Source: Candidatus Kapaibacterium sp.
GTDB taxonomy: Bacteria; Bacteroidota; Ignavibacteria; Kapaibacteriales; NICIL-2
Assembly (NCBI GenBank): GCA_040398805.1
Contig: JBBATK010000003.1
Coordinates: forward strand, 124,062 to 188,061
Direction: 5' to 3'
Length of the DNA: 64,000 nucleotides
Position numbers and translations under genes: made by a program. The first letter of the stretch is position 1, and every line of letters begins with the position of its first letter. A model generated the notes under the pieces. It had not been told where the DNA came from and made no database searches. It was given only the letters and a program-made list of their open reading frames with translations. This document shows positions 1-64,000 of the stretch, piece by piece.

Positions 1-1253
1 TTGCGCGCAGTATCGACCACGACGACCATACTGTCGCGCAACACTTTCGCGATGGTATTGTACGATCCGCTCACGACGGTCTGGCCTTCGCTGACGCCGC
101 TTGTGACTTCGATATAGTCGCGATCGCTCAGGCCCGACTCGATGCGGACCATCCGTGCCTTACCGTTGTCGACGACGAAGACCACTTGCGGCGGGCGCAG
201 GTCACGGCGTTTGTTTTCGCGCACGTTGGACGTCGTCATGTCGCCGTCGGCATCATCCGCTTTCTTCAACTCCGTGCGGATCGTCACGGCTTGCAGAGGA
301 ACGGATATGACATTCGCATGCGTCTCCGTCTCGATCTCGACACTGCAGCTCATGCCGGGACGCAACGTTATCTCCTTATCGATCAATCGGATCTTCACTT
401 CGAAGTTGATCACCTCGTCCTGCGTTCCCACTCCCACCTGTTTGGGAGAATGGGATACTTCCGCCACATAGCCAAGGAACTCCCTGTTCGGGTACGCATC
501 GATCTTCACGCGAGCGGTATCGCCCACATGGACTTTCACGACGTCGTTCTCGTCGACATCGACGATGGCGTTCATGACGTTCAAATCGGAGATACGCATG
601 AGTTCCGTTCCCTGCATCTGCGCGGTTCCGACCACCTTCTCGCCCAGCTCGATGTCCAGCTTCGTGAGAACACCGCTAATGGGAGCATAGATGGACGTTC
701 GGGAGAGGGATACGGAAACCTGCTTCAACGCGGCTTCCGTCCGGGATTTCTCCGTGAGCGCCGTCTGGTACTGACCCTGCGCGCGCTCATAGGATGCTTT
801 CGCGATTTCCAATTCCTGCTTCGACGAAAATTGCTTCTGATACAACGACAGGACCCGCTTCATCTCCGCCTCCGAACGCTCGAGTTCGGCTTTGGCGATC
901 TCTATGCCCAACTTCGCTGACTCCAGGGAAGCGCGGAACTGGTCCACTTGCGTCTCGATGAGGTCCGGCTGGATACGCACGAGCAACTGACCCTTGCGAA
1001 TGGAGTCGCCTTCCTTCGCACCAACGAAGATCACCTCGCCGCTGGCCTCTGAAGAAATCTTCACTTCGGTTTCCGGTTGAATCTTGCCGATGGCGGAGAC
1101 GGTTTCCGTGATCGTCCTTCGTGATACCTTCTCCACCGTCACGGTCGTCGGCTTGTCGCCGCGTCCTACGAAAAGGTACACGACGGCGGCGATCGCCGCA
1201 ACAACGATACCCACGATAAGGATGGTTCTCTTTCCGCTTGATTTCTGTGCCAT
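1..1253 (-). CDS. Efflux periplasmic adaptor (HlyD/MacA-like membrane fusion protein), 3' end runs off the window
   Basis: Hand translation from ATG at 1253: MAQKSSGKRTILIVGIVVAAIAAVVYLFVG...ETVSAIGKIQPETEVKISSEASGEV...GDSIRKGQLLVRI; C-terminal GLSDRDYIEVTSGVSEGQTVVSG. It is absent from the ORF track because no stop occurs in the window. Directly downstream of TolC. Confidence 0.9.
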   Translation of the reverse strand, partial: MAQKSSGKRTILIVGIVVAAIAAVVYLFVGRGDKPTTVTVEKVSRRTITETVSAIGKIQPETEVKISSEASGEVIFVGAKEGDSIRKGQLLVRIQPDLIETQVDQFRASLESAKLGIEIAKAELERSEAEMKRVLSLYQKQFSSKQELEIAKASYERAQGQYQTALTEKSRTEAALKQVSVSLSRTSIYAPISGVLTKLDIELGEKVVGTAQMQGTELMRISDLNVMNAIVDVDENDVVKVHVGDTARVKIDAYPNREFLGYVAEVSHSPKQVGVGTQDEVINFEVKIRLIDKEITLRPGMSCSVEIETETHANVISVPLQAVTIRTELKKADDADGDMTTSNVRENKRRDLRPPQVVFVVDNGKARMVRIESGLSDRDYIEVTSGVSEGQTVVSGSYNTIAKVLRDSMVVVVDTAR

Positions 1254-1329
1254 AATGAATCCAAATAGAGTAGTTACAGAGTTCGTTCGTGGTCCGGACG
1301 TGCGCGACGCGCTTTCTTTCAATCAATCG

Positions 1330-2706
1330 TCACTTGTCGCCCAAGGTACCAAGCGCAAGTCGCACCTGTTCTTGCGCATCGTAGTAGTTATACACGGCAT
1401 TGATTCGATTGATTTTCGCCGTCACCAGCAGGGTATTCGCCATTTGGAACTCGACGGGAGTCGATGCACCGACATTGAGACGCTCACGCATCGCTTCGTA
1501 ATTCTGCGTGGCGGAACGGACCGAGCGATTCGTGATTTCCAATTGCTTCTCCGCCGCGTCTAGGTTCAAGAGAGCGCTCTGCACATCAGTACGTACCCGT
1601 TGTTCTGACTGCTCACGTTCGATATCGCGTTGTCGGAACTCTATATCCGCCAACTGCGTTTGCGTGGCGGCGTTGAAGTTGTCGAAGATGGGCACGTTCA
1701 TGTTCATACCAACGAAGTAGCGACCGTTCTGACTGAATTGATCGAAGGTCGAGTTCGTCCACGACCAGCCGCCGGATGCATTGAGGTTCGGGAAGTAATT
1801 GCCTCGAGCGGCCGTGATACCGGCGTCGGCTGCAGCAACGGTGGACACGGTGGCGTTGTAATCCGGTCGGTTCTTCAGCGCCGTCTCCATGGCATTCACG
1901 ACGTCTCCGATATCCCTGCGGAAATCCGCGGCGGCAGTGGGTGCGAGCATGAGATCGAACGACGACTCGGCGAACTCCGCCTGCATGTTCGGTGGCAACG
2001 CCAACGTGGAAAGCAATTGCGCCTTCGATTGGTTCTCCGCGTTTTCGGAACTGACGACGTCGAACTCCCGTGAGCCGAGGTCCGCTTCCTGACTATACAC
2101 GAGGGCGACGGCGATGCGCCCCGACTCCAGTTGCGCTTTCGACCGTTCCAACTCCTGACGTCCGAGTTCGAGATTCTCCGCGCGAAGTTTCCGTACCTGC
2201 AAGGAACGGAGGACGCCGAGGTATTGGGAACGCACCTGGTACGAGACCGTTTGCCGCGTGCGTCGGAGATTCAGCTCGGCTGCATCAAGGTTCCGTTGGG
2301 CTCGACGGTAGTTAGACTCACGGGAGAATCCATTGAAGAGGTTGTACGACGCGATGGCGTTCATGGAGTAGGAGTTCGGCTGCACACCCGGCAAGGTGAT
2401 GATCTGACCGCCGATGTTCACCGTCCGTCCGCCCTCCACGTTCAGCTGGCGCGTGAAACCCATGGATGCATTGAACGACGGAAGGAAGGTCCCAAAAGCC
2501 TGAACGAGCGACGCATTCTGCGCATCATATTGTCCGAGCGCCGAGCGCACGCCGAAATTCTTCTCCGACGCAATTCGCAGGCACTCGTCCAGTGTGAACA
2601 CCTTCGGTGTACCCTTGGATTGGGCATGGAGGCCGGATCCGAAACCGATGACGACGGACAGAAGGGCAAGTGACAGGAATCTGTGCATGTTTCCAGGAAG
2701 GTTCAT
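1330..2706 (-). CDS. TolC-family outer membrane efflux protein
   Basis: Signal peptide (..GLHAQ), FTLDECLRIA, two OEP repeats (FLPSFNAS / YFPNLNAS), 458 aa; start may be 2688. Confidence 0.92.
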   Translation of the reverse strand: MNLPGNMHRFLSLALLSVVIGFGSGLHAQSKGTPKVFTLDECLRIASEKNFGVRSALGQYDAQNASLVQAFGTFLPSFNASMGFTRQLNVEGGRTVNIGGQIITLPGVQPNSYSMNAIASYNLFNGFSRESNYRRAQRNLDAAELNLRRTRQTVSYQVRSQYLGVLRSLQVRKLRAENLELGRQELERSKAQLESGRIAVALVYSQEADLGSREFDVVSSENAENQSKAQLLSTLALPPNMQAEFAESSFDLMLAPTAAADFRRDIGDVVNAMETALKNRPDYNATVSTVAAADAGITAARGNYFPNLNASGGWSWTNSTFDQFSQNGRYFVGMNMNVPIFDNFNAATQTQLADIEFRQRDIEREQSEQRVRTDVQSALLNLDAAEKQLEITNRSVRSATQNYEAMRERLNVGASTPVEFQMANTLLVTAKINRINAVYNYYDAQEQVRLALGTLGDK

Positions 2707-2843
2707 GATCGAGATTTTGTAGTAACGACCTTTGGACGTAATAATCCGAATATTGTTGCATCGGGGTTCCGCAGGAAAACGAAAAGCGCGAACAGAGCCC
2801 CGCGGTGTATTTTGCCGCGGTCTTCACATCCGTTCTCCCGCGT

Positions 2844-3860
2844 ATGAATCCTGCCAACATCCAGATCGTCACGAAAGACAGTATCACGGTGCGACAATTG
2901 CTCGAATCGCCGCTGAACCTGACACATCTCAACACCGAGGTGGCTCTCGACAATCTCATTCGCGACGGGAACATCCATAGACCGCAGCTCGCGTTAACGG
3001 GCTTCACGTCGCTGTTCACCAGTCACCGCGTGCAATTGCTGGGCAACACGGAGTGTCATTATCTTCAGCTGCTCTCGGAGGATGCGCGGGTGGAAGCGTT
3101 CGTCAACATCGCCGATCGCAACGTACCGTGTATCCTGCTCACACACGGCAACATGTTGGAAGACAGATTGCTGAAAATCGCATCCGACCATAACATCCCG
3201 GTTTTTCAGACGCAGTTCGAAACGACGAACGCCATCCATCTCATCTCCGAGTTCCTCGACGACCAGTTCGCCACCCAAGGTGTGGTCCACGGATCCTTCG
3301 TGGATGTGTACGGCGTCGGCATCCTGTTCGTTGGACGCAGCGGTATCGGCAAGAGCGAGATCGCCCTCGATCTCGTGGAACGCGGTCATCGCTTGGTTGC
3401 GGACGATGTGGTGATGCTGACGAAGAAGCGCGACTCCGTGCTCATGGGCACGGGAACGAATCTTGTGAAGCATTTCATGGAGATCCGCGGTCTCGGCATC
3501 ATCGATGTCCGTCAGATGTTCGGCATACGCGCCATCCGTTTCCAGAAACGCCTTGAGATCGTCGTGGAGCTCGAGGACTGGGATCCGTCCAAAGAATACG
3601 AACGGGCCGGTCTGGACGATACCCCGACCGACGTGATGGGCGTTCCCATTCATTCGGTCAAGCTTCCCATTTTCCCGGGAAAGAACATCACAGTGATTTC
3701 CGAGGTCATCGCCTTGAACTACCTGCTCCGTACCTACGGTTATAATGCCGCAAAGGAGTTCTCCGAGCTGCTTCATGCGGAAATCAAGAAGCGGGCGGAC
3801 GAGCGGGACGCGTCCACCGATCGACGTCTCATTTCGTATTTTCAGGGCGATGACGAATAG
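2844..3860 (+). CDS. hprK: HPr(Ser) kinase/phosphorylase
   Basis: IHRPQLALTG, HGSFVDVYGVG, Walker A GRSGIGKSE, GHRLVADD, MEIRGLGII. Start set at ATG 2844. Confidence 0.96.
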   Translation: MNPANIQIVTKDSITVRQLLESPLNLTHLNTEVALDNLIRDGNIHRPQLALTGFTSLFTSHRVQLLGNTECHYLQLLSEDARVEAFVNIADRNVPCILLTHGNMLEDRLLKIASDHNIPVFQTQFETTNAIHLISEFLDDQFATQGVVHGSFVDVYGVGILFVGRSGIGKSEIALDLVERGHRLVADDVVMLTKKRDSVLMGTGTNLVKHFMEIRGLGIIDVRQMFGIRAIRFQKRLEIVVELEDWDPSKEYERAGLDDTPTDVMGVPIHSVKLPIFPGKNITVISEVIALNYLLRTYGYNAAKEFSELLHAEIKKRADERDASTDRRLISYFQGDDE

Positions 3861-3962
3861 CGTCATACTTTTCCTCGGCCACGCGGTCTAACACCGTGTC
3901 GTTCCCCATCGGTATCGCTCATGCGCGCCTACCGGCATTCTGATTTTCGCTTGCCTGCTTTC

Positions 3963-6080
3963 ATGACACGAAGATTCGTCCCCCTCATCGTCCTGTCGGT
4001 CCTTTTCGGCGGTTGTCGTTTCTGGGACAACTCGATGACGTATTTCAATACGTATTACAACCAGAAGAAGCTGATGAACGAGACGGAGGAGGAGTTCGGG
4101 TACGACGAATACCTCAAGCCGCCGAAGCCGCGCGCCATAGCTCCGGTGGAACCGGACGTGCTCCTGGAGAAACCCAGCAACGAGTTGCCCCGGTATCTCA
4201 ACGACATGATCGTGAAACCCGCGAAGCTGCAGCCGGTTCAGATCAAGGTGGATTCCATCATCATCAAGGGTTCGAAGATCCTTGCGACGCATCCGAAGAG
4301 CTCTCTCGTGGACGGCAGTCTGTATCTCATGGCGAAGGCCTTCTTCTATCGCAGTGAGTGGTTGCCCTCCACGATCAAGTGCCTGGAGCTTGTCGAGCAG
4401 TTTCCGGACTCACCGTATTCGCCGGACGCGCACTTGCTGGCATCGAAGAACTACCTTATCCAGCGGAACCTGCCCAAAGCGAAGATCATGCTTTCCCGCA
4501 CGGTGGACATCGCGTGGCATCAACAGCGATATGACGTATTGTCCGAAGCGTTCCAGCTCATGGCCGAAGAAGCCATGGTGCGTGGCGATTTCGATGATGC
4601 GCAACGTCCGTACCGTCAGGCCATCCTTCAGTGCACCGATGAAGAACAGAAAGCGAAGTGGCAGACGGATCTCGGACTTCTGCTCTACCGTACCAGACAG
4701 TTCGCGAAAGCGGATGTTGCGCTCTCACAAGTACGGGAGTATCGTCCATCCGTCCTCACCGAGTTCGAAGCCGACCTTTATCGCGTGCTCTCCCTGGCGG
4801 AGCTTGGCAGGACCGCGCAAGCACGGGCGTTGCTGACCGACCTAGAGAAGAACCGTAACTACGAAGAGTATATGAAGCTCGGATATACGAGTGCTGCACG
4901 CCATCAGATATGCAGACTCGAGGCCGACAAGGATTCGATGTCCGCGGTGGAGCGAACAATCGACTCCCTGGGGATGACCGGTCCCATCCTCCATGTGGCA
5001 TACTTCGAGCGCGGAATGGAGTTGTTCCGGGCGAAGGACTATCCTGCCGCGCAGCGGTATTTCGCTCGCGCGAAAGTGACCCGTAGTTCGGTGTTCGATG
5101 GCGCGAATAATCTTTACAACCTGCTCAACATCCGCGAGCAGAAACTCATGGAATCGGACATCATCTTCAAGCGCATCGTCGAACGTCGGGATTCCACGAT
5201 CGAGACGAAAGACAGCGTGGGACGCTCGTATGCGAAGACCGTTTTCGAACTGGGTCGGGCGCATGAACTGCTTGGAAATGCCGATAGCGCCGAGAGCTAC
5301 TACCGTGTGGCCATGGAAGCGGCACCGGAAAAGGATACGCTGCGCGCACAGTACCTGTACTCCTATGCACGAATGGTCGATCCCCGCGACAAAGCGCTCG
5401 CCGATTCCATCCATGAAGTCATCTTCGCAAAGTACCTGTCCACCGCGTACGGCACGGAATCGCGCTTGCGCCTTGGGTATACGGACTATGCGGTTGCCGA
5501 TTCGGTGGAGGAGATCTTCCGTAGCGGATCGCGATTCCGATCGGTAGGCGACTACACGATGGCCATGCGCCAGTATCATCGCATCGTCGAAGCGCACAGC
5601 GCGTCCACCTTCGCTCCTCCCGCTCTCTATGCGTTGGGATGGGTTTGGGAGAACAAGTTGCGCAATACCGACAGCGCTTTGCAGTACTACAGCCTGCTTC
5701 TTAAGAGATATCCGTTCTCCGAGTACGCGGACGACGTGCGATACGCCGTAGCCTTCGGGCTGTCGAAGCGTTCGGGCGGTTCGGATTCCACTCTTTGGGG
5801 TCCGCGCAAAAAGCCCGGCCAACCCGATACGCCACAAGCACAAGACTCTTCAGGGTCGGCCTCCATAGCGCCGCCGTCCGCTCCGCTTCCTCAAGCAACG
5901 AATCCCGTTCCGACCCAGAAGCAACCGCCTCAGGATATTGCGCCGAGCATACCGATTCCTATGTCCAAACCCATGGATCTGGGTGTCGATATCAATCCGC
6001 AACTCGTTGTTCCCCAACAGAGTATCGACACGACCGTGTCACGTCCTCCGGCCGATACCACCGGAAAAAAACCGAAGTGA
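3963..6080 (+). CDS. TPR-repeat lipoprotein with a Pro-rich C-terminal tail (possibly SprE/PorW-like)
   Basis: Lipobox-like LFGG-C, then YFNTYYN, many TPR/BamD-like helices (FPDSPYSPDA, YPFSEYADD), Pro/Gln/Ser-rich tail. Confidence 0.75.
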   Translation: MTRRFVPLIVLSVLFGGCRFWDNSMTYFNTYYNQKKLMNETEEEFGYDEYLKPPKPRAIAPVEPDVLLEKPSNELPRYLNDMIVKPAKLQPVQIKVDSIIIKGSKILATHPKSSLVDGSLYLMAKAFFYRSEWLPSTIKCLELVEQFPDSPYSPDAHLLASKNYLIQRNLPKAKIMLSRTVDIAWHQQRYDVLSEAFQLMAEEAMVRGDFDDAQRPYRQAILQCTDEEQKAKWQTDLGLLLYRTRQFAKADVALSQVREYRPSVLTEFEADLYRVLSLAELGRTAQARALLTDLEKNRNYEEYMKLGYTSAARHQICRLEADKDSMSAVERTIDSLGMTGPILHVAYFERGMELFRAKDYPAAQRYFARAKVTRSSVFDGANNLYNLLNIREQKLMESDIIFKRIVERRDSTIETKDSVGRSYAKTVFELGRAHELLGNADSAESYYRVAMEAAPEKDTLRAQYLYSYARMVDPRDKALADSIHEVIFAKYLSTAYGTESRLRLGYTDYAVADSVEEIFRSGSRFRSVGDYTMAMRQYHRIVEAHSASTFAPPALYALGWVWENKLRNTDSALQYYSLLLKRYPFSEYADDVRYAVAFGLSKRSGGSDSTLWGPRKKPGQPDTPQAQDSSGSASIAPPSAPLPQATNPVPTQKQPPQDIAPSIPIPMSKPMDLGVDINPQLVVPQQSIDTTVSRPPADTTGKKPK

Positions 6081-6137
6081 CCGGACGTTCCCGATGTTCA
6101 TCGGGATAATTGGCACAATGCTTGTCGGTACTCTTCC

Positions 6138-7238
6138 ATGCCAACGCAAACACCAACGGGTCGAGTCACCCGACGTCGTCGCTCAGAGCCGCTAGCGCCA
6201 TCCGCGCCGGTGCCGGGCGCGCCCCATGATATCCTCTCCGCAGCTGCGGTCGCATTCCTCTGTGTGGAACCCGAGTCGTGGTCCGTTCTCGAAGCCAACT
6301 CGGCGGCCGTCGCCTTGTTAGGATACGACCCTTCCGAAGTCTCGACGGTACGCCTGCCCATGTTCGAACAAGCATATCGGGCGTTGACCAGGCGCCGTGC
6401 TCCGCTGAATGTTCTCGTCCCGCTGGAATTCCCGCGCGTCCATGGCTCCACCCTTCATGTGGAAGCGCATGCGTGGTTGCATGCGGATATGCGCGGACGA
6501 CGGTCGGTTGCCGCCATCCTGAGGGATTCGGGAACGGACGTCGCCGAACGGAAGCTGTCCACCCAGCGCGACACCATGATTCTTCTCGGTAAACTCACGA
6601 CCATGGTGGCTCACGAAATCCGTAATCCCCTCTCCGTCGTCAATCTCCACCTGCAACTGCTGCAGCGCATCGTGCAGGAGGATGAAAAAGCGCTGCGCTC
6701 CGTACGCACGGCCATGCAGGGAGTGGAACGCATGACGAACATCGTGTCATCGACGCTCGACTTCGCCAAACCGCTGATTCCGAAAACCGAACCCTGCGAT
6801 GTCCATAGCATCATCACCGACACATTGGAAATACTCCGCGAAACCCTGTTCCAGAAAATCACGACCATCACCTTCGATTTCGAGGACCATCTTCCTCGCA
6901 TCGAGGCGGATGTCACGCAGATCGGACACGTGTTCCTGCATGTCATCAAGAACGCCTTCGACGCTCTCGGTAACCGTGGAACCATTCACATCGCCACCAT
7001 GGTAAGCAGGATCCGCTCGCAAAGGGAACTTCACATCCGTATCTCGGACACGGGATGCGGAATCGTGCAGAGCGACCTTGCGTGCATCTTCGATCCGTTC
7101 TTCTCCCGTAAGGCGGAAGGGCTCGGCTTGGGCTTGACCACGGCGCGCCGCATCGTGGAGCATCATAAGGGACGTATTCTCGTGGAGAGCGTTCGTGGCA
7201 CAGGGACGACCGTCACGGTCTGCTTCCCGTTGCCCTGA
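6138..7238 (+). CDS. Cytoplasmic sensor histidine kinase (degenerate PAS + HisKA + HATPase)
   Basis: H-box AHEIRNPL, N-box KNAFDA, G1 ISDTGCGI, F-box FDPFFS, G2 GLGLGL; PAS-like VLEANSAAVALLGY; no TM segment seen. Confidence 0.9.
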   Translation: MPTQTPTGRVTRRRRSEPLAPSAPVPGAPHDILSAAAVAFLCVEPESWSVLEANSAAVALLGYDPSEVSTVRLPMFEQAYRALTRRRAPLNVLVPLEFPRVHGSTLHVEAHAWLHADMRGRRSVAAILRDSGTDVAERKLSTQRDTMILLGKLTTMVAHEIRNPLSVVNLHLQLLQRIVQEDEKALRSVRTAMQGVERMTNIVSSTLDFAKPLIPKTEPCDVHSIITDTLEILRETLFQKITTITFDFEDHLPRIEADVTQIGHVFLHVIKNAFDALGNRGTIHIATMVSRIRSQRELHIRISDTGCGIVQSDLACIFDPFFSRKAEGLGLGLTTARRIVEHHKGRILVESVRGTGTTVTVCFPLP

Positions 7239-7251
7239 GCGGGTTCGCGGT

Positions 7252-8421
7252 CTAGCGCCTGTACGGTTCTTGGAGATATTGTTCCGCTTCCCGGTGGGAG
7301 TTCTGATAGTCCGACCACGACAGGATTTTGTTGTACTGCGACGTGGCCAGGTCGCGCCGTCCTTGCAGGTCGTAAATCTTCCCGATGGTCATGTTCAACC
7401 GCACCATGAAGCCCGATGGGTCCTCGTCCAGGTACCTGCTCGCCTCGTCGCATTTGTACAGATACTGCAACGCCGATTCGTTGTTGCCGCGATTGAATTC
7501 GAAGGTTCCCAGATAATACAACGCCTCGCGTGCACTGTACACGTCGTACCCGAACACCTTCTGCCGGTACTTGTCGAGTATCCCCTTCCATTGCACATCG
7601 GCGGAATCGGAATACCCGTTCATGACCAATGCCACAGCGTACTTGCGATGGAAGAACGCATTGAGGGGATAGGACGTGTACAGCTCCCTGCTCCATCGAA
7701 GGTACTCGGCCGGCTGCTTCTCGAATTGCGAACCGTACACCATCTGCAAGACGACTTTCGCTTCGACGGCGGCATAGCGCGCGTTGCGCGCAGCCGCCTC
7801 CAGCTGCAACACGCCCAGCTTCTTGTCGCCAGACGGCAGGAACACCATGATGGGCTTCAAGGCAGGATACTGATTCGGGAGCGCGTCGGCGAAGTAATTG
7901 TAGATGCCCGTACCCAGCATGATGTCGTAGTTGGACGGAGCAAGCTTGTTGCACTTGATCAGGATGTCCAACGCTTGTCGGGCATCATTGGTGGCTTTCA
8001 ACCAACTCGAGTTGGAGGCGTAATAGCGTCCGCGATACCCGAGTATCCCACCCTTGAAGAACAGTCCCGCGATATCGAATTCGTTCGTATCCAAGATCCG
8101 GTCGCACACCTCCACCACCTTGTCCACCTTTCGAAGGAAGGACTCCGCGTACGAGGTGTTCCTTTGGTCTATCTGCATCCGCCACCAGTCGATCATGGCT
8201 TCCATGAAATACCCTGCGGGGAAATCCGGATAGAGTGCATTGACCTTTTCAAAACAGACCGTGGCACTGTCGAAGCGGGTGTTGTAGATATGCGCAGTCC
8301 CGCGGGTGATCAACTCGTCGGCATCGGCACGCATAAGGGCGAACTGGGCCGAAGCCGTGAAGGGCGCGACGAGCACCATCGCAAGGAGATACGGACGTAT
8401 GGTTCGCGCAAGGGCACTCAT
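7252..8421 (-). CDS. Exported TPR protein (TTC39/Iml2-like helical repeat)
   Basis: Signal peptide ending ASA-Q; helical repeats; GIYNYF...LPSGDKKLGVLQL motif. Confidence 0.7.
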   Translation of the reverse strand: MSALARTIRPYLLAMVLVAPFTASAQFALMRADADELITRGTAHIYNTRFDSATVCFEKVNALYPDFPAGYFMEAMIDWWRMQIDQRNTSYAESFLRKVDKVVEVCDRILDTNEFDIAGLFFKGGILGYRGRYYASNSSWLKATNDARQALDILIKCNKLAPSNYDIMLGTGIYNYFADALPNQYPALKPIMVFLPSGDKKLGVLQLEAAARNARYAAVEAKVVLQMVYGSQFEKQPAEYLRWSRELYTSYPLNAFFHRKYAVALVMNGYSDSADVQWKGILDKYRQKVFGYDVYSAREALYYLGTFEFNRGNNESALQYLYKCDEASRYLDEDPSGFMVRLNMTIGKIYDLQGRRDLATSQYNKILSWSDYQNSHREAEQYLQEPYRR

Positions 8422-8467
8422 GAGAGACGCAAGGTAGTATGGATGGTCACGAACAGCAAGACACCTG

Positions 8468-8671
8468 CTAGGCGTTCGACGTTGACGATTCCTGGATACG
8501 CACGATGTGCTCGGTGATCTTCTCTTTCATGGCATTCTCCACTTGCTCGTGTTCTTCGCCTTTGATCATCAGTCCTAACTGCGGACAGTACGACGCGTAG
8601 CGATTGGCCATGTCGTAACGACGGATGAGGATTTCGTAATCGAGCAGGTTCGTACTCGTTGATTGTTGCAT
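8468..8671 (-). CDS. Small protein, HicB-like (partial RNase H fold)
   Basis: YEILI...YASYCPQLGLMIKGEEHEQVENAMKEKI resembles the HicB N-domain pattern; fits the gap between neighbours on the same strand. Confidence 0.55.
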   Translation of the reverse strand: MQQSTSTNLLDYEILIRRYDMANRYASYCPQLGLMIKGEEHEQVENAMKEKITEHIVRIQESSTSNA

Positions 8672-8732
8672 GATGGTATGAAGGGAAATTGAGAAAAAAC
8701 CACGGAACGTTCACATCACCCGTATCGCTTGA

Positions 8733-10235
8733 TCACCGGGCCCGGGTGCCATGTGAGCGCAGGACGAACAGGCTATACACGGTATCGACCGATACGGACG
8801 AGCCAAGTGATGGAGCCGTGACGGTGATGCTATCGACGAGCGAACAGCCGTCTAAGTTTGCGCGGACAACCTGTTTTTTTTCCAGAACGATGTACTCGGC
8901 GACCGCGACCTGACGTGCTCTGCGCTCAGGGTACGCCTTGTCAAGATAGTAGTCGTCTATGCGGAAATCATATCCGAGACCTTCCGCCGCATACCAGAGC
9001 AGCCCGTCGCCGAAGACCCGTGAACCACGTGGAATGACGTTTTCCAAGGAACGTCGGAGCACCTCGGGGTCTCGCTCCTGCCATTGCGTGATAGCAGCTA
9101 TCAAACGTCCACCCGGGCCGACCGCAAACATCACCGTCACGATCGCCACGACGACATACCGGCTGGTCATACGGACGACGGTACCGCCAGCGCGTTCGAC
9201 GTCGGCAAGGAGCAGTCCGAGCATGATGACGGCGATGACCACAGGATAGAGCACGTAGAACCCGACGTCTTTGGTCATGAAGAGCACGTTGAAGACGAAA
9301 GCGGACACGAACCAGATCATGATCATCATATGATCAATGCGACGTCTTTTCACTACCGAGCCGCTGAACAGGATGACAACTGCCAGGTAAAGGGCCGGAG
9401 CGAATGGCGCGCGGGCGAAATCGCGCGGGTATCGAGCTACTTCATCAACGAATCGTTCCCATAGGGACGAGGACGCAAGATGATCGCTGCCATGACGCAG
9501 GAACTGTCCGGCGAAGGCGGCCCATTCGCCGGAGAACCATGCAGAGGAAACCCACACCACCGGTAGCGCCAGACCGCTCATGATCAGCAGCGGAAGATGT
9601 TTGCGTCGCATAGGGACGAACAAGGCATGGGCAAGGACTATGCCCGCACCCATGCCGGCGGCGATGGGGTGGGACATACCGGCAGCACCTAAGGCAAAGC
9701 CGGTGGCCACACTCCATGAAGGTCGAGACGTATCGAGGGCTTTCAAGGAGGAATGAATGGCGACAAGGAGGAAGAAGATGCACATGCTGTCCATACGACC
9801 CGACCGCGAGAGAAAAGAGAAGAGCGGGTCCGCAGCAAGCACTGCCGATGTGAGCACGATGACGATCGTGGGCGACCGGAATCGTCCAAGGATCATTCCC
9901 AGCACCACGAGAGAAGCACCGGCGAAAAGGAGGGGCGGGATGCGTGTCTGCCATATACCGAAACCGAATACGGAGTAGGAGCACGCGGTCACGAGCGTTT
10001 GCAGGGGCGGCTGCCAATAGTAGCCGCGAGCGAACTCGGGTACGTCGGAAAACACCGAGGAACGGACGTGACCGTTCATCACCCACTCCCGTGCGGCATC
10101 GTTCAAGGTGGCCTCATCAACCCACAGCAATGGTGAACGCGTCAACCCGAGCAGATTGAACGCGATGAAGACAACGGCGATGATGAAGATGGAACGTCGC
10201 ACGGTCGGGGGATTCGTTGACAACGGGACACTCAC
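8733..10235 (-). CDS. ArnT/PMT-like GT-C membrane glycosyltransferase
   Basis: WVDEA after TM1, QPPL, FGFGIWQTRIP, SGRMD, many TM helices; 4-nt overlap with the upstream gene. Confidence 0.85.
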   Translation of the reverse strand: MSVPLSTNPPTVRRSIFIIAVVFIAFNLLGLTRSPLLWVDEATLNDAAREWVMNGHVRSSVFSDVPEFARGYYWQPPLQTLVTACSYSVFGFGIWQTRIPPLLFAGASLVVLGMILGRFRSPTIVIVLTSAVLAADPLFSFLSRSGRMDSMCIFFLLVAIHSSLKALDTSRPSWSVATGFALGAAGMSHPIAAGMGAGIVLAHALFVPMRRKHLPLLIMSGLALPVVWVSSAWFSGEWAAFAGQFLRHGSDHLASSSLWERFVDEVARYPRDFARAPFAPALYLAVVILFSGSVVKRRRIDHMMIMIWFVSAFVFNVLFMTKDVGFYVLYPVVIAVIMLGLLLADVERAGGTVVRMTSRYVVVAIVTVMFAVGPGGRLIAAITQWQERDPEVLRRSLENVIPRGSRVFGDGLLWYAAEGLGYDFRIDDYYLDKAYPERRARQVAVAEYIVLEKKQVVRANLDGCSLVDSITVTAPSLGSSVSVDTVYSLFVLRSHGTRAR

Positions 10236-11641
10236 GATGGTGAACGGAAACGTTCATCGAAACGTTCAGCAATCGAGACGCCCGCGAGAGCGAAGGCGAG
10301 GACGAACACCGCACTTCGGAAGAAGAAGATGGCAGCGGTGATGTTCTCGATGAACATACCCGTCAGGGTGAGAAAACAGGAGATGGCGATGACGCGAGCG
10401 ATGGTGGACCGCATGCGTCGGGCGACGAAGAACGACCGGATCACAGCGGCGATGAGAACGCAGTATTGAAGAAGCGCTCCGATGAGTCCGAACGAAAAGA
10501 CCGGTGCGAGAAGTCCGTTATGGATGTAGGTCTTCTGTATGGATTGACCGATGATCCCGTCGTATCCTTTATACACCGCGGCAAGTCCGTATCCCGATAC
10601 CGGATTCTGCTCGATGTATTTGGCCACGGTGCGCGACTCGTACACGCGATTACCTACCGCTTGATCCTTCTTCACATTGGACGAGGACGTGAACCGGTTC
10701 GCAATGACCTTTGTCACCAAGGTGGCGGTAGGACCGAACACGACGGTGATCGCGCCGTAGGTGATTCCCGAAAGGCCGACCAGCAGGATGAGGGTGCGCC
10801 ACCGTTCCTTACGCACGAAGAAGAATTGTGCGATGATGATGCAGAACAGGAAACCGAGCCATGTGGTACGCGCATACGTGGTGACGAGTCCGACGACGAA
10901 CAGGAGCGAGAGGGTCAATGGCACGAGACGTCTCCACGAAAGCCGGTCATGGACAGCCCAGACGAAGGCGCTGATCGACGACATGAGGAACACATGCGGG
11001 ATGACGCGGCGTCCGGCTATCTGGAACGCATACTCACTGGATTTGACGATGGAACGATAGTCGATGATGGACTTCAAGGTGAGTCCGACGACGATGACGG
11101 TGAGCAGCACCACGAAGCGACGCAAGACGTCGCGGTCTGTACAATACACCCGCACCGGGAAATAGTAGAGGACAAGGATGCCGATGCTGTACGTGCGAAG
11201 CCAATCGAGGACCGTCGTACCCTGAACGACCGCAATGATGACATTCACGGTCATGAACACCATATACAGCACCAGCAAGGAATCGAAACGGTTTTCGACA
11301 AGTCGGCGGCGAGTCACGAGCATACTGTATAACAGCCACACATAGAGTCCACCGATCAGGAACACACCCAGCGCCACGTCGGTAGCGGATACACCGACCT
11401 CGCTGGAGGAGAAGAACACGGGAAGAGAGAGTGCCACCGCATAGAGCCACAATTCCGGTCGGCGGATTCCCAAGAACACGACGGCGACACCGGCACTGAC
11501 GACAAGGGGAAGAAACCACAGTTCGAGCACCGTCGACACAACCACGATACCGACGACGGCCAAGGCAGCAAGCACGGCACTTGCGGGATGCACGCGCGCG
11601 TCATCGAGGTTCCACCAAGATCGTTGGTGAGCGGTGATCAT
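10232..11641 (-). CDS. O-antigen ligase/polymerase (Wzy_C) family membrane protein
   Basis: About 12 hydrophobic segments, TYARTTW, NPVSGYG, conserved IHN; ATG 11641 overlaps the upstream stop (ATGA). Confidence 0.82.
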   Translation of the reverse strand: MITAHQRSWWNLDDARVHPASAVLAALAVVGIVVVSTVLELWFLPLVVSAGVAVVFLGIRRPELWLYAVALSLPVFFSSSEVGVSATDVALGVFLIGGLYVWLLYSMLVTRRRLVENRFDSLLVLYMVFMTVNVIIAVVQGTTVLDWLRTYSIGILVLYYFPVRVYCTDRDVLRRFVVLLTVIVVGLTLKSIIDYRSIVKSSEYAFQIAGRRVIPHVFLMSSISAFVWAVHDRLSWRRLVPLTLSLLFVVGLVTTYARTTWLGFLFCIIIAQFFFVRKERWRTLILLVGLSGITYGAITVVFGPTATLVTKVIANRFTSSSNVKKDQAVGNRVYESRTVAKYIEQNPVSGYGLAAVYKGYDGIIGQSIQKTYIHNGLLAPVFSFGLIGALLQYCVLIAAVIRSFFVARRMRSTIARVIAISCFLTLTGMFIENITAAIFFFRSAVFVLAFALAGVSIAERFDERFRSPS

Positions 11642-12810
11642 GCAGCATTCTCTGATGAGACACGGGCGAGCTCCCGGCGAAGGGAGCGTATGCGGGCCTG
11701 GATGAGGACGATGAGACATCCCAGGAAGAAGGCACCGATACCCGCGCCAAGGATGAGGAGACTGCGTTTGGGACGGGATTTCTTTTGCGGCGCTTGTGCC
11801 TCATCGACCACGTACAATGACGGCGAGAGTTTGTTAAGGTCCAGTTTCACCTGCTCGAACGACGGAAGAAGAAAGGCCTTGAGCTTGATGAGCGCTTCGA
11901 GTTCCGCGGTCATTCTGATGTACGGGAGCGCAGTCCCTGCCGCATCGGCGAGAGACGAGTTACCGAGAAATCCGGAGCCGCCCTCCGCTTCCGCTTCTTT
12001 CGCCTGCAACTCACGCACCACGGTGTTCTGCTGTTGCGTGATGGGATCGTCCTTGCCATACGAACTCTCGAGGATCGACGCAGCCACCTGCGCTTTCATT
12101 TTCTGCGCCTTGAGTTCCGCCAGCGCCGTGGCCGCGGCTTTCGCCTGGTCGGCCGGAGAGAAGAGCTTGTTGTTCCTGCCGTACCGGCTGATGGAGTCGC
12201 GTAACTCGGAGATCTGCCGATCAGTGGCCGTCACCTTGGATTCATACTGCTTGTAGAGCACTTCCGTTTCGGCGCGATCCAAACGGGCCGACAGTTCATT
12301 CGCCTCGCGAATGATGAAGTTGGCCATATCCGCTGCCCTCTTCGGATCGGTATCGTCGATACTCACGGTATAATTGCCTTCCGCTTCCACATTGATGGCC
12401 AAACGATCGCTGAGCTCTTCGCGGATCTTGGTCATGGCGGTGTCGGGCAGACCGTATGCCTGGGCAAGTTTGAATGTGAAGATGAGCGAGTCCTGTATCT
12501 GTCTGCTTTGCAACAGAACGACAAAGTCGAAACTCTCCCCTTTCTTTCCGCCGATCTTCGTCAGTCCGAATTCGCGAAGCGTCGTGCTCACCGAACTCAT
12601 GGCGGCATCAAGGGTGGAGGATGATTTCCTCGGAGGAACGGCGCTGACGGTGGCCGTATAGATGTTCGGCAATTGGAACGCCAATATGCCGGCAACGATG
12701 GCCGCCACGACGGACAGACCGATGATGTACTTCGCGTTGCGAAGCAGCATTCTTAGCACCACGTACGAACCCTCTCTCGTACCACCGCTCACTGTTTCTA
12801 CGTCGCTCAT
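11638..12810 (-). CDS. Wzz/GumC-like polysaccharide chain-length regulator
   Basis: N-terminal TM with LPNIYTAT, DTDPKRAADMAN, coiled coil, VVDEAQAPQKKSRPKR followed by a C-terminal TM. Confidence 0.88.
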   Translation of the reverse strand: MSDVETVSGGTREGSYVVLRMLLRNAKYIIGLSVVAAIVAGILAFQLPNIYTATVSAVPPRKSSSTLDAAMSSVSTTLREFGLTKIGGKKGESFDFVVLLQSRQIQDSLIFTFKLAQAYGLPDTAMTKIREELSDRLAINVEAEGNYTVSIDDTDPKRAADMANFIIREANELSARLDRAETEVLYKQYESKVTATDRQISELRDSISRYGRNNKLFSPADQAKAAATALAELKAQKMKAQVAASILESSYGKDDPITQQQNTVVRELQAKEAEAEGGSGFLGNSSLADAAGTALPYIRMTAELEALIKLKAFLLPSFEQVKLDLNKLSPSLYVVDEAQAPQKKSRPKRSLLILGAGIGAFFLGCLIVLIQARIRSLRRELARVSSENAA

Positions 12811-12838
12811 GTTTTCCTCAACTCTGTACCGAAACGAT

Positions 12839-13330
12839 TCACCCGTTCACCAGGACGGAATTCTTTTCTCTGGAACCTGCCGCGAGCTCTCGTTTGTATT
12901 CCATGATCTTCGAACAGATCTCGGCATCCTGAGCACCAAGTATCTGAGCCGCCAGGATTCCGGCATTTTTTCCGCCGCCGATGGCGACACTTGCAACGGG
13001 AACGCCGGCAGGCATCTGCACGATGGAATATAAGGAATCCACGCCGGCAAGATGCTTCGATGGTATGGGAACGCCGATGACGGGAAGGGGCGAGTGCGAC
13101 GCAATCATTCCCGGCAAGTGAGCTGCACCACCGGCACCCGCGATGATGACCCGGATACCGCGCTCGTGCGCCGTTCTTCCGTACTCGGCCATATCGTCCG
13201 GCGTGCGGTGCGCAGAGACGATGCGGATTTCGTGAGGAATGCCGAACACATCAAGCATGTCCGCCGCTTCTCGCATCACCGGCAGATCCGAGTCGCTGCC
13301 CATTATCACTCCTACCTTCGGCTGTTTCAT
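12839..13330 (-). CDS. purE: N5-CAIR mutase
   Basis: [38 protein letters not shown]; start may be 13351. Confidence 0.97.
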
Positions 13331-13340
13331 GATAACCACC

Positions 13341-13970
13341 TTATTGATCATTCATTCCTGATTTCGCCGGCAATTGCCAATTCTCCGTTGCGCGCTTCAC
13401 AGCGCCAATCACGTGGTCACGTCCGAGCTTCTCCACGGTGGAGAATAAAACGACACCTCGACAGAAAGCGCATTGCGACACCAAATGCCCGATCTGTTCT
13501 GCGCGTTCCTTCCGGTGTGCTTCCTTGATCTTGTCGATCTTCGTGAGCACGATGATGTAGGGTCGCTGATTGAGCTCCAGCATCTCGATGCACTGCAGAT
13601 CGATAGGCTGGGGATCGTGTCGGGAATCGACGAGCACGCATACAAGAGCAAGCTGCTCTCGATGCAGCAGATACTCCCACACCAAGGCGCTCCACTTCTC
13701 GCGCTCATCTCGCGATACCTTCGCGTAGCCGAAACCGGGGACATCGACGAACATCCACTTCGATTCTACGGGAAAGAAGTTGATCTGCTGCGTCTTTCCG
13801 GGCGTGGCGCTCACTTTGGCCATGGCGCGGTCACGGACGACGAAGTTAAGCAACGACGACTTGCCGACGTTCGAGCGTCCAACGAACGCGATCTCGGGGA
13901 ACGGCGATTCAGGGAAGTCCGCCGTTGCGGCAGCCCCCTTCAAGAATCCCGCCTTCAACGTCTGTTTCAT
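13341..13970 (-). CDS. engB: Ribosome biogenesis GTPase YihA/YsxC
   Basis: [25 protein letters not shown]; start set at ATG 13970. Confidence 0.95.
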
Positions 13971-14024
13971 GTCTGTGCTTCTTTCGTGCTCACGCAAGCG
14001 CAAGGGATGGATACGTACGGCCGT

Positions 14025-14060
14025 AAAAAGAAAAACACCGAAGCGTTTCTGCTTCGGTGT
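14025..14060 (-). terminator. Rho-independent terminator after rplQ
   Basis: ACACCGAAGC-6nt-GCTTCGGTGT followed by TTTTCTTTTT on the minus strand. Confidence 0.85.
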
Positions 14061-14082
14061 CCTGGTATCCTGTATGTCAATG

Positions 14083-14808
14083 TCAATCTGCGCTGCCTGC
14101 CGAGGCGTCCGCAGAGGTCGTGTCCGAACTCTCGCCGCCACCTTCTACTTCGCCGGCGGTCGGTGTGTCCGTGTTCGAGGTGTCCTCGAAGGCCGGTGCC
14201 GACTCCGCTGCCGGTGCGGTTTCCTCTACCTGAGGCACCGCTTCTTCCTGTACCGCCTCGTCGGTGGCTGCCAGAGGAGCAGCGATGGCTGCTACGTCAG
14301 AAACCGTATCTGTCTGCTTCGGTGCTGCTGCCTTCGGAGCCGACTTCTTTGCAGCAGGCTTGCGCTTTTTGTCCTTCAAGGACACAACGCCGTCCTGCTT
14401 TGCGGCCCAGTCGACCAACTGGATGATCGCCTCCTCGGCACCGTCGCCACGACGTTGACCAAGTTTGATGACGCGCGTATATCCACCGGGACGCTCCAAA
14501 ACGGCCGGAGCGATTTCGTCGAACAACGCTTGAAGCGCTTTCTTGTCCCTGATGACCTTGCCCACTTCACGACGGGCGTGAACATCCACGTGACCGTTGG
14601 CGAATTCGCCATTACGCTCACGGACGAAGGCGATCTTCGCGCGTGTGATCAGCTTCTCGATGTACGGACGCAGTTCCTTTGCCTTGGCAAGGGTCGTGGT
14701 GATACTCTTCGAGTCGCTGATGATGAGCGATGTAGCCATGTTGCTCATCAATGCCCGACGGTGACTCCATGTGCGACCCAACTTGCGGCCTGATACTAAG
14801 TGTCTCAT
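14083..14808 (-). CDS. rplQ: 50S ribosomal protein L17 with a long low-complexity C-terminal extension
   Basis: MRHLVSGRKLGRT..., ERPGGYTRVIK, RRGDGA; about 100 extra residues rich in K/A then A/E/T/S/D. Confidence 0.97.
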   Translation of the reverse strand: MRHLVSGRKLGRTWSHRRALMSNMATSLIISDSKSITTTLAKAKELRPYIEKLITRAKIAFVRERNGEFANGHVDVHARREVGKVIRDKKALQALFDEIAPAVLERPGGYTRVIKLGQRRGDGAEEAIIQLVDWAAKQDGVVSLKDKKRKPAAKKSAPKAAAPKQTDTVSDVAAIAAPLAATDEAVQEEAVPQVEETAPAAESAPAFEDTSNTDTPTAGEVEGGGESSDTTSADASAGSAD

Positions 14809-14852
14809 AATCCTCGTTCGACGTTATTCGTAATCAAATCTATTCCTGAACC

Positions 14853-15875
14853 TTAGGCTTCCGTCGTCTTCGGCGAATCCTTAAGGTATTTCTCGACATT
14901 CATTCCAAAGACAAGTCCCATTCCCTTGACCGTTTCCGTCAACTCGGAAAGCGACTTACGACCGAAGTTGCGGAACTTGAGCAGGTCGGTCTCTTGCAAC
15001 ACCACGAGCTCTGCAACCGTCTTGATATTGGCTGCCTTCAAGCAGTTGTGGGCGCGCACAGAAAGTTCGAGATCGTCGACCTGTGTTTCCAGGAGGCGAC
15101 GCACTTTTTGGAACTCTGCGGACTTGCTTTCCTCTTCCACGGGATCGGCCGACGTCTTCGCTGTCGTGTCCGCCTTCTGACTGAAGTCGAAACCGACGAA
15201 AAGATTCACGTGGTCCAGAAGAATCTTGGACGCCTGCTGAACCGCATCAAGCGCGGCAATGCTTCCGTCCGTCGTCACATCCAGGACCAGCTTCTCATAG
15301 TCCGTCTTCTGGCCTACACGGAAGGGTTCGACGTTATAGATGACGTTCTTGATGGGCGTATAGATGGCGTCGATAGGGATCATTCCCACGGGGAATTCCG
15401 TCGTGACCTGCTCTTCAGCGGGGACGTATCCTTTGCCTTTGGCAATGCGAAGTTCCACTTCGAATTCCGCGTCGTTGGCGAGTGTGGCGATATGATGGGT
15501 GGGCTCGAGAACAGTGACACCGGTCGTAGCATCCTGGATGCTCTGCGCGACCCATGTTCCCGGTCCCTTCACCTTGAAGGTGACACGGACGGGCTTCGAG
15601 TCCTCAAGCTTCACACGTACTTCCTTCAGATTGAGGATGATTTCGCTCATATCCTCGACGACGCCTGCAATGGTCTGGAATTCGTGCACGACACCGCTGA
15701 TCTTGATGCCGACGATGGCAGCACCATGGATGGAGGAGAGAATCACACGACGTAGCGCGTTCCCTACCGTCACGCCATAGCCTTCCTCGAGCGGTTGCAA
15801 TGCGAATTTTCCGTGATACAAGGATCCGGTATCGTCCGACATTACACGCTCTGGCATTTGCATCGCTGTATTCAT
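14853..15875 (-). CDS. rpoA: RNA polymerase alpha subunit
   Basis: PLEEGYGVTVGNALRR, IPIDAIYTP, LELSVRAHNCL, NFGRKSL. Confidence 0.98.
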   Translation of the reverse strand: MNTAMQMPERVMSDDTGSLYHGKFALQPLEEGYGVTVGNALRRVILSSIHGAAIVGIKISGVVHEFQTIAGVVEDMSEIILNLKEVRVKLEDSKPVRVTFKVKGPGTWVAQSIQDATTGVTVLEPTHHIATLANDAEFEVELRIAKGKGYVPAEEQVTTEFPVGMIPIDAIYTPIKNVIYNVEPFRVGQKTDYEKLVLDVTTDGSIAALDAVQQASKILLDHVNLFVGFDFSQKADTTAKTSADPVEEESKSAEFQKVRRLLETQVDDLELSVRAHNCLKAANIKTVAELVVLQETDLLKFRNFGRKSLSELTETVKGMGLVFGMNVEKYLKDSPKTTEA

Positions 15876-15988
15876 ACGCTCTCTTTCTCTACAATATTTA
15901 TAATTCTCTTTGGGATAACGATGGTCCGCACGTCATTGCATGCTCGACATTCGACAAGCAGGGCTATGTCCATTCGAGCACCGCGGTC

Positions 15989-16375
15989 TTAGACGCGACG
16001 ACGCTTCGGCGGACGGCAACCGTTGTGCGGGATGGGCGTCTTGTCCATGATGGACAGGACTTCCAATCCTGCGGCTGATAGCGCTCGGATCGCCGCCTCA
16101 CGGCCGGATCCCGGACCACGGACGCTTACATCGACCTTGCGCAAACCCATTTCGAATGCTTCACGGGCCGCCTTCTCGGCAGACACCTGAGCTGCGTACG
16201 GAGTGTTCTTCTTCGAACCACGGAATCCGTTCTTACCGGCCGACGACCAGGTGAGTACGTTACCATAGGAATCCGCTATCGTGACAATAACGTTGTTGAA
16301 TGTCGCACGGATGAACGCCTTGCCATGGACATCGGCAACGATTTTGCGTTTTACTTTTCTTTTTGCGGCTGCCAT
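15989..16375 (-). CDS. rpsK: 30S ribosomal protein S11
   Basis: [38 protein letters not shown]. Confidence 0.98.
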
Positions 16376-16443
16376 TCTCATTCTTCAATAGTTTCAAAAT
16401 CTGTTCTACGGTCGCAGCGACGTTGTCGCCACGACATGGGAGA

Positions 16444-16821
16444 TTACTTACGAGCTGCCTTCTTCTTGCCGGCAACCGTCTTTCTTCTGCCCTTACGCGT
16501 ACGGCTGTTCGTACGTGTACGCTGTCCGCGTACCGGGAGTCCTTTACGATGGCGAAGTCCGCGGTATGCTCCGATGTCCATCAATCGCTTGATGTTCAAT
16601 TGGATCTCGGACCGCAACTGACCCTCGACCTTGTATTCGGACACGGCCGTACGAATGCGCGCGATCTCATCGTCGGTCCACGTCTGAACACGCTTACTCT
16701 CGTCAACACCCGCTTTGGCAAGGACTTCTTGCGCTGCGGTCTTGCCGATTCCAAAAATGTATGTTAGACTTATTACCCCACGCTTGTTACGCGGAAGGTC
16801 GATACCTGCAATACGTGCCAT
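16444..16821 (-). CDS. rpsM: 30S ribosomal protein S13
   Basis: [30 protein letters not shown]. Confidence 0.98.
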
Positions 16822-16830
16822 TGAATCTCC

Positions 16831-16947
16831 TTAGCCTTGACGCTGTTTCATTCGTGGATTTTTCTTGTTGATAACGTAGACACGACCCTTGCGACGAACA
16901 ATCTTGTCGTTCGGATCACGCTTCTTCACTGATGCTTGTACTTTCAT
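16831..16947 (-). CDS. rpmJ: 50S ribosomal protein L36, zinc-free form (below the ORF-track size cutoff)
   Basis: Hand translation [38 protein letters not shown]; canonical position between infA and rpsM. Confidence 0.95.
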
Positions 16948-16973
16948 ATCACACTTCCAAGAAATTGGTTTTT

Positions 16974-17192
16974 CTACTTAAATCTGTACGTGATGCGCCC
17001 TTTAGACAAATCATAAGGGGAGAGCTCCACGGTCACTTTATCGCCGGCAAGGATCTTGATGAAATTCATCCTCATCTTGCCGCTGATATGCGCCAAAACC
17101 TTATGACCATTATCAAGCTTGACGATGAACTGGGTGTTAGGAAGCACTTCCTCAATCACACCGTCTACCTTAATAAGATCCTGTTTGGGCAT
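16974..17192 (-). CDS. infA: Translation initiation factor IF-1
   Basis: [31 protein letters not shown]. Confidence 0.98.
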
Positions 17193-17198
17193 ATTCTG

Positions 17199-17999
17199 TT
17201 ATGAAAAAAACGTAAACACTCGCGGGACACCGTTATCGACCATCACCGTGTGTTCAAAATGCGCTGACGGTCTTCCGTCCGACGTAAACACCGTCCATCC
17301 GTCCCTTGCCGTCTGTACAAGAAAGCTTCCCATGTTCACCATCGGCTCGATGGCTATGGTCATTCCTTGCTCCAGCTGGGCTTTAGGATAGCGATTACGT
17401 TGTAAAAGACCCGGCACGAAGTTGGGAATACAGGGCTCCATGTGTAACTCCAACCCCACTCCGTGACCTACCAACTCCCTCACGCAAGAGAACCTGTTCT
17501 TCTCGACGTGAGACTGCACCGCTTTCGCGATATCATAATTCGTCTGACCGGCTACCGCCTGCTCCACTCCGAGTTCCAATGCCTGTCGAGTGACATCAAG
17601 CAGACGTTGTTTTTCCGGCCCGATATCACCGATCGCAAACGTGAAGGCGCTATCACCGAAAAAGCCGTCTTTCTTGACTCCGCAGTCGACCGATACGATC
17701 TGGCCTTCCTTGATTTTCCGGTTGGACGGCATACCGTGCACAACCTCTTCATCTATGGAAACGCAGAGCGTGTAGGGAAACGCCGGCGAACCACCGTGAC
17801 CACCGTATCCCTTGAACGCCGGCTCGGCATCATTGGTTCGGATGAAGTCTTCGGCGATCGCATCAAGTTCCAATGTCGTCATCCCCGGTACGATGCTCTT
17901 ACCGATGACGGCAAGAGTCTCCGAGACTAAACGACAGGCTTCCTCGATCCGGTCGATATCCTTTTTGATTTTCAAAGCAGGTGCCTGTGTCGGTTCCAT
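17199..17999 (-). CDS. map: Methionine aminopeptidase type I
   Basis: EVVHGMP, VDCG...GDSA, GHGVG..LH, AIEPM, SAHFEHT. Confidence 0.97.
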   Translation of the reverse strand: MEPTQAPALKIKKDIDRIEEACRLVSETLAVIGKSIVPGMTTLELDAIAEDFIRTNDAEPAFKGYGGHGGSPAFPYTLCVSIDEEVVHGMPSNRKIKEGQIVSVDCGVKKDGFFGDSAFTFAIGDIGPEKQRLLDVTRQALELGVEQAVAGQTNYDIAKAVQSHVEKNRFSCVRELVGHGVGLELHMEPCIPNFVPGLLQRNRYPKAQLEQGMTIAIEPMVNMGSFLVQTARDGWTVFTSDGRPSAHFEHTVMVDNGVPRVFTFFS

Positions 18000-18034
18000 C
18001 GCTACGCGCCAAAAGACGCATGAAGTGACAATGT

Positions 18035-19399
18035 CTAGAAACCGCCGCCAACACGCTGTTGATTCGAAGCCATGCCACGGCCTTGAATCTTACCACTCTT
18101 CATGAACCCATCGTAGTGTCTCATCAACAGGTACGACTCGATCTGCTGTAAGGTATCCAACGCCACTCCGACGATGATCAACAGACTCGTACCGCCGAAA
18201 AATTGTCCGAAGGAATACGGGACGTTCAACACATTCGTCACGAACACCGGCAACAATGCGATGATGGCCAAGAAGACGGCACCCGGCAATGTGATGCGAG
18301 TGAGAATGTGGTCGAAGTACTCGGCTGTCGGCTGACCGGGACGTACACCGGGGATGAATCCTTGCGCACGCTTCAACTCCTCTGCAGTCTGACGCGGATT
18401 GAAGGCGATAGCTGTGTAGAAGTACGTGAAGAACACGATCGAAAGTCCATAGACAATCGCGTAGACGATGGACCGGTCGCTGAAGAGATTCGCGATGGAG
18501 ATCAACGTCGTGTTTTCCGGGAAGAAGCTTGAGATGGTGCTCGGAATGAACAGGATCGCAGAAGCGAAGATGATCGGCATGACACCCGCCGTATTCACTC
18601 GGAGAGGGATGTAGGTGGTGTGTCCACCGTATTGCTTCCGACCTTCGACCCTCTTTGCATACTGAACGGGAATCCTCCGGGCACCCTGGGTCACCAGGAC
18701 AACCGCAGCGATAATGACTCCAAGGAACGCCAAAAGGATGACGTCGATGGCGATATTACGACCTGAGCTGATGAGAAGTATCTCGTTCTGAACGGCGACG
18801 GGAAGTCGCGAGATGATGCCGATGAAGATGATGAGGGAGATTCCATTACCCAGTCCGCGTTCGGTGATCTGCTCTCCGATCCACATGAGGAACATCGTTC
18901 CAGCCGTCAGAAGGGTCACAGCCGTCAGCGTGAACAACGGACCATCGATCATGACGACCTTCGCCGTGTCCGCACCGGTCTGTGCATTCAACTTGATACT
19001 CAACCCAATGGCCTGGAGTGCGGCGATGCCAACCGTCAGGAATCGTGTCCATTGGTTGATTCGACGACGACCTTCTTCTCCTTCTTTCTGCATTCTGGCA
19101 ATCTGCGGCACGAACACGGCGGCCAATTGAAGAACGATGGAAGCGGAGATGTACGGCATGATACCCATGGCGAAAACCGCCGCGTTCGAGAACGCGCCTC
19201 CTACGAACATATCGTACAGGCCGAACAATCCGTTGGCGTCACCGGCGTTGGATGATTGCAGTGCCGCAACATCGATACCCGGCAACGAAACGTGAGCGCC
19301 GACTCGGACAACAATGAGCATAAGCACTGTAAAGACGATCCGCTTACGCAGTTCCTCTATACGGAAGATGTTTTTCGTTGTTTCGATGAAATTAGCCAT
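18035..19399 (-). CDS. secY: Preprotein translocase SecY
   Basis: GIMPYISASI, GLGNGISLIIF, AGVMPIIFAS, FIPGVRPG, GGTSLLI; ATG 19399 overlaps the rplO stop. Confidence 0.98.
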   Translation of the reverse strand: MANFIETTKNIFRIEELRKRIVFTVLMLIVVRVGAHVSLPGIDVAALQSSNAGDANGLFGLYDMFVGGAFSNAAVFAMGIMPYISASIVLQLAAVFVPQIARMQKEGEEGRRRINQWTRFLTVGIAALQAIGLSIKLNAQTGADTAKVVMIDGPLFTLTAVTLLTAGTMFLMWIGEQITERGLGNGISLIIFIGIISRLPVAVQNEILLISSGRNIAIDVILLAFLGVIIAAVVLVTQGARRIPVQYAKRVEGRKQYGGHTTYIPLRVNTAGVMPIIFASAILFIPSTISSFFPENTTLISIANLFSDRSIVYAIVYGLSIVFFTYFYTAIAFNPRQTAEELKRAQGFIPGVRPGQPTAEYFDHILTRITLPGAVFLAIIALLPVFVTNVLNVPYSFGQFFGGTSLLIIVGVALDTLQQIESYLLMRHYDGFMKSGKIQGRGMASNQQRVGGGF

Positions 19400-19850
19400 G
19401 GATGTTCGCCGTGCCTCCGGCCTTTTCGATTTTTTGTTTTGCTGTTTCCGAGAAGCCGTGCGCTGTGATCGTGACCGCCGACGTGATCTCGCCATTTCCG
19501 AGAATCTTCACGGGCTGGGTCTTCTTCGAGATCGCTCCCGCAGCGTACAAGGTTTCCGGTGTGATGTGTCCTGTGAGTCTGTTTTCAGCAACGAGCTCCT
19601 GGACACGCGCCAGGTTCACGGTCTGATACTCGACCCTGAAGATATTCGTAAACCCGAACTTCGGAATACGACGGCTGAGAGGCATCTGTCCGCCCTCGAA
19701 TCCACGTTTGAACGTGTGATTCGCACGGGATTGATGTCCCTTGTGACCACGCGTGGACGTGCCACCGTGACCCGAGCCGGCACCACGACCGATGCGCTTT
19801 TTCGCCTTACGTGAACCTTCCGCGTAGCGCAGATTTCCAATATGCTTCAT
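19392..19850 (-). CDS. rplO: 50S ribosomal protein L15
   Basis: RIGRGAGSGHGGTSTRGHKG, FEGGQMPL. Confidence 0.98.
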   Translation of the reverse strand: MKHIGNLRYAEGSRKAKKRIGRGAGSGHGGTSTRGHKGHQSRANHTFKRGFEGGQMPLSRRIPKFGFTNIFRVEYQTVNLARVQELVAENRLTGHITPETLYAAGAISKKTQPVKILGNGEITSAVTITAHGFSETAKQKIEKAGGTANIHG

Positions 19851-19851
19851 A

Positions 19852-20037
19852 TCAATTTCCTATTTCTTCTACTTTGACTAAATGCTTTACCACGTTGATC
19901 ATTCCAAGAATCTGAGCATTCTTTTCCTGCACAACGGAGAAGTTCGGACGACCGAGACCGAGCGCCTTCATCGTGCGCTTCTGCTTTTCCAGTCTGTCGA
20001 TAACACTTTTTACTTGCGTGATTTTGAGCTTTGCCAT
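19852..20037 (-). CDS. rpmD: 50S ribosomal protein L30
   Basis: [22 protein letters not shown]; position in the spc operon. Confidence 0.97.
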
Positions 20038-20065
20038 GATATGCGTCCGATAGATTCTTCGTTTA

Positions 20066-20569
20066 TTAACCGCGAACTACTTTCTCAACCGATATGCCAC
20101 GACGCTGCGCTACTGTCTGTGCGTCTTCCAACGCCTCCAATGCAGCAATCGTCGCCTTGACGATATTGTGCGGATTCGATGACCCCAGCGACTTCGTCAA
20201 GACATCCTGTACGCCAGCCAACTCCAATACTGCACGGACACCACCGGAAGCGATGACGCCCGTACCGGGAGCCGCAGGACGCAAGAGGATCTTGGCGGAA
20301 CCGTACTTAGAAAACACTTCGTGAGGAATCGTCGTGCCTTGAAGACGCACCTGAACGACAGCCTTCTTCGCTGCATCCGTGGCCTTCTGTACCGCATCGA
20401 CCACCTCACCGGCTTTGCCTAGTCCGTAACCGATATGACCCTGACCGTCACCGACAACGACGATGGCAGAGAAGTTGAAACGACGTCCACCCTTCACTAC
20501 CTTCGCAGTGCGGCCTACATTGACCAGTTTGTCCTTAAGATTCAGCTCGGATATTTTAAACTTCGCCAC
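20066..20569 (-). CDS. rpsE: 30S ribosomal protein S5 (GTG start)
   Basis: [32 protein letters not shown]. Confidence 0.98.
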
Positions 20570-20620
20570 TAAGACTCCTACACAATAATTGTCGTTTTAT
20601 AATTAGTCAGTCTGATACCG

Positions 20621-20980
20621 TTAGAACGAAAGACCGCCTTCACGCGCTCCGTCTGCCAAAGCTTTCACCCGACCGTGGTACAGGAAACCGTTCCGGTCGA
20701 ACGCGACGCTTTGCACATTCGCAGCGACGGCCCTTTTCGCGAGTAGCGCGCCGACCATCTTGCTGACATCGCCTTTAGAGGCGCCTGCTGCCACCACTTC
20801 CTTGTCAAGCGACGAGGCTGCGACGACGGTACGCTTCGAATCATCATCGATGATCTGTGCGTAAATGTGCTTCAGCGAACGGAATATCGTCAAGCGAGGA
20901 CGCAGAGCATCTCCATGTATATTCTTGCGAATACCTTTGGCGCGACGTGTTCTCCGGACGATCTTGTTTTTCTTGCTCAT
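20621..20980 (-). CDS. rplR: 50S ribosomal protein L18
   Basis: [32 protein letters not shown]; start ATG 20980. Confidence 0.97.
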
Positions 20981-21072
20981 AACTCTTAGACCTATCGAAA
21001 TTTTCGTGACTATGAAACTGACTGAGTGGACGGCTTTGCTGGCGCTGCCTTCACAAGCGCTCACCTCCCACC

Positions 21073-21612
21073 TTACTTACCTGCAGACTTACCAGCCTTA
21101 CGACGGATATATTCGCCTTCGTACTGGACTCCCTTGCCCTTGTACGGCTCCGGCGGGCGTACCGAGCGGATTTTCGCCGCGACTTCGCCTACCAACTGTT
21201 TGTCATGTCCCTTGACTGCGAATTGCGTCGGCGACGAAACCGTGAATTCGATTCCGGCAGGGGGGATGATCATGACCGGATGGGAATACCCTACCGTCAT
21301 GATGAGCTTGTTGCTCTTGACTTCCACCTTGAAACCGACACCGACGACTGCCATGTTCTTCGAGAATCCTGCGGATACCCCTTCGACCATGTTCGCAATA
21401 GCCGCACGCGTCATCCCGTGGAGAGCACGGACCTTCTTGTGGTCGCTCTCACGGCTGAACGTGACCGACGTTCCGTCCTGATGACAGGCGATGCCTTCAG
21501 GAATATGGAATTGCATTTCGCCCTTCGGACCTTTCACTTTCACCAATCCGGCGTTCAAACTGAATTGGACTCCGCTGGGAATGACAAGTATTTTTTTTCC
21601 AACTCGTGACAT
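21073..21612 (-). CDS. rplF: 50S ribosomal protein L6
   Basis: [28 protein letters not shown]; start ATG 21612. Confidence 0.98.
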
Positions 21613-21667
21613 AACTGCTTCTTTAAATGTTTCAACGTAATTGTACTGACACACCGACCACCCTACC

Positions 21668-22063
21668 CTACCACAGCGTACAGAGGACCTCGCCGCCGAC
21701 GCCTTTCTGGCGTGCCTGCTTATCTGTCATCAAACCCTGCGAGGTGGAGACGATGGCGATCCCAAGGCCGTTATACACCTTCGGCAACTCGTCCGCGCCG
21801 GCATACCGACGGATACCCGGACGGCTGATGCGCTTGACTTCACGAATGGCGGGAGCACCGTTGTGGTACCGCAAACGGACGCGCAATGTTCCTTGAACAT
21901 TGTCGTTGATGCGCTCGTAATCGGCAATGAAACCTTGCTCTTTGAGGATGGATGCGATGGACTCTTTGATCTTCGAGGCCGGGGTGTCTACGGTCTTGTG
22001 CTTTGCACGCTGACCATTACGCAGACGTGTGAGGAAGTCACCAATCGTATCGGAAACTGGCAT
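21668..22063 (-). CDS. rpsH: 30S ribosomal protein S8
   Basis: [38 protein letters not shown]. Confidence 0.98.
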
Positions 22064-22238
22064 AAAAGGTAGTTCAATAGTGTGTGTTCCGTGGATTCTC
22101 CAAACACAGGACCCAGTCCTGCCTACCGGTCGTATCAGACTCCACGTGTGTCTGACGCTCCGATATAATTTGAACTCTTCTCTTTTCTAGGTTGTCGGCG
22201 TTTCGAACGCTATAGCCCTACGCACGGAGCGGAGGGCC
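22064..22238 (-). ncRNA. Candidate structured cis-regulatory leader of rpsH (putative S8-binding ribosomal leader)
   Basis: Nested stems AGTTCAA/TTGAACT, TATCGG/CCGGTA, TCAGAC/GTCTGA, CAGGAC/GTCCTG, TGTGTT/AACACA; the GUCAGA...UCUGAUAC motif matches the 16S h21 S8 site. Confidence 0.6.
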
Positions 22239-22239
22239 A

Positions 22240-22247
22240 CAAAGATA
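22240..22247 (-). promoter_or_regulatory. Bacteroidota-type -7 promoter box (TAnnTTTG) internal to the spc operon
   Basis: TATCTTTG on the minus strand in the 237-nt rpsN-rpsH gap; -33 element weak. Confidence 0.55.
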
Positions 22248-22300
22248 CGAAAACAGCTGTGAAAAACGGTGGAAAAGTTTGGGGCGTACGACGCCTTGAC

Positions 22301-22570
22301 TTACCAACTCGCTTTTCTCACTCCGGGGATCTTGCCTTCCAGGGCAAGCTCGCGGAGTTTGTTGCGGCACAGGCCGTATTTGCGGTATACCCCACGACCT
22401 CTGCCGGTCAGCACGCAACGGTTACGCAAGCGTGTAGGCATACTGTTTCGGGGAAGCTTCTGCAACGCATCGTAATCACCGGATTCTTTGAGAGCTTTAC
22501 GCTTTTCCGCGTACTTCTCTACCAGGCGTTTGCGTTTGTCATTTCTAGCGACGACTGCTGTTGTTGCCAT
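22301..22570 (-). CDS. rpsN: 30S ribosomal protein S14 (89-aa form)
   Basis: [34 protein letters not shown]. Confidence 0.98.
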
Positions 22571-22597
22571 GTGTCTTCAAAAGTTACTGTTGGTTTC

Positions 22598-23221
22598 TTA
22601 GTTCGTGCGGGTGAACGGGAATCCGAACTCGCGAAGCATAGCTCCGGCTTCTTCATCCGTATGTGCGGATGTCACGAAGGTGATATCCATACCGGCGATC
22701 TTGTTGATCTTATCGACGTCGATTTCCGGGAAAATGATCTGCTCCTTGATACCGAGCGTATAGTTGCCACGACCGTCGAAGCTCTTGTCCGAGTATCCAC
22801 GGAAGTCGCGGACACGGGGTGACGCGATGTTGATGAAACGATCGAGGAATTCATACATGCGTGCACGACGGAGCGTGACGAAGACGCCGATCGGCTGGCC
22901 CTGACGGAGCTTGAAGTTCGCCACGGACTTCTTTGCGCGGGCGACGGCCGGACGCTGACCGGAAATCAACTCGAGCTCGTTGATAGCGCTCTGAATGATT
23001 TTCTGGTCCTGTGCTGCCGCACCAGCACCGATGTTGATACAGATCTTTTCCAATACGGGGACCTGCATGACCGACTTGTATTCGAACTTCTTCATGAGAG
23101 CCGGCACGACCTGCTCCTTGTAGAACGTTGCAAGGCGGGGCTGAACGTTCTCATTGGATCCATCGTCCTGACGAGGACCTTCCGGCTTGAAATCGAGTTT
23201 CTTTACTACTTGCTTTGCCAT
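22598..23221 (-). CDS. rplE: 50S ribosomal protein L5 with an N-terminal extension
   Basis: [36 protein letters not shown]. Confidence 0.98.
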
Positions 23222-23264
23222 GATAATCTCTTTCGTTACTTCCTGATCAATGTGCGGTGCTTAC

Positions 23265-23519
23265 TTATTCACCACGTTTGCGGGACGCCTTACCATTCAC
23301 CAACAACATCACATTCGAATAGTGAATGGGCATTTCGCGAGAAATGATTCCACCATTGGGGTTGGCCTGCGACGGGCGGGCGTGCTTCTTCCGGATGTTC
23401 ACGCCTTCCACGACGACGCGGAGCTTCTCACGGTCGATTTCGATGACTCGACCCGAGGTACCTTTGTCGTTGCCGGAAATGACCTGAACAACGTCGCCTT
23501 TTTTAATCTGTAATTTCAT
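23265..23519 (-). CDS. rplX: 50S ribosomal protein L24 (short form)
   Basis: KOW motif [30 protein letters not shown]. Confidence 0.96.
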
Positions 23520-23561
23520 AACTGTTTCTTTCGCTAGATGTCTAAAGTCTTACCTGTACGC

Positions 23562-23930
23562 TTAGATTACTTCGGGTGCGAGGGATACGATCTTCATGAA
23601 ATTGCGCTCTCGCAATTCACGGGCGACCGGTCCGAAGATACGGGTCCCGCGCGGCTCACCCTGGTTGTTCAGGATCACGGCGGCGTTCTCGTCGAAGCGG
23701 ATATACGAACCGTCGCGACGTCCGATCTCCTTCTTCGTACGCACGATCACGGCCTTACATACCTCCCCTTTCTTTACGGCACCGTTCGGCAACGCTTGCT
23801 TCACGGAAACGACGACGATATCGCCGACCGATGCATAGCGGCGCTCATGGCCACCGAGGATACGGATACAACGCACGCGGCGCGCACCGGAATTATCTGC
23901 AACTATGAGGTTTGTTTCTTCTTGTATCAT
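23562..23930 (-). CDS. rplN: 50S ribosomal protein L14
   Basis: [34 protein letters not shown]. Confidence 0.98.
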
Positions 23931-23985
23931 GACCGTACCGTATAAAAGTTATTCTCAATCAATCTTTCCTCTACCACCGTCGGTG

Positions 23986-24279
23986 TTATTGCACGCGCTC
24001 TACCACTTCCAACAGCGTCCAGCGCTTACGAGCGCTCAAGGGACGCGACTCGACGATACGGACGACATCGCCGATCTGGCAGTCGTTGTTCTCGTCATGA
24101 GCCATGAACTTTTTCGTCAAGCGGAAGTACTTCTTGTACAACGGGTGCATGACCTGGCGCTCGACGGCGACAACAATGGATTTGTCCATCTTATTGCTCA
24201 CGACCTTGCCTTGACGGACTTTCTTACCTTTTGTTACCTGCTCAGCAGAAGCTGAACCGTGGGTTTCATTTGTTTCCAT
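23986..24279 (-). CDS. rpsQ: 30S ribosomal protein S17
   Basis: [30 protein letters not shown]. Confidence 0.98.
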
Positions 24280-24282
24280 GTT

Positions 24283-24492
24283 TTAGGCTTTCGATTCCAG
24301 TGAACGTTCGTGCATTATTGTTTTCATACGTGCGATATCCTTCTTGAGAATCCTCAGATACGCCGTATCCTGAAGCTGCTTCAAGGCATGCTGGAAGCGT
24401 TGCTTCGCGAGCGTATCTTGCGCTTCCTTCAAGGTCATGGTCAGTTCCGCGTTGTTCAGATCGCGAAGGTCTTTTGCTTTCCTGTGCTTCAT
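24283..24492 (-). CDS. rpmC: 50S ribosomal protein L29
   Basis: KAKDLR...RFQHA...KKDIARMKT; position between rplP and rpsQ. Confidence 0.95.
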
Positions 24493-24911
24493 ACTTCTAC
24501 CAGATCAATGCGTGTCACAAACTTTGTTTTGATGGGCAGTTTATGCGATGCCAAACGCATTGCCTCCATAGCGGCTTCCTTCGATACGCCGTCCACCTCG
24601 AACATGATGCGTCCGGGTTTGACCACTGCTACCCATCCTTCAGGGTTACCCTTTCCGGATCCCATTCGGACCTCCGCGGGCTTCTTGGTATAGGGCTTGT
24701 CCGGGAAAATCCGGATCCACACCTTACCGTCGCGCTTGAGATAACGGTTGATCGCGATACGGGCAGACTCGATCTGTCGGTTCGTGATCCACGCAGCGTC
24801 AAGGGCCTTCAAGCCGTATGATCCAAAAGCCACCTGCGAGCCGCGGACAGCTTTTCCGCATCGACGACCGCGTTGGGTTTTTCTGTGCTTAACTCTCTTC
24901 GGTAATAACAT
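24489..24911 (-). CDS. rplP: 50S ribosomal protein L16
   Basis: [33 protein letters not shown]. Confidence 0.98.
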
Positions 24912-24944
24912 GATTCACCTTAATCTTTTTGTTCCTTATCGAGC

Positions 24945-25595
24945 TTACTCTTTTTCCTGTGTAACGGGCTTTCCAATGATCTCGCCCTTGCAAATCCAAA
25001 CCTTCACGCCGATGGCACCGTAGACCGTATGCGCTGTCGATGTTCCGTAGTCGATATCGGCACGAAGCGTATGCAGGGGCACGCGGCCTTCCTTGTACTG
25101 CTCTGTACGCGACATGTCGGCTCCGCCCAAACGACCCGAGCACATGACCCGGATGCCTTCCGCACCTAGACGTGTCGAAGCCGCTACCGCCTGCTTCATC
25201 GCACGACGGAATGCCACTCGCCCTTCCAACTGGCTGGCGATGTTATCGGCGACCAACTGGGCATCGAGCTCCGGACGCTTGATCTCGTGGATGAGGATCT
25301 TCACATCCTTCGTCGTGAGCTTCCGCATCTCCTCTTCGAGCTGCGAGATGTCCTTACCGGAACGACCGATGATGACACCCGGCTTCGACGTATGGATGGT
25401 GATACGGATCTGCTTCGCCGTCCGCTCCACAACCACGCGCGCAACGCCGGCTTTTTTCAATCTTGTTTTGATATACGAGCGGACCGTCATGTCCTCCGCA
25501 ATCTTGTCGGCCATGCTGTTCGGTTCGAACCAGTTTGCATCCCAGCCACGGATAATTCCAAGGCGAAGACCGATCGGATTTGTTTTCTGACCCAA
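24945..25595 (-). CDS. rpsC: 30S ribosomal protein S3 (TTG start)
   Basis: GQKTNPIGLRLG, PGVIIG, GRVPLHTLRADIDY, GVKVWI. Confidence 0.98.
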   Translation of the reverse strand: MGQKTNPIGLRLGIIRGWDANWFEPNSMADKIAEDMTVRSYIKTRLKKAGVARVVVERTAKQIRITIHTSKPGVIIGRSGKDISQLEEEMRKLTTKDVKILIHEIKRPELDAQLVADNIASQLEGRVAFRRAMKQAVAASTRLGAEGIRVMCSGRLGGADMSRTEQYKEGRVPLHTLRADIDYGTSTAHTVYGAIGVKVWICKGEIIGKPVTQEKE

Positions 25596-25610
25596 AGGAA
25601 CTCCCTGCGA

Positions 25611-25952
25611 TTAGTCGTTAGTAGATACAACGATTGTTAAATGATGCGAGCGCTTTTTGATCTTATACGCACGGCCCATGGGGGCAGGCGAGATGCGCTT
25701 CAACGTTTTTCCCTGATCGACATGCACCGCCTTGACGACCATGTCTTCCTCCTTCGCGAACGAACCGCCACTGTTACGAAGATTCGATATGGCTGAACGA
25801 AGCGTCATTTCTGCAACCTTGGATGCAGACTTCGGGGAAAACCGAAGAATGGTAAGCGCTTCGGCAGCTGATTTTCCACGAATCGTATCGATCACCAGAC
25901 GCATCTTGCGCGGGGATGTAGGTACGTGGCGAGCTATTGCTTTTGATTCCAT
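25611..25952 (-). CDS. rplV: 50S ribosomal protein L22
   Basis: SPRKMRLVIDTIRG, VDQG..LKR..PAPMGRA, SHHLTIVV. Confidence 0.98.
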   Translation of the reverse strand: MESKAIARHVPTSPRKMRLVIDTIRGKSAAEALTILRFSPKSASKVAEMTLRSAISNLRNSGGSFAKEEDMVVKAVHVDQGKTLKRISPAPMGRAYKIKKRSHHLTIVVSTND

Positions 25953-25991
25953 AATGTGCGTCAGAGTTATGTGTCTGTTCTTGGCTGAAGT

Positions 25992-26261
25992 TTAGTCTTT
26001 GCGGTTACCGGAATGCCCGCGATACGTACGCGTCGGTGCGAACTCGCCGAGCTTGTGTCCTACCATGTTCTCCGTTACATACACAGGAATGAACTTATTC
26101 CCGTTATGCACTGCGAAGGTGTGGCCCACGAACTCCGGAGTGATCGTCGATGCTCGACTCCAGGTCTTGATTACCTGCTTCTTGTTCTGATCGTTGAGCG
26201 TATCCACCTTCTTCTGAAGCTTGAAATACACAAACGCGCCTTTTTTGAGTGACCGTGGCAT
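25992..26261 (-). CDS. rpsS: 30S ribosomal protein S19
   Basis: [30 protein letters not shown]. Confidence 0.98.
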
Positions 26262-26286
26262 TCTTCGTTATCCTTTAGTTATTCTC

Positions 26287-27120
26287 TTATTTTCTCTTGC
26301 GAATAATCAATTTCGTCGATGCTTTCTTGCGCTTGCGCGTCTTCAATCCCTTGGAGAGCTGACCCCACGGTGAACGCAAGTGCTTACGACCACCACCGGA
26401 TTTCGAGCGACCTTCACCACCACCGTTCGGGTGATCGATCGGGTTCATCGCGATACCGCGCGTCTGCGGACGGATACCCATCCAACGCTTGCGACCGGCC
26501 TTGCCGTGAAGGATGTTCTCGTGCTCACTGTTTCCGATGCTTCCCAGCGTGGCCATGCAATTCGACAGCACCAAGCGGATCTCGCCGGAAGGCAACTTGA
26601 TCTGCGCGTACTTGCCGTCGAAACCGACCAACGTTGCGGACATACCTGCCGAACGGGCCATCTGTCCGCCCTTGCCGGGCTTCAGTTCGATGTTGTGAAT
26701 CGACAATCCCGGAGGAATCTTGTTGAGAGGAAGACAATTGCCATCCTTCAGGTCCGCCGTAGCGCTGGTAACGATGGTCGTACCAACCTTCAATCCTTGC
26801 GGAGCAAGGATGTAGCGGACTTCTCCATCAGCATACTTCACAAGGGCGATGCGCGCCGAACGGTTCGGATCGTATTCGATCGTCTCCACAACCGCAGGCA
26901 TATCGATCTTATTCCGCTTGAAATCGATGATACGGTACTGCTGCTTGTGTCCACCGCCACGGTGACGCGACGTGATACGACCGGTATTGTTACGACCGCC
27001 GCTCTTCTTCTTCACCGCAAGAAGCTTCTTGTACGGCTTGGACGTCGTGATCTCTGCGAAATCGCTGACGCTGTAAAAACGCGTACCGGGCGTGATTGGC
27101 TTTAATTGACGGATTCCCAT
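26287..27120 (-). CDS. rplB: 50S ribosomal protein L2
   Basis: [35 protein letters not shown]. Confidence 0.99.
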
Positions 27121-27152
27121 GACCTACCTTTGAGTTTGTTTTCTTCGTAATA

Positions 27153-27458
27153 CTATTGCTGCTCGCCTTCACCACTGACAATATCGATGGTATATCCGTC
27201 CTGCAGACGTACATACGCTTTCTTCCGCGCCTTCGTGGTACCACGCATGAGTCCGCGCTTGGTGTAGCGTGAACGGTACTTACCCTTCACATTGACCGTA
27301 CGGACAGAGTCGACCTTCACCTGGAACATGGACTCGATAGCCTTGGCAATCTCGATCTTGTTCGTATCGCGTTCCACTTCGAACACGTAGTGCTTGTGTA
27401 TCTGCTGGACTTTGCTGGACTTTTCCGTGATGATCGGTCGTTTGATCAAATTCAACAT
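27153..27458 (-). CDS. rplW: 50S ribosomal protein L23
   Basis: PIITEK, NKIEI, KKAYV. Confidence 0.97.
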   Translation of the reverse strand: MLNLIKRPIITEKSSKVQQIHKHYVFEVERDTNKIEIAKAIESMFQVKVDSVRTVNVKGKYRSRYTKRGLMRGTTKARKKAYVRLQDGYTIDIVSGEGEQQ

Positions 27459-27476
27459 GATCTCTTATCCTCTTGT

Positions 27477-28124
27477 TTAATTCTTTGTTGATCCGTTGTG
27501 CTCACCGAAAGACGCTATGATCGTCTGGATAGCATCCACACTGATGATAAGCTTCTTGTGATTGAGGATGTCATAGGTCGAGATCTTGTCCGCGAGTGCT
27601 GTCGTGACGCGCGGAAGATTTCTTGACGATACCACAACGTTCGTGCGGGCTTCAGGCAACAAGACAAGCGTCTTCTCTCCTGCAACACCCAGAGCCTTCA
27701 AGGCTCCCGCCATGTTCTTGGTCTTGTGATCGGCGAACTGAAGTCCGTCGACAACAATGATGTTGTTCTCCTGTGCACGGCATGCGAAGGCCGATTTGCG
27801 GGCAAGACGCTTCATCTTCACCGGAATGTCGATGGTGTACTTGTGCGGCTTCGGTCCGAAAATCGTACCACCGCCCACCCATACGGGTGACCGCGACGAA
27901 CCGGAACGGGCTGTTCCGCGACCCTTCTGCTTCCAGGGCTTCTTACCACCGCCGGAAACGAAACTACGGGTCTTCGTCTTTGCCGTACCCTGACGCTGGT
28001 GAGCCAGGTACACGCGTACCGCTTGGTACATCACGTGTTCGTTCGGTTCAATTCCGAATATCTCATCCGGCAAATCTATTTGGCCGTTCTTTGTTCCGTC
28101 TATCGAGTATACATCCGCTTTCAT
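27477..28124 (-). CDS. rplD: 50S ribosomal protein L4
   Basis: RQGTAKTKTR, GGGKKPWKQKGRGTARSGS. Confidence 0.98.
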   Translation of the reverse strand: MKADVYSIDGTKNGQIDLPDEIFGIEPNEHVMYQAVRVYLAHQRQGTAKTKTRSFVSGGGKKPWKQKGRGTARSGSSRSPVWVGGGTIFGPKPHKYTIDIPVKMKRLARKSAFACRAQENNIIVVDGLQFADHKTKNMAGALKALGVAGEKTLVLLPEARTNVVVSSRNLPRVTTALADKISTYDILNHKKLIISVDAIQTIIASFGEHNGSTKN

Positions 28125-28148
28125 GACAAGCTACCTTTTCGATCGAGT

Positions 28149-28766
28149 TTATGACAACTTCACTAATTCCAATACCGCATTCGGTGCGCCGGGGATACTT
28201 CCCTTGATGAGCAGAAGATTCTGCTCCGGCATGATCTGGAGAACCTCCAGGTTCCGTACCGAAGTACGCTTTCCGCCCATACGTCCGGCCATACGTGTTC
28301 CACGGAATACACGGCTGGGATACGATGATCCACCGATGGAACCGGGAGCCCGCACGCGGTCGCTCTGTCCGTGCGTCGTTCCACCGACACCACCGAAGTG
28401 ATGGCGCTTGACGACACCCTGGAAGCCACGACCCTTACTATTCGTTGAAACCTTGATAAGATCTCCAACTTTGAACAGATCGACCGTCAGGACCTCTCCG
28501 ATGTTCGCTTTGATGTTCTTGAACTCTTTAAGGTGACGAAGGTACGGTGAGCCTGCTTTCGCAAACTGTCCCTTCATCGGACGGTTGACTTTACGCTCAG
28601 GTATCTCGTCATATCCGATCTGTACGGCTTCGTATCCGTCGTTCTCCTTTGTGCGGAGCAAAACCACCGGACACGGACCCGCTTCGATAACAGTACAAGG
28701 AATGCTCGTACCGTCCTCACGGAATATGCTGGTCATACCTAATTTTCTTCCGAGCAACGCGCTCAT
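28149..28766 (-). CDS. rplC: 50S ribosomal protein L3
   Basis: KLGMT, SKGRGFQGVVKRH, RAPGSIG, MAGRMG, KGSIPG. Confidence 0.98.
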   Translation of the reverse strand: MSALLGRKLGMTSIFREDGTSIPCTVIEAGPCPVVLLRTKENDGYEAVQIGYDEIPERKVNRPMKGQFAKAGSPYLRHLKEFKNIKANIGEVLTVDLFKVGDLIKVSTNSKGRGFQGVVKRHHFGGVGGTTHGQSDRVRAPGSIGGSSYPSRVFRGTRMAGRMGGKRTSVRNLEVLQIMPEQNLLLIKGSIPGAPNAVLELVKLS

Positions 28767-28781
28767 GAATTTCTCCTTGGA

Positions 28782-29090
28782 TTACACTTTTACTTCCACG
28801 TCTACACCTGCGGGCAACTCCAGTCGCATCAACGAATCGATAGTCCTTTGTGTAGAACTGAATATGTCGATGAGACGCTTGTGTACACGTGCTTCGAATT
28901 GTTCACGTGACTTCTTATCTACGTGAGGCGAACGGTTTACGGTGACAATGGACTTCTCCGTGGGTAACGGAATCGGTCCCGACACAACCGCACCTGTTTG
29001 CTTGACCGTTCTTACGATACGCTCTGAAGACTTATCTATCAGATTGTGATCGTACGAGCGCAGCTTGATTCTGATTCGTTGAGTTGACAC
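28782..29090 (-). CDS. rpsJ: 30S ribosomal protein S10 (GTG start)
   Basis: [31 protein letters not shown]. Confidence 0.98.
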
Positions 29091-29121
29091 AGATAACCCT
29101 TTTCACTGTAAAAGTTAATGA

Positions 29122-29155
29122 GAACAAATAAGGGGATACGACGTATCCCCTCATT
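29122..29155 (-). terminator. Hairpin, probable partial terminator between tuf and rpsJ
   Basis: AGGGGATAC-GTC-GTATCCCCT followed by TATTTGTT (imperfect U tract) on the minus strand. Confidence 0.6.
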
Positions 29156-29169
29156 CATACAATGATATC

Positions 29170-30378
29170 TTATTCGAGAACCTTTGTTACAACGCCTGCA
29201 CCTACGGTACGGCCACCTTCGCGGATCGCGAAACGGAGTCCTTCTTCCATAGCTACCGGTGTGATGAGCTCGATGGTCAAAGCGTCAAGGTTGTCACCAG
29301 GCATAACCATTTCGATACCGCCCGGAAGGTGAGCAACACCCGTCACGTCTGTCGTACGGAAGTAGAACTGGGGACGATAGCCGTTAAAGAACGGTGTATG
29401 GCGTCCGCCTTCTTCTTTCGTCAACACGTACACCTGAGCGGTGAACTTGTGGTGGGGCTTGATGGTACCAGGCTTAGCCAATACCATTCCACGCTCCAAC
29501 TCCGTCTTTTCGACGCCACGAAGCAACAGACCTGCGTTATCGCCGGCTTGTCCTTCATCGAGGAGCTTGTGGAACATTTCGATACCGGTGACGGTCGACT
29601 TCTTCTGAAGACCGAATCCGACGATTTCGATTTCGTCGTTGACCTTCACGATACCACGCTCGATACGACCCGTACCTACCGTACCGCGACCGGTAATGGA
29701 GAATACGTCCTCGACGGGCATCAAGAAAGGCTTGTCTACTGCGCGTACCGGTGTGGGGATGTAGCTGTCAACGGCATCCATGAGTTCCCAGATGCAGGTG
29801 TAGCGCTCATCATCGGTCGGTGCGTTGCTCGATCCGGCTTCGAGAGCCTTGAGAGCGGAACCCTTGATGATCGGAATCTCGTCACCCGGGAATTCGTAGC
29901 GCGAGAGAAGCTCGCGGATTTCCAACTCGACGAGTTCGAGAAGATCTGCGTCGGCGATATCCACTTTGTTCATGAAGACGACGACACGGGGTACACCTAC
30001 TTGGCGTGCGAGAAGGATGTGCTCGCGGGTTTGCGGCATCGGTCCGTCCGTCGCTGCCACGACCAGGATTGCGCCGTCCATCTGAGCGGCACCCGTGATC
30101 ATGTTCTTGATATAGTCAGCGTGGCCCGGACAGTCTACGTGTGCGTAGTGGCGGTTCGCTGTTTCGTACTCAACGTGAGCGGTATTGATTGTGATTCCAC
30201 GTGCCTTCTCTTCCGGCGCGTTGTCGATCTGATCGTATGCACGACGCTCATTGGTCGTGATCTTTTGCGACAGAGCCATGGTGATGGCTGCAGTCAATGT
30301 GGTTTTGCCGTGGTCAACGTGTCCAATTGTGCCAATGTTTACGTGCGGCTTGGAACGTTCGAATTTCTCTTTTGCCAT
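29170..30378 (-). CDS. tuf: Elongation factor Tu
   Basis: [40 protein letters not shown]; GGAGG SD upstream. Confidence 0.99.
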
Positions 30379-30527
30379 GACGACGTGTCCTCCAAATAGA
30401 GATATAAGTGAATTAAAGAATACTGTTTGATTTGATGTGATTTCAAAACCTAACAACTCATCAGCGACCGGACTGTGTGCCTTTGCTCGCGCTCCGGCAC
30501 CGGGTTCGAGTGCAGAATTCCTGCGCC

Positions 30528-32594
30528 CTATCCACCGGCATACATGTTTGTTTTTATGACTGCTGGCTCATAACGTGAGAAGCTCATGACAAACACGGCC
30601 CGACCTTGCGTAAGGGATCGTAACTGCGTGACATATCCGAACATTTCCGACAAAGGCACAAGGGCTTTGATGATCTGCAGATTCAATCTGCTGTCGATAC
30701 CCTCGATCTTACCTCGTCGTGAACTGATATCCGCAATTACTTCTCCCATGAATTCTTCAGGAGTTGTCACCTCGACCAAGAACACCGGCTCCAGTATGAT
30801 GGGCTGTGCTTCGCGGCAACAATCTCGTACGGCCATCGATGATGCGATCTTGAACGCTACATCACTCGATTCACTGACGTCGAACTTCGCATCCTCCAGA
30901 ACCACGTGCACATCGACCAAAGGATATCCCATCACCGGTCCGGCACCCATGGCCTCCCGGGCACCTTGCTCGATCGCTACAGCGTATTCCGTCGGAAAGT
31001 CCTTGGAGACGAATTCGTTGGCAAAGGTGATTCCCTTGCCGTTAGCGTTCGGTTCGACACGCATCGTCACGATGGCGAACTGGCCCTTCGTGCCCTGCTG
31101 TCGAATGAACTCCACTGTCTTACTGCTGTTCGCAGACACCGTTTCCCGATAACTGACCTGAGGCTTTCCTACGCGCACCGGAACATTGAATTCTCTCTGG
31201 ATTCGGTCGACCAGAATCTCCAAGTGAAGCTCTCCGACTCCTCTGATCAAAAGCTGACCGGATTCCTTGTCGTTGCCATACTTGAACGTCGGGTCTTCCT
31301 CGCTGAGCGAAAGAAGAGCCGCCAGGAGCTTGTCCTGATCCGCTGTCGCCTTCGCTTCGATGGATTGATTTATCACCGGTTCGGCGAAATCGATTTTCTC
31401 GAATAACAATGGCGCTTTCGCATCACAGAGAGTCTCTCCGGTACGGGCCTTGAGTCCGGGAATCGAAACGATATCTCCGGCACTCGCCGTTTTCACTTCT
31501 TCCCGCTTGTCCGCCTGCATCCGAACGATTTTCAGCACTCGCTCTTTCTTCTGCGTGGAAGCGTTGAGAACCATTTGTCCGACCTCAAGCGTACCGCTGT
31601 ACACGCGAATGAATACGAGCTTTCCGGCATGTTTATCCGTCACCACCTTGAACGCAAGTGCGGAGAACGGCTCGTCGGCATCCGCCGTTCGAACCACTTC
31701 CTTCTCCTCGTCCTCGGCCGCAAACCCATGAGCAGGTTTCGTCTCTGCCGGCGACGGCAGGTAATCGATGACCGCATCCAAGAGCTGCTGGACACCCTTG
31801 TTACGATACGATGAACCGCAAAGTACAGGGACGATAGCACCACGAATGGTGGCTGCTCGTAGCGCGTTCCGGATTTCCGCTTCGGTGATGTCATCGCCGG
31901 CGAGATACTTTTCCAACATCTCGTCCTGCGTCTCCGCCACCGCCTCGACCATCGCCGCCCGGGCATCACGTGCCGAGGCCATCATCTCCTCAGGAATATC
32001 TCCCTCGGTAAACGATGCTCCCAGCGTCGTGTCATCAAAGACGATCGATTTCATCCGCACCAAATCGATTACACCCTTGAAATGCTCCTCTTGTCCGATG
32101 GGTATCTGAACCGCCACCGGGGATGCATTCAGGCGCTCACGGATCATTGTCACGACATGAAAGAAATCGGCTCCCGTACGATCCATCTTATTGACAAACG
32201 CAATACGAGGTACTTCATACAGGTCTGCTTGACGCCACACCGTTTCCGATTGTGGCTCGACCCCTTCGACCGCCGTGAACAACGCAATCGCACCGTCGAG
32301 AACTCGAAGCGAACGCTGGACTTCCGCAGTGAAATCGACATGACCGGGTGTATCGATGATGTTGATCCGGTACTCATGCCATGTGCATGTCACCGCTGCA
32401 GAGGTAATCGTAATGCCTCGCTCTCGCTCCTGCGCCATGTAATCGGTGATGGTGGTTCCTTCGTGAACCTCGCCGATCTTGTGGAGGAAGCCGGTATAAA
32501 ACAAGATCCTTTCGGTCGTTGTCGTTTTTCCGGCATCTATGTGAGCCATGATACCGATGTTTCGAACCTTCATTATATCTGTGGGCCGAATCAT
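30528..32594 (-). CDS. fusA: Elongation factor G, divergent str-operon copy (EF-G2/mtEFG2-like, probably recycling-specialised)
   Basis: [40 protein letters not shown]; domain IV loops degenerate ([18 protein letters not shown]). Confidence 0.93.
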
Positions 32595-32652
32595 CGATTC
32601 ACTTCTCGCGTTGAGTTGTTATGTTTTCAAAGAACAAAAATCACCGACGCTC

Positions 32653-33120
32653 TTACCACTTGAAGTGGGCGAACGCCTTGTTCGACTCCGCCATCGCATG
32701 CATGGTGTCACGACGCTTGATCGCTCCACCTTCACCGTTGGACGCAGCCAAAATTTCATTCGCCAGACGGGTTGCCATCGATTTGTCGCGACGCTCCTTG
32801 GAGTAGTCACGAATCCAACGGATGGCAAGCGCCAGACGACGCTCTTCCCGCACTTCCGAGGGCACCTGATACGTAGCTCCACCCACACGACGAGGACGAA
32901 CCTCGAGAGCGGGAGACGCATTCGCAATCGCTTTGCGGAAGATCTCGATCGGCTCTTGTCCGCTCTTCTCTCCCACGATGTTCAACGCCTGATACACGAT
33001 CTTCCGCGCAACCGTCTTCTTGCCCTGAAGCATGATGCAATTGACAAACTTCGCGAGAACCACATCGTTGTACAGTGGGTCGGGAGTGACGTAGCGCTTT
33101 TCTGCTTTCTTCTTTCTCAT
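32653..33120 (-). CDS. rpsG: 30S ribosomal protein S7
   Basis: PDPLY, GKKTVA, RRVGGATYQVP, MAESNKAFAHF. Confidence 0.98.
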   Translation of the reverse strand: MRKKKAEKRYVTPDPLYNDVVLAKFVNCIMLQGKKTVARKIVYQALNIVGEKSGQEPIEIFRKAIANASPALEVRPRRVGGATYQVPSEVREERRLALAIRWIRDYSKERRDKSMATRLANEILAASNGEGGAIKRRDTMHAMAESNKAFAHFKW

Positions 33121-33274
33121 CGATCAATGTGCGTTTGTTGTTTCGAGTCTCCTACCGGAAGATGTCCTCTTCCCTTCAACTCTTACTTTCTTTCTTTTTT
33201 CTTTTTGCTTACTTCAAACGTTCGGGATTTCTCTTACGTACGCCTTACCACATCCTCTCTATCCCGAACATGGT

Positions 33275-33664
33275 TTACTTCTTTACCGCACCGGCCTTCG
33301 GTCTCTTCGCACCGTACTTGGAACGTGCCTGCATTCTTCCGTTCACACCCTGCGTATCGGCTGCGCCACGGATGATGTGGTAACGGACACCGGGAAGATC
33401 CTTCACACGACCACCGCGAATCATCACGATGCTGTGCTCTTGAAGGTTATGTCCTTCGCCGGGAATGTACGCCGTCACCTCGATGGAGTTCGTCAAACGA
33501 ACACGGGCTACCTTACGAAGTGCAGAGTTCGGTTTCTTCGGTGTTGTCGTGTACACACGGGTACACACACCACGACGTTGAGGACACGACATCAAAGCCG
33601 GAGACTTTGACTTGTACTGGACTTCTTGACGTCCCTTACGGACTAGTTGCGCAATCGTAGGCAT
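33275..33664 (-). CDS. rpsL: 30S ribosomal protein S12
   Basis: [32 protein letters not shown]; start ATG 33664. Confidence 0.99.
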
Positions 33665-33716
33665 TCGACAGTTACCAAGTGACAATGAGTAAAAAACGCC
33701 CTTTTGAGCGAGCCGA

Positions 33717-33748
33717 CAAAAATAGGGGTTGCGGGGAACGTGCGCAAA
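33717..33748 (-). promoter_or_regulatory. Bacteroidota-type housekeeping promoter of the str operon
   Basis: TTTG (33748-33745), 20-nt spacer, TATTTTTG (33724-33717), matching TTTG/TAnnTTTG. Confidence 0.8.
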
Positions 33749-33977
33749 AAAATGTTTGAGAAAGGTGAAAATAGTGCGCGGGACGCCCGATTTCCCTCCG
33801 TCGACAAACCACCAAGCCACCTCTTCCGCCGCCGAAAACCACCTCTGGACGTTTGTTCCGGCCGGGATCAGCCGAGCAAACGATGACCGCCGGAAAACAA
33901 CGGACCACCTCTGAGCATTACCTTCGAAAACCGAATGAAAACGACGTTTTTATTCCTTCTGACCACCGACACGGTAG

Positions 33978-34013
33978 AAAAAAAAGCCCCGCCGGCAAAC
34001 GACCGGCAGGGCT
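33978..34013 (-). terminator. Rho-independent terminator after the upstream EF-G gene
   Basis: GCCCTGCCGG-TCGTTTG-CCGGCGGGGC followed by T8. Confidence 0.88.
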
Positions 34014-34038
34014 CGCTTCGAATTGTCAGTGCGCGGAC

Positions 34039-36138
34039 TTACTTCGTCCCTTCGGCACGCTTCTTCTGGTATTCCTTGACCATTTCATCTTGAACCGCCT
34101 TCGGAACCTGCGCGTACTTCAAGAACTCCATCGTGAACTCTCCCTTGCCCTGCGTGACGCTGCGGATATCGGTGGAGTAACCGAACATCATCTGGAGGGG
34201 AACTTCCGAAGTGACCGTGACGTAGCCGGCTTCGTTTTCCGTGCCGACGATGATTCCACGACGCTGGTTGATCTGTCCGATGGCCACACCCTGGAATTCG
34301 TCGGGAACCGATACCTCAAGCTTCATGATCGGCTCGAGCACGACCGGACTCGCACTGTTGTAGCATTCGCGCAAGGCAGCCATGGACGCCAGCTTGAACG
34401 CCATTTCCGACGAGTCGACCGCGTGGGTCGCACCGTCGTTCAACACGACGCGGATGCGCTGAATCGGCTGACCGATGAGCTGACCGTCCTTGACCTGCTC
34501 GGCAAAACCCTTGTCGCAGGCAGGGATGAACTCGCGAGAGATGACACCGCCGACGATCTCGTCGACGAACTGATAGTTATCGTGAACGTCCTCTTCCGTG
34601 ATCGGCTCGATATAGCCGGCCACGCGAGCGAACTGACCCGAACCACCGGTCTGCTTCTTGTGGGTGTAATTGAACTCTGCCCGACGGGAGATAGCCTCGC
34701 GGAACGCCACCTTCGGACGTCCGACGACCACCTCGCAATTGTATTCACGCTTGATACGCTCGATGTAGATCTCAAGGTGCAACTCGCCCATCCCCTTGAT
34801 GATCGTTTCGTTGCTCTCTTCGTCGCGGTACACGCGGAAGGTGGGATCCTCCTTGGTAAAGCGGTTGAGCGCTTTGGAGAAATTCACCTGTCCCGCCTTT
34901 TCCTTGGGCGAAACCGCAAGCTCGATAACGGGCTCGGGGACGAACATCGACGTCATGGCGTAATTCACGGATCCGTCCGTAAACGTATCGCCGGAAGCGC
35001 AATCAACGCCGAACATGGCGACGATGTCTCCTGCCGACGTCTCGTCGATATCATGCATTTCGCTTGCGTGCATACGCACCAAACGCGGGACTTTCACCTT
35101 CTTGCCGTTGGCGATGTTGAAAATCGTATCGCCTTTCTTGATGCCACCCTGGTAAATACGCATGTAGGTAAGCTGACCGAAACGGCCGTCCTCCAGCTTG
35201 AACGCCAATCCCACAAAGGGTTTGGAAGGATTGGATTCCAATTGGACCTTCTCTTCGTTCTTGTCGCGGTCGAGAGCGATGTTATTCACCTGCGAAGGAT
35301 CCGGAAGGAAGGCGCACACACCGTCGAGCAGCAATTGCACACCCTTATTCTGCTTGGCGGTACCGACGAACACAGGGGTGATCTTCATTTCGATGGTGGC
35401 CTTACGGATGACGGGGATGAGTTCCTCCATCGTCACCGGCTCTTCCATCAGAAACTTCTCGGCGACCACGTCGTCGAAATCGGAGAGGGACTCTTCGATC
35501 TTGTGACGGTATTCCTTCGCCTGCGCAAGCATGTCCGCCGGAATCTCCTCCTCGCGGATGTTCTCTCCGTTGTCGCCGTCGAAATACATGGCCTTCATCT
35601 TCAACAGGTCGATGACTCCCGCGAACTTGTCCTCAAGTCCGATAGGAATGTTCAGCATCACAGGGTTGTGGTTGAGCTTCTCGCGAAGCTGCTCCACCAC
35701 CCGGTACGGGTTGGCACCGGCACGGTCCGCCTTGTTGATGAACGCCAAGCGCGGAACGTTGTAGCGGCGCATCTGACGGTCCACCGTGATGGACTGGCTT
35801 TGGACGCCGGCAACGGAGCACAATACCAGGACGGCGCCGTCCAGAACGCGCAGAGCCCGCTCCACCTCGACGGTGAAGTCCACGTGGCCCGGCGTGTCGA
35901 TCAGGTTGATCGTATAGTCTTTCCACTCACAATAGGTTGCGGCGGACTGGATGGTAATCCCCTTCTCGCGTTCGAGATCCATCGAGTCCATGGTCGGACC
36001 ATTACCCTCTTTGCTTCGAACCTCGATGATGCGGTGAATCTTACCCGTGTAGAAAAGAATGCGCTCGCTCAGCGTGGTTTTACCCGAGTCGATGTGCGCA
36101 GAAATACCAATGTTGCGAACTTTGCTGATGTCAGCCAT
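34039..36138 (-). CDS. fusA: Elongation factor G, stand-alone copy (spdEFG1/mtEFG1-like, probable translocase)
   Basis: [67 protein letters not shown]; start ATG 36138. Confidence 0.96.
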
Positions 36139-36237
36139 GGGATTCGTCCTGCAATAGCATATTGTGATACATGGACACTGCCCGGGGCGAACGGCACGAA
36201 AGTGCCACATCGCGGGACGTGTTTTTCTATAAGACCA

Positions 36238-36268
36238 CAAAAATAGTGTATTTAGGGAGACGGACAAG
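36238..36268 (-). promoter_or_regulatory. Bacteroidota-type promoter of the stand-alone EF-G
   Basis: CTTG, 19-nt spacer, TATTTTTG on the minus strand. Confidence 0.7.
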
Positions 36269-36401
36269 AAAATCGTCGAAGCGGCGGACGGGTCACCCTC
36301 GGCGCTTCCTTCGATACTCGCCCGCGGAGCGCCTTTCCGGATACCCGTGAGAACATGGTCCCACGTCATCCCTTTTTTCAACCGATAACCCTACTCAGAT
36401 C

Positions 36402-37217
36402 ATGTCATTCCGCTTCCCCTCCATCGTCGGTATCGTCAATGTCACGCCCGACTCCTTCAGCGACGGCGGACGTTTCCCGTCCGCAGAAGCCGCCGTCCGT
36501 CACGCCATGCAGCTCATTGCAGACGGAGCAGATATGCTGGATATCGGTGGCGAAAGCACCCGACCGGGTGCGGCCGACGTGAGCGAAACCGAGGAGCTAG
36601 CGCGGGTCATCCCCGTCATCGAGGGCATCCGACGCCAGGATGGTACCATTCCCCTCAGCATCGATACCCGGAAATCCGGCGTGGCCGAGCGGGCCCTGCA
36701 GGCCGGTGCCACCATCATCAACGATGTCAGCGCCGGACGTCACGACGCCGGGATGTTCGCCGTAGCCGCCCGCGCGGAGTGTCCCCTCATCCTCATGCAT
36801 ATGCAGGGCACGCCCGGCACCATGCAGGACCGGCCGGAGTACGACAATGTCGTGGCCACCGTTTTCGATTTCCTCCACGACCGTATCAACGACGCCCGCG
36901 CCGCCGGCGTCGAGAACATCATCGCCGATGTGGGCATCGGTTTCGGTAAGACCCTCGAGCATAACCTGGAACTCCTGCGCAATCACGCCGTGTTCCAACA
37001 TTTGGGCGTTCCTCTCATGCTTGGCATCTCCCGCAAACGGTTTCTCGGCACCGTCTGCTCCATTGAGAGTCCCGAAGACCGCGATGCGGCCACGGCCATG
37101 TGCCATGCCCTCATGCTCAATGCCGGGGCGGCCTTCGTCCGCGTCCACAACGTACGCCTCATTACCCAGCTCAAAGCCCTCACGAACAGTCTGCTGAACA
37201 CACAACCCGCGTCGTGA
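36402..37217 (+). CDS. folP: Dihydropteroate synthase
   Basis: GIVNVTPDSFSDGG, DIGGESTRPGA, SIDT, LMHMQG, GIGFGK, SRKRF, RVH. Confidence 0.97.
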   Translation: MSFRFPSIVGIVNVTPDSFSDGGRFPSAEAAVRHAMQLIADGADMLDIGGESTRPGAADVSETEELARVIPVIEGIRRQDGTIPLSIDTRKSGVAERALQAGATIINDVSAGRHDAGMFAVAARAECPLILMHMQGTPGTMQDRPEYDNVVATVFDFLHDRINDARAAGVENIIADVGIGFGKTLEHNLELLRNHAVFQHLGVPLMLGISRKRFLGTVCSIESPEDRDAATAMCHALMLNAGAAFVRVHNVRLITQLKALTNSLLNTQPAS

Positions 37218-37317
37218 ATCCCGAATCCGACGCACTCCCGATTGGCGGTGTGACATCGGTGAAGGCATGATACACCTGATTTTACTATTGAGCTCCCAAC
37301 CGTATCCGAATACCCGT

Positions 37318-38142
37318 ATGATCCGTATCCGTTCCTTCCCGACGAAGAATCTTATCGTCATCCTGTGTCTTCTCTCCCTTCGTGCCACTGCCTCGGCCCA
37401 GCACCTGCTCTTCGCGCCGTTGCTCGCCAATCCCTTCGAAGCCCGCATCGGAACGATGTATCAGGCAAGCGACAACAAGCTGCGACTCGACATCGGTCAT
37501 AGCTTCGATCTGATGCAGCTGGACAGTTCGGGAACCGGAGCGTGGAACATGGGTGGGGATTTCTTCACCTATACCCGGCTCCGCTCCGAGGGTCGATTGA
37601 AGTTTCCCGTGGAGACGGTGGATTACTTTTTCGGACTCAATACCTCCCGCACCTGGAAGCTTGCCGCGTCCACCCTTTCCCTGCGCGTGCGGGTCTCTCA
37701 TATCTCCGCGCATCTCGTCGACGGTCTGGCGGACACTGCGGGCACGCTCACTCCTAAGCCGTTCGTGTACAGTCGCGAGTTCGTCGATGCGGTCGGCGCC
37801 TACACAGTCGGCGACCTCCGCATGTACGCCGGGTTCACCGCCGTGTTCTCCAACAGAAAGACCACGCCGCAACCGAACCTGTTCATCCCGCAAGCGGGCA
37901 TCGAATACTCTCGGCCGATCCTGGGATTTACCAAGGCATTCGCTGCCGTGGATACCAAGTTCTCGGGACTCGACGGCGACATCCGGTTGGTCACGGCGGC
38001 TCAGGCAGGGGTCATCATTCCTCAACGCGGAGGCTACGACCTGATTCTCAGCACCTACTATTACGACGGTTTGAGCATGCATGGTCTGTTCCTTGGCACC
38101 CACGACTCGTATATGGGTGTGGGATTCCAGGTGGGAATCTGA
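37318..38142 (+). CDS. DUF1207-like exported beta-strand-rich (outer membrane) protein
   Basis: Signal peptide (ATASA-Q), FAPLLANPFEARIG, SHISAHLVD, YSRE, amphipathic strands. Confidence 0.65.
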   Translation: MIRIRSFPTKNLIVILCLLSLRATASAQHLLFAPLLANPFEARIGTMYQASDNKLRLDIGHSFDLMQLDSSGTGAWNMGGDFFTYTRLRSEGRLKFPVETVDYFFGLNTSRTWKLAASTLSLRVRVSHISAHLVDGLADTAGTLTPKPFVYSREFVDAVGAYTVGDLRMYAGFTAVFSNRKTTPQPNLFIPQAGIEYSRPILGFTKAFAAVDTKFSGLDGDIRLVTAAQAGVIIPQRGGYDLILSTYYYDGLSMHGLFLGTHDSYMGVGFQVGI

Positions 38143-38193
38143 TGTCGAGGATGCCCCGGGGACGTCGAAGCGGCGTACTCGTTCCCCTCTTCG

Positions 38194-38201
38194 TACTTTT
38201 G
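38194..38201 (+). promoter_or_regulatory. -7 promoter box upstream of ychF
   Basis: TACTTTTG about 65 nt upstream of the ATG. Confidence 0.5.
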
Positions 38202-38266
38202 TCGTTCTAATTCGCCCTCCCTGCTGCGCAGGTCGGGATTGTTTTCACTCTGAAGCACACACAGCG

Positions 38267-39364
38267 ATGGGAATTGCATGCGGAATCGTCGGTCTTCCGA
38301 ACGTGGGTAAATCAACCTTGTTCAACGCTCTCACATCGAACAACATCGAGGCGGCGAACTACCCGTTTTGTACCATCGACCCCAACGTGGGCATCGTCAA
38401 TGTTCCCGATCCGCGCCTCAGCGAACTTTCGGTGGGATACGAAACGGAGCGTACCGTGCCCGCCACCGTCGAATTCGTCGACATCGCAGGCCTTGTGGAA
38501 GGTGCGGCAAAAGGAGAAGGACTTGGCAATCAGTTCCTTGCGCACATTCGTGCCGTGGATGCCATCGCTCATGTGGTGCGTTGTTTCGGCGACGACAACG
38601 TGGTGCATGTGAGCGGAAGCGTCAATCCCCTTCGGGATATCGATATCATCGAGACGGAGCTGGTGCTGAAAGACCTTGAGTCCGCCACCAAACGCATGGA
38701 GACCGTCACGAAGAAAGCGCGCAGTCAGGACAAGGAAGCCAAGGATGAACTCGAGATGCTGCAACGCTTGCAAGAACATCTGAACGAGGGGCGTACCGCG
38801 CGCTCCTTCGCGTGCAAGACCGATGTCGAGCTTGAGCAGATGAAAGCTCTGTTCCTTCTTACCGCAAAGCCGCAGATGTACATCTGTAACACTGATGAGG
38901 ACGGTGTGAAGTCCGGCAACGCCCTCATCGACGCCGTGCGCACGCGAGCCCACGCAGAGGGAGCGCTCGTGGTTCCCATCTGCGCGAAGATCGAAGCCGA
39001 GATCGCTCAATTGGAACAGACCGACCGTGACGTGTTCCTTGCCGACCTGGGGATGGAAGAGCCGGGTCTGGACCGCGTGATCAGGGAGGCATACTCCTTA
39101 CTCGGCCTCATCACCTATCTGACCGCAGGAAAGAAGGAAGTACGCGCGTGGACGGTGAAGAAGAACTCCACCGCTCCCCAAGCGGCGGGAGTGATCCATA
39201 GCGACTTCGAGCGCGGTTTCATTCGTGCCGAAGTGATGAAGTACGACGATTGGAAGCGCCTGGGTTCCGAGCAAGCAGTGCGCGATGCGGGACTGTACCG
39301 CACGGAGGGCAAGGAGTACATCGTTCATGACGGTGACATCATGCACTTCCGCTTCAACGTCTAG
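38267..39364 (+). CDS. ychF: Redox-regulated ATPase YchF (Obg family)
   Basis: GIVGLPNVGKST, NYPFCTIDPN, DIAGLV, GEGLGNQFL, HSDFERGFIRAE, FRFNV. Confidence 0.98.
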   Translation: MGIACGIVGLPNVGKSTLFNALTSNNIEAANYPFCTIDPNVGIVNVPDPRLSELSVGYETERTVPATVEFVDIAGLVEGAAKGEGLGNQFLAHIRAVDAIAHVVRCFGDDNVVHVSGSVNPLRDIDIIETELVLKDLESATKRMETVTKKARSQDKEAKDELEMLQRLQEHLNEGRTARSFACKTDVELEQMKALFLLTAKPQMYICNTDEDGVKSGNALIDAVRTRAHAEGALVVPICAKIEAEIAQLEQTDRDVFLADLGMEEPGLDRVIREAYSLLGLITYLTAGKKEVRAWTVKKNSTAPQAAGVIHSDFERGFIRAEVMKYDDWKRLGSEQAVRDAGLYRTEGKEYIVHDGDIMHFRFNV

Positions 39365-39713
39365 CGGATGCCGAAGACCTATCGGTGACAAAATCCTCTT
39401 CCTCTCCATTTTACGATTGTTGCGTTCCCTGTCTCAATTTCTCATTGTGATTGCGAACGTTTTTTGGTAGTTTGACGAAATCGATACGCGGGAACCTGGC
39501 GCAGCAGATGTCTGCGCCGAAAGCACACGGAAGCATGGGGATAGAGATGCTTCAACGACAATCGTTCGCCATATTCACTTTCATAGACTGATCCATAAGG
39601 GAAGGCGGTATAGCAGGACTGGTTCCGGACCGTCTGCAGGCCTTCGACAGTTCTTACGGGGATATTCAATTCACATTCCGTTCAGTTTGTTTAACCACAT
39701 TCGGGGAGTACGT

Positions 39714-42700
39714 ATGAGCACTCATGCTCGAAACTCGGCTCGAGGACATGCACGCAGCGTCGTGCGGTCCATGCTATGCTATTTGTTCCTTGGCGCGGTG
39801 CTGCCAACGGCAGTCCACAAGACTGCGTCCGCAGTTCAGGCGCAGGACGTTCGGAAGGTTTCCGGAACTGTCGTCGATAGCGACACGAAACAGGGTCTTG
39901 TCGGTGCGGTCGTCAAGGTGAAGGGGACCAAGACAGGCGTCGTTGTGCGGAATGCCAACGGCAGTTTTTCCCTCGATGTGCCGAAGGGTGCGTCGCAAAC
40001 ACTCGTCGTCAGCTTGGTTGGTAAGAAGACGACGGAAGTGAACATCGCCGGTAAGGACAATGTCACCATTATCATGCGCACCGACGCATTGCAGATGGAC
40101 AAAGTGGTTGTGACCGCTGTAGGATTGGAAAAAGAGACGAAGGCGCTCGGATACGCCACCGAGCAGGTGAGCGGTTCCACCATCACCGCCGGACGTCCCA
40201 CCGATGTCATCAACTCCCTTCAAGGCCAAGTGGCGGGTGCTCAGATCAACAGTTCCTCCGGATCTCCCGGTGCCGCCGCGTACATCCGTCTGCGTGGAGT
40301 GAACTCGCTTCAGGGTAATAATCAGCCGGTGTTCGTTGTCGACGGCGTGCTCATCGACAACAGCTACATGGGTAATACCAATGAAGTGGGTAACGTTGAC
40401 TATTCGTCGCGCGCCGTGGATATCAATCCCGACGACATCGAGTCGGTGAACGTCCTCAAAGGCGCGGCTGCCACGGCACTCTACGGCTTGAACGCTTCGG
40501 CCGGTGCCATCATCATCACGACGAAGAAGGGGCGCCGCGACGGTTCGACGAATGTGAACTACAGCTATACCATGGGCATCGACGAAGTGAACAAACTGCC
40601 TGAGCTGCAGAACAAGTATTCTCAGGGTAGCGCATTCGCGTTTCAAGGCGAAGCCACACGCAGAGCCCACTCGTGGGGAGCCCTCATCGATACTTTGCGT
40701 TACGACGGAGCCACGACGAACCAGTGGAACAAGAACGGCAACATCGTCGGCCAATCCAATGCGTCGGCGAAGGGTGCGGTCACTCCTTTCGACAACCTGA
40801 ACTCGTTCTTCCAGACCGGTGGATCTCAGCAGCATTCGTTGAATATCTCCTCCGGTAACTCCATGGGCTCGTACTTCTTCAGCATCACGGATTTCCGTCA
40901 GAACGGTATCGTGCCCAATAGCACGTTCGACCGCACATCGCTGCGCTTGAATTCGGATTACAGTCTGTATCCGAACCTGAAGATCTCTGCCAACGCGCAA
41001 TACATTCGTTCAGGCGGACAAAAGATCCAGAAGGGTTCCAACACTTCCGGCGTGATGCTCGGCTTGCTGCGTACTCCGCCCACCTTCGATAATGCCAACG
41101 GTTCCTCCGATCCCGTAGGAGATGCGACCGCCTACACCTTCGCTAACGGCGCTCCGCGCGGCTATCGCGGTCTTGCTCCCAGCGGCACGAGCATTTACGA
41201 CAATCCGTTCTGGACCGTGAACAAGAACATGTTCCTCGAGCGTACCGAGCGTTTCATCGGAGGTATGCAGCTCGATTACTTCCCTGAGAGCTGGTTCGGC
41301 GAAAGCCTCCTTGGCGAGTTTTCGGCTACGTACCGCATCGGCGGTGACTTCTACAACACGCGTAACCGCGGAGAGTACGCGATCTTCAGCTCGAACACAC
41401 CGACGGGTCGCGTGAATGACGACGATATCCGCAGTCAGCAGATCAACTCCGAGTTGCTGTTCAATTTCAACCGCAAGCTCACGGAAGACTGGGACCTCGG
41501 CCTCGTCATGGGTTCGCAGATCTTCGAGAACTTCGGGCGCTCATTCACCGCACAAGGCGACGGACTGGTCATTCCTGGTTTCTACAACCAGAGCAATGCC
41601 ACCTCGCAAACCGCGTTCGAATCGCAATCATTGCGTCGCCGTCTGGGTATGTTCTTGCAGGCAAGTCTTTCGTATCAAGACATGTTGTTCATCAACGGAA
41701 GCGTTCGTAACGAGTACTCCACAAGCCTGCCGGAGGATGCCAACAACTTCCTGAACTACAACATGTCCATGTCGTTCATCCTGTCGCAGGCCCTCGACCT
41801 CGATCGCGATGGTACGCTCTCGTTCGCGAAACTCCGTTTCTCCAACTCACAGATCGGCAGCGACGCACCGATTTACGCTCTCACGACACCGTACGTTCAG
41901 ACCATCCACGGAGACGGTTGGATCAATACGAACCTTACCTATCCCCTTAACGGAGCCGCCGGTTTCGCGAAGGCTTCGCGCCTTGGCAACAACGGCATCA
42001 CGCCGGAAACACGCGTCGAGACGGAGTTCGGAACGGAACTGCGTTTCTTCGGTGACATCATCGGCTTGGACCTGACGTATTACTCGACAACGAACAGCAA
42101 TCAGATCTTCAGCGCACCTGTAGCCACGGCCACAGGATACGCATCCAGACTTGTCAATGCTGGCGAGATGAAGAACAGCGGTATCGAAGCGGTTCTGAAG
42201 GCACAGATCCTTCAAACGAACGACCTCACGATCAACGGACGCTTGACCTACTCTTCGTTCACACAAGAAGTGGTGAAGTTGTCTGATGGTGTAGAGAACA
42301 TCTTCTTGGGCGGCTTCGAAGGCGGTTCAGTCCGCGCGGTCGCCGGACTCCCCTACGGTTCGATCTTCGGCCAGAAGTGGCTCCGCGACTCGATCGGCAG
42401 AATCATCACCGATGGCGGCGTACCGCAGGTGACAACCGATGAGTACTCGTTCGGCTCCAACATCCCGGACTTCATCATGAACGGTGCGTTGGATATCAGT
42501 TATAAAGGACTGACCGTTTCCGCAATTCTCGAGTGGAAGAAGGGCGGCAAGATGTGGAACGGTACCCGCGCTGCGCTCAACAACTTCGGTATGTCCAAGG
42601 AGTCCGAGAACCGTGGCAACATGAACGGAACGTTCGGCGGAATCACGCTCAAGGACGGTGTCGTTCAGAACGCTGTCGAGCTCGACGGATCCGCGAACAC

Positions 42701-43034
42701 CACCCCCATCACAGGCCAATCGTTCTGGGGCAATTTCGGTACCTATAACAACTTCTCTACGTCGCTCATCGAACCGTTCATCGAGGATGCCGGCTGGATG
42801 CGACTTCGTCAGATCACGGTAAGCTATGTGATTCCGCAGAGCATGCTGTCAGACGCGGGAATATTCAAATCTCTCGAAGTGTTCGCTACCGGACGGAACT
42901 TGTGGTTAAGCACCGACTACACCGGTGTCGACCCCGAGACGAACCTCACGGGTTCGGTGAACGCTCAAGGTCTGGATTACTTCAATATGCCGGGTACCAA
43001 GGGCTATAACTTCGGTATTCGTGCCGGTTTCTAA
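39714..43034 (+). CDS. SusC/RagA-family TonB-dependent outer membrane transporter
   Basis: N-terminal CarboxypepD_reg-like domain, [44 protein letters not shown]-terminal Phe. Confidence 0.95.
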   Translation: MSTHARNSARGHARSVVRSMLCYLFLGAVLPTAVHKTASAVQAQDVRKVSGTVVDSDTKQGLVGAVVKVKGTKTGVVVRNANGSFSLDVPKGASQTLVVSLVGKKTTEVNIAGKDNVTIIMRTDALQMDKVVVTAVGLEKETKALGYATEQVSGSTITAGRPTDVINSLQGQVAGAQINSSSGSPGAAAYIRLRGVNSLQGNNQPVFVVDGVLIDNSYMGNTNEVGNVDYSSRAVDINPDDIESVNVLKGAAATALYGLNASAGAIIITTKKGRRDGSTNVNYSYTMGIDEVNKLPELQNKYSQGSAFAFQGEATRRAHSWGALIDTLRYDGATTNQWNKNGNIVGQSNASAKGAVTPFDNLNSFFQTGGSQQHSLNISSGNSMGSYFFSITDFRQNGIVPNSTFDRTSLRLNSDYSLYPNLKISANAQYIRSGGQKIQKGSNTSGVMLGLLRTPPTFDNANGSSDPVGDATAYTFANGAPRGYRGLAPSGTSIYDNPFWTVNKNMFLERTERFIGGMQLDYFPESWFGESLLGEFSATYRIGGDFYNTRNRGEYAIFSSNTPTGRVNDDDIRSQQINSELLFNFNRKLTEDWDLGLVMGSQIFENFGRSFTAQGDGLVIPGFYNQSNATSQTAFESQSLRRRLGMFLQASLSYQDMLFINGSVRNEYSTSLPEDANNFLNYNMSMSFILSQALDLDRDGTLSFAKLRFSNSQIGSDAPIYALTTPYVQTIHGDGWINTNLTYPLNGAAGFAKASRLGNNGITPETRVETEFGTELRFFGDIIGLDLTYYSTTNSNQIFSAPVATATGYASRLVNAGEMKNSGIEAVLKAQILQTNDLTINGRLTYSSFTQEVVKLSDGVENIFLGGFEGGSVRAVAGLPYGSIFGQKWLRDSIGRIITDGGVPQVTTDEYSFGSNIPDFIMNGALDISYKGLTVSAILEWKKGGKMWNGTRAALNNFGMSKESENRGNMNGTFGGITLKDGVVQNAVELDGSANTTPITGQSFWGNFGTYNNFSTSLIEPFIEDAGWMRLRQITVSYVIPQSMLSDAGIFKSLEVFATGRNLWLSTDYTGVDPETNLTGSVNAQGLDYFNMPGTKGYNFGIRAGF

Positions 43035-43068
43035 TTTCTTTGATAACTATACACGGAGATTTTCAATA

Positions 43069-44457
43069 ATGAAGACACATGCAAATACAACGACGCGACG
43101 GCTCATGGCAGCGGTGTTTGTTGTCTGTGCGGGCCTCTGGCAGATCGGTTGCAGTTCATGGATCGATCATGATCTGAACGTGGACCCGAACAATCCTCAG
43201 GATGTTTCGCTCAATCTCATGTTGCCGACGGTCGAAGGAACGCTCGCCTTCAATTACGGTAGCGACATTTCACGCATCACGTCATGTTGGACTCAGCAGC
43301 ACTTCGGTGCCAATCGCCAACATGAAGGTTTCTATCGCTACATCATCGGTGAAGGCGATGTGAACAACGCATGGAACAACATGTACGGCACGACGATGAT
43401 CAATTGCGATATCATGATCAAGAAGGCGGAGGCGGAAGGCTCGCCTGCGTATGCGTCCGTCGGCAAGATCCTCCAAGCCCTCTCGCTCGGCATCGTCACG
43501 GACATGTGGGGCGATGTTCCCTTCTCCGAGGCGTTCAAGGGCGAAGGCACCTTGTATCCCAAGGTGGATGGCCAGCAGCAGATCTATGCAACCATCAACT
43601 CCCTGCTCGATGACGCTATCGCGAAAATCGGAACGACCAGCGTGAGCAAACCCGGCGCTGATGATCTGATTTACGGTGGCGACTTGAACAAATGGAAGAA
43701 AGCGGCATACGCATTGAAGGCCCGTTATGCGATTCACACGACCAAGCCGAACGGACTGAAGGCATCGACAGATGCTCTCGCCGCCTTGGCACAAGGTTTC
43801 AGCTCCAACGCCGACGGACTCATCATGAATTTCGGCACCTCCGAAACCAATGCCAATCCGCTGTATGCCTTTCTCAGTTCACGAACGGGCGACCTTTCAA
43901 TCGGTCCTAAAGTGATCTCGTTGCTCAATGCCAAGAACGATCCCCGCCGATCCAAGATCGGTGACGGTCTGAAGACAACGGATATGATCGCCGATACCAC
44001 TGCGTACGGGGCATTCCACACCTCACCGGAGTCACCCATCGTGCTGTGCTCCTTCGCCGAACTGAAGTTCATCGAAGCGGAAGCGCTCCTCAATACGGGA
44101 GACAAAGCCGGTGCCAAGACGGCCTACCTGGCAGGCATCAAGGCGAACATGGATTGGTACGGAATTTCCGCTGCGGATCAGAAGACCTACACCGACCAGC
44201 CGTCGGTTACCCCTTCGGGTGATATCACGCTCCAACAAATCATGGAGGAGAAGTACATCGCCCTGTACACCCAGCAGGAATCGTATACGGATTATCGCCG
44301 CACGTCGCTTCCGGCACTCACTCCCGCGGTCTCGGGCAAAACAGTACCCGTACGTTTCCCGACGGCGCAGAACCAGCGTCTGTACAACGGCAAGAATCTG
44401 CCCGCAGGCGCTACCGATGCAGACTGGATCAACACGCCGATGTGGTGGAACAAATAA
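43069..44457 (+). CDS. SusD/RagB-family lipoprotein
   Basis: Lipobox IG-C, NVDPNNP, TDMWGDVPFSEA, DLIYGGD..KW, YTDYRRT, MWWNK. Confidence 0.93.
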   Translation: MKTHANTTTRRLMAAVFVVCAGLWQIGCSSWIDHDLNVDPNNPQDVSLNLMLPTVEGTLAFNYGSDISRITSCWTQQHFGANRQHEGFYRYIIGEGDVNNAWNNMYGTTMINCDIMIKKAEAEGSPAYASVGKILQALSLGIVTDMWGDVPFSEAFKGEGTLYPKVDGQQQIYATINSLLDDAIAKIGTTSVSKPGADDLIYGGDLNKWKKAAYALKARYAIHTTKPNGLKASTDALAALAQGFSSNADGLIMNFGTSETNANPLYAFLSSRTGDLSIGPKVISLLNAKNDPRRSKIGDGLKTTDMIADTTAYGAFHTSPESPIVLCSFAELKFIEAEALLNTGDKAGAKTAYLAGIKANMDWYGISAADQKTYTDQPSVTPSGDITLQQIMEEKYIALYTQQESYTDYRRTSLPALTPAVSGKTVPVRFPTAQNQRLYNGKNLPAGATDADWINTPMWWNK

Positions 44458-44480
44458 CCTCATCACAACGTTCAAGAGTC

Positions 44481-44520
44481 AACGGCGGATGCACCACAGT
44501 GCATCCGCCGTTTTCATTTT
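44481..44520 (+). terminator. Rho-independent terminator after susD
   Basis: AACGGCGGATGCAC-CACA-GTGCATCCGCCGTT followed by TTCATTTT. Confidence 0.88.
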
Positions 44521-44545
44521 GTCCCGCACCCTTTGCACACCCTCG

Positions 44546-44553
44546 TATATTTG
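44546..44553 (+). promoter_or_regulatory. -7 promoter box upstream of cca
   Basis: TATATTTG 31 nt upstream of the GTG start. Confidence 0.55.
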
Positions 44554-44584
44554 TCGCCTTAGTACTTCAACGCAGCATACATCC

Positions 44585-46003
44585 GTGAACTACGAGCTAC
44601 GCGAACCTCTTCTTCGTGACCTTGCCCACCTTGCCGCGCGCGAACGCGTGGAGCTGTATGTGGTGGGCGGATTCGTTCGCGACCTGCTCATGGACCGACC
44701 GCGTGCCGATCTGGACTTCACCGTGGTCGGCGATGCCCTGCGTTTCGCCGATATCGTCGCCGAGACCTTCCACTCCAAAGCCATCGTGTATGAACGCTTC
44801 CGCACGGCCCTCGTTCCCGTGGGCGACTTCCATCTGGAGTTCGTCGGTACGCGCAAGGAAGTGTACACGCCCGAGTCACGCAATCCCGTCGTCACCGAAG
44901 GCACCCTGCGCGACGACATCATGCGTCGCGACTTCACGGTGAACGCCATGGCCATCTCTTTGCAACCGGATTCGTTCGGCGAACTCATCGACCTGTGCAA
45001 CGGCGCAGAGGATTTGAAGATCGGACTCCTTCGCACCCCCCTCGATCCCGTCACCACGTTCAACGACGACCCCCTGCGCATGATGCGCGCATGCCGCTTC
45101 GCATCGCAACTGGGCTTCTCCCTGCATCCCGATGCCCTCGAAGCCATCAAGAACATGGCCTCCCGCATCAAGATCATCGCCCAGGAACGCATCAGCGACG
45201 AGTTCATGAAGATCCTCGCTTCACCCAAACCGAGCGTAGGACTGAACGCCCTGCACGATACCGGCCTGCTCCCGTTCGTCTTCCCCGAAGTGGAACGCCT
45301 GCACGGAGTGGATCTCGTGAAGAAGGGCTCGCGCGAGTTCCATCACAAGGACGTGTTCTATCATACCCTGCAAGTGGTGGATAATGTGGCTGTAGTGAGC
45401 GACGATGTGTGGCTGCGCTTCGCAACGCTCATGCACGACATCGCCAAACCCAAGACGAAACGGTTCGTGGATGGCGTCGGCTGGACCTTTCACGGACACG
45501 AGGAGTTCGGTGCCAGATGGCAGGACAAGATCTTCCGCCGCATGAAACTCCCGCTGGACCACTTGCCCATGGTGGAGACACTCGTACGATTGCATCAGCG
45601 ACCCATGATGCTCGTCGATGAAGGCGTCACCGATTCGGCCATACGTCGCCTGGCCGTCCATGCCGGCGATTGGATCGATGAACTCTTCATCCTGTGCCGC
45701 GCCGATGTCACCACCGCCAACGAGAACCGTCAGCGGCGATATCTGAAGAACTACGAGATCGTCTATCAGAAAATCCTCGATGTGCGTGAGCGCGATCAAC
45801 TCGCCGCCTTCCAATCGCCCGTCCGCGGCGAGCTCATCATGGAGATATGCGGTCTACCGCCCTCGCGCGCCGTCGGCGTGATCAAGAACAACATCGAGGA
45901 AGCCATCCTCGACGGCATCATCCCCAACGATTTCGATGCGGCGTACGCGTACATGCTCGAGCATAAGGATTCGTGGATCCAGGGCATGATCTCGCCCTCC
46001 TGA
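44585..46003 (+). CDS. cca: tRNA nucleotidyltransferase (class II CCA/poly(A) polymerase family) with HD domain
   Basis: VGGFVRD, DLD, RRDFTVNAM, DDPLRMMR, HDIAK; GTG start at 44585. Confidence 0.9.
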   Translation: MNYELREPLLRDLAHLAARERVELYVVGGFVRDLLMDRPRADLDFTVVGDALRFADIVAETFHSKAIVYERFRTALVPVGDFHLEFVGTRKEVYTPESRNPVVTEGTLRDDIMRRDFTVNAMAISLQPDSFGELIDLCNGAEDLKIGLLRTPLDPVTTFNDDPLRMMRACRFASQLGFSLHPDALEAIKNMASRIKIIAQERISDEFMKILASPKPSVGLNALHDTGLLPFVFPEVERLHGVDLVKKGSREFHHKDVFYHTLQVVDNVAVVSDDVWLRFATLMHDIAKPKTKRFVDGVGWTFHGHEEFGARWQDKIFRRMKLPLDHLPMVETLVRLHQRPMMLVDEGVTDSAIRRLAVHAGDWIDELFILCRADVTTANENRQRRYLKNYEIVYQKILDVRERDQLAAFQSPVRGELIMEICGLPPSRAVGVIKNNIEEAILDGIIPNDFDAAYAYMLEHKDSWIQGMISPS

Positions 46004-46160
46004 TGATCTCCGCACACCGCATCGTGACTCTTCGCCCGTCCATCGGCCGCCACCCGCATCTTCCAGTCCGTCCACGGCTTGGTCTTGCACCCGTGCCTGC
46101 GTAACTTGCCCCCGCGGTCCGGTACCACTTCATTCATCCGCTACGGGGACACACAGTATC

Positions 46161-47168
46161 ATGATCCAGTATCTCATCCGTCGGATCCTTCTCTTCATTC
46201 CCACGCTTCTGGCGATCACGCTCATCGCGTTTTCCCTGACGCGACTGGCACCAGGCGACCCCGCCGCGCTGAAAGCTGGCATCAGCGGCGAAGGTCAATC
46301 ACAGCGCTCGGTGGTGAGCAAGAAGTCCATCGAGCAATGGCGTAAACAGATGCGCCTGGACCAGCCCGTATTCACGCAATACGTCCTGTGGCTGGCCGAC
46401 ATGCTACGACTCGATTTCGGAAAGTCCTTTCAAGACAACCGGCCTGTCATGGAAAAGATCTCCGAACGTCTTCCCGTGACCGTCACCATGAACATCATCG
46501 CCGTCGTCATCGCCTACGCGGTCGCCATACCACTGGGCATAGCATCGGCAGCGCGTCAAGGCACCTTCGTGGACCGAGCCGCCGGCTTCAGCATGTTCGC
46601 CTTGTATTCACTGCCCATCATCTGGCTATCGCAATTGTGCCTGAGTTTCCTTTGCAATCCCGAGTATCTGTATCTGTTCCCCAACCACGGACTCCACTCG
46701 AACAAAGCCGCCTTCCTGCCGCCGGGCGCCCGCTTCTTGGATACCCTATGGCACTGGATCCTCCCCATGGTTTTGTATTCCTATGGGAACTTCGCCTTCC
46801 TTTCCCGACAGATGCGCAGCGCCATGCTCGAGACCATCCGCCAGGACTATATCCGCACGGCTCGCGCGAAGGGATTGTCCGAACGGACGGTGATCTTCAA
46901 GCACACCTTACGCAATTCCCTGCTGCCTATCGTGACCTTGCTCGCAGGCATCATCCCCGCCTTGGTAGGCGGTAGCGTCGTCATCGAACAGACCTTCAGC
47001 ATTCCGGGTATGGGTTCGCTTTCCTATGGCGCTCTCGTTGCTCGCGACTACCCCATGATCATGGCGGTGTTCACCATCGGCGCCATCCTGACGCTCCTGG
47101 GAATACTCGTGTCGGATATCCTTTATTCACTCATCGATCCGCGTATCGCATTCTCGAAAAAATCATGA
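46161..47168 (+). CDS. Peptide/nickel ABC transporter permease (OppB/DppB-like)
   Basis: YLIRRIL, LAPGDP, LDFGKSF, EAA-loop DYIRTARAKGL, RDYP, IDPRI. Confidence 0.94.
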   Translation: MIQYLIRRILLFIPTLLAITLIAFSLTRLAPGDPAALKAGISGEGQSQRSVVSKKSIEQWRKQMRLDQPVFTQYVLWLADMLRLDFGKSFQDNRPVMEKISERLPVTVTMNIIAVVIAYAVAIPLGIASAARQGTFVDRAAGFSMFALYSLPIIWLSQLCLSFLCNPEYLYLFPNHGLHSNKAAFLPPGARFLDTLWHWILPMVLYSYGNFAFLSRQMRSAMLETIRQDYIRTARAKGLSERTVIFKHTLRNSLLPIVTLLAGIIPALVGGSVVIEQTFSIPGMGSLSYGALVARDYPMIMAVFTIGAILTLLGILVSDILYSLIDPRIAFSKKS

Positions 47169-48211
47169 GCTCTGCAGAATCAACAGCGCGTCACGAGAGT
47201 TACGGCGCATACGTCCGACGTCAGTTCCGCAAGCATACGCTGGGCGTGATCTCGCTGTACACCGTGCTCACCCTTGGCGTGGTGGCCATCCTTGCCGATG
47301 TGCTGGCGAACGACAAACCGCTGGCGGCGTCGGTGAACGGCAGTGTGACCTTCCCCGTGTTCAAGTCGTACGGCGTGTCGCTCGGCATCACCAAATGGAC
47401 TACGGAGGAAGGTCAGCGCGACTGGCAGCAGACCACGTACGATTGGGTCGTCTTCCCGCCCGTTCCCTACGCCATGACCACGGTGGACAAATCCGCCATC
47501 AAGGAGAAGGACCGACGTCCATCGTCTAAACACCGTCTCGGAACCGATGACATCGGTCGCGATGTGCTGGCCGGACTCATCCACGGCTCGCGGTATGCGC
47601 TCTCCATTGGATTCATCGCCATGGGCATCGCCTTGATCATCGGTATTTCGCTGGGTTCGATCGCCGGATACTTCGGCGGGTGGATCGACCTTGTCATCTC
47701 GCGACTCATCGAGATCTTCATTTCCCTGCCCACGTTCTTCCTTGTCATCACCATCGTCGCCATGACGCAGGATACCATTACGGAAGGACGTCTGCTCCTC
47801 ATCATGGCAGTGATAGGACTGACGAGTTGGACGGGTATCGCACGTCTCGTTCGGGCGGAGGTGCTGCGCGTTCGCAACCTCGAGTTCGTCTCAGCCGCAC
47901 AAGCCCTTGGCTACGGTCGCACACGCATCATCCTCGTGCATGTGTTGCCGAACTCGCTCGGACCCGTCCTCGTGTCCGCCGCTTTCGGCATCGCCAGCGC
48001 GATACTCATCGAATCCACGCTCAGCTTCCTCGGGTTCGGCGTCCCCCCCACGGTCATCACCTGGGGCTCGCTGCTCGCACGCTCGCGCGGATTCATCAAC
48101 ATGTGGTGGCTGGCCACCTTTCCCGGCATCCTCATCTTCATCACCGTCAGCGCATACAACCTGATAGGTGATGCCCTGCGGGATGCGACGGACCCCCGGC
48201 TTCGAAGCTGA
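47165..48211 (+). CDS. Peptide/nickel ABC transporter permease (OppC/DppC-like)
   Basis: LGTDDIGRD, EFVSAAQALG, HVLPN, LSFLG, NLIGDALRDATDPR; 4-nt overlap with oppB. Confidence 0.94.
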   Translation: MSSAESTARHESYGAYVRRQFRKHTLGVISLYTVLTLGVVAILADVLANDKPLAASVNGSVTFPVFKSYGVSLGITKWTTEEGQRDWQQTTYDWVVFPPVPYAMTTVDKSAIKEKDRRPSSKHRLGTDDIGRDVLAGLIHGSRYALSIGFIAMGIALIIGISLGSIAGYFGGWIDLVISRLIEIFISLPTFFLVITIVAMTQDTITEGRLLLIMAVIGLTSWTGIARLVRAEVLRVRNLEFVSAAQALGYGRTRIILVHVLPNSLGPVLVSAAFGIASAILIESTLSFLGFGVPPTVITWGSLLARSRGFINMWWLATFPGILIFITVSAYNLIGDALRDATDPRLRS

Positions 48212-48285
48212 TCATCCGCCCATCAAACCGTGTCCGCGGCTCCGCCGTTTCGCGAACGCCTTCCGTGGCACTCGCCACCCTTTCG

Positions 48286-50187
48286 ATGATCGACGTCACG
48301 CGCCATATCGTCCGCCTATCCGTCGTCCTCCTCGCGGCGTCCCGGCTGTGCGGACAGTCCATGCCGCTGTCGTTGCCGACGGATTCGAGCTCGGGTAGAC
48401 CCTATGCCGTCACGGGCTTCACGAAGATGGCGGCGACCTTCCTCTTCATCGGCGATGCCGATGTGCGCTCCACCATCGGTCCTGCGGAAATCCTCCTCCG
48501 CCAGCAATACCGTGGCTCCACCATCCGCACGGCCGTTGCGGCCTTCCGTGATGATGAGTCGCTCAGCCTCATCCTGCGCTCTCGCAATCTTCGCGGCATC
48601 ACGCCGATCGTCACATCGGACGCACAGATCTCACGCGACTCACGCTCGATAGGTATCAACGCGCTTTCACGCTGGAACATCACCTCGGGCGCAAGAGTGT
48701 CCCGCGACTCGGCGACATACCTGGAAGTGCAAGGCGGCGGCGAATCGAACACCCTGCTCGGCATCCGCGATCGCGGTGCGATCGTGCGCGTGAACGGGTC
48801 CGTCACCGACGTGGATGCGGATCCCTTCCGCGCTTCCCTCACCCTCACGTCCGAAGCCACCTTCTTCGCGCGTCGGACCAATGGTGATATCCAGAGCTCC
48901 CTGACCTTGCTGCGGGAAAGCGATGCGCAGACCTCGCTCATGTTCCGTGTGGGATACCGGGCGTTGCACAGGGATTGGTATTCGCAAACGACGAACCCGG
49001 TCACAGCGACCCCTGTCACCGTCATCGAGAACCGATTCGAGAACATCATCACCGTCGAAAGCCGCCTGCTCTTTCCGGTCACTCGTTCGATGAATGCCGA
49101 CGTCAACATCGCTCTGCTGAACAACGATATCACGCGCGCGTTCAAGGATGTCGTCGAGGGTCTGCCGATAACACAAGCGGCTCGCGATCTCAGTCAGGTA
49201 CAATTTTCCATGACCGCTACGGCGCGATACCATGCGGAACGTCAACGTCATGCCCTTACTGTATCCACGCTCATCCGGGACGAACAGAACACTGCGGAAC
49301 GTCGGTTCCAAGCCTTGGGCTCGCTGCCGTTGGATACACTGAGAGAACAGGAGCGCTTGCGTGATAATGCGCAGTGGCGGACGCAGCTGGGTACACGATC
49401 GGTCGTGAGCGTCGGCGTTGCCGACTCCGTCACGTTCCAGTCGTCCGCGTCGATCATGCGCTACGACACCCCCGGCGCATCCAACAACGACGACCGCGAC
49501 GAACTGAACACCTATCTGTCGGCTTCCTACACGCACGTATGGTCATCCTTCTTCACCACCACACTCTCGTCGCGCATCCAGCTCAACCACCTGGTGTTCC
49601 TGAAATCGCAACGCAGCGCACTCAACGCGTGGAACCGAATCATCCAGCTATCTCCCTCGGCCGTGCTGACCACTCCGGCTGTTCATCTTCAACCGCAATT
49701 CGAAGTGCTGGCGCAATACACGGTCTACGACTTCGAAGGGAAAGCGGGCGTGCCCACGAGCTTCTCGTTCCGTCAGCTGTCGTATCGCGATTCCATCCTT
49801 GTCCCATTGCGGGACCGCGCGCAGCTTGAGGTGCAAGTGTATGCGCGGGTGTTCGAGCGCAGCGAACTGTATTGGTCGTCGTTCGCAGAGCTGCCTCAAA
49901 GTCATAACTACGAGCAGTTCATCCGTTGTCTTGTCACGACGCAACAGGAGCATGGAACCACGCTTGGCTTTGGAGCCAGGTACTATGCCCTCTCCCAACA
50001 ATCCCTTACCCAACAGACCACCGGGAACACGCTCATCCAATCCTTCGCTCCGGAGTCGTTGCTCTCCCTTCCGCTCCTCGAACGGGCCCGACTGGATGTG
50101 CGCGGCTGGCTGGAATTCCAATACACGAACTCCGCGTACTCCCGCATCGTGCCGAACATCTCGTTCCTTCTGCGAACCTCCTTGTAG
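48286..50187 (+). CDS. Hypothetical exported protein, probable outer-membrane beta-barrel
   Basis: Signal-like N-terminus, about 630 aa of alternating polar/hydrophobic strands, NNDDRDEL and SALNAWNR motifs, terminal strand ISFLLRTSL. Confidence 0.65.
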   Translation: MIDVTRHIVRLSVVLLAASRLCGQSMPLSLPTDSSSGRPYAVTGFTKMAATFLFIGDADVRSTIGPAEILLRQQYRGSTIRTAVAAFRDDESLSLILRSRNLRGITPIVTSDAQISRDSRSIGINALSRWNITSGARVSRDSATYLEVQGGGESNTLLGIRDRGAIVRVNGSVTDVDADPFRASLTLTSEATFFARRTNGDIQSSLTLLRESDAQTSLMFRVGYRALHRDWYSQTTNPVTATPVTVIENRFENIITVESRLLFPVTRSMNADVNIALLNNDITRAFKDVVEGLPITQAARDLSQVQFSMTATARYHAERQRHALTVSTLIRDEQNTAERRFQALGSLPLDTLREQERLRDNAQWRTQLGTRSVVSVGVADSVTFQSSASIMRYDTPGASNNDDRDELNTYLSASYTHVWSSFFTTTLSSRIQLNHLVFLKSQRSALNAWNRIIQLSPSAVLTTPAVHLQPQFEVLAQYTVYDFEGKAGVPTSFSFRQLSYRDSILVPLRDRAQLEVQVYARVFERSELYWSSFAELPQSHNYEQFIRCLVTTQQEHGTTLGFGARYYALSQQSLTQQTTGNTLIQSFAPESLLSLPLLERARLDVRGWLEFQYTNSAYSRIVPNISFLLRTSL

Positions 50188-50220
50188 GGACACCGGCACG
50201 CAGCGAAGGGCGGGTCTTCC

Positions 50221-51147
50221 TTACAAGCGCAGGCCGTACCACACGACGGATGGCAGGAGTCGCACGCACGGTGCAGGCAGCTTCACGAAATTCACCACCT
50301 TCTTCAAGTACCGCATCCAGGGCTCGTCGCCCGGCAGTGCCTCGATGTTGTAATCGAGCGACAGCCAGAGTTCGTGGTATCCGTTATACGTGTAGCGGGA
50401 GGGACGATCGACGATGTCCTTGACGGAGTGACCGATGGCGATGTTGATGTACGGCGTCCAGTACCGCTGCAGCTCTTTCCCCAATGCCTCGTACACATTG
50501 ATGCTCAGCCAGTGATACTCGCTCTCGTAGTCGTTGAAGATCGATTCGTAGTAACCGCCGGCTTTGATTTTCGCGGACGGGTTCACGGAGAACTTCGGCC
50601 GGAACGAGCGGGTCCACGGAACGTAGTGATGCATCACCGGTACCAAGGCACCGAAGGTGTTCGCAGCCATGTCGCCCCAACTGAATCCCAGGTAGGGTGC
50701 GAAGACTCCGTACTTGCCGACGGAGTATCCGTCCCGCACTTCGATGATCGTCTGGTGAGCCAGGGAGAAGGCGGCGGCAGACCATAAGGCCGTCGTCGTA
50801 TCCACGCCGCTCCACAGCAATCCCTCGTGCATCGTGGTACAAAGGACGTAGCCCGCCATGGCATGACCGAATTTGTCGGCCCCGTGCGCATACTGCCAAT
50901 CATCATGGACATTCGTGTAAAAGGAGGGCGCGGGATCGGACCAATACATGGATGCCTGCTTCACCTGCGACGCGAGCAGACCGCCGCCGAACACAGCGCA
51001 GAAACCCACTGTTCTCCACGGGTCCACGCGTCGCTGCACGGTATCGACAGGCCGCGTGCCGAGGGAATCCGCCGGCTCGGCAGCACACAGCACGGTGGCT
51101 CCGATGCACAACACCGCTATGTAGTCCGCTACTCTCATGCGCATCAC
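50221..51147 (-). CDS. DUF2279/YfiM-like protein
   Basis: GADKFGH, IEVRDG, GFSWGDMAAN, DY...HWLS; 4-nt overlap with the S8 protease gene. Confidence 0.75.
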   Translation of the reverse strand: MMRMRVADYIAVLCIGATVLCAAEPADSLGTRPVDTVQRRVDPWRTVGFCAVFGGGLLASQVKQASMYWSDPAPSFYTNVHDDWQYAHGADKFGHAMAGYVLCTTMHEGLLWSGVDTTTALWSAAAFSLAHQTIIEVRDGYSVGKYGVFAPYLGFSWGDMAANTFGALVPVMHHYVPWTRSFRPKFSVNPSAKIKAGGYYESIFNDYESEYHWLSINVYEALGKELQRYWTPYINIAIGHSVKDIVDRPSRYTYNGYHELWLSLDYNIEALPGDEPWMRYLKKVVNFVKLPAPCVRLLPSVVWYGLRL

Positions 51148-54100
51148 GGCTCGATGATGAAGGTGCGTTTATCCGACACGGAACCGTCTGCATACACCAC
51201 TGCGTAGAGATACACGCCGGCATGAATACGTCCACCGTCGAGCGTGCCGAAGTCCCACCGCACCCCTCCGTCGTCATCGCGAGCAGTCACCGAGGCGATC
51301 TCCGCACCGTCCGCGGAGAGGACGATCACGCGCGCCCCGCGCGGAACTCCGGCGAAACGCACGTCATCCGATGCGGAAAGCTTGCATGGCTGAGGAAAGG
51401 CGAAAACGGAGGAAGCTTCGTCCGCAGGAAACACCCAACTGATGGTATTCCCCGCACCGGCTGTCAGCATGCGACCGCTCACCGCTTCGATCATCCCGCG
51501 AGCTGTGATGGTGTACACGAAACCACGCGCACCAAGCGGCTTGTCCGGAGCGAAGTCGAACACCACCCTGCGCCGTGACGCGTCGGCAAAGCGCACCGAC
51601 AGAAGTTCCGTTTGTTCCGGAGCGACATACGAGGCGGGATCGAGAGCGGCCGCGGTGACCTCCTCGCTCCACTCCGCCGTCACCGATACCGGTGACAGGG
51701 ATACGACCCGGGTGAAATGAAGATCGCAACACGTGCCCGTGTCTGCACGGACGATGGTGACGACCGAGCCGCGAACGGCGGGATAGGCGTTGGTGGCATA
51801 CTCGCTCCGTATCTCGGTGGACAAGGTGTCCGCAGCGGATGTCATGCCGCGTACGCGCAAGGCCACGAGCGAGTCCGTCAACACCACGGCACTGATCACG
51901 CTCAGCGCTGTGCCGTTCGCGCGCTGCACGATGAACGAGCCCGCATGAAGGTCTGCGTGCAGGACGGAGGCGGAGAAGGCGCAGAGGAGCACATCGCGGG
52001 AGGAGGCATCGACGCCGGCCGAGAGCAGACGCACGTCCGGTGCGGCGTTGATCACGCGCAGGCGGCTTGTGGCGGTGGACAAGGTGTCGGTAAGCGTCCG
52101 CATGCTGGTCACGGTGAATTCCGCGCGCTCTCCGGCGAAGAGACTCACACCGAAACGCGGCTGAGAAGTGATGCTGACGGTGCGGCGCTCGCTGCCACCG
52201 GCGGACACGACACGAAGACGGACGAGATAGGAGGCAGCATCGCGCACGGGAATCCATGAGCATTGAAGGGAGTCGAAGACCACGCGACGCACGCGGAAGT
52301 CCGACGGAGCAGGTGGAACACCTGCGGCGCTCCACTCCCACCATTCGGCGCGCGCCGACGTTTGTGATGTGAACACCAGTTCCTTCCGTCCGTTCCCATC
52401 CATATCCGTGATCATCGCGGAGTTCGACCATGCACCATCCTTGAACCACAACGGTCGCACACGACGGCTTGCTTTGTCGAAATGAAAGACATACACGTTC
52501 GGGAACAGGGAGAGGACGAACTCGTCTCCGGGTGTCGCATCGAGCGGACCTGCCGCCACGCCGTTGTAATACGGACGTCCGTACCGCACACCGTAAAACC
52601 TTTCCCGCCACACCTCGCGATACCCGACTGCGGAGTCGTATGCTACCAACCGGAAGGTCCATACCGACGGCTGTGGATCACCGTCCTCGGTGCGTCGCGT
52701 GGACGCCGGATAGCCGCTGAGTATCTCCTTCCGCCCATCGCCATCCATGTCCACTTCCGTCGTGAACTCCGTACCTGCATCGGCGTCGGCTTCGTTCTCG
52801 AGGACGGCCGCGGTTCTCAATGCGGAACCGTCCCACGCGCACACGTGGATGTCTCCGTCACTGTCGGTATAGGCAAGGTCCATGCGACCGTCGCCATCGA
52901 AATCGCCGACAGCGCCGCCGGGCGAGGAGAAGGTATTCGTCGATTTGTCGGAAGCCGGTCGCGAGGTAGGTACATGCTCTGCTATCTTGACGTAGGAACC
53001 ATGCACGTTGGACCAAACCTCCATGGCATCGCTGGTGGAACGGAGCACTCCGCCGGAGTCGCGGACGGTGCGTCCGGTACGATATGCCACGATGTCCGAC
53101 CTTCCATCGCCATTGATGTCTGCGAATCGCGAAGCCCACATCGTCCGTGAACTCGTATCGGCGAACAGGGTCGACCCGAAACGCCCGTCCGCCGTCAGCG
53201 CCAGAACGCGCGTCTCACCACCGGAATACGTGAGCACTTCTTGCGCCTTGTCTCCATCGCTGTCGCCGATGCCGCGGCTGAACCAGGGCACGGACAGCGA
53301 GTCGCGAACACTCACCTGTCCACCGTTCCGCACATATGACCGAAGAGTCCGCGATGGAGTCGAGACATCCGTTGCGATGAACGCCCGCTCGGAGGCGAGG
53401 ACGGATTGAGGATTGAGGAACAGGCGCGGCGCCTGCCATTCACGACGTTGCAACAACGTATCGGGAACCGACTCTTCATGGTCCTGAATGCCGATCCACC
53501 GTCCCGTGGTGTCGCCGTTCGCGTCGGTCACGGTGACATGGACACGCGCGGATGAATCCGTCACGCCGGTCAGGTCTATCAACACATAGTGAAGCCTTCC
53601 TACATACCGGTCCGCTGCGGAGCGCGTAACGGACGATGCGACCAATTCCGCCGTGGCGGTCACGGGTCGGTCGGTCGTGATCCGCACACCCACATGCCGA
53701 ACAGCCTGAACCCATATCGGTTCCGTGCGCACATCGAGGATGCGCAGAGCCGACGGAACGACATGAAAGCGCGTGCTGCGATGGATCTCCCGACCATTCG
53801 CCAACCGCACGCGAAGACGGACCGTATAGGTGGTATCTCGCACCAATTGCGTGGTCAGCCTGCCGATGAGTCGGGGCTGAATGACGGCTTCCTGACCACT
53901 TGCCACCGCCGTCCACGTCGTCGCGTTCATGCCCTCTCCCACCTCGAGAGTCCATTCCTTCAAGAGCGGATCCGACACTGATGCCACGACCTCCACGGCG
54001 GAAACGGAACCGCGTGGTATGACGGCATCAAGATCGGGTCGCGTGATGAAGCATATCCCCTCTCCGTCGGACTCCAGGGCTTTGCGTATGTCCATTCTCC

Positions 54101-55409
54101 CTGCTCCCGTGGTTCTCGACCAGCGGGAGGTATCGATGGGTGCGGCATTCCGTTCGAGGAGCTGTCGAATCCCGGCGGGACTGAGTCCGGGATATGCCTG
54201 CACCAGCAACGCAGCGGCCGATGCAGCCATCGGTGCAGAGAACGACGTGCCGCTGACACTTGCGTATCCACCGCCTGCTTCCGTTGTCTGAATGCCCTGG
54301 CCGGGCGCTGACAACGAGAGCTGGGAGTTGTAGGAACTGAAGATGGCCCGCGTGTCCCAGGTGCTCGTCGCTCCTACGCTCATCACCCAAGGGAAGTCCG
54401 AAGGATAATGCACACCGGAGCCGCCGGAGTTGCCGGACGAGGCAACAACGAGGATTCCGCGTTCAAAGAGGTATCGGGATGCGTCGCGCAGCATCGCCGA
54501 GAACACATCGTCGCCGAAGCTGCAGTTGATGATGCGCGCTCCGTTCTCCGCGGCGTAGAGCATCGCCGATGCGATGTCGTCTTCCTCTGCATTCCCTGAA
54601 ACATCGAAGGCACGTAACGTCATCAACCGTGCATCGTAGGCAAGACCGCTCACTCCCGAGCCGTTATCATGAGCTGCAGCGATCACACCGGCCACGTTCG
54701 TGCCGTGTCCGCCCTCGTCATAAGGGAACGGATCGCGGATCGTCCAATCGCCAAGGTTCTCGAGGCGCTGATCGACGAAGTTGTATCCGATCACATCGTC
54801 GGCGAAGCCGTTCCCGTCGTTATCCTCGCCATCAAGGTCGCCCGCCACCCCGTTCCGCGTCTCGCTCACAGGCCACGGCTCGAATCGTCGGTTCCCGTTA
54901 CGGTCTTCCGCGGCATTCGTCCATAGTTGCGTTTGCAGGTCCTCGTGATCCCAATCGATTCCCGTGTCGATGACGCCGACAACGACACCCTTGCCTGTGA
55001 CACGCCGCCACACTTCATCGGCTTGCAACACCGTCAACGCCCATTGGGCATCCCGGAGCGAGTCTCGACGCACCACCCGGTCAAGCGACAGCTTCAGCGC
55101 CGGTCCTGAGGAAACGATGTCGTACCGAAGACGCCACGCTGCCAGCAGTCGTCCGTATTCCTCATCGACATCGCAACGGACGACGCACCACGATTGTACT
55201 TCGCGAAGGGATGAACGCGCACTCTCGCTCAAGGAAAGGAACTGCGCGGGCGCGGAAGGGCTGAGCATCCTCGCCGACGGGTTCTCCGAGGCGAAACGAC
55301 GGGCGACGTCCGGCGAGGAGAATTTCACGCAGACGTCTCCCGGAGCGGACCGGGCAACGGTCCATAGGAACGGAATCATCAGCAGCATGCACATGCTCGA
55401 TCTCGTCAT
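51144..55409 (-). CDS. Secreted S8 (subtilisin-like) serine protease with FG-GAP/VCBS repeats and a T9SS-like C-terminal domain
   Basis: Catalytic IDTG, HGTNVAG, SSGN, SGTSFSAP; about six DxDGDG-like repeats; C-terminal VFAFPQP...WD...GVYLY...TFII. Confidence 0.88.
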   Translation of the reverse strand: MTRSSMCMLLMIPFLWTVARSAPGDVCVKFSSPDVARRFASENPSARMLSPSAPAQFLSLSESARSSLREVQSWCVVRCDVDEEYGRLLAAWRLRYDIVSSGPALKLSLDRVVRRDSLRDAQWALTVLQADEVWRRVTGKGVVVGVIDTGIDWDHEDLQTQLWTNAAEDRNGNRRFEPWPVSETRNGVAGDLDGEDNDGNGFADDVIGYNFVDQRLENLGDWTIRDPFPYDEGGHGTNVAGVIAAAHDNGSGVSGLAYDARLMTLRAFDVSGNAEEDDIASAMLYAAENGARIINCSFGDDVFSAMLRDASRYLFERGILVVASSGNSGGSGVHYPSDFPWVMSVGATSTWDTRAIFSSYNSQLSLSAPGQGIQTTEAGGGYASVSGTSFSAPMAASAAALLVQAYPGLSPAGIRQLLERNAAPIDTSRWSRTTGAGRMDIRKALESDGEGICFITRPDLDAVIPRGSVSAVEVVASVSDPLLKEWTLEVGEGMNATTWTAVASGQEAVIQPRLIGRLTTQLVRDTTYTVRLRVRLANGREIHRSTRFHVVPSALRILDVRTEPIWVQAVRHVGVRITTDRPVTATAELVASSVTRSAADRYVGRLHYVLIDLTGVTDSSARVHVTVTDANGDTTGRWIGIQDHEESVPDTLLQRREWQAPRLFLNPQSVLASERAFIATDVSTPSRTLRSYVRNGGQVSVRDSLSVPWFSRGIGDSDGDKAQEVLTYSGGETRVLALTADGRFGSTLFADTSSRTMWASRFADINGDGRSDIVAYRTGRTVRDSGGVLRSTSDAMEVWSNVHGSYVKIAEHVPTSRPASDKSTNTFSSPGGAVGDFDGDGRMDLAYTDSDGDIHVCAWDGSALRTAAVLENEADADAGTEFTTEVDMDGDGRKEILSGYPASTRRTEDGDPQPSVWTFRLVAYDSAVGYREVWRERFYGVRYGRPYYNGVAAGPLDATPGDEFVLSLFPNVYVFHFDKASRRVRPLWFKDGAWSNSAMITDMDGNGRKELVFTSQTSARAEWWEWSAAGVPPAPSDFRVRRVVFDSLQCSWIPVRDAASYLVRLRVVSAGGSERRTVSITSQPRFGVSLFAGERAEFTVTSMRTLTDTLSTATSRLRVINAAPDVRLLSAGVDASSRDVLLCAFSASVLHADLHAGSFIVQRANGTALSVISAVVLTDSLVALRVRGMTSAADTLSTEIRSEYATNAYPAVRGSVVTIVRADTGTCCDLHFTRVVSLSPVSVTAEWSEEVTAAALDPASYVAPEQTELLSVRFADASRRRVVFDFAPDKPLGARGFVYTITARGMIEAVSGRMLTAGAGNTISWVFPADEASSVFAFPQPCKLSASDDVRFAGVPRGARVIVLSADGAEIASVTARDDDGGVRWDFGTLDGGRIHAGVYLYAVVYADGSVSDKRTFIIEP

Positions 55410-55556
55410 CGTCTCTTCGGCGTATGCTCGCCATCACTGGAACAGATATGCCGCAATATGAGGGTTTTTCCGCTCCCCGAAGGACATGTCCGTCCATACC
55501 GGCATTCGGTGGTGAAATGTACTTCCGATGCACATTCCGTTAAATTTTATGAACAA

Positions 55557-55626
55557 TACGAAAAGTGCTTTTTCGTAATTCCCGACGGTCGTAAATTTGG
55601 AAACTCAGTTAACCAAAATAGTTTCC
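55557..55626 (+). promoter_or_regulatory. Promoter (-7 box TAAATTTG at 55592-55599) flanked by two inverted repeats (candidate repressor operators)
   Basis: TACGAAAA-N5-TTTTCGTA (55557-55577) and GGAAACT-N14-AGTTTCC (55599-55626). Confidence 0.6.
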
Positions 55627-55860
55627 TGAGTGTCTCTTGACAACCTAACGTCTTCGTGCCACCGGTCCGGCGAAGGGATACACCATCCCGTGGTCGCCGA
55701 ACCAGAGGTATCGGAGAAAAAAGAACCGAAGGGAGAGAACCTCAACTCAGCACTCCCTCAGGACGGCTCCTCACCATAACCACCACAACGAGGATGTCTC
55801 CCTTCGGTTCCCGTTTCAGGAATCACGCTCTGCCATGTCAGAGCGATACTTTGCGCAAAG
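55623..55860 (+). ncRNA. Candidate structured leader or ncRNA upstream of the efflux operon
   Basis: Perfect 14-bp stem 55723-55736/55797-55810, closing stem TTCCTGA/TCAGGAA, further hairpins at 55669-55698 and 55826-55845. Confidence 0.45.
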
Positions 55861-55896
55861 GCGAAGCCCATGTTTTCCACCTTTCTCGGTACCGGC

Positions 55897-57204
55897 ATGA
55901 AACGTCTCGTCCTGTTCTTCTTCCTTGCGGCGATGAGCGCCCATGCTCAACGAGCGGTGCTGTCGGTTGACGAGGCCGTCGCCAAAGCCATCTCTGCTAG
56001 CCGCAGTTTGAAGATCGCGCACAGCAAAGTTTCGCAAGCGGAAGCGCGGGAAGACGAAGCTCAGGCCAACCGGTTGCCATCCGTCCGCTTCCAAGGCACG
56101 TACAACCGACTTAACGATGTCGGACCCGTGCAGTTCGATAATCCCTTCGTCCCGGGCGCCAAGATCGTCCTCTCGGATCCCATCCTCAACAGCTACCAGC
56201 TGAACCTCACTGCTTCCCAAGTCGTGTTCGCGGGCTTCCGATTGGACGCCGCGAAGGATATCGCGAATCTTGCCGTGCAGGCGGCGCGGTTGGACGAACA
56301 GAGCGATGAAGTGTCGGTGCGGTTCGCAGCGACGACGACCTACTGGTCGTTATACAAGCTCATGGAATTCAAGCAGGCGTTGGTGGAGACGGGCAAGCAA
56401 TTGAACGCGCGTGTCGGTGATGCGGAAGTCTTCCTTCGTGCGGGGAATCTTACATCGAACGATGTCTTGAAACTGAAAGTGCAAGCGGCGAACGTGCGTG
56501 CGCAAGAGCTGGACGTGACGCAACAGATAGCATCGGTCATGGTAGCGCTTAACAATCTTCTCGGCCAACCGTTACCGACTGTCATCGAACTCAGATCCAA
56601 GCCGATGTGGACGGAGACGGATGCCGGTTCGGTGCAGGAGGCGATTGCGAAAGCCCGTGAGGAACGGCCCGACGTCCGTGCCACACAGATGCGGGTGCGC
56701 GCGGCCGAGCGTGGTATCGATGCCGCGAACGGCGGATGGTGGCCGCAGGTCGCTGTCACGGCCACCTATCTCTATGCGAACCCTAATCAGCGGATCTTTC
56801 CGAACAGACCGCAATTCGATGCGACATGGGCGGTGGGAGTCTCCGCAGGATGGGACCTATGGAACTGGATGATCCCGGCGCATCAGGCCTCTCAGGCCCG
56901 TGCGCAGGCGGTTCAGTTGCAAGAGTCGCTGGGCATGATGAAGGACGGCATCACGGTGGAAGCGATGCAGAACTATATGGCGCTTGCGCCTGCGCGGGAG
57001 CGCATCTCGGTGGCAGAGCAAGCGGAAGGCCAGGCCAAGGAAAACGCGGCGAACGTCTCGACAAGATTCAGCGCCGGAGCTGCCACGGGGACGGACGTTC
57101 TCGAGGCGCAGTCGTTGTTGCTTCAGGCATCGGTCAACAAGACGACGGCGATTGTCGACTATGAGTTGGCGTGGGCGAAACTGCAGCGGTCGCTTGGCAA
57201 GTGA
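55897..57204 (+). CDS. TolC-family outer membrane efflux protein
   Basis: Signal peptide (AHA-Q), LSVDEAV, RLPSV / WWPQV OEP repeats, DVLEAQ; start may be 55870. Confidence 0.93.
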   Translation: MKRLVLFFFLAAMSAHAQRAVLSVDEAVAKAISASRSLKIAHSKVSQAEAREDEAQANRLPSVRFQGTYNRLNDVGPVQFDNPFVPGAKIVLSDPILNSYQLNLTASQVVFAGFRLDAAKDIANLAVQAARLDEQSDEVSVRFAATTTYWSLYKLMEFKQALVETGKQLNARVGDAEVFLRAGNLTSNDVLKLKVQAANVRAQELDVTQQIASVMVALNNLLGQPLPTVIELRSKPMWTETDAGSVQEAIAKAREERPDVRATQMRVRAAERGIDAANGGWWPQVAVTATYLYANPNQRIFPNRPQFDATWAVGVSAGWDLWNWMIPAHQASQARAQAVQLQESLGMMKDGITVEAMQNYMALAPARERISVAEQAEGQAKENAANVSTRFSAGAATGTDVLEAQSLLLQASVNKTTAIVDYELAWAKLQRSLGK

Positions 57205-57255
57205 CGTTCCTCATCCGAATTCGAATATCATTATCATCTTCCTTTCTTTCCCTGT

Positions 57256-58311
57256 ATGAAAAAAGTCCTTTGGATAGCCGGCGGAGTCCTCGTCGTCATC
57301 GTGATGGTTCTCGTCCTCGTGCGTAACAAGAAGGCGATCGAGGAGAAGAACACGAACAATGTCGTGCAGAAGGTGTTTCCCGTCACCGCCGCGATGGTCC
57401 GCGATACGCAGGTCACCAGCGAGCTCTCCCTTGTCGGTACCATCATGGCGAACAACGAGGTGAATGTGACATCGGAAACGAACGGACGCATCACGAAGTG
57501 CAACATCAGTGTCGGACAATCCGTCAGTGCGGGGTCGGTGCTGTTCGTCGTGGACGATGAACTGCGGCTGTCGCAGATGCGGACGGCTGAGGCGCAGTTC
57601 GACAAAGCCCGGAAGGACAGTTCGCGCAGTGCGATCCTTCTTCGCGAGAAGACCTTGCCACCGGCGCAGTGGGACCAAGTGGAACTCCAGTACCGGATGG
57701 CCGAGCAACAGCTCGTCATGGCCCGCCGCGCCTTCAATGATACACGAATCAAAGCGCCGATCAACGGCATCGTCAGTGCCCGGTATGCGGATGTCGGCGC
57801 TACCGTGAACAACATGCAGAGCGGATCGGTCGTTGCCACCATCGTCGACGTCTCCAGCTTGAAAGTGCGGATCCTCGTGGCAGAGAAGGACGTCGTGCGT
57901 TTGCGGGTCGGCGACCGCGTGCGCGTCACCTCCGAGCTGTATCCCAACGAAGAATTCCAAGGAACCATCGCATCGGTGAGCGAGAAGGGCGACGAAGCCC
58001 ATACCTATGCCGTGGAAGTACGGATGCCCCGAACGACGAAACTCAAACCGGGCATGTTCGCACGCGTCGGCTTCTCTCACCGGGAGCAACGGAGCAGCCT
58101 CGTGATACCACGCGAATCCATCGTGGGTTCGATCAGCGACGCCCGCGTGTTCGTCATCAATGACAACACCGTCCAGCTGCGTCCGGTGGTCCTCGGTGCG
58201 GATATCAACGGTAACCTCGAGGTGCGAAGCGGACTCAAAGCAGGCGAACGCGTCGTGACGTCCGGTTTGAACATGATCAAGGACGGCGCATCGGTCCGCG
58301 TGAGCGAGTGA
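57256..58311 (+). CDS. RND efflux periplasmic adaptor (MFP)
   Basis: N-terminal TM, VGQSVSAGSVL, IKAPINGIV, LKPGMFAR, SGLKAGERVVTSG. Confidence 0.94.
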   Translation: MKKVLWIAGGVLVVIVMVLVLVRNKKAIEEKNTNNVVQKVFPVTAAMVRDTQVTSELSLVGTIMANNEVNVTSETNGRITKCNISVGQSVSAGSVLFVVDDELRLSQMRTAEAQFDKARKDSSRSAILLREKTLPPAQWDQVELQYRMAEQQLVMARRAFNDTRIKAPINGIVSARYADVGATVNNMQSGSVVATIVDVSSLKVRILVAEKDVVRLRVGDRVRVTSELYPNEEFQGTIASVSEKGDEAHTYAVEVRMPRTTKLKPGMFARVGFSHREQRSSLVIPRESIVGSISDARVFVINDNTVQLRPVVLGADINGNLEVRSGLKAGERVVTSGLNMIKDGASVRVSE

Positions 58312-58414
58312 CCATCCGTCGTCGACCGAGCGAACTGACAGGCAATCAAGAACCTTTTATCTCCCTCGTTCCACGGAGGAACGTCGGGACTCTACCGAAT
58401 ACCACCGTCTAGAT

Positions 58415-61400
58415 ATGACACTGACTGAGCTGGCAATCAAGCGACCGTCCATCATCGTGGTCCTGTTCTCCATTCTGGGGATTCTCGGACTATACGGATA
58501 CACGAAACTGAACTACAATCTCCTTCCGAAGTTCAGTCCGCCGTTCGTCACCATCACCACCGTCTATCCCGGTGGCGCCCCGCAGGAGATCGAATCCACG
58601 GTCTCGAAAGTGATCGAGGACGCCGTCTCCGGTCTGGACAAGGTGAATGCGATCATCTCCAACTCCAACGAAGGGTATTCCCAAGTCCAGATCGAGTTCA
58701 GTAACACGGCCAAGACGGAGAACGCGATTCAGGACGTGATCCGCGCCGTCAACCAAGTGCGCGGTCAACTGCCCAGCGGCGTCAAGGAACCCGTCGTCAC
58801 GAAGTTCTCGCCCGACGAGATTCCCATCATCCGCATGGGCGCTACCTCCACCATGCCGGCACGGGAATTCTACCAGTTCGTGGACGACTATGTCAAGCCC
58901 GAGATCACGAAGATCCCCGGTGTGGGTAACGTATTCGTGAGCGGCGGACGTAAGCGCGAGATACGGGTGGAGCTCGATGCACAGAAGATCCAGTCGTACG
59001 GTCTGTCCCTCAACACCATCCAACAGGCCATCGTCGCTTCGAACCTGGACTTCCCGACGGGAAGCATCAAGGAGTCCGCCAACCAGTTCGTCGTGCGGGT
59101 AGCAGGCAAATACACCTCGGTGGCGCAGCTCCAGGATCTCGTCGTCGGTCGTTCCCGTCTCGGCGGCACCATCCGCTTGGCGGATATCGGCGCGGTGAAG
59201 GATTCGACGGCGGATATCACCACGTACAGCCGATACAACGGCATCGAGAACATCAACATGAGCATCCAGAAACAGACGGATGCGAACGCCGTGGAAGTCA
59301 GCAGACTCGTCCACAAGCGTGTTGCGGAGCTCATGGAGAAGTACAAGGACATCAAGCTGAATCTCGATATCGCCGTGGATTCCTCCACCTTCACCCTGGA
59401 AGCGGCGAACGCCGTTCAGGTGGACCTCGTTCTCGCCATCTTCATCGTGGCCCTCGTGATGCTGCTGTTCCTGCATAGTCTCCGGAACTCCCTCATCGTC
59501 ATGATCGCCATTCCTGCGTCGCTCATCTCCACCCTGGTGGGGATCTGGGCGTTCGGCTTCTCGCTGAATCTCATGACGCTTCTCGGTCTCTCGCTCGTCA
59601 TCGGCATTCTCGTGGACGATTCCATCGTGGTCCTCGAGAACATCTATCACCATATGGAGCGGGGCGAGGACCGGATGGTCGCCTCCGTCCGGGGTCGTAA
59701 CGAAATCGGCTTCGCCGCCTTGTCGATCACCCTCGTGGACGTGGCGGTGTTCCTACCGTTGTCCCTGGTCAGCGGTATCGTGGGCAACATCATGCGCGAG
59801 TTCGCTCTGGTCGTCGTCATCTCCACCTTGTTCTCGCTCCTCGTCTCGTTCACCATCACCCCCATCCTTGCTTCGCGATATGCCCGCCTGGAGACGCTCA
59901 CACGCGGCACGCTCATGGGTCGCATCGGACTGGCATTCAACGCGTGGTTCGGTCGCGTGGAGAAATCCTACGCCGTCCTCATCGGCAAAGCATTGCGTAA
60001 TGGTTGGACCATGGCACTGGTCGTCGTGCTCTCTTTCGGGTCCTGCGGCATCGTTCCCGTGCTTTTCCAGAACAAGCTCATCAGCCAGGAGTTCATCACC
60101 CAATCGGATCGTGGTGAGTTCGCCGTGACCGTGGAGTTTCCGCCGAGTATGAACGTGGACTCCACGAACGCCCGTGCCATGCGTATCGAACAGCATATCT
60201 CGTCCTTGAAGGAATGCGATCGCGTCATCGCCAGCGTGGGAACGTTCTCGAACGCCTTCCTCGGAGCTCAAACGGCGAACAACGTCTGTGAATTCAACGT
60301 CACTCTCCAACCCGCTTCCAAGCGTACGCGCACGACGGAAGAGGTAGGAAACGACATCAAACGGTATGTCATGGAATATCCCGGTGCCAAGGTGCGCGTG
60401 AATCCCATCGGCATCTTCGGGAGCGCCAATGAAAGTCCCGTGCAAGTCATCGTCTCCGGCGCCGATCGCGAGCTCGTCGGCCGGACCGCGCATCAGGTGC
60501 TCGATACCTTGAAGGCCATGGAAGGGACCACCGATGTGCGCCTTTCCAGCGAAGAAGGCAAGCTCGAGACACGCATCGACGTGGATCGTCAGAAACTGGC
60601 GGCGCTGGGCCTGAGCATAGGCGAGGTAGGAGCGGCGATGAACGTGGCCCTGCAAGGCAACGACGATGCGAAGTTCCGCGTCGGCACCACCGAGTACCCC
60701 ATCCGCGTCCGCTTGCGGAACGAGGACCGTACCAATGTCGACAACATCGCACGGCTCACGATCACCAATCGACTCGGACAACCCGTAGAACTGCAGCAGT
60801 TCGCCAAGCTCGCCTTGGGGACAAGCTCGACGAAGCTCGAACGGCGTGACCGCATCGCCTGCGTACGCGTGTTCGCCCAACCCTTCGGCAAGGGTGCCGG
60901 CGACATCGCCAATGAGTTGGACAAGCGACTGCAAGGCAACCTGCCCGCGGGAGTCAGTTACACCTATCTCGGCGATGTGAAGAACCAGCGTGATGGCTTC
61001 GGCGACCTTGGTATCGCGATGCTCGGCGGACTCATCTTCGTGTATCTCATCATGGTGGCCCTCTACGACTCGTATTCGTATCCGCTCGTGAATCTCTTCT
61101 CCGTCTTCGTCGCGCCGCTCGGAGCATTCATGGCTCTGGCGTTGACCATGCGCAGCATGTCCATCTTCACCATGCTCGGATTCATCATGCTCATCGGTCT
61201 GGTGATGAAGAACTCGATCCTTCTCGTGGACCGGGCCAATCACAACCGCCGAGAGCGCGGAATGTCGTTGAAGGAAGCGTTGATGGAAGCCGGCGAGGTG
61301 AGATTGCGTCCTATCGTCATGACCACGGTCGCCATGATCTTCGGCATGTTCCCCATCGCATTCAGTCACAGCGCAGGTAGCGAATGGAAATCGGGTCTGG

Positions 61401-61555
61401 CCTTCGCCCTCATCGGCGGTCTGACCAGCTCCATGTTCTTCACCCTTGTCCTGGTGCCGGTGGTGTATTACCTCATGACCCGCGGTTCGAAGAAAATCAC
61501 GCACATGGCGGATGTCGAGCAGGCACCACTGTTCTCACCTGCAGAGCAGGCCTGA
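58415..61555 (+). CDS. RND efflux transporter (AcrB/AcrD/AcrF family)
   Basis: AIKRP, YPGGAP.EIE, GILVDDSIVVLEN, GLVMKNSILLVD, RLRPIVMTT; 1046 aa. Confidence 0.96.
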   Translation: MTLTELAIKRPSIIVVLFSILGILGLYGYTKLNYNLLPKFSPPFVTITTVYPGGAPQEIESTVSKVIEDAVSGLDKVNAIISNSNEGYSQVQIEFSNTAKTENAIQDVIRAVNQVRGQLPSGVKEPVVTKFSPDEIPIIRMGATSTMPAREFYQFVDDYVKPEITKIPGVGNVFVSGGRKREIRVELDAQKIQSYGLSLNTIQQAIVASNLDFPTGSIKESANQFVVRVAGKYTSVAQLQDLVVGRSRLGGTIRLADIGAVKDSTADITTYSRYNGIENINMSIQKQTDANAVEVSRLVHKRVAELMEKYKDIKLNLDIAVDSSTFTLEAANAVQVDLVLAIFIVALVMLLFLHSLRNSLIVMIAIPASLISTLVGIWAFGFSLNLMTLLGLSLVIGILVDDSIVVLENIYHHMERGEDRMVASVRGRNEIGFAALSITLVDVAVFLPLSLVSGIVGNIMREFALVVVISTLFSLLVSFTITPILASRYARLETLTRGTLMGRIGLAFNAWFGRVEKSYAVLIGKALRNGWTMALVVVLSFGSCGIVPVLFQNKLISQEFITQSDRGEFAVTVEFPPSMNVDSTNARAMRIEQHISSLKECDRVIASVGTFSNAFLGAQTANNVCEFNVTLQPASKRTRTTEEVGNDIKRYVMEYPGAKVRVNPIGIFGSANESPVQVIVSGADRELVGRTAHQVLDTLKAMEGTTDVRLSSEEGKLETRIDVDRQKLAALGLSIGEVGAAMNVALQGNDDAKFRVGTTEYPIRVRLRNEDRTNVDNIARLTITNRLGQPVELQQFAKLALGTSSTKLERRDRIACVRVFAQPFGKGAGDIANELDKRLQGNLPAGVSYTYLGDVKNQRDGFGDLGIAMLGGLIFVYLIMVALYDSYSYPLVNLFSVFVAPLGAFMALALTMRSMSIFTMLGFIMLIGLVMKNSILLVDRANHNRRERGMSLKEALMEAGEVRLRPIVMTTVAMIFGMFPIAFSHSAGSEWKSGLAFALIGGLTSSMFFTLVLVPVVYYLMTRGSKKITHMADVEQAPLFSPAEQA

Positions 61556-61623
61556 CAGGGCTGGCGGGATTGCGTACAGGGGGTGACGATCACCGCCCGC
61601 TTAGGCGCAATCATGACTCTGTG

Positions 61624-62328
61624 TTAAACGCCTCTGGTTTCGGGGTCCCAGATGAACTTGTGCAGCTGAAGCTGCAAGCGGGCGGGGAGTCCGTCCTGCA
61701 GCATCCACTCGCTCAGAGTCCGTGCATCCTGATGACCGAACACGGGCGAAAGAAGGACCGCCGAGGAATTCTCCGCCAAGTCGTACCCGAGTATGCGCTC
61801 CTTCGCGTATTCGTAGTCCTCACGGGATGAGATGACGAATTTCCACTCGTCCAACGGACGCAGCGTCTGGAAGTTCCCTTCGTACTGCAGGGTATCCATT
61901 TTCGATCCCGGACACTTCACGTCGATGATGCGGACGACGCGTTCGTCCACGTACTGCGCATCCACATGTCCACCCGTTTCGATGGCCACGGTGTACCGCA
62001 GGTCGCACAAGTGCGACATGAGCGGATAGATCCCCTCCTGCTCCAACGGCTCGCCGCCGCTGAACTCCACGAAGGTGCACGGATACGACTGCACTTTCTC
62101 CACGATATCGCGAAGCGTCATCCACTCGCCGCCACCGCGATGATCGAGTGCGTACTTCGTGTCGCACCATGTGCAGCGCAAGGTGCACCCTTGCAGGCGC
62201 ACGAAGATGCAGGGCACGCCCGCGCGGGTTCCTTCGCCTTGCACCGAAAAGAAAATCTCGTTGATATACAGCTTCTCGTTCTCGTCGTACACGCGTGAAC
62301 GCACATCGGCAGTGGGTTGGATGATCAT
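61624..62328 (-). CDS. queE: 7-carboxy-7-deazaguanine synthase (radical SAM)
   Basis: EIFFSVQGEG, CTLRCTWCDT (CxxxCxxC), SGGEP, ETGG, QLHKFIW; start ATG 62328. Confidence 0.92.
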   Translation of the reverse strand: MIIQPTADVRSRVYDENEKLYINEIFFSVQGEGTRAGVPCIFVRLQGCTLRCTWCDTKYALDHRGGGEWMTLRDIVEKVQSYPCTFVEFSGGEPLEQEGIYPLMSHLCDLRYTVAIETGGHVDAQYVDERVVRIIDVKCPGSKMDTLQYEGNFQTLRPLDEWKFVISSREDYEYAKERILGYDLAENSSAVLLSPVFGHQDARTLSEWMLQDGLPARLQLQLHKFIWDPETRGV

Positions 62329-62369
62329 GGTCGGTCCACGAAAGGTGAAAACGTACGGATTCCGTTGGT

Positions 62370-62407
62370 AAAAAGAACCCTCTTGACCTGGTGGACGAAG
62401 AGGGTTC
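62370..62407 (-). terminator. Rho-independent terminator after the SOD gene
   Basis: GAACCCTCTT-13nt-AAGAGGGTTC followed by TTTTT. Confidence 0.8.
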
Positions 62408-62450
62408 GGATTGATGCATCGCTGCGTCAGCGTGATCGGTGCCGCCGCGA

Positions 62451-63074
62451 TCAGCGAGCGAACTTCAGATAGCGCTCGTTGATGCGACCCCAATGCAGGT
62501 TTGCAAGGAAGGCATCGATATACTTGGCGCGTGCCGGTCCGTCCTTGTGATAGTACGCATGCTCGAACACATCGCAGGCGATGAGGGGAATGCCGCCCCA
62601 CATGGCACCGTAGTGATGCTCGTCCACGAGCAGGTTCAATAAACGTCCGCTATACAGCTGATCCAGCGCCAGGACGCCCCAGCCGCTAAGCTTCGCCGCC
62701 GTTGCGCTTGCCTTGAAATCGGCTTTCCATGCGTCGATGGAGCCGTACTCGCGTTCGATGGCTGCCACCACGTCCGGACCCTTGCTCGTGTCGCCGTCGC
62801 CACCGAGCACATACCAGAACACGTCGTGCAAGACCACGCCGGCATGGTTCCAGGTAAGGCGGCGCTTGAGCTCGCCGAAGTCGGACCAGTTACCGTTCGC
62901 CGCGCCTTTATCCGCTGTGGGAAGTTCGGCCTCGATCTTGTTGAGGAATGTGACATACCCCTTGTGATGGGTGTTGTAATGCCAGTCCGTCGTTTCCGGC
63001 GACATCACCGGCGCAAGCAATTGCTTGGCTTCTTCGTCGCTGTAAGGACGGGCGTTGAATGACCATTCTGCCAT
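62451..63074 (-). CDS. Fe/Mn superoxide dismutase family protein (atypical, ChrC-like)
   Basis: HYNTHHKGY, NHAGVVLH, SGW, DVFEHAYY. Confidence 0.9.
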   Translation of the reverse strand: MAEWSFNARPYSDEEAKQLLAPVMSPETTDWHYNTHHKGYVTFLNKIEAELPTADKGAANGNWSDFGELKRRLTWNHAGVVLHDVFWYVLGGDGDTSKGPDVVAAIEREYGSIDAWKADFKASATAAKLSGWGVLALDQLYSGRLLNLLVDEHHYGAMWGGIPLIACDVFEHAYYHKDGPARAKYIDAFLANLHWGRINERYLKFAR

Positions 63075-63146
63075 GTTTGTACTCCTAGATAAAAATGAAC
63101 CTGATCGCGTTGTTCCGTTGATTGTCGTCTCGTGACGTCCGCCGGT

Positions 63147-63563
63147 TTACACACCGAACGAGGAGCCGCATCCGCAGGTCTTCGTGGCGTTGGGGTTGTT
63201 GAAGGTGAATCCCTTGCCGGACAAGCCGTCGCTGTAATCCAGGGTGATGCCCATGAGATAGAAGATGCTCTTCTGATCGATGAACACCTGCACGCCGTCA
63301 GCATTCAGGACCAGGTCCTTCTCCTTCGGAGCGGCATCGAAGCCCAAGGTGTACGACATACCGCTGCAACCGCCGCCCTTCACGCCTACGCGCAGACCGT
63401 ATTCCGCAGGAATGTTGTTCTGCTCCTTGATCTTCTTCACCTCGGCGATGGCCTTGTTCGAGATGTTGATGTTATCCGATTCCTCGGCACCCGTGATGCC
63501 GGTGGGGACGCTGGTCATTCCCAAATCTTCGGGAGCTATGGTCGGATTCAGATCGATATTCAT
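63147..63563 (-). CDS. A-type Fe-S carrier (IscA/HesB family)
   Basis: LRVGVKGGGCSGMSY, NPNATKTCGCGSSF; start ATG 63563. Confidence 0.95.
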   Translation of the reverse strand: MNIDLNPTIAPEDLGMTSVPTGITGAEESDNINISNKAIAEVKKIKEQNNIPAEYGLRVGVKGGGCSGMSYTLGFDAAPKEKDLVLNADGVQVFIDQKSIFYLMGITLDYSDGLSGKGFTFNNPNATKTCGCGSSFGV

Positions 63564-63640
63564 TTCGTACCTCGTGTAACGTTGATGATGGTAATGTTTC
63601 GTGTTGATGCTTTCGTGTTCCGAGCGTGGCCCGGGCCCGG

Positions 63641-64000
63641 CTATTCCTGGATCTCCATAGTGACATCGACGTATGATGTCTGCGGACTGTGTAAATCGGC
63701 GATGGCCATCGATGCCATGGCCCGGTCGATCACCGCCTGCAGTTTCATGAGCGGATGCTTGATGGTACATGCGCTTTCGATGGTACACGCCTGCTCGGGA
63801 TGCGAGCCGCATTCCACCAGGTGTTGCTGCGCACCCTGGACGGCGTTGAGCACATCGCGGATGGACACCTCCGCCGACGAACGCGCCATGGCGAAACCGC
63901 CGTTCACTCCTTGCGATGACTTCACGATGCCCGCCTTCGCCAGTGAGCTCATGACTTTGGCGAGCAATTCGAACGAGATTCCGAAATGCTCCGCCATCTC
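63641..64000 (-). CDS. Rrf2-family transcriptional regulator (IscR/SufR-like), 5' end outside the window
   Basis: LLAKVMSSL, SSQGVNGGF, three Cys in ECGSHPEQACTIESAC. Confidence 0.9.
   Translation of the reverse strand, partial: EMAEHFGISFELLAKVMSSLAKAGIVKSSQGVNGGFAMARSSAEVSIRDVLNAVQGAQQHLVECGSHPEQACTIESACTIKHPLMKLQAVIDRAMASMAIADLHSPQTSYVDVTMEIQE

Follow-up and report, generated by a model that had tools for sequence, protein, structure and literature searches.

To our knowledge, control of the spc operon by ribosomal protein S8 is a textbook case that is known only from Escherichia coli and its relatives. The S8 operator lies at the start of rplE in E. coli and other Gammaproteobacteria, according to the available portions of two publications (PMC3616713; PMC10931766), and the preliminary description of the locus studied here was right to place the characterised site there. 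This operator is an mRNA copy of the S8 site in helix 21 (h21) of 16S rRNA, by which S8 exerts feedback on its own operon; it overlaps the rplE start codon and reaches rpsH, the gene for S8, only by translational coupling. For other species, the accessible text of a 2024 review states that regulation of the spc operon is unknown and that its phylogenetic study is not advanced (PMC10931766). The S8 site has been described in terms of two base triples, 595-(596-644) and (597-643)-641, as far as the available parts of the source go (PMC4176348). The first is given as A595-(A596-U644), with G-(C-G) at this place in Thermus thermophilus, and the second as G597-C643 with U641. The same parts of that source report that A642 is invariant, that an odd count of loop nucleotides matters for the site and that a Ser-Thr-Ser tripeptide and a tyrosine of S8 provide the contacts to A642 and G597.

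Two other kinds of ribosomal leader invite comparison. In the rpsO leader of E. coli and mycobacteria, the ribosomal protein (S15) is thought to stabilise a pseudoknot near its own start, according to the accessible sections of PMC10931766. Moreover, leaders from Bacteroidia, Flavobacteria and Chlorobi, as presented in the available portions of PMC7247131, resemble the element described below in the kind of evidence on which they were recognised (place and covariation), in their narrow lineages and, in some cases, in their imitation of rRNA. In those portions of that work (Eckert and Weinberg, 2020) none of the 20 motifs is assigned to S8 or located before rpsH; the terms ‘rpsH’ and ‘uS8’ are absent from its main text, and ‘rpsH’ and ‘rpsN’ from two of its supplementary files. 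Likewise, the main text of a report on 30 ribosomal leader candidates makes no mention of rpsH (PMC11109978). No description of an S8 leader before rpsH was found in the full-text literature searched, a body of work to which subscription journals largely do not belong.

Here, we analysed a stretch of 64,000 nt from a Candidatus Kapaibacterium genome (hereafter the window), the rpsN-rpsH spacer of which contains a real, conserved and previously uncatalogued leader RNA. The preliminary description had proposed an S8-sensing leader behind an internal promoter, and the in-silico checks made since (conservation, covariation, the bulged adenine, the absence of an Rfam match and a kept promoter box) favour that interpretation. 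We therefore consider it likely that the element is an S8 autoregulatory leader that has its own promoter and acts on rpsH translation. As in other ribosomal leaders, a conserved structured RNA is consistently located before ribosomal protein genes, the first of which, rpsH, encodes the likely ligand. No Rfam 15 family matched the window or its relatives: the whole window gave no match at gathering score, the interval 21500-22900 gave none at E values up to 10 except a chance-level snoRNA inside rplE, and the loci of 8 relatives gave none at E values up to 1. The locus offers a candidate S8 leader from outside the Proteobacteria, one that combines a near-exact copy of the rRNA site with a candidate promoter of its own and with an unusual predicted connection to the rpsH start.

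Set beside the E. coli spc operator, the element is likewise an mRNA copy of the 16S h21 site, with the same internal-loop layout and an invariant bulged adenine, but S8 feedback on the own operon, which is the case in E. coli, is here proposed. The Kapaibacterium-like element differs in being a 5′ leader right before rpsH, with its own candidate promoter and with the S8 core about 70 nt from the ATG. It copies the C596-G644/G595 version of the site, and its architecture is extended by another hairpin and probably a pseudoknot, to which one genus adds an outer stem. Furthermore, it was found in one Kapaibacterium-like family and not in Gammaproteobacteria. A whole-genome search showed no second pair of half-sites at rplE. 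As it does not overlap rplE, the element cannot be counted among these operators, although it would work in a similar way. As for the rpsO leader, both the protein and the fold are unrelated. There the E. coli S15 pseudoknot includes the initiation region, whereas here the pseudoknot is predicted and its 3′ arm lies 25-31 nt upstream.

The rpsN-rpsH spacer and its candidate promoter

The S10-spc cluster is encoded on the minus strand of the window, and the spacer between rpsN and rpsH is the sole long gap among approximately 20 in this cluster (Table 1), the others being 55 nt or less when measured from longest-ORF starts. A set of 80 spacers at the same place in other genomes has a median length of 27.5 nt; 50 of them do not exceed 50 nt and 15 are longer than 100 nt. 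The spacer is therefore unusually long, as the preliminary description had held. The rpsN gene upstream shows 69-98% identity to its relatives (tblastn), whilst rpsH is followed on the same strand by rplF, rplR, rpsE, rpmD, rplO and secY. The nearest named S8 records come from Candidatus Kapaibacterium, Bacteroidota and Chlorobiota MAGs (95-84% S8 identity). Two further minus-strand gaps of more than 100 nt are found in the alpha-operon region, after infA (16822-16973) and after rpoA (14622-14852), the former of which probably holds the short rpmJ gene.

Immediately 3′ of the rpsN stop there is a small G+C-rich hairpin that looks like a weak terminator. A terminator scan did not flag it; three genomes of the same genus (G003-G005) have a longer hairpin and a six-T run at this position.

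Table 1. Positions of the features discussed in the text (numbered from the first letter of the window, except where locus positions are given)
Feature	Position	Strand	Basis or remark
rpsN (S14, 89 aa), end of the upstream unit	22570-22301	minus	ORF listing
rpsN-rpsH spacer	22300-22064	minus	237 nt
Small G+C-rich hairpin (5 bp, 3-nt loop), four-U run 6 nt on	22295-22283	minus	read from sequence and fold
TAnnTTTG-type box, candidate -7 promoter element	22247-22240	minus	motif and conservation
Two extra small hairpins between box and core	22238-22201	minus	fold; only in subclade G000, G001, G002
P0 outer stem	22176-22170 (5′ arm) with 22077-22071 (3′ arm)	minus	minimum-energy fold, RNAalifold
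P1/P2 hairpin with S8-site mimic	22165-22124	minus	sequence, alignment, RNAalifold, 16S comparison
Bulged G595 (E. coli 16S numbering)	22158		
C596-G644	22157/22131		
G597-C643	22156/22132		
U598-A640	22155/22135		
Bulged U641	22134		
Bulged A642	22133		
Pseudoknot 5′ arm (5 nt, in the apical loop)	22146-22142	minus	complementarity, predicted
P3 hairpin (7 bp, 3-nt loop)	22122-22106	minus	single-sequence folds, alignment
Pseudoknot 3′ arm, complement of 22146-22142	22094-22090	minus	complementarity, predicted
rpsH (S8, 131 aa), first gene after the leader	22063-21668	minus	ORF listing
Actinobacterial hairpin region, about 70 nt before the rpsH ATG	locus positions 1132-1203 (L085, 632-703)		loci L073, L074, L079-L081, L083-L085, L087-L089, L091, L094, L105-L107, L109-L111

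A TAnnTTTG-type box, which we take to be the -7 element of Bacteroidetes-type promoters, is present in the spacer where it had first been noted, and it is kept in all 16 complete spacers of the family. In each of these a single TAnnTT[T/C]G box occurs, invariably on the upstream side of the hairpin described below and 7-71 nt away from it. The distance narrows to 34-41 nt in same-genus genomes outside the G000-G002 subclade, and in the three shortest variants the box ends 7 nt ahead of the match to the covariance model. The motif by itself was rejected as promoter evidence, since the window shows no enrichment (12 matches where 11.2 are expected), and only its conservation across spacers counts. 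A scan of the minus strand from 21900 to 22700 returned no sigma-70-type promoter and no terminator, including between the element and rpsH. If the box is used, the transcript would start a few nt past it, near 22234. Assembled contigs from RNA libraries of close strains (two studies), which may contain DNA, bridge rpsN, the spacer and rpsH. Therefore, either read-through or DNA in the libraries is possible.

The conserved hairpin and its likeness to 16S helix 21

The element is present as a single copy in all 17 genomes of one Kapaibacterium-like family, and rpsH is the next gene in every case. In 16 of these genomes there is exactly one match to a covariance model of the hairpin; they include G010, which had been left out of model building and in which the match falls in the rpsN-rpsH spacer. 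In the seventeenth genome (G016) the contig starts inside the hairpin loop, and the 3′ strand, the P3 hairpin and the downstream motif are all present. Under strict filters, the model gave no match in 134 genomes sampled from ten other families of the order, nor in a phylum-wide sample of 149 genomes outside the family. Spacer length ranges from 114 to 270 nt in 15 family genomes, and seven genomes from other families of the order have spacers of 20-81 nt that hold nothing similar. A metagenome scan yielded, among the matches listed, at least three loci with the element, which are near-copies of genomes already sampled and add no new pseudoknot variants.

The main hairpin (P1/P2) was recovered by sequence and by fold at the place given in the preliminary description, which had called for a comparison with related genomes. 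The hairpin is kept in these: in an alignment of 15 family genomes (14 distinct sequences), its 15 base pairs are paired in 95.7% of cells, a value that drops to 24-39% when the partners are slid by 1-3 columns. Compensatory changes are seen at 10 of the 15 pairs, which are altered on both sides, and the covariation score was reached by none of 500 shuffles. Such shuffle controls overstate significance, as the family comprises only 17 genomes that are related to one another. RNAalifold, run without a supplied structure, gives the same helices, again with one bulged nucleotide on the 5′ strand and two on the 3′ strand. We dropped thermodynamic stability as support, given that neither the whole spacer (z = -0.46) nor the core (z = -0.54) is more stable than shuffled sequence. 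With folding energy unremarkable and the promoter box not enriched, the case therefore rests on conservation and covariation.

P1/P2 is followed by a second hairpin (P3) that, together with the pseudoknot considered below, was missing from the preliminary description. P3 is predicted at a corresponding position in 12 of 12 sequences folded singly, with stem sequences that are unrelated. All seven of its pairs have changed on both sides in a model-fitted alignment, which is biased towards the fitted structure. A U-rich run comes after P3 in some genomes only. When the close strains represented by the RNA-library contigs are compared, the 113-nt core has a single substitution, which falls in the P3 loop (22114), whereas the other 124 nt of the spacer have five and, in addition, two deletions of 1 nt; this is a weak sign of constraint on the core. 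Strain variants cluster at 22215, 22220, 22225 and 22228, that is, within the segment of the two extra hairpins that is peculiar to one subclade.

The inner part of P1/P2 was compared with 16S rRNA using E. coli numbering, taken from K-12 rrsH. It had been stated that the pairs G597-C643 and U598-A640, with bulged U641 and A642, make up the core of the E. coli h21 site; this agrees both with rrsH and with the available parts of PMC4176348, and the two strands quoted at the time correspond to nt 597-602 and 636-643. Between the leader and the 16S h21 of the same organism, 8 nt of the 5′ strand and 7 nt of the 3′ strand are in common. Among them are the bulged G595 and the C596-G644 pair, which in E. 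coli are A and A-U, and the leader core is identical to this 16S at positions 595-599 and 639-644. With the base-triple layout compared at the level of sequence, the window has G-(C-G) at 595-(596-644) and G-C with U641 at 597-643, in both cases as its own 16S does. Across the whole genome of 2,520,448 bases (25 contigs), only two sites combine the 8-nt and 7-nt half-sites at a distance of up to 80 nt, one being 16S h21 and the other the rpsN-rpsH spacer. The 16S h21 core is the same in six family genomes. By this comparison, the leader imitates the 16S variant of its own lineage, with G595 on C596-G644, and not the A-U version of E. coli. The pairing scheme is shared as well; the two structures differ beyond the core. 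The rRNA helix runs into a long extension, whereas the leader is capped after 6-7 bp by a loop of 9-11 nt that bears the predicted pseudoknot arm, and 594-645 is an A-A mismatch in the window leader but U-G in 16S.

Conservation within the family falls on the same positions. Columns 596, 598, 599, 639, 640, 642 and 644 are invariant in the 15 aligned leaders. A642, the second base of the 2-nt bulge in the 3′ strand, is found in all 15 and also in G010 and in the cut G016. The U598-A640 pair that adjoins the bulge is U-A in 14 of 14 distinct sequences, the inner helix covaries, and at position 595 one unpaired purine, either G or A, precedes the invariant C-G pair throughout. Position 641 may be U, A or G across the family leaders, the relatives of the window having A; moreover, in one genus A-U replaces G-C at 597-643 as a compensated change, and 641 is G or A there. 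Of the UA bulge, the conservation of which had been named as a check, the adenine thus proved invariant and the uridine did not. On the protein side, the Ser-Thr-Ser tripeptide (106-108) and Tyr87 are invariant in 15 aligned S8 proteins of the family.

Predicted link to the rpsH start

With about 70 nt between the S8 core and the ATG, direct occlusion of the start as in E. coli is impossible. No Shine-Dalgarno-like sequence is evident ahead of the rpsH ATG in the window; relatives of the Bacteroidetes often start translation without one. Five nucleotides in the apical loop of P1/P2 are complementary to a segment between P3 and rpsH, and a pseudoknot joining loop and linker is likely to form. 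Of the 17 family genomes, 14 have the two 5-mers without any variation, and the three with the shortest spacers have neither. In all 14 genomes that have it, the 3′ arm is located 25-31 nt before the ATG, at a distance of 47-71 nt from the loop. The five pairs are invariant and show no covariation, so support for the pseudoknot comes from the joint presence or absence of its arms and from their fixed position. A sixth pair was dropped, as this pairing is possible in some genomes only. A mini-ORF seen after the pseudoknot arm in one genus was likewise discarded because its reading frame is not conserved.

The three genomes that lack both 5-mers (G007, G014 and G012; loci L016, L020 and L022) belong to one genus, and the joint absence is probably due to a single loss. 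They carry a minimal version of the element in a spacer of 114-115 nt, with an S8-like hairpin approximately 7 nt after the box and with neither P3, the loop 5-mer nor its downstream complement. The pseudoknot is therefore not essential to every variant. In these genomes the hairpin alone may be sufficient, or another mechanism may operate.

The outer stem (P0), which had been described as closing 7 nt ahead of the rpsH ATG, was found to do so, and its 3′ arm covers positions -14 to -8 of rpsH. All seven genomes in the genus keep it, that of G004 with one mismatch, and they show no compensatory change; we regard its support as moderate. P0 was rejected outside the genus, one other genus having a different 6-bp closing stem elsewhere and another having none. 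Compensatory changes in P0 counted on the model-fitted alignment are untrustworthy, the rows being forced into the model.

We propose that the 3′ half of the spacer would serve as the 5′ leader of a separate rpsH-rplF-rplR-rpsE... transcript, initiated from the TAnnTTTG-type promoter, and that the main hairpin would present a replica of the place at which S8 docks on 16S h21 in the same organism. S8 in excess of free 16S rRNA would then bind the leader hairpin as it binds h21 and would stabilise a compact fold, the hairpin loop then being paired with the 5-nt segment around 26 nt before the ATG. In the genus of the window, the outer stem would additionally mask -14 to -8. Such a fold could impede loading of the 30S subunit on an rpsH start that is without an evident Shine-Dalgarno sequence, and the genes after rpsH might follow through coupling or the common fate of the mRNA. 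We infer each of these steps, namely the start of the transcript, S8 binding, pseudoknot formation, translational repression and the effect on genes beyond rpsH, from the sequence comparisons above. If this is true, a pseudoknot that joins the sensor to the start at a fixed distance would represent a new route from S8 binding to repression.

It is conceivable, albeit unlikely, that S8 binds the hairpin and alters mRNA decay, 5′-end processing or elongation into rpsH instead of initiation. The distance of the S8 core from the ATG is in keeping with this, and so are the three short variants, in which the hairpin stands at the extreme 5′ end of the predicted transcript without a pseudoknot, an arrangement that would suit a 5′-end stability element. 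Moreover, S8 control in E. coli involves mRNA destabilisation, according to the accessible text of PMC10931766. However, no terminator-like site comes after the element on the minus strand, the U-rich run behind P3 is confined to some genomes, and both the constant 25-31 nt between pseudoknot arm and ATG and the position of the outer stem implicate the start site.

We consider it quite improbable that the structured leader responds to a ligand other than S8 (L6, L18, S5, another factor or a metabolite) and resembles h21 by accident. Features that h21 lacks, namely P3 and the 5-mers in the loop and downstream of it, are conserved, and S8 binding is assigned to the leader on sequence likeness. 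Yet the invariant positions are precisely S8 determinants (A642, U598-A640, the bulged purine on 596-644 and the asymmetric loop of 1 + 2 nt), the core is identical to the 16S site of the lineage in a combination that is unique in the genome, and the S8 gene is situated directly downstream. Finally, we give hardly any credence to an independent small RNA gene or an rRNA-like remnant that merely happens to be located in the spacer: a candidate promoter and a compact fold would be in keeping with this, but no terminator precedes rpsH, the spacing to the ATG is fixed and the element is always a single copy on the rpsH strand directly upstream of that gene, and the likeness to 16S is confined to the 8 + 7 nt of the S8 site.

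S8-site-like hairpins before rpsH in other lineages

Long rpsN-rpsH spacers are also present in Actinobacteria (72-263 nt; Propionibacteriaceae-like genomes and Pseudonocardia), where they end in a conserved hairpin that resembles the S8 site. The loop of this hairpin has the same layout as in the Kapaibacterium-like leader, comprising one bulged A, two G-C pairs and a third pair (U-A or C-G), together with a bulge of 2 nt whose last base is A. Across 19 aligned loci (Table 1), its 12 pairs are 96.5% paired and seven of them are altered on both sides. The hairpin ends 15-19 nt before the ATG in most of the loci (up to 23 nt; three of the 19 were unscored), just ahead of the Shine-Dalgarno region. 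Rfam 15 gave no match in 10 actinobacterial loci, which formed part of a 15-locus scan.

These hairpins bear on the suggestion, made in the preliminary description, that the Kapaibacterium-like leader evolved independently. This is plausible in that ten other families of the order do not show the element and its outer parts are family-specific. However, with S8-like hairpins before rpsH in Actinobacteria, the theme seems recurrent and not unique, the outer parts being different in each element. Together, the Kapaibacterium-like and actinobacterial hairpins suggest widespread S8 feedback that is built differently in each lineage. One may speculate, although we would lean slightly against it, that h21 mimics directly before rpsH are the common form of S8 feedback in bacteria, either repeatedly invented or very old, and that the rplE site of E. 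coli is the exception. The immediate reach of the present element is limited to one family of 17 genomes, with no cultured member among them. Nonetheless, elements of this kind should be useful for studying how RNA-protein recognition is re-invented.

Searches with a loose descriptor of the S8 site have a high background, matching 182 of 2040 shuffled spacers (~9%). Therefore, only matches with long flanking helices are meaningful. The descriptor misses the hairpin of the window itself, owing to the A-A mismatch at 594-645. It also misses hairpins in two loci from Saprospiraceae MAGs (L055 and L059), for which there is no Rfam match either. In these, the spacers measure 139 and 88 nt, respectively, and a hairpin forms over the last ~70 nt. 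Its inner part combines two G-C pairs and U-A pairs with an A-A bulge of 2 nt and, by eye, looks similar to the S8 site.

A further observation concerns rRNA itself. One 16S copy on an E. coli chromosome (L214; NZ_CP061914.1, 1295455-1295678) has an h21 region that is clearly unlike that of K-12 rrsH. Only 5 of 5433 records match the Kapaibacterium-like query at 80-90% identity, this record being one of them. It could be a foreign or misassembled rRNA copy.
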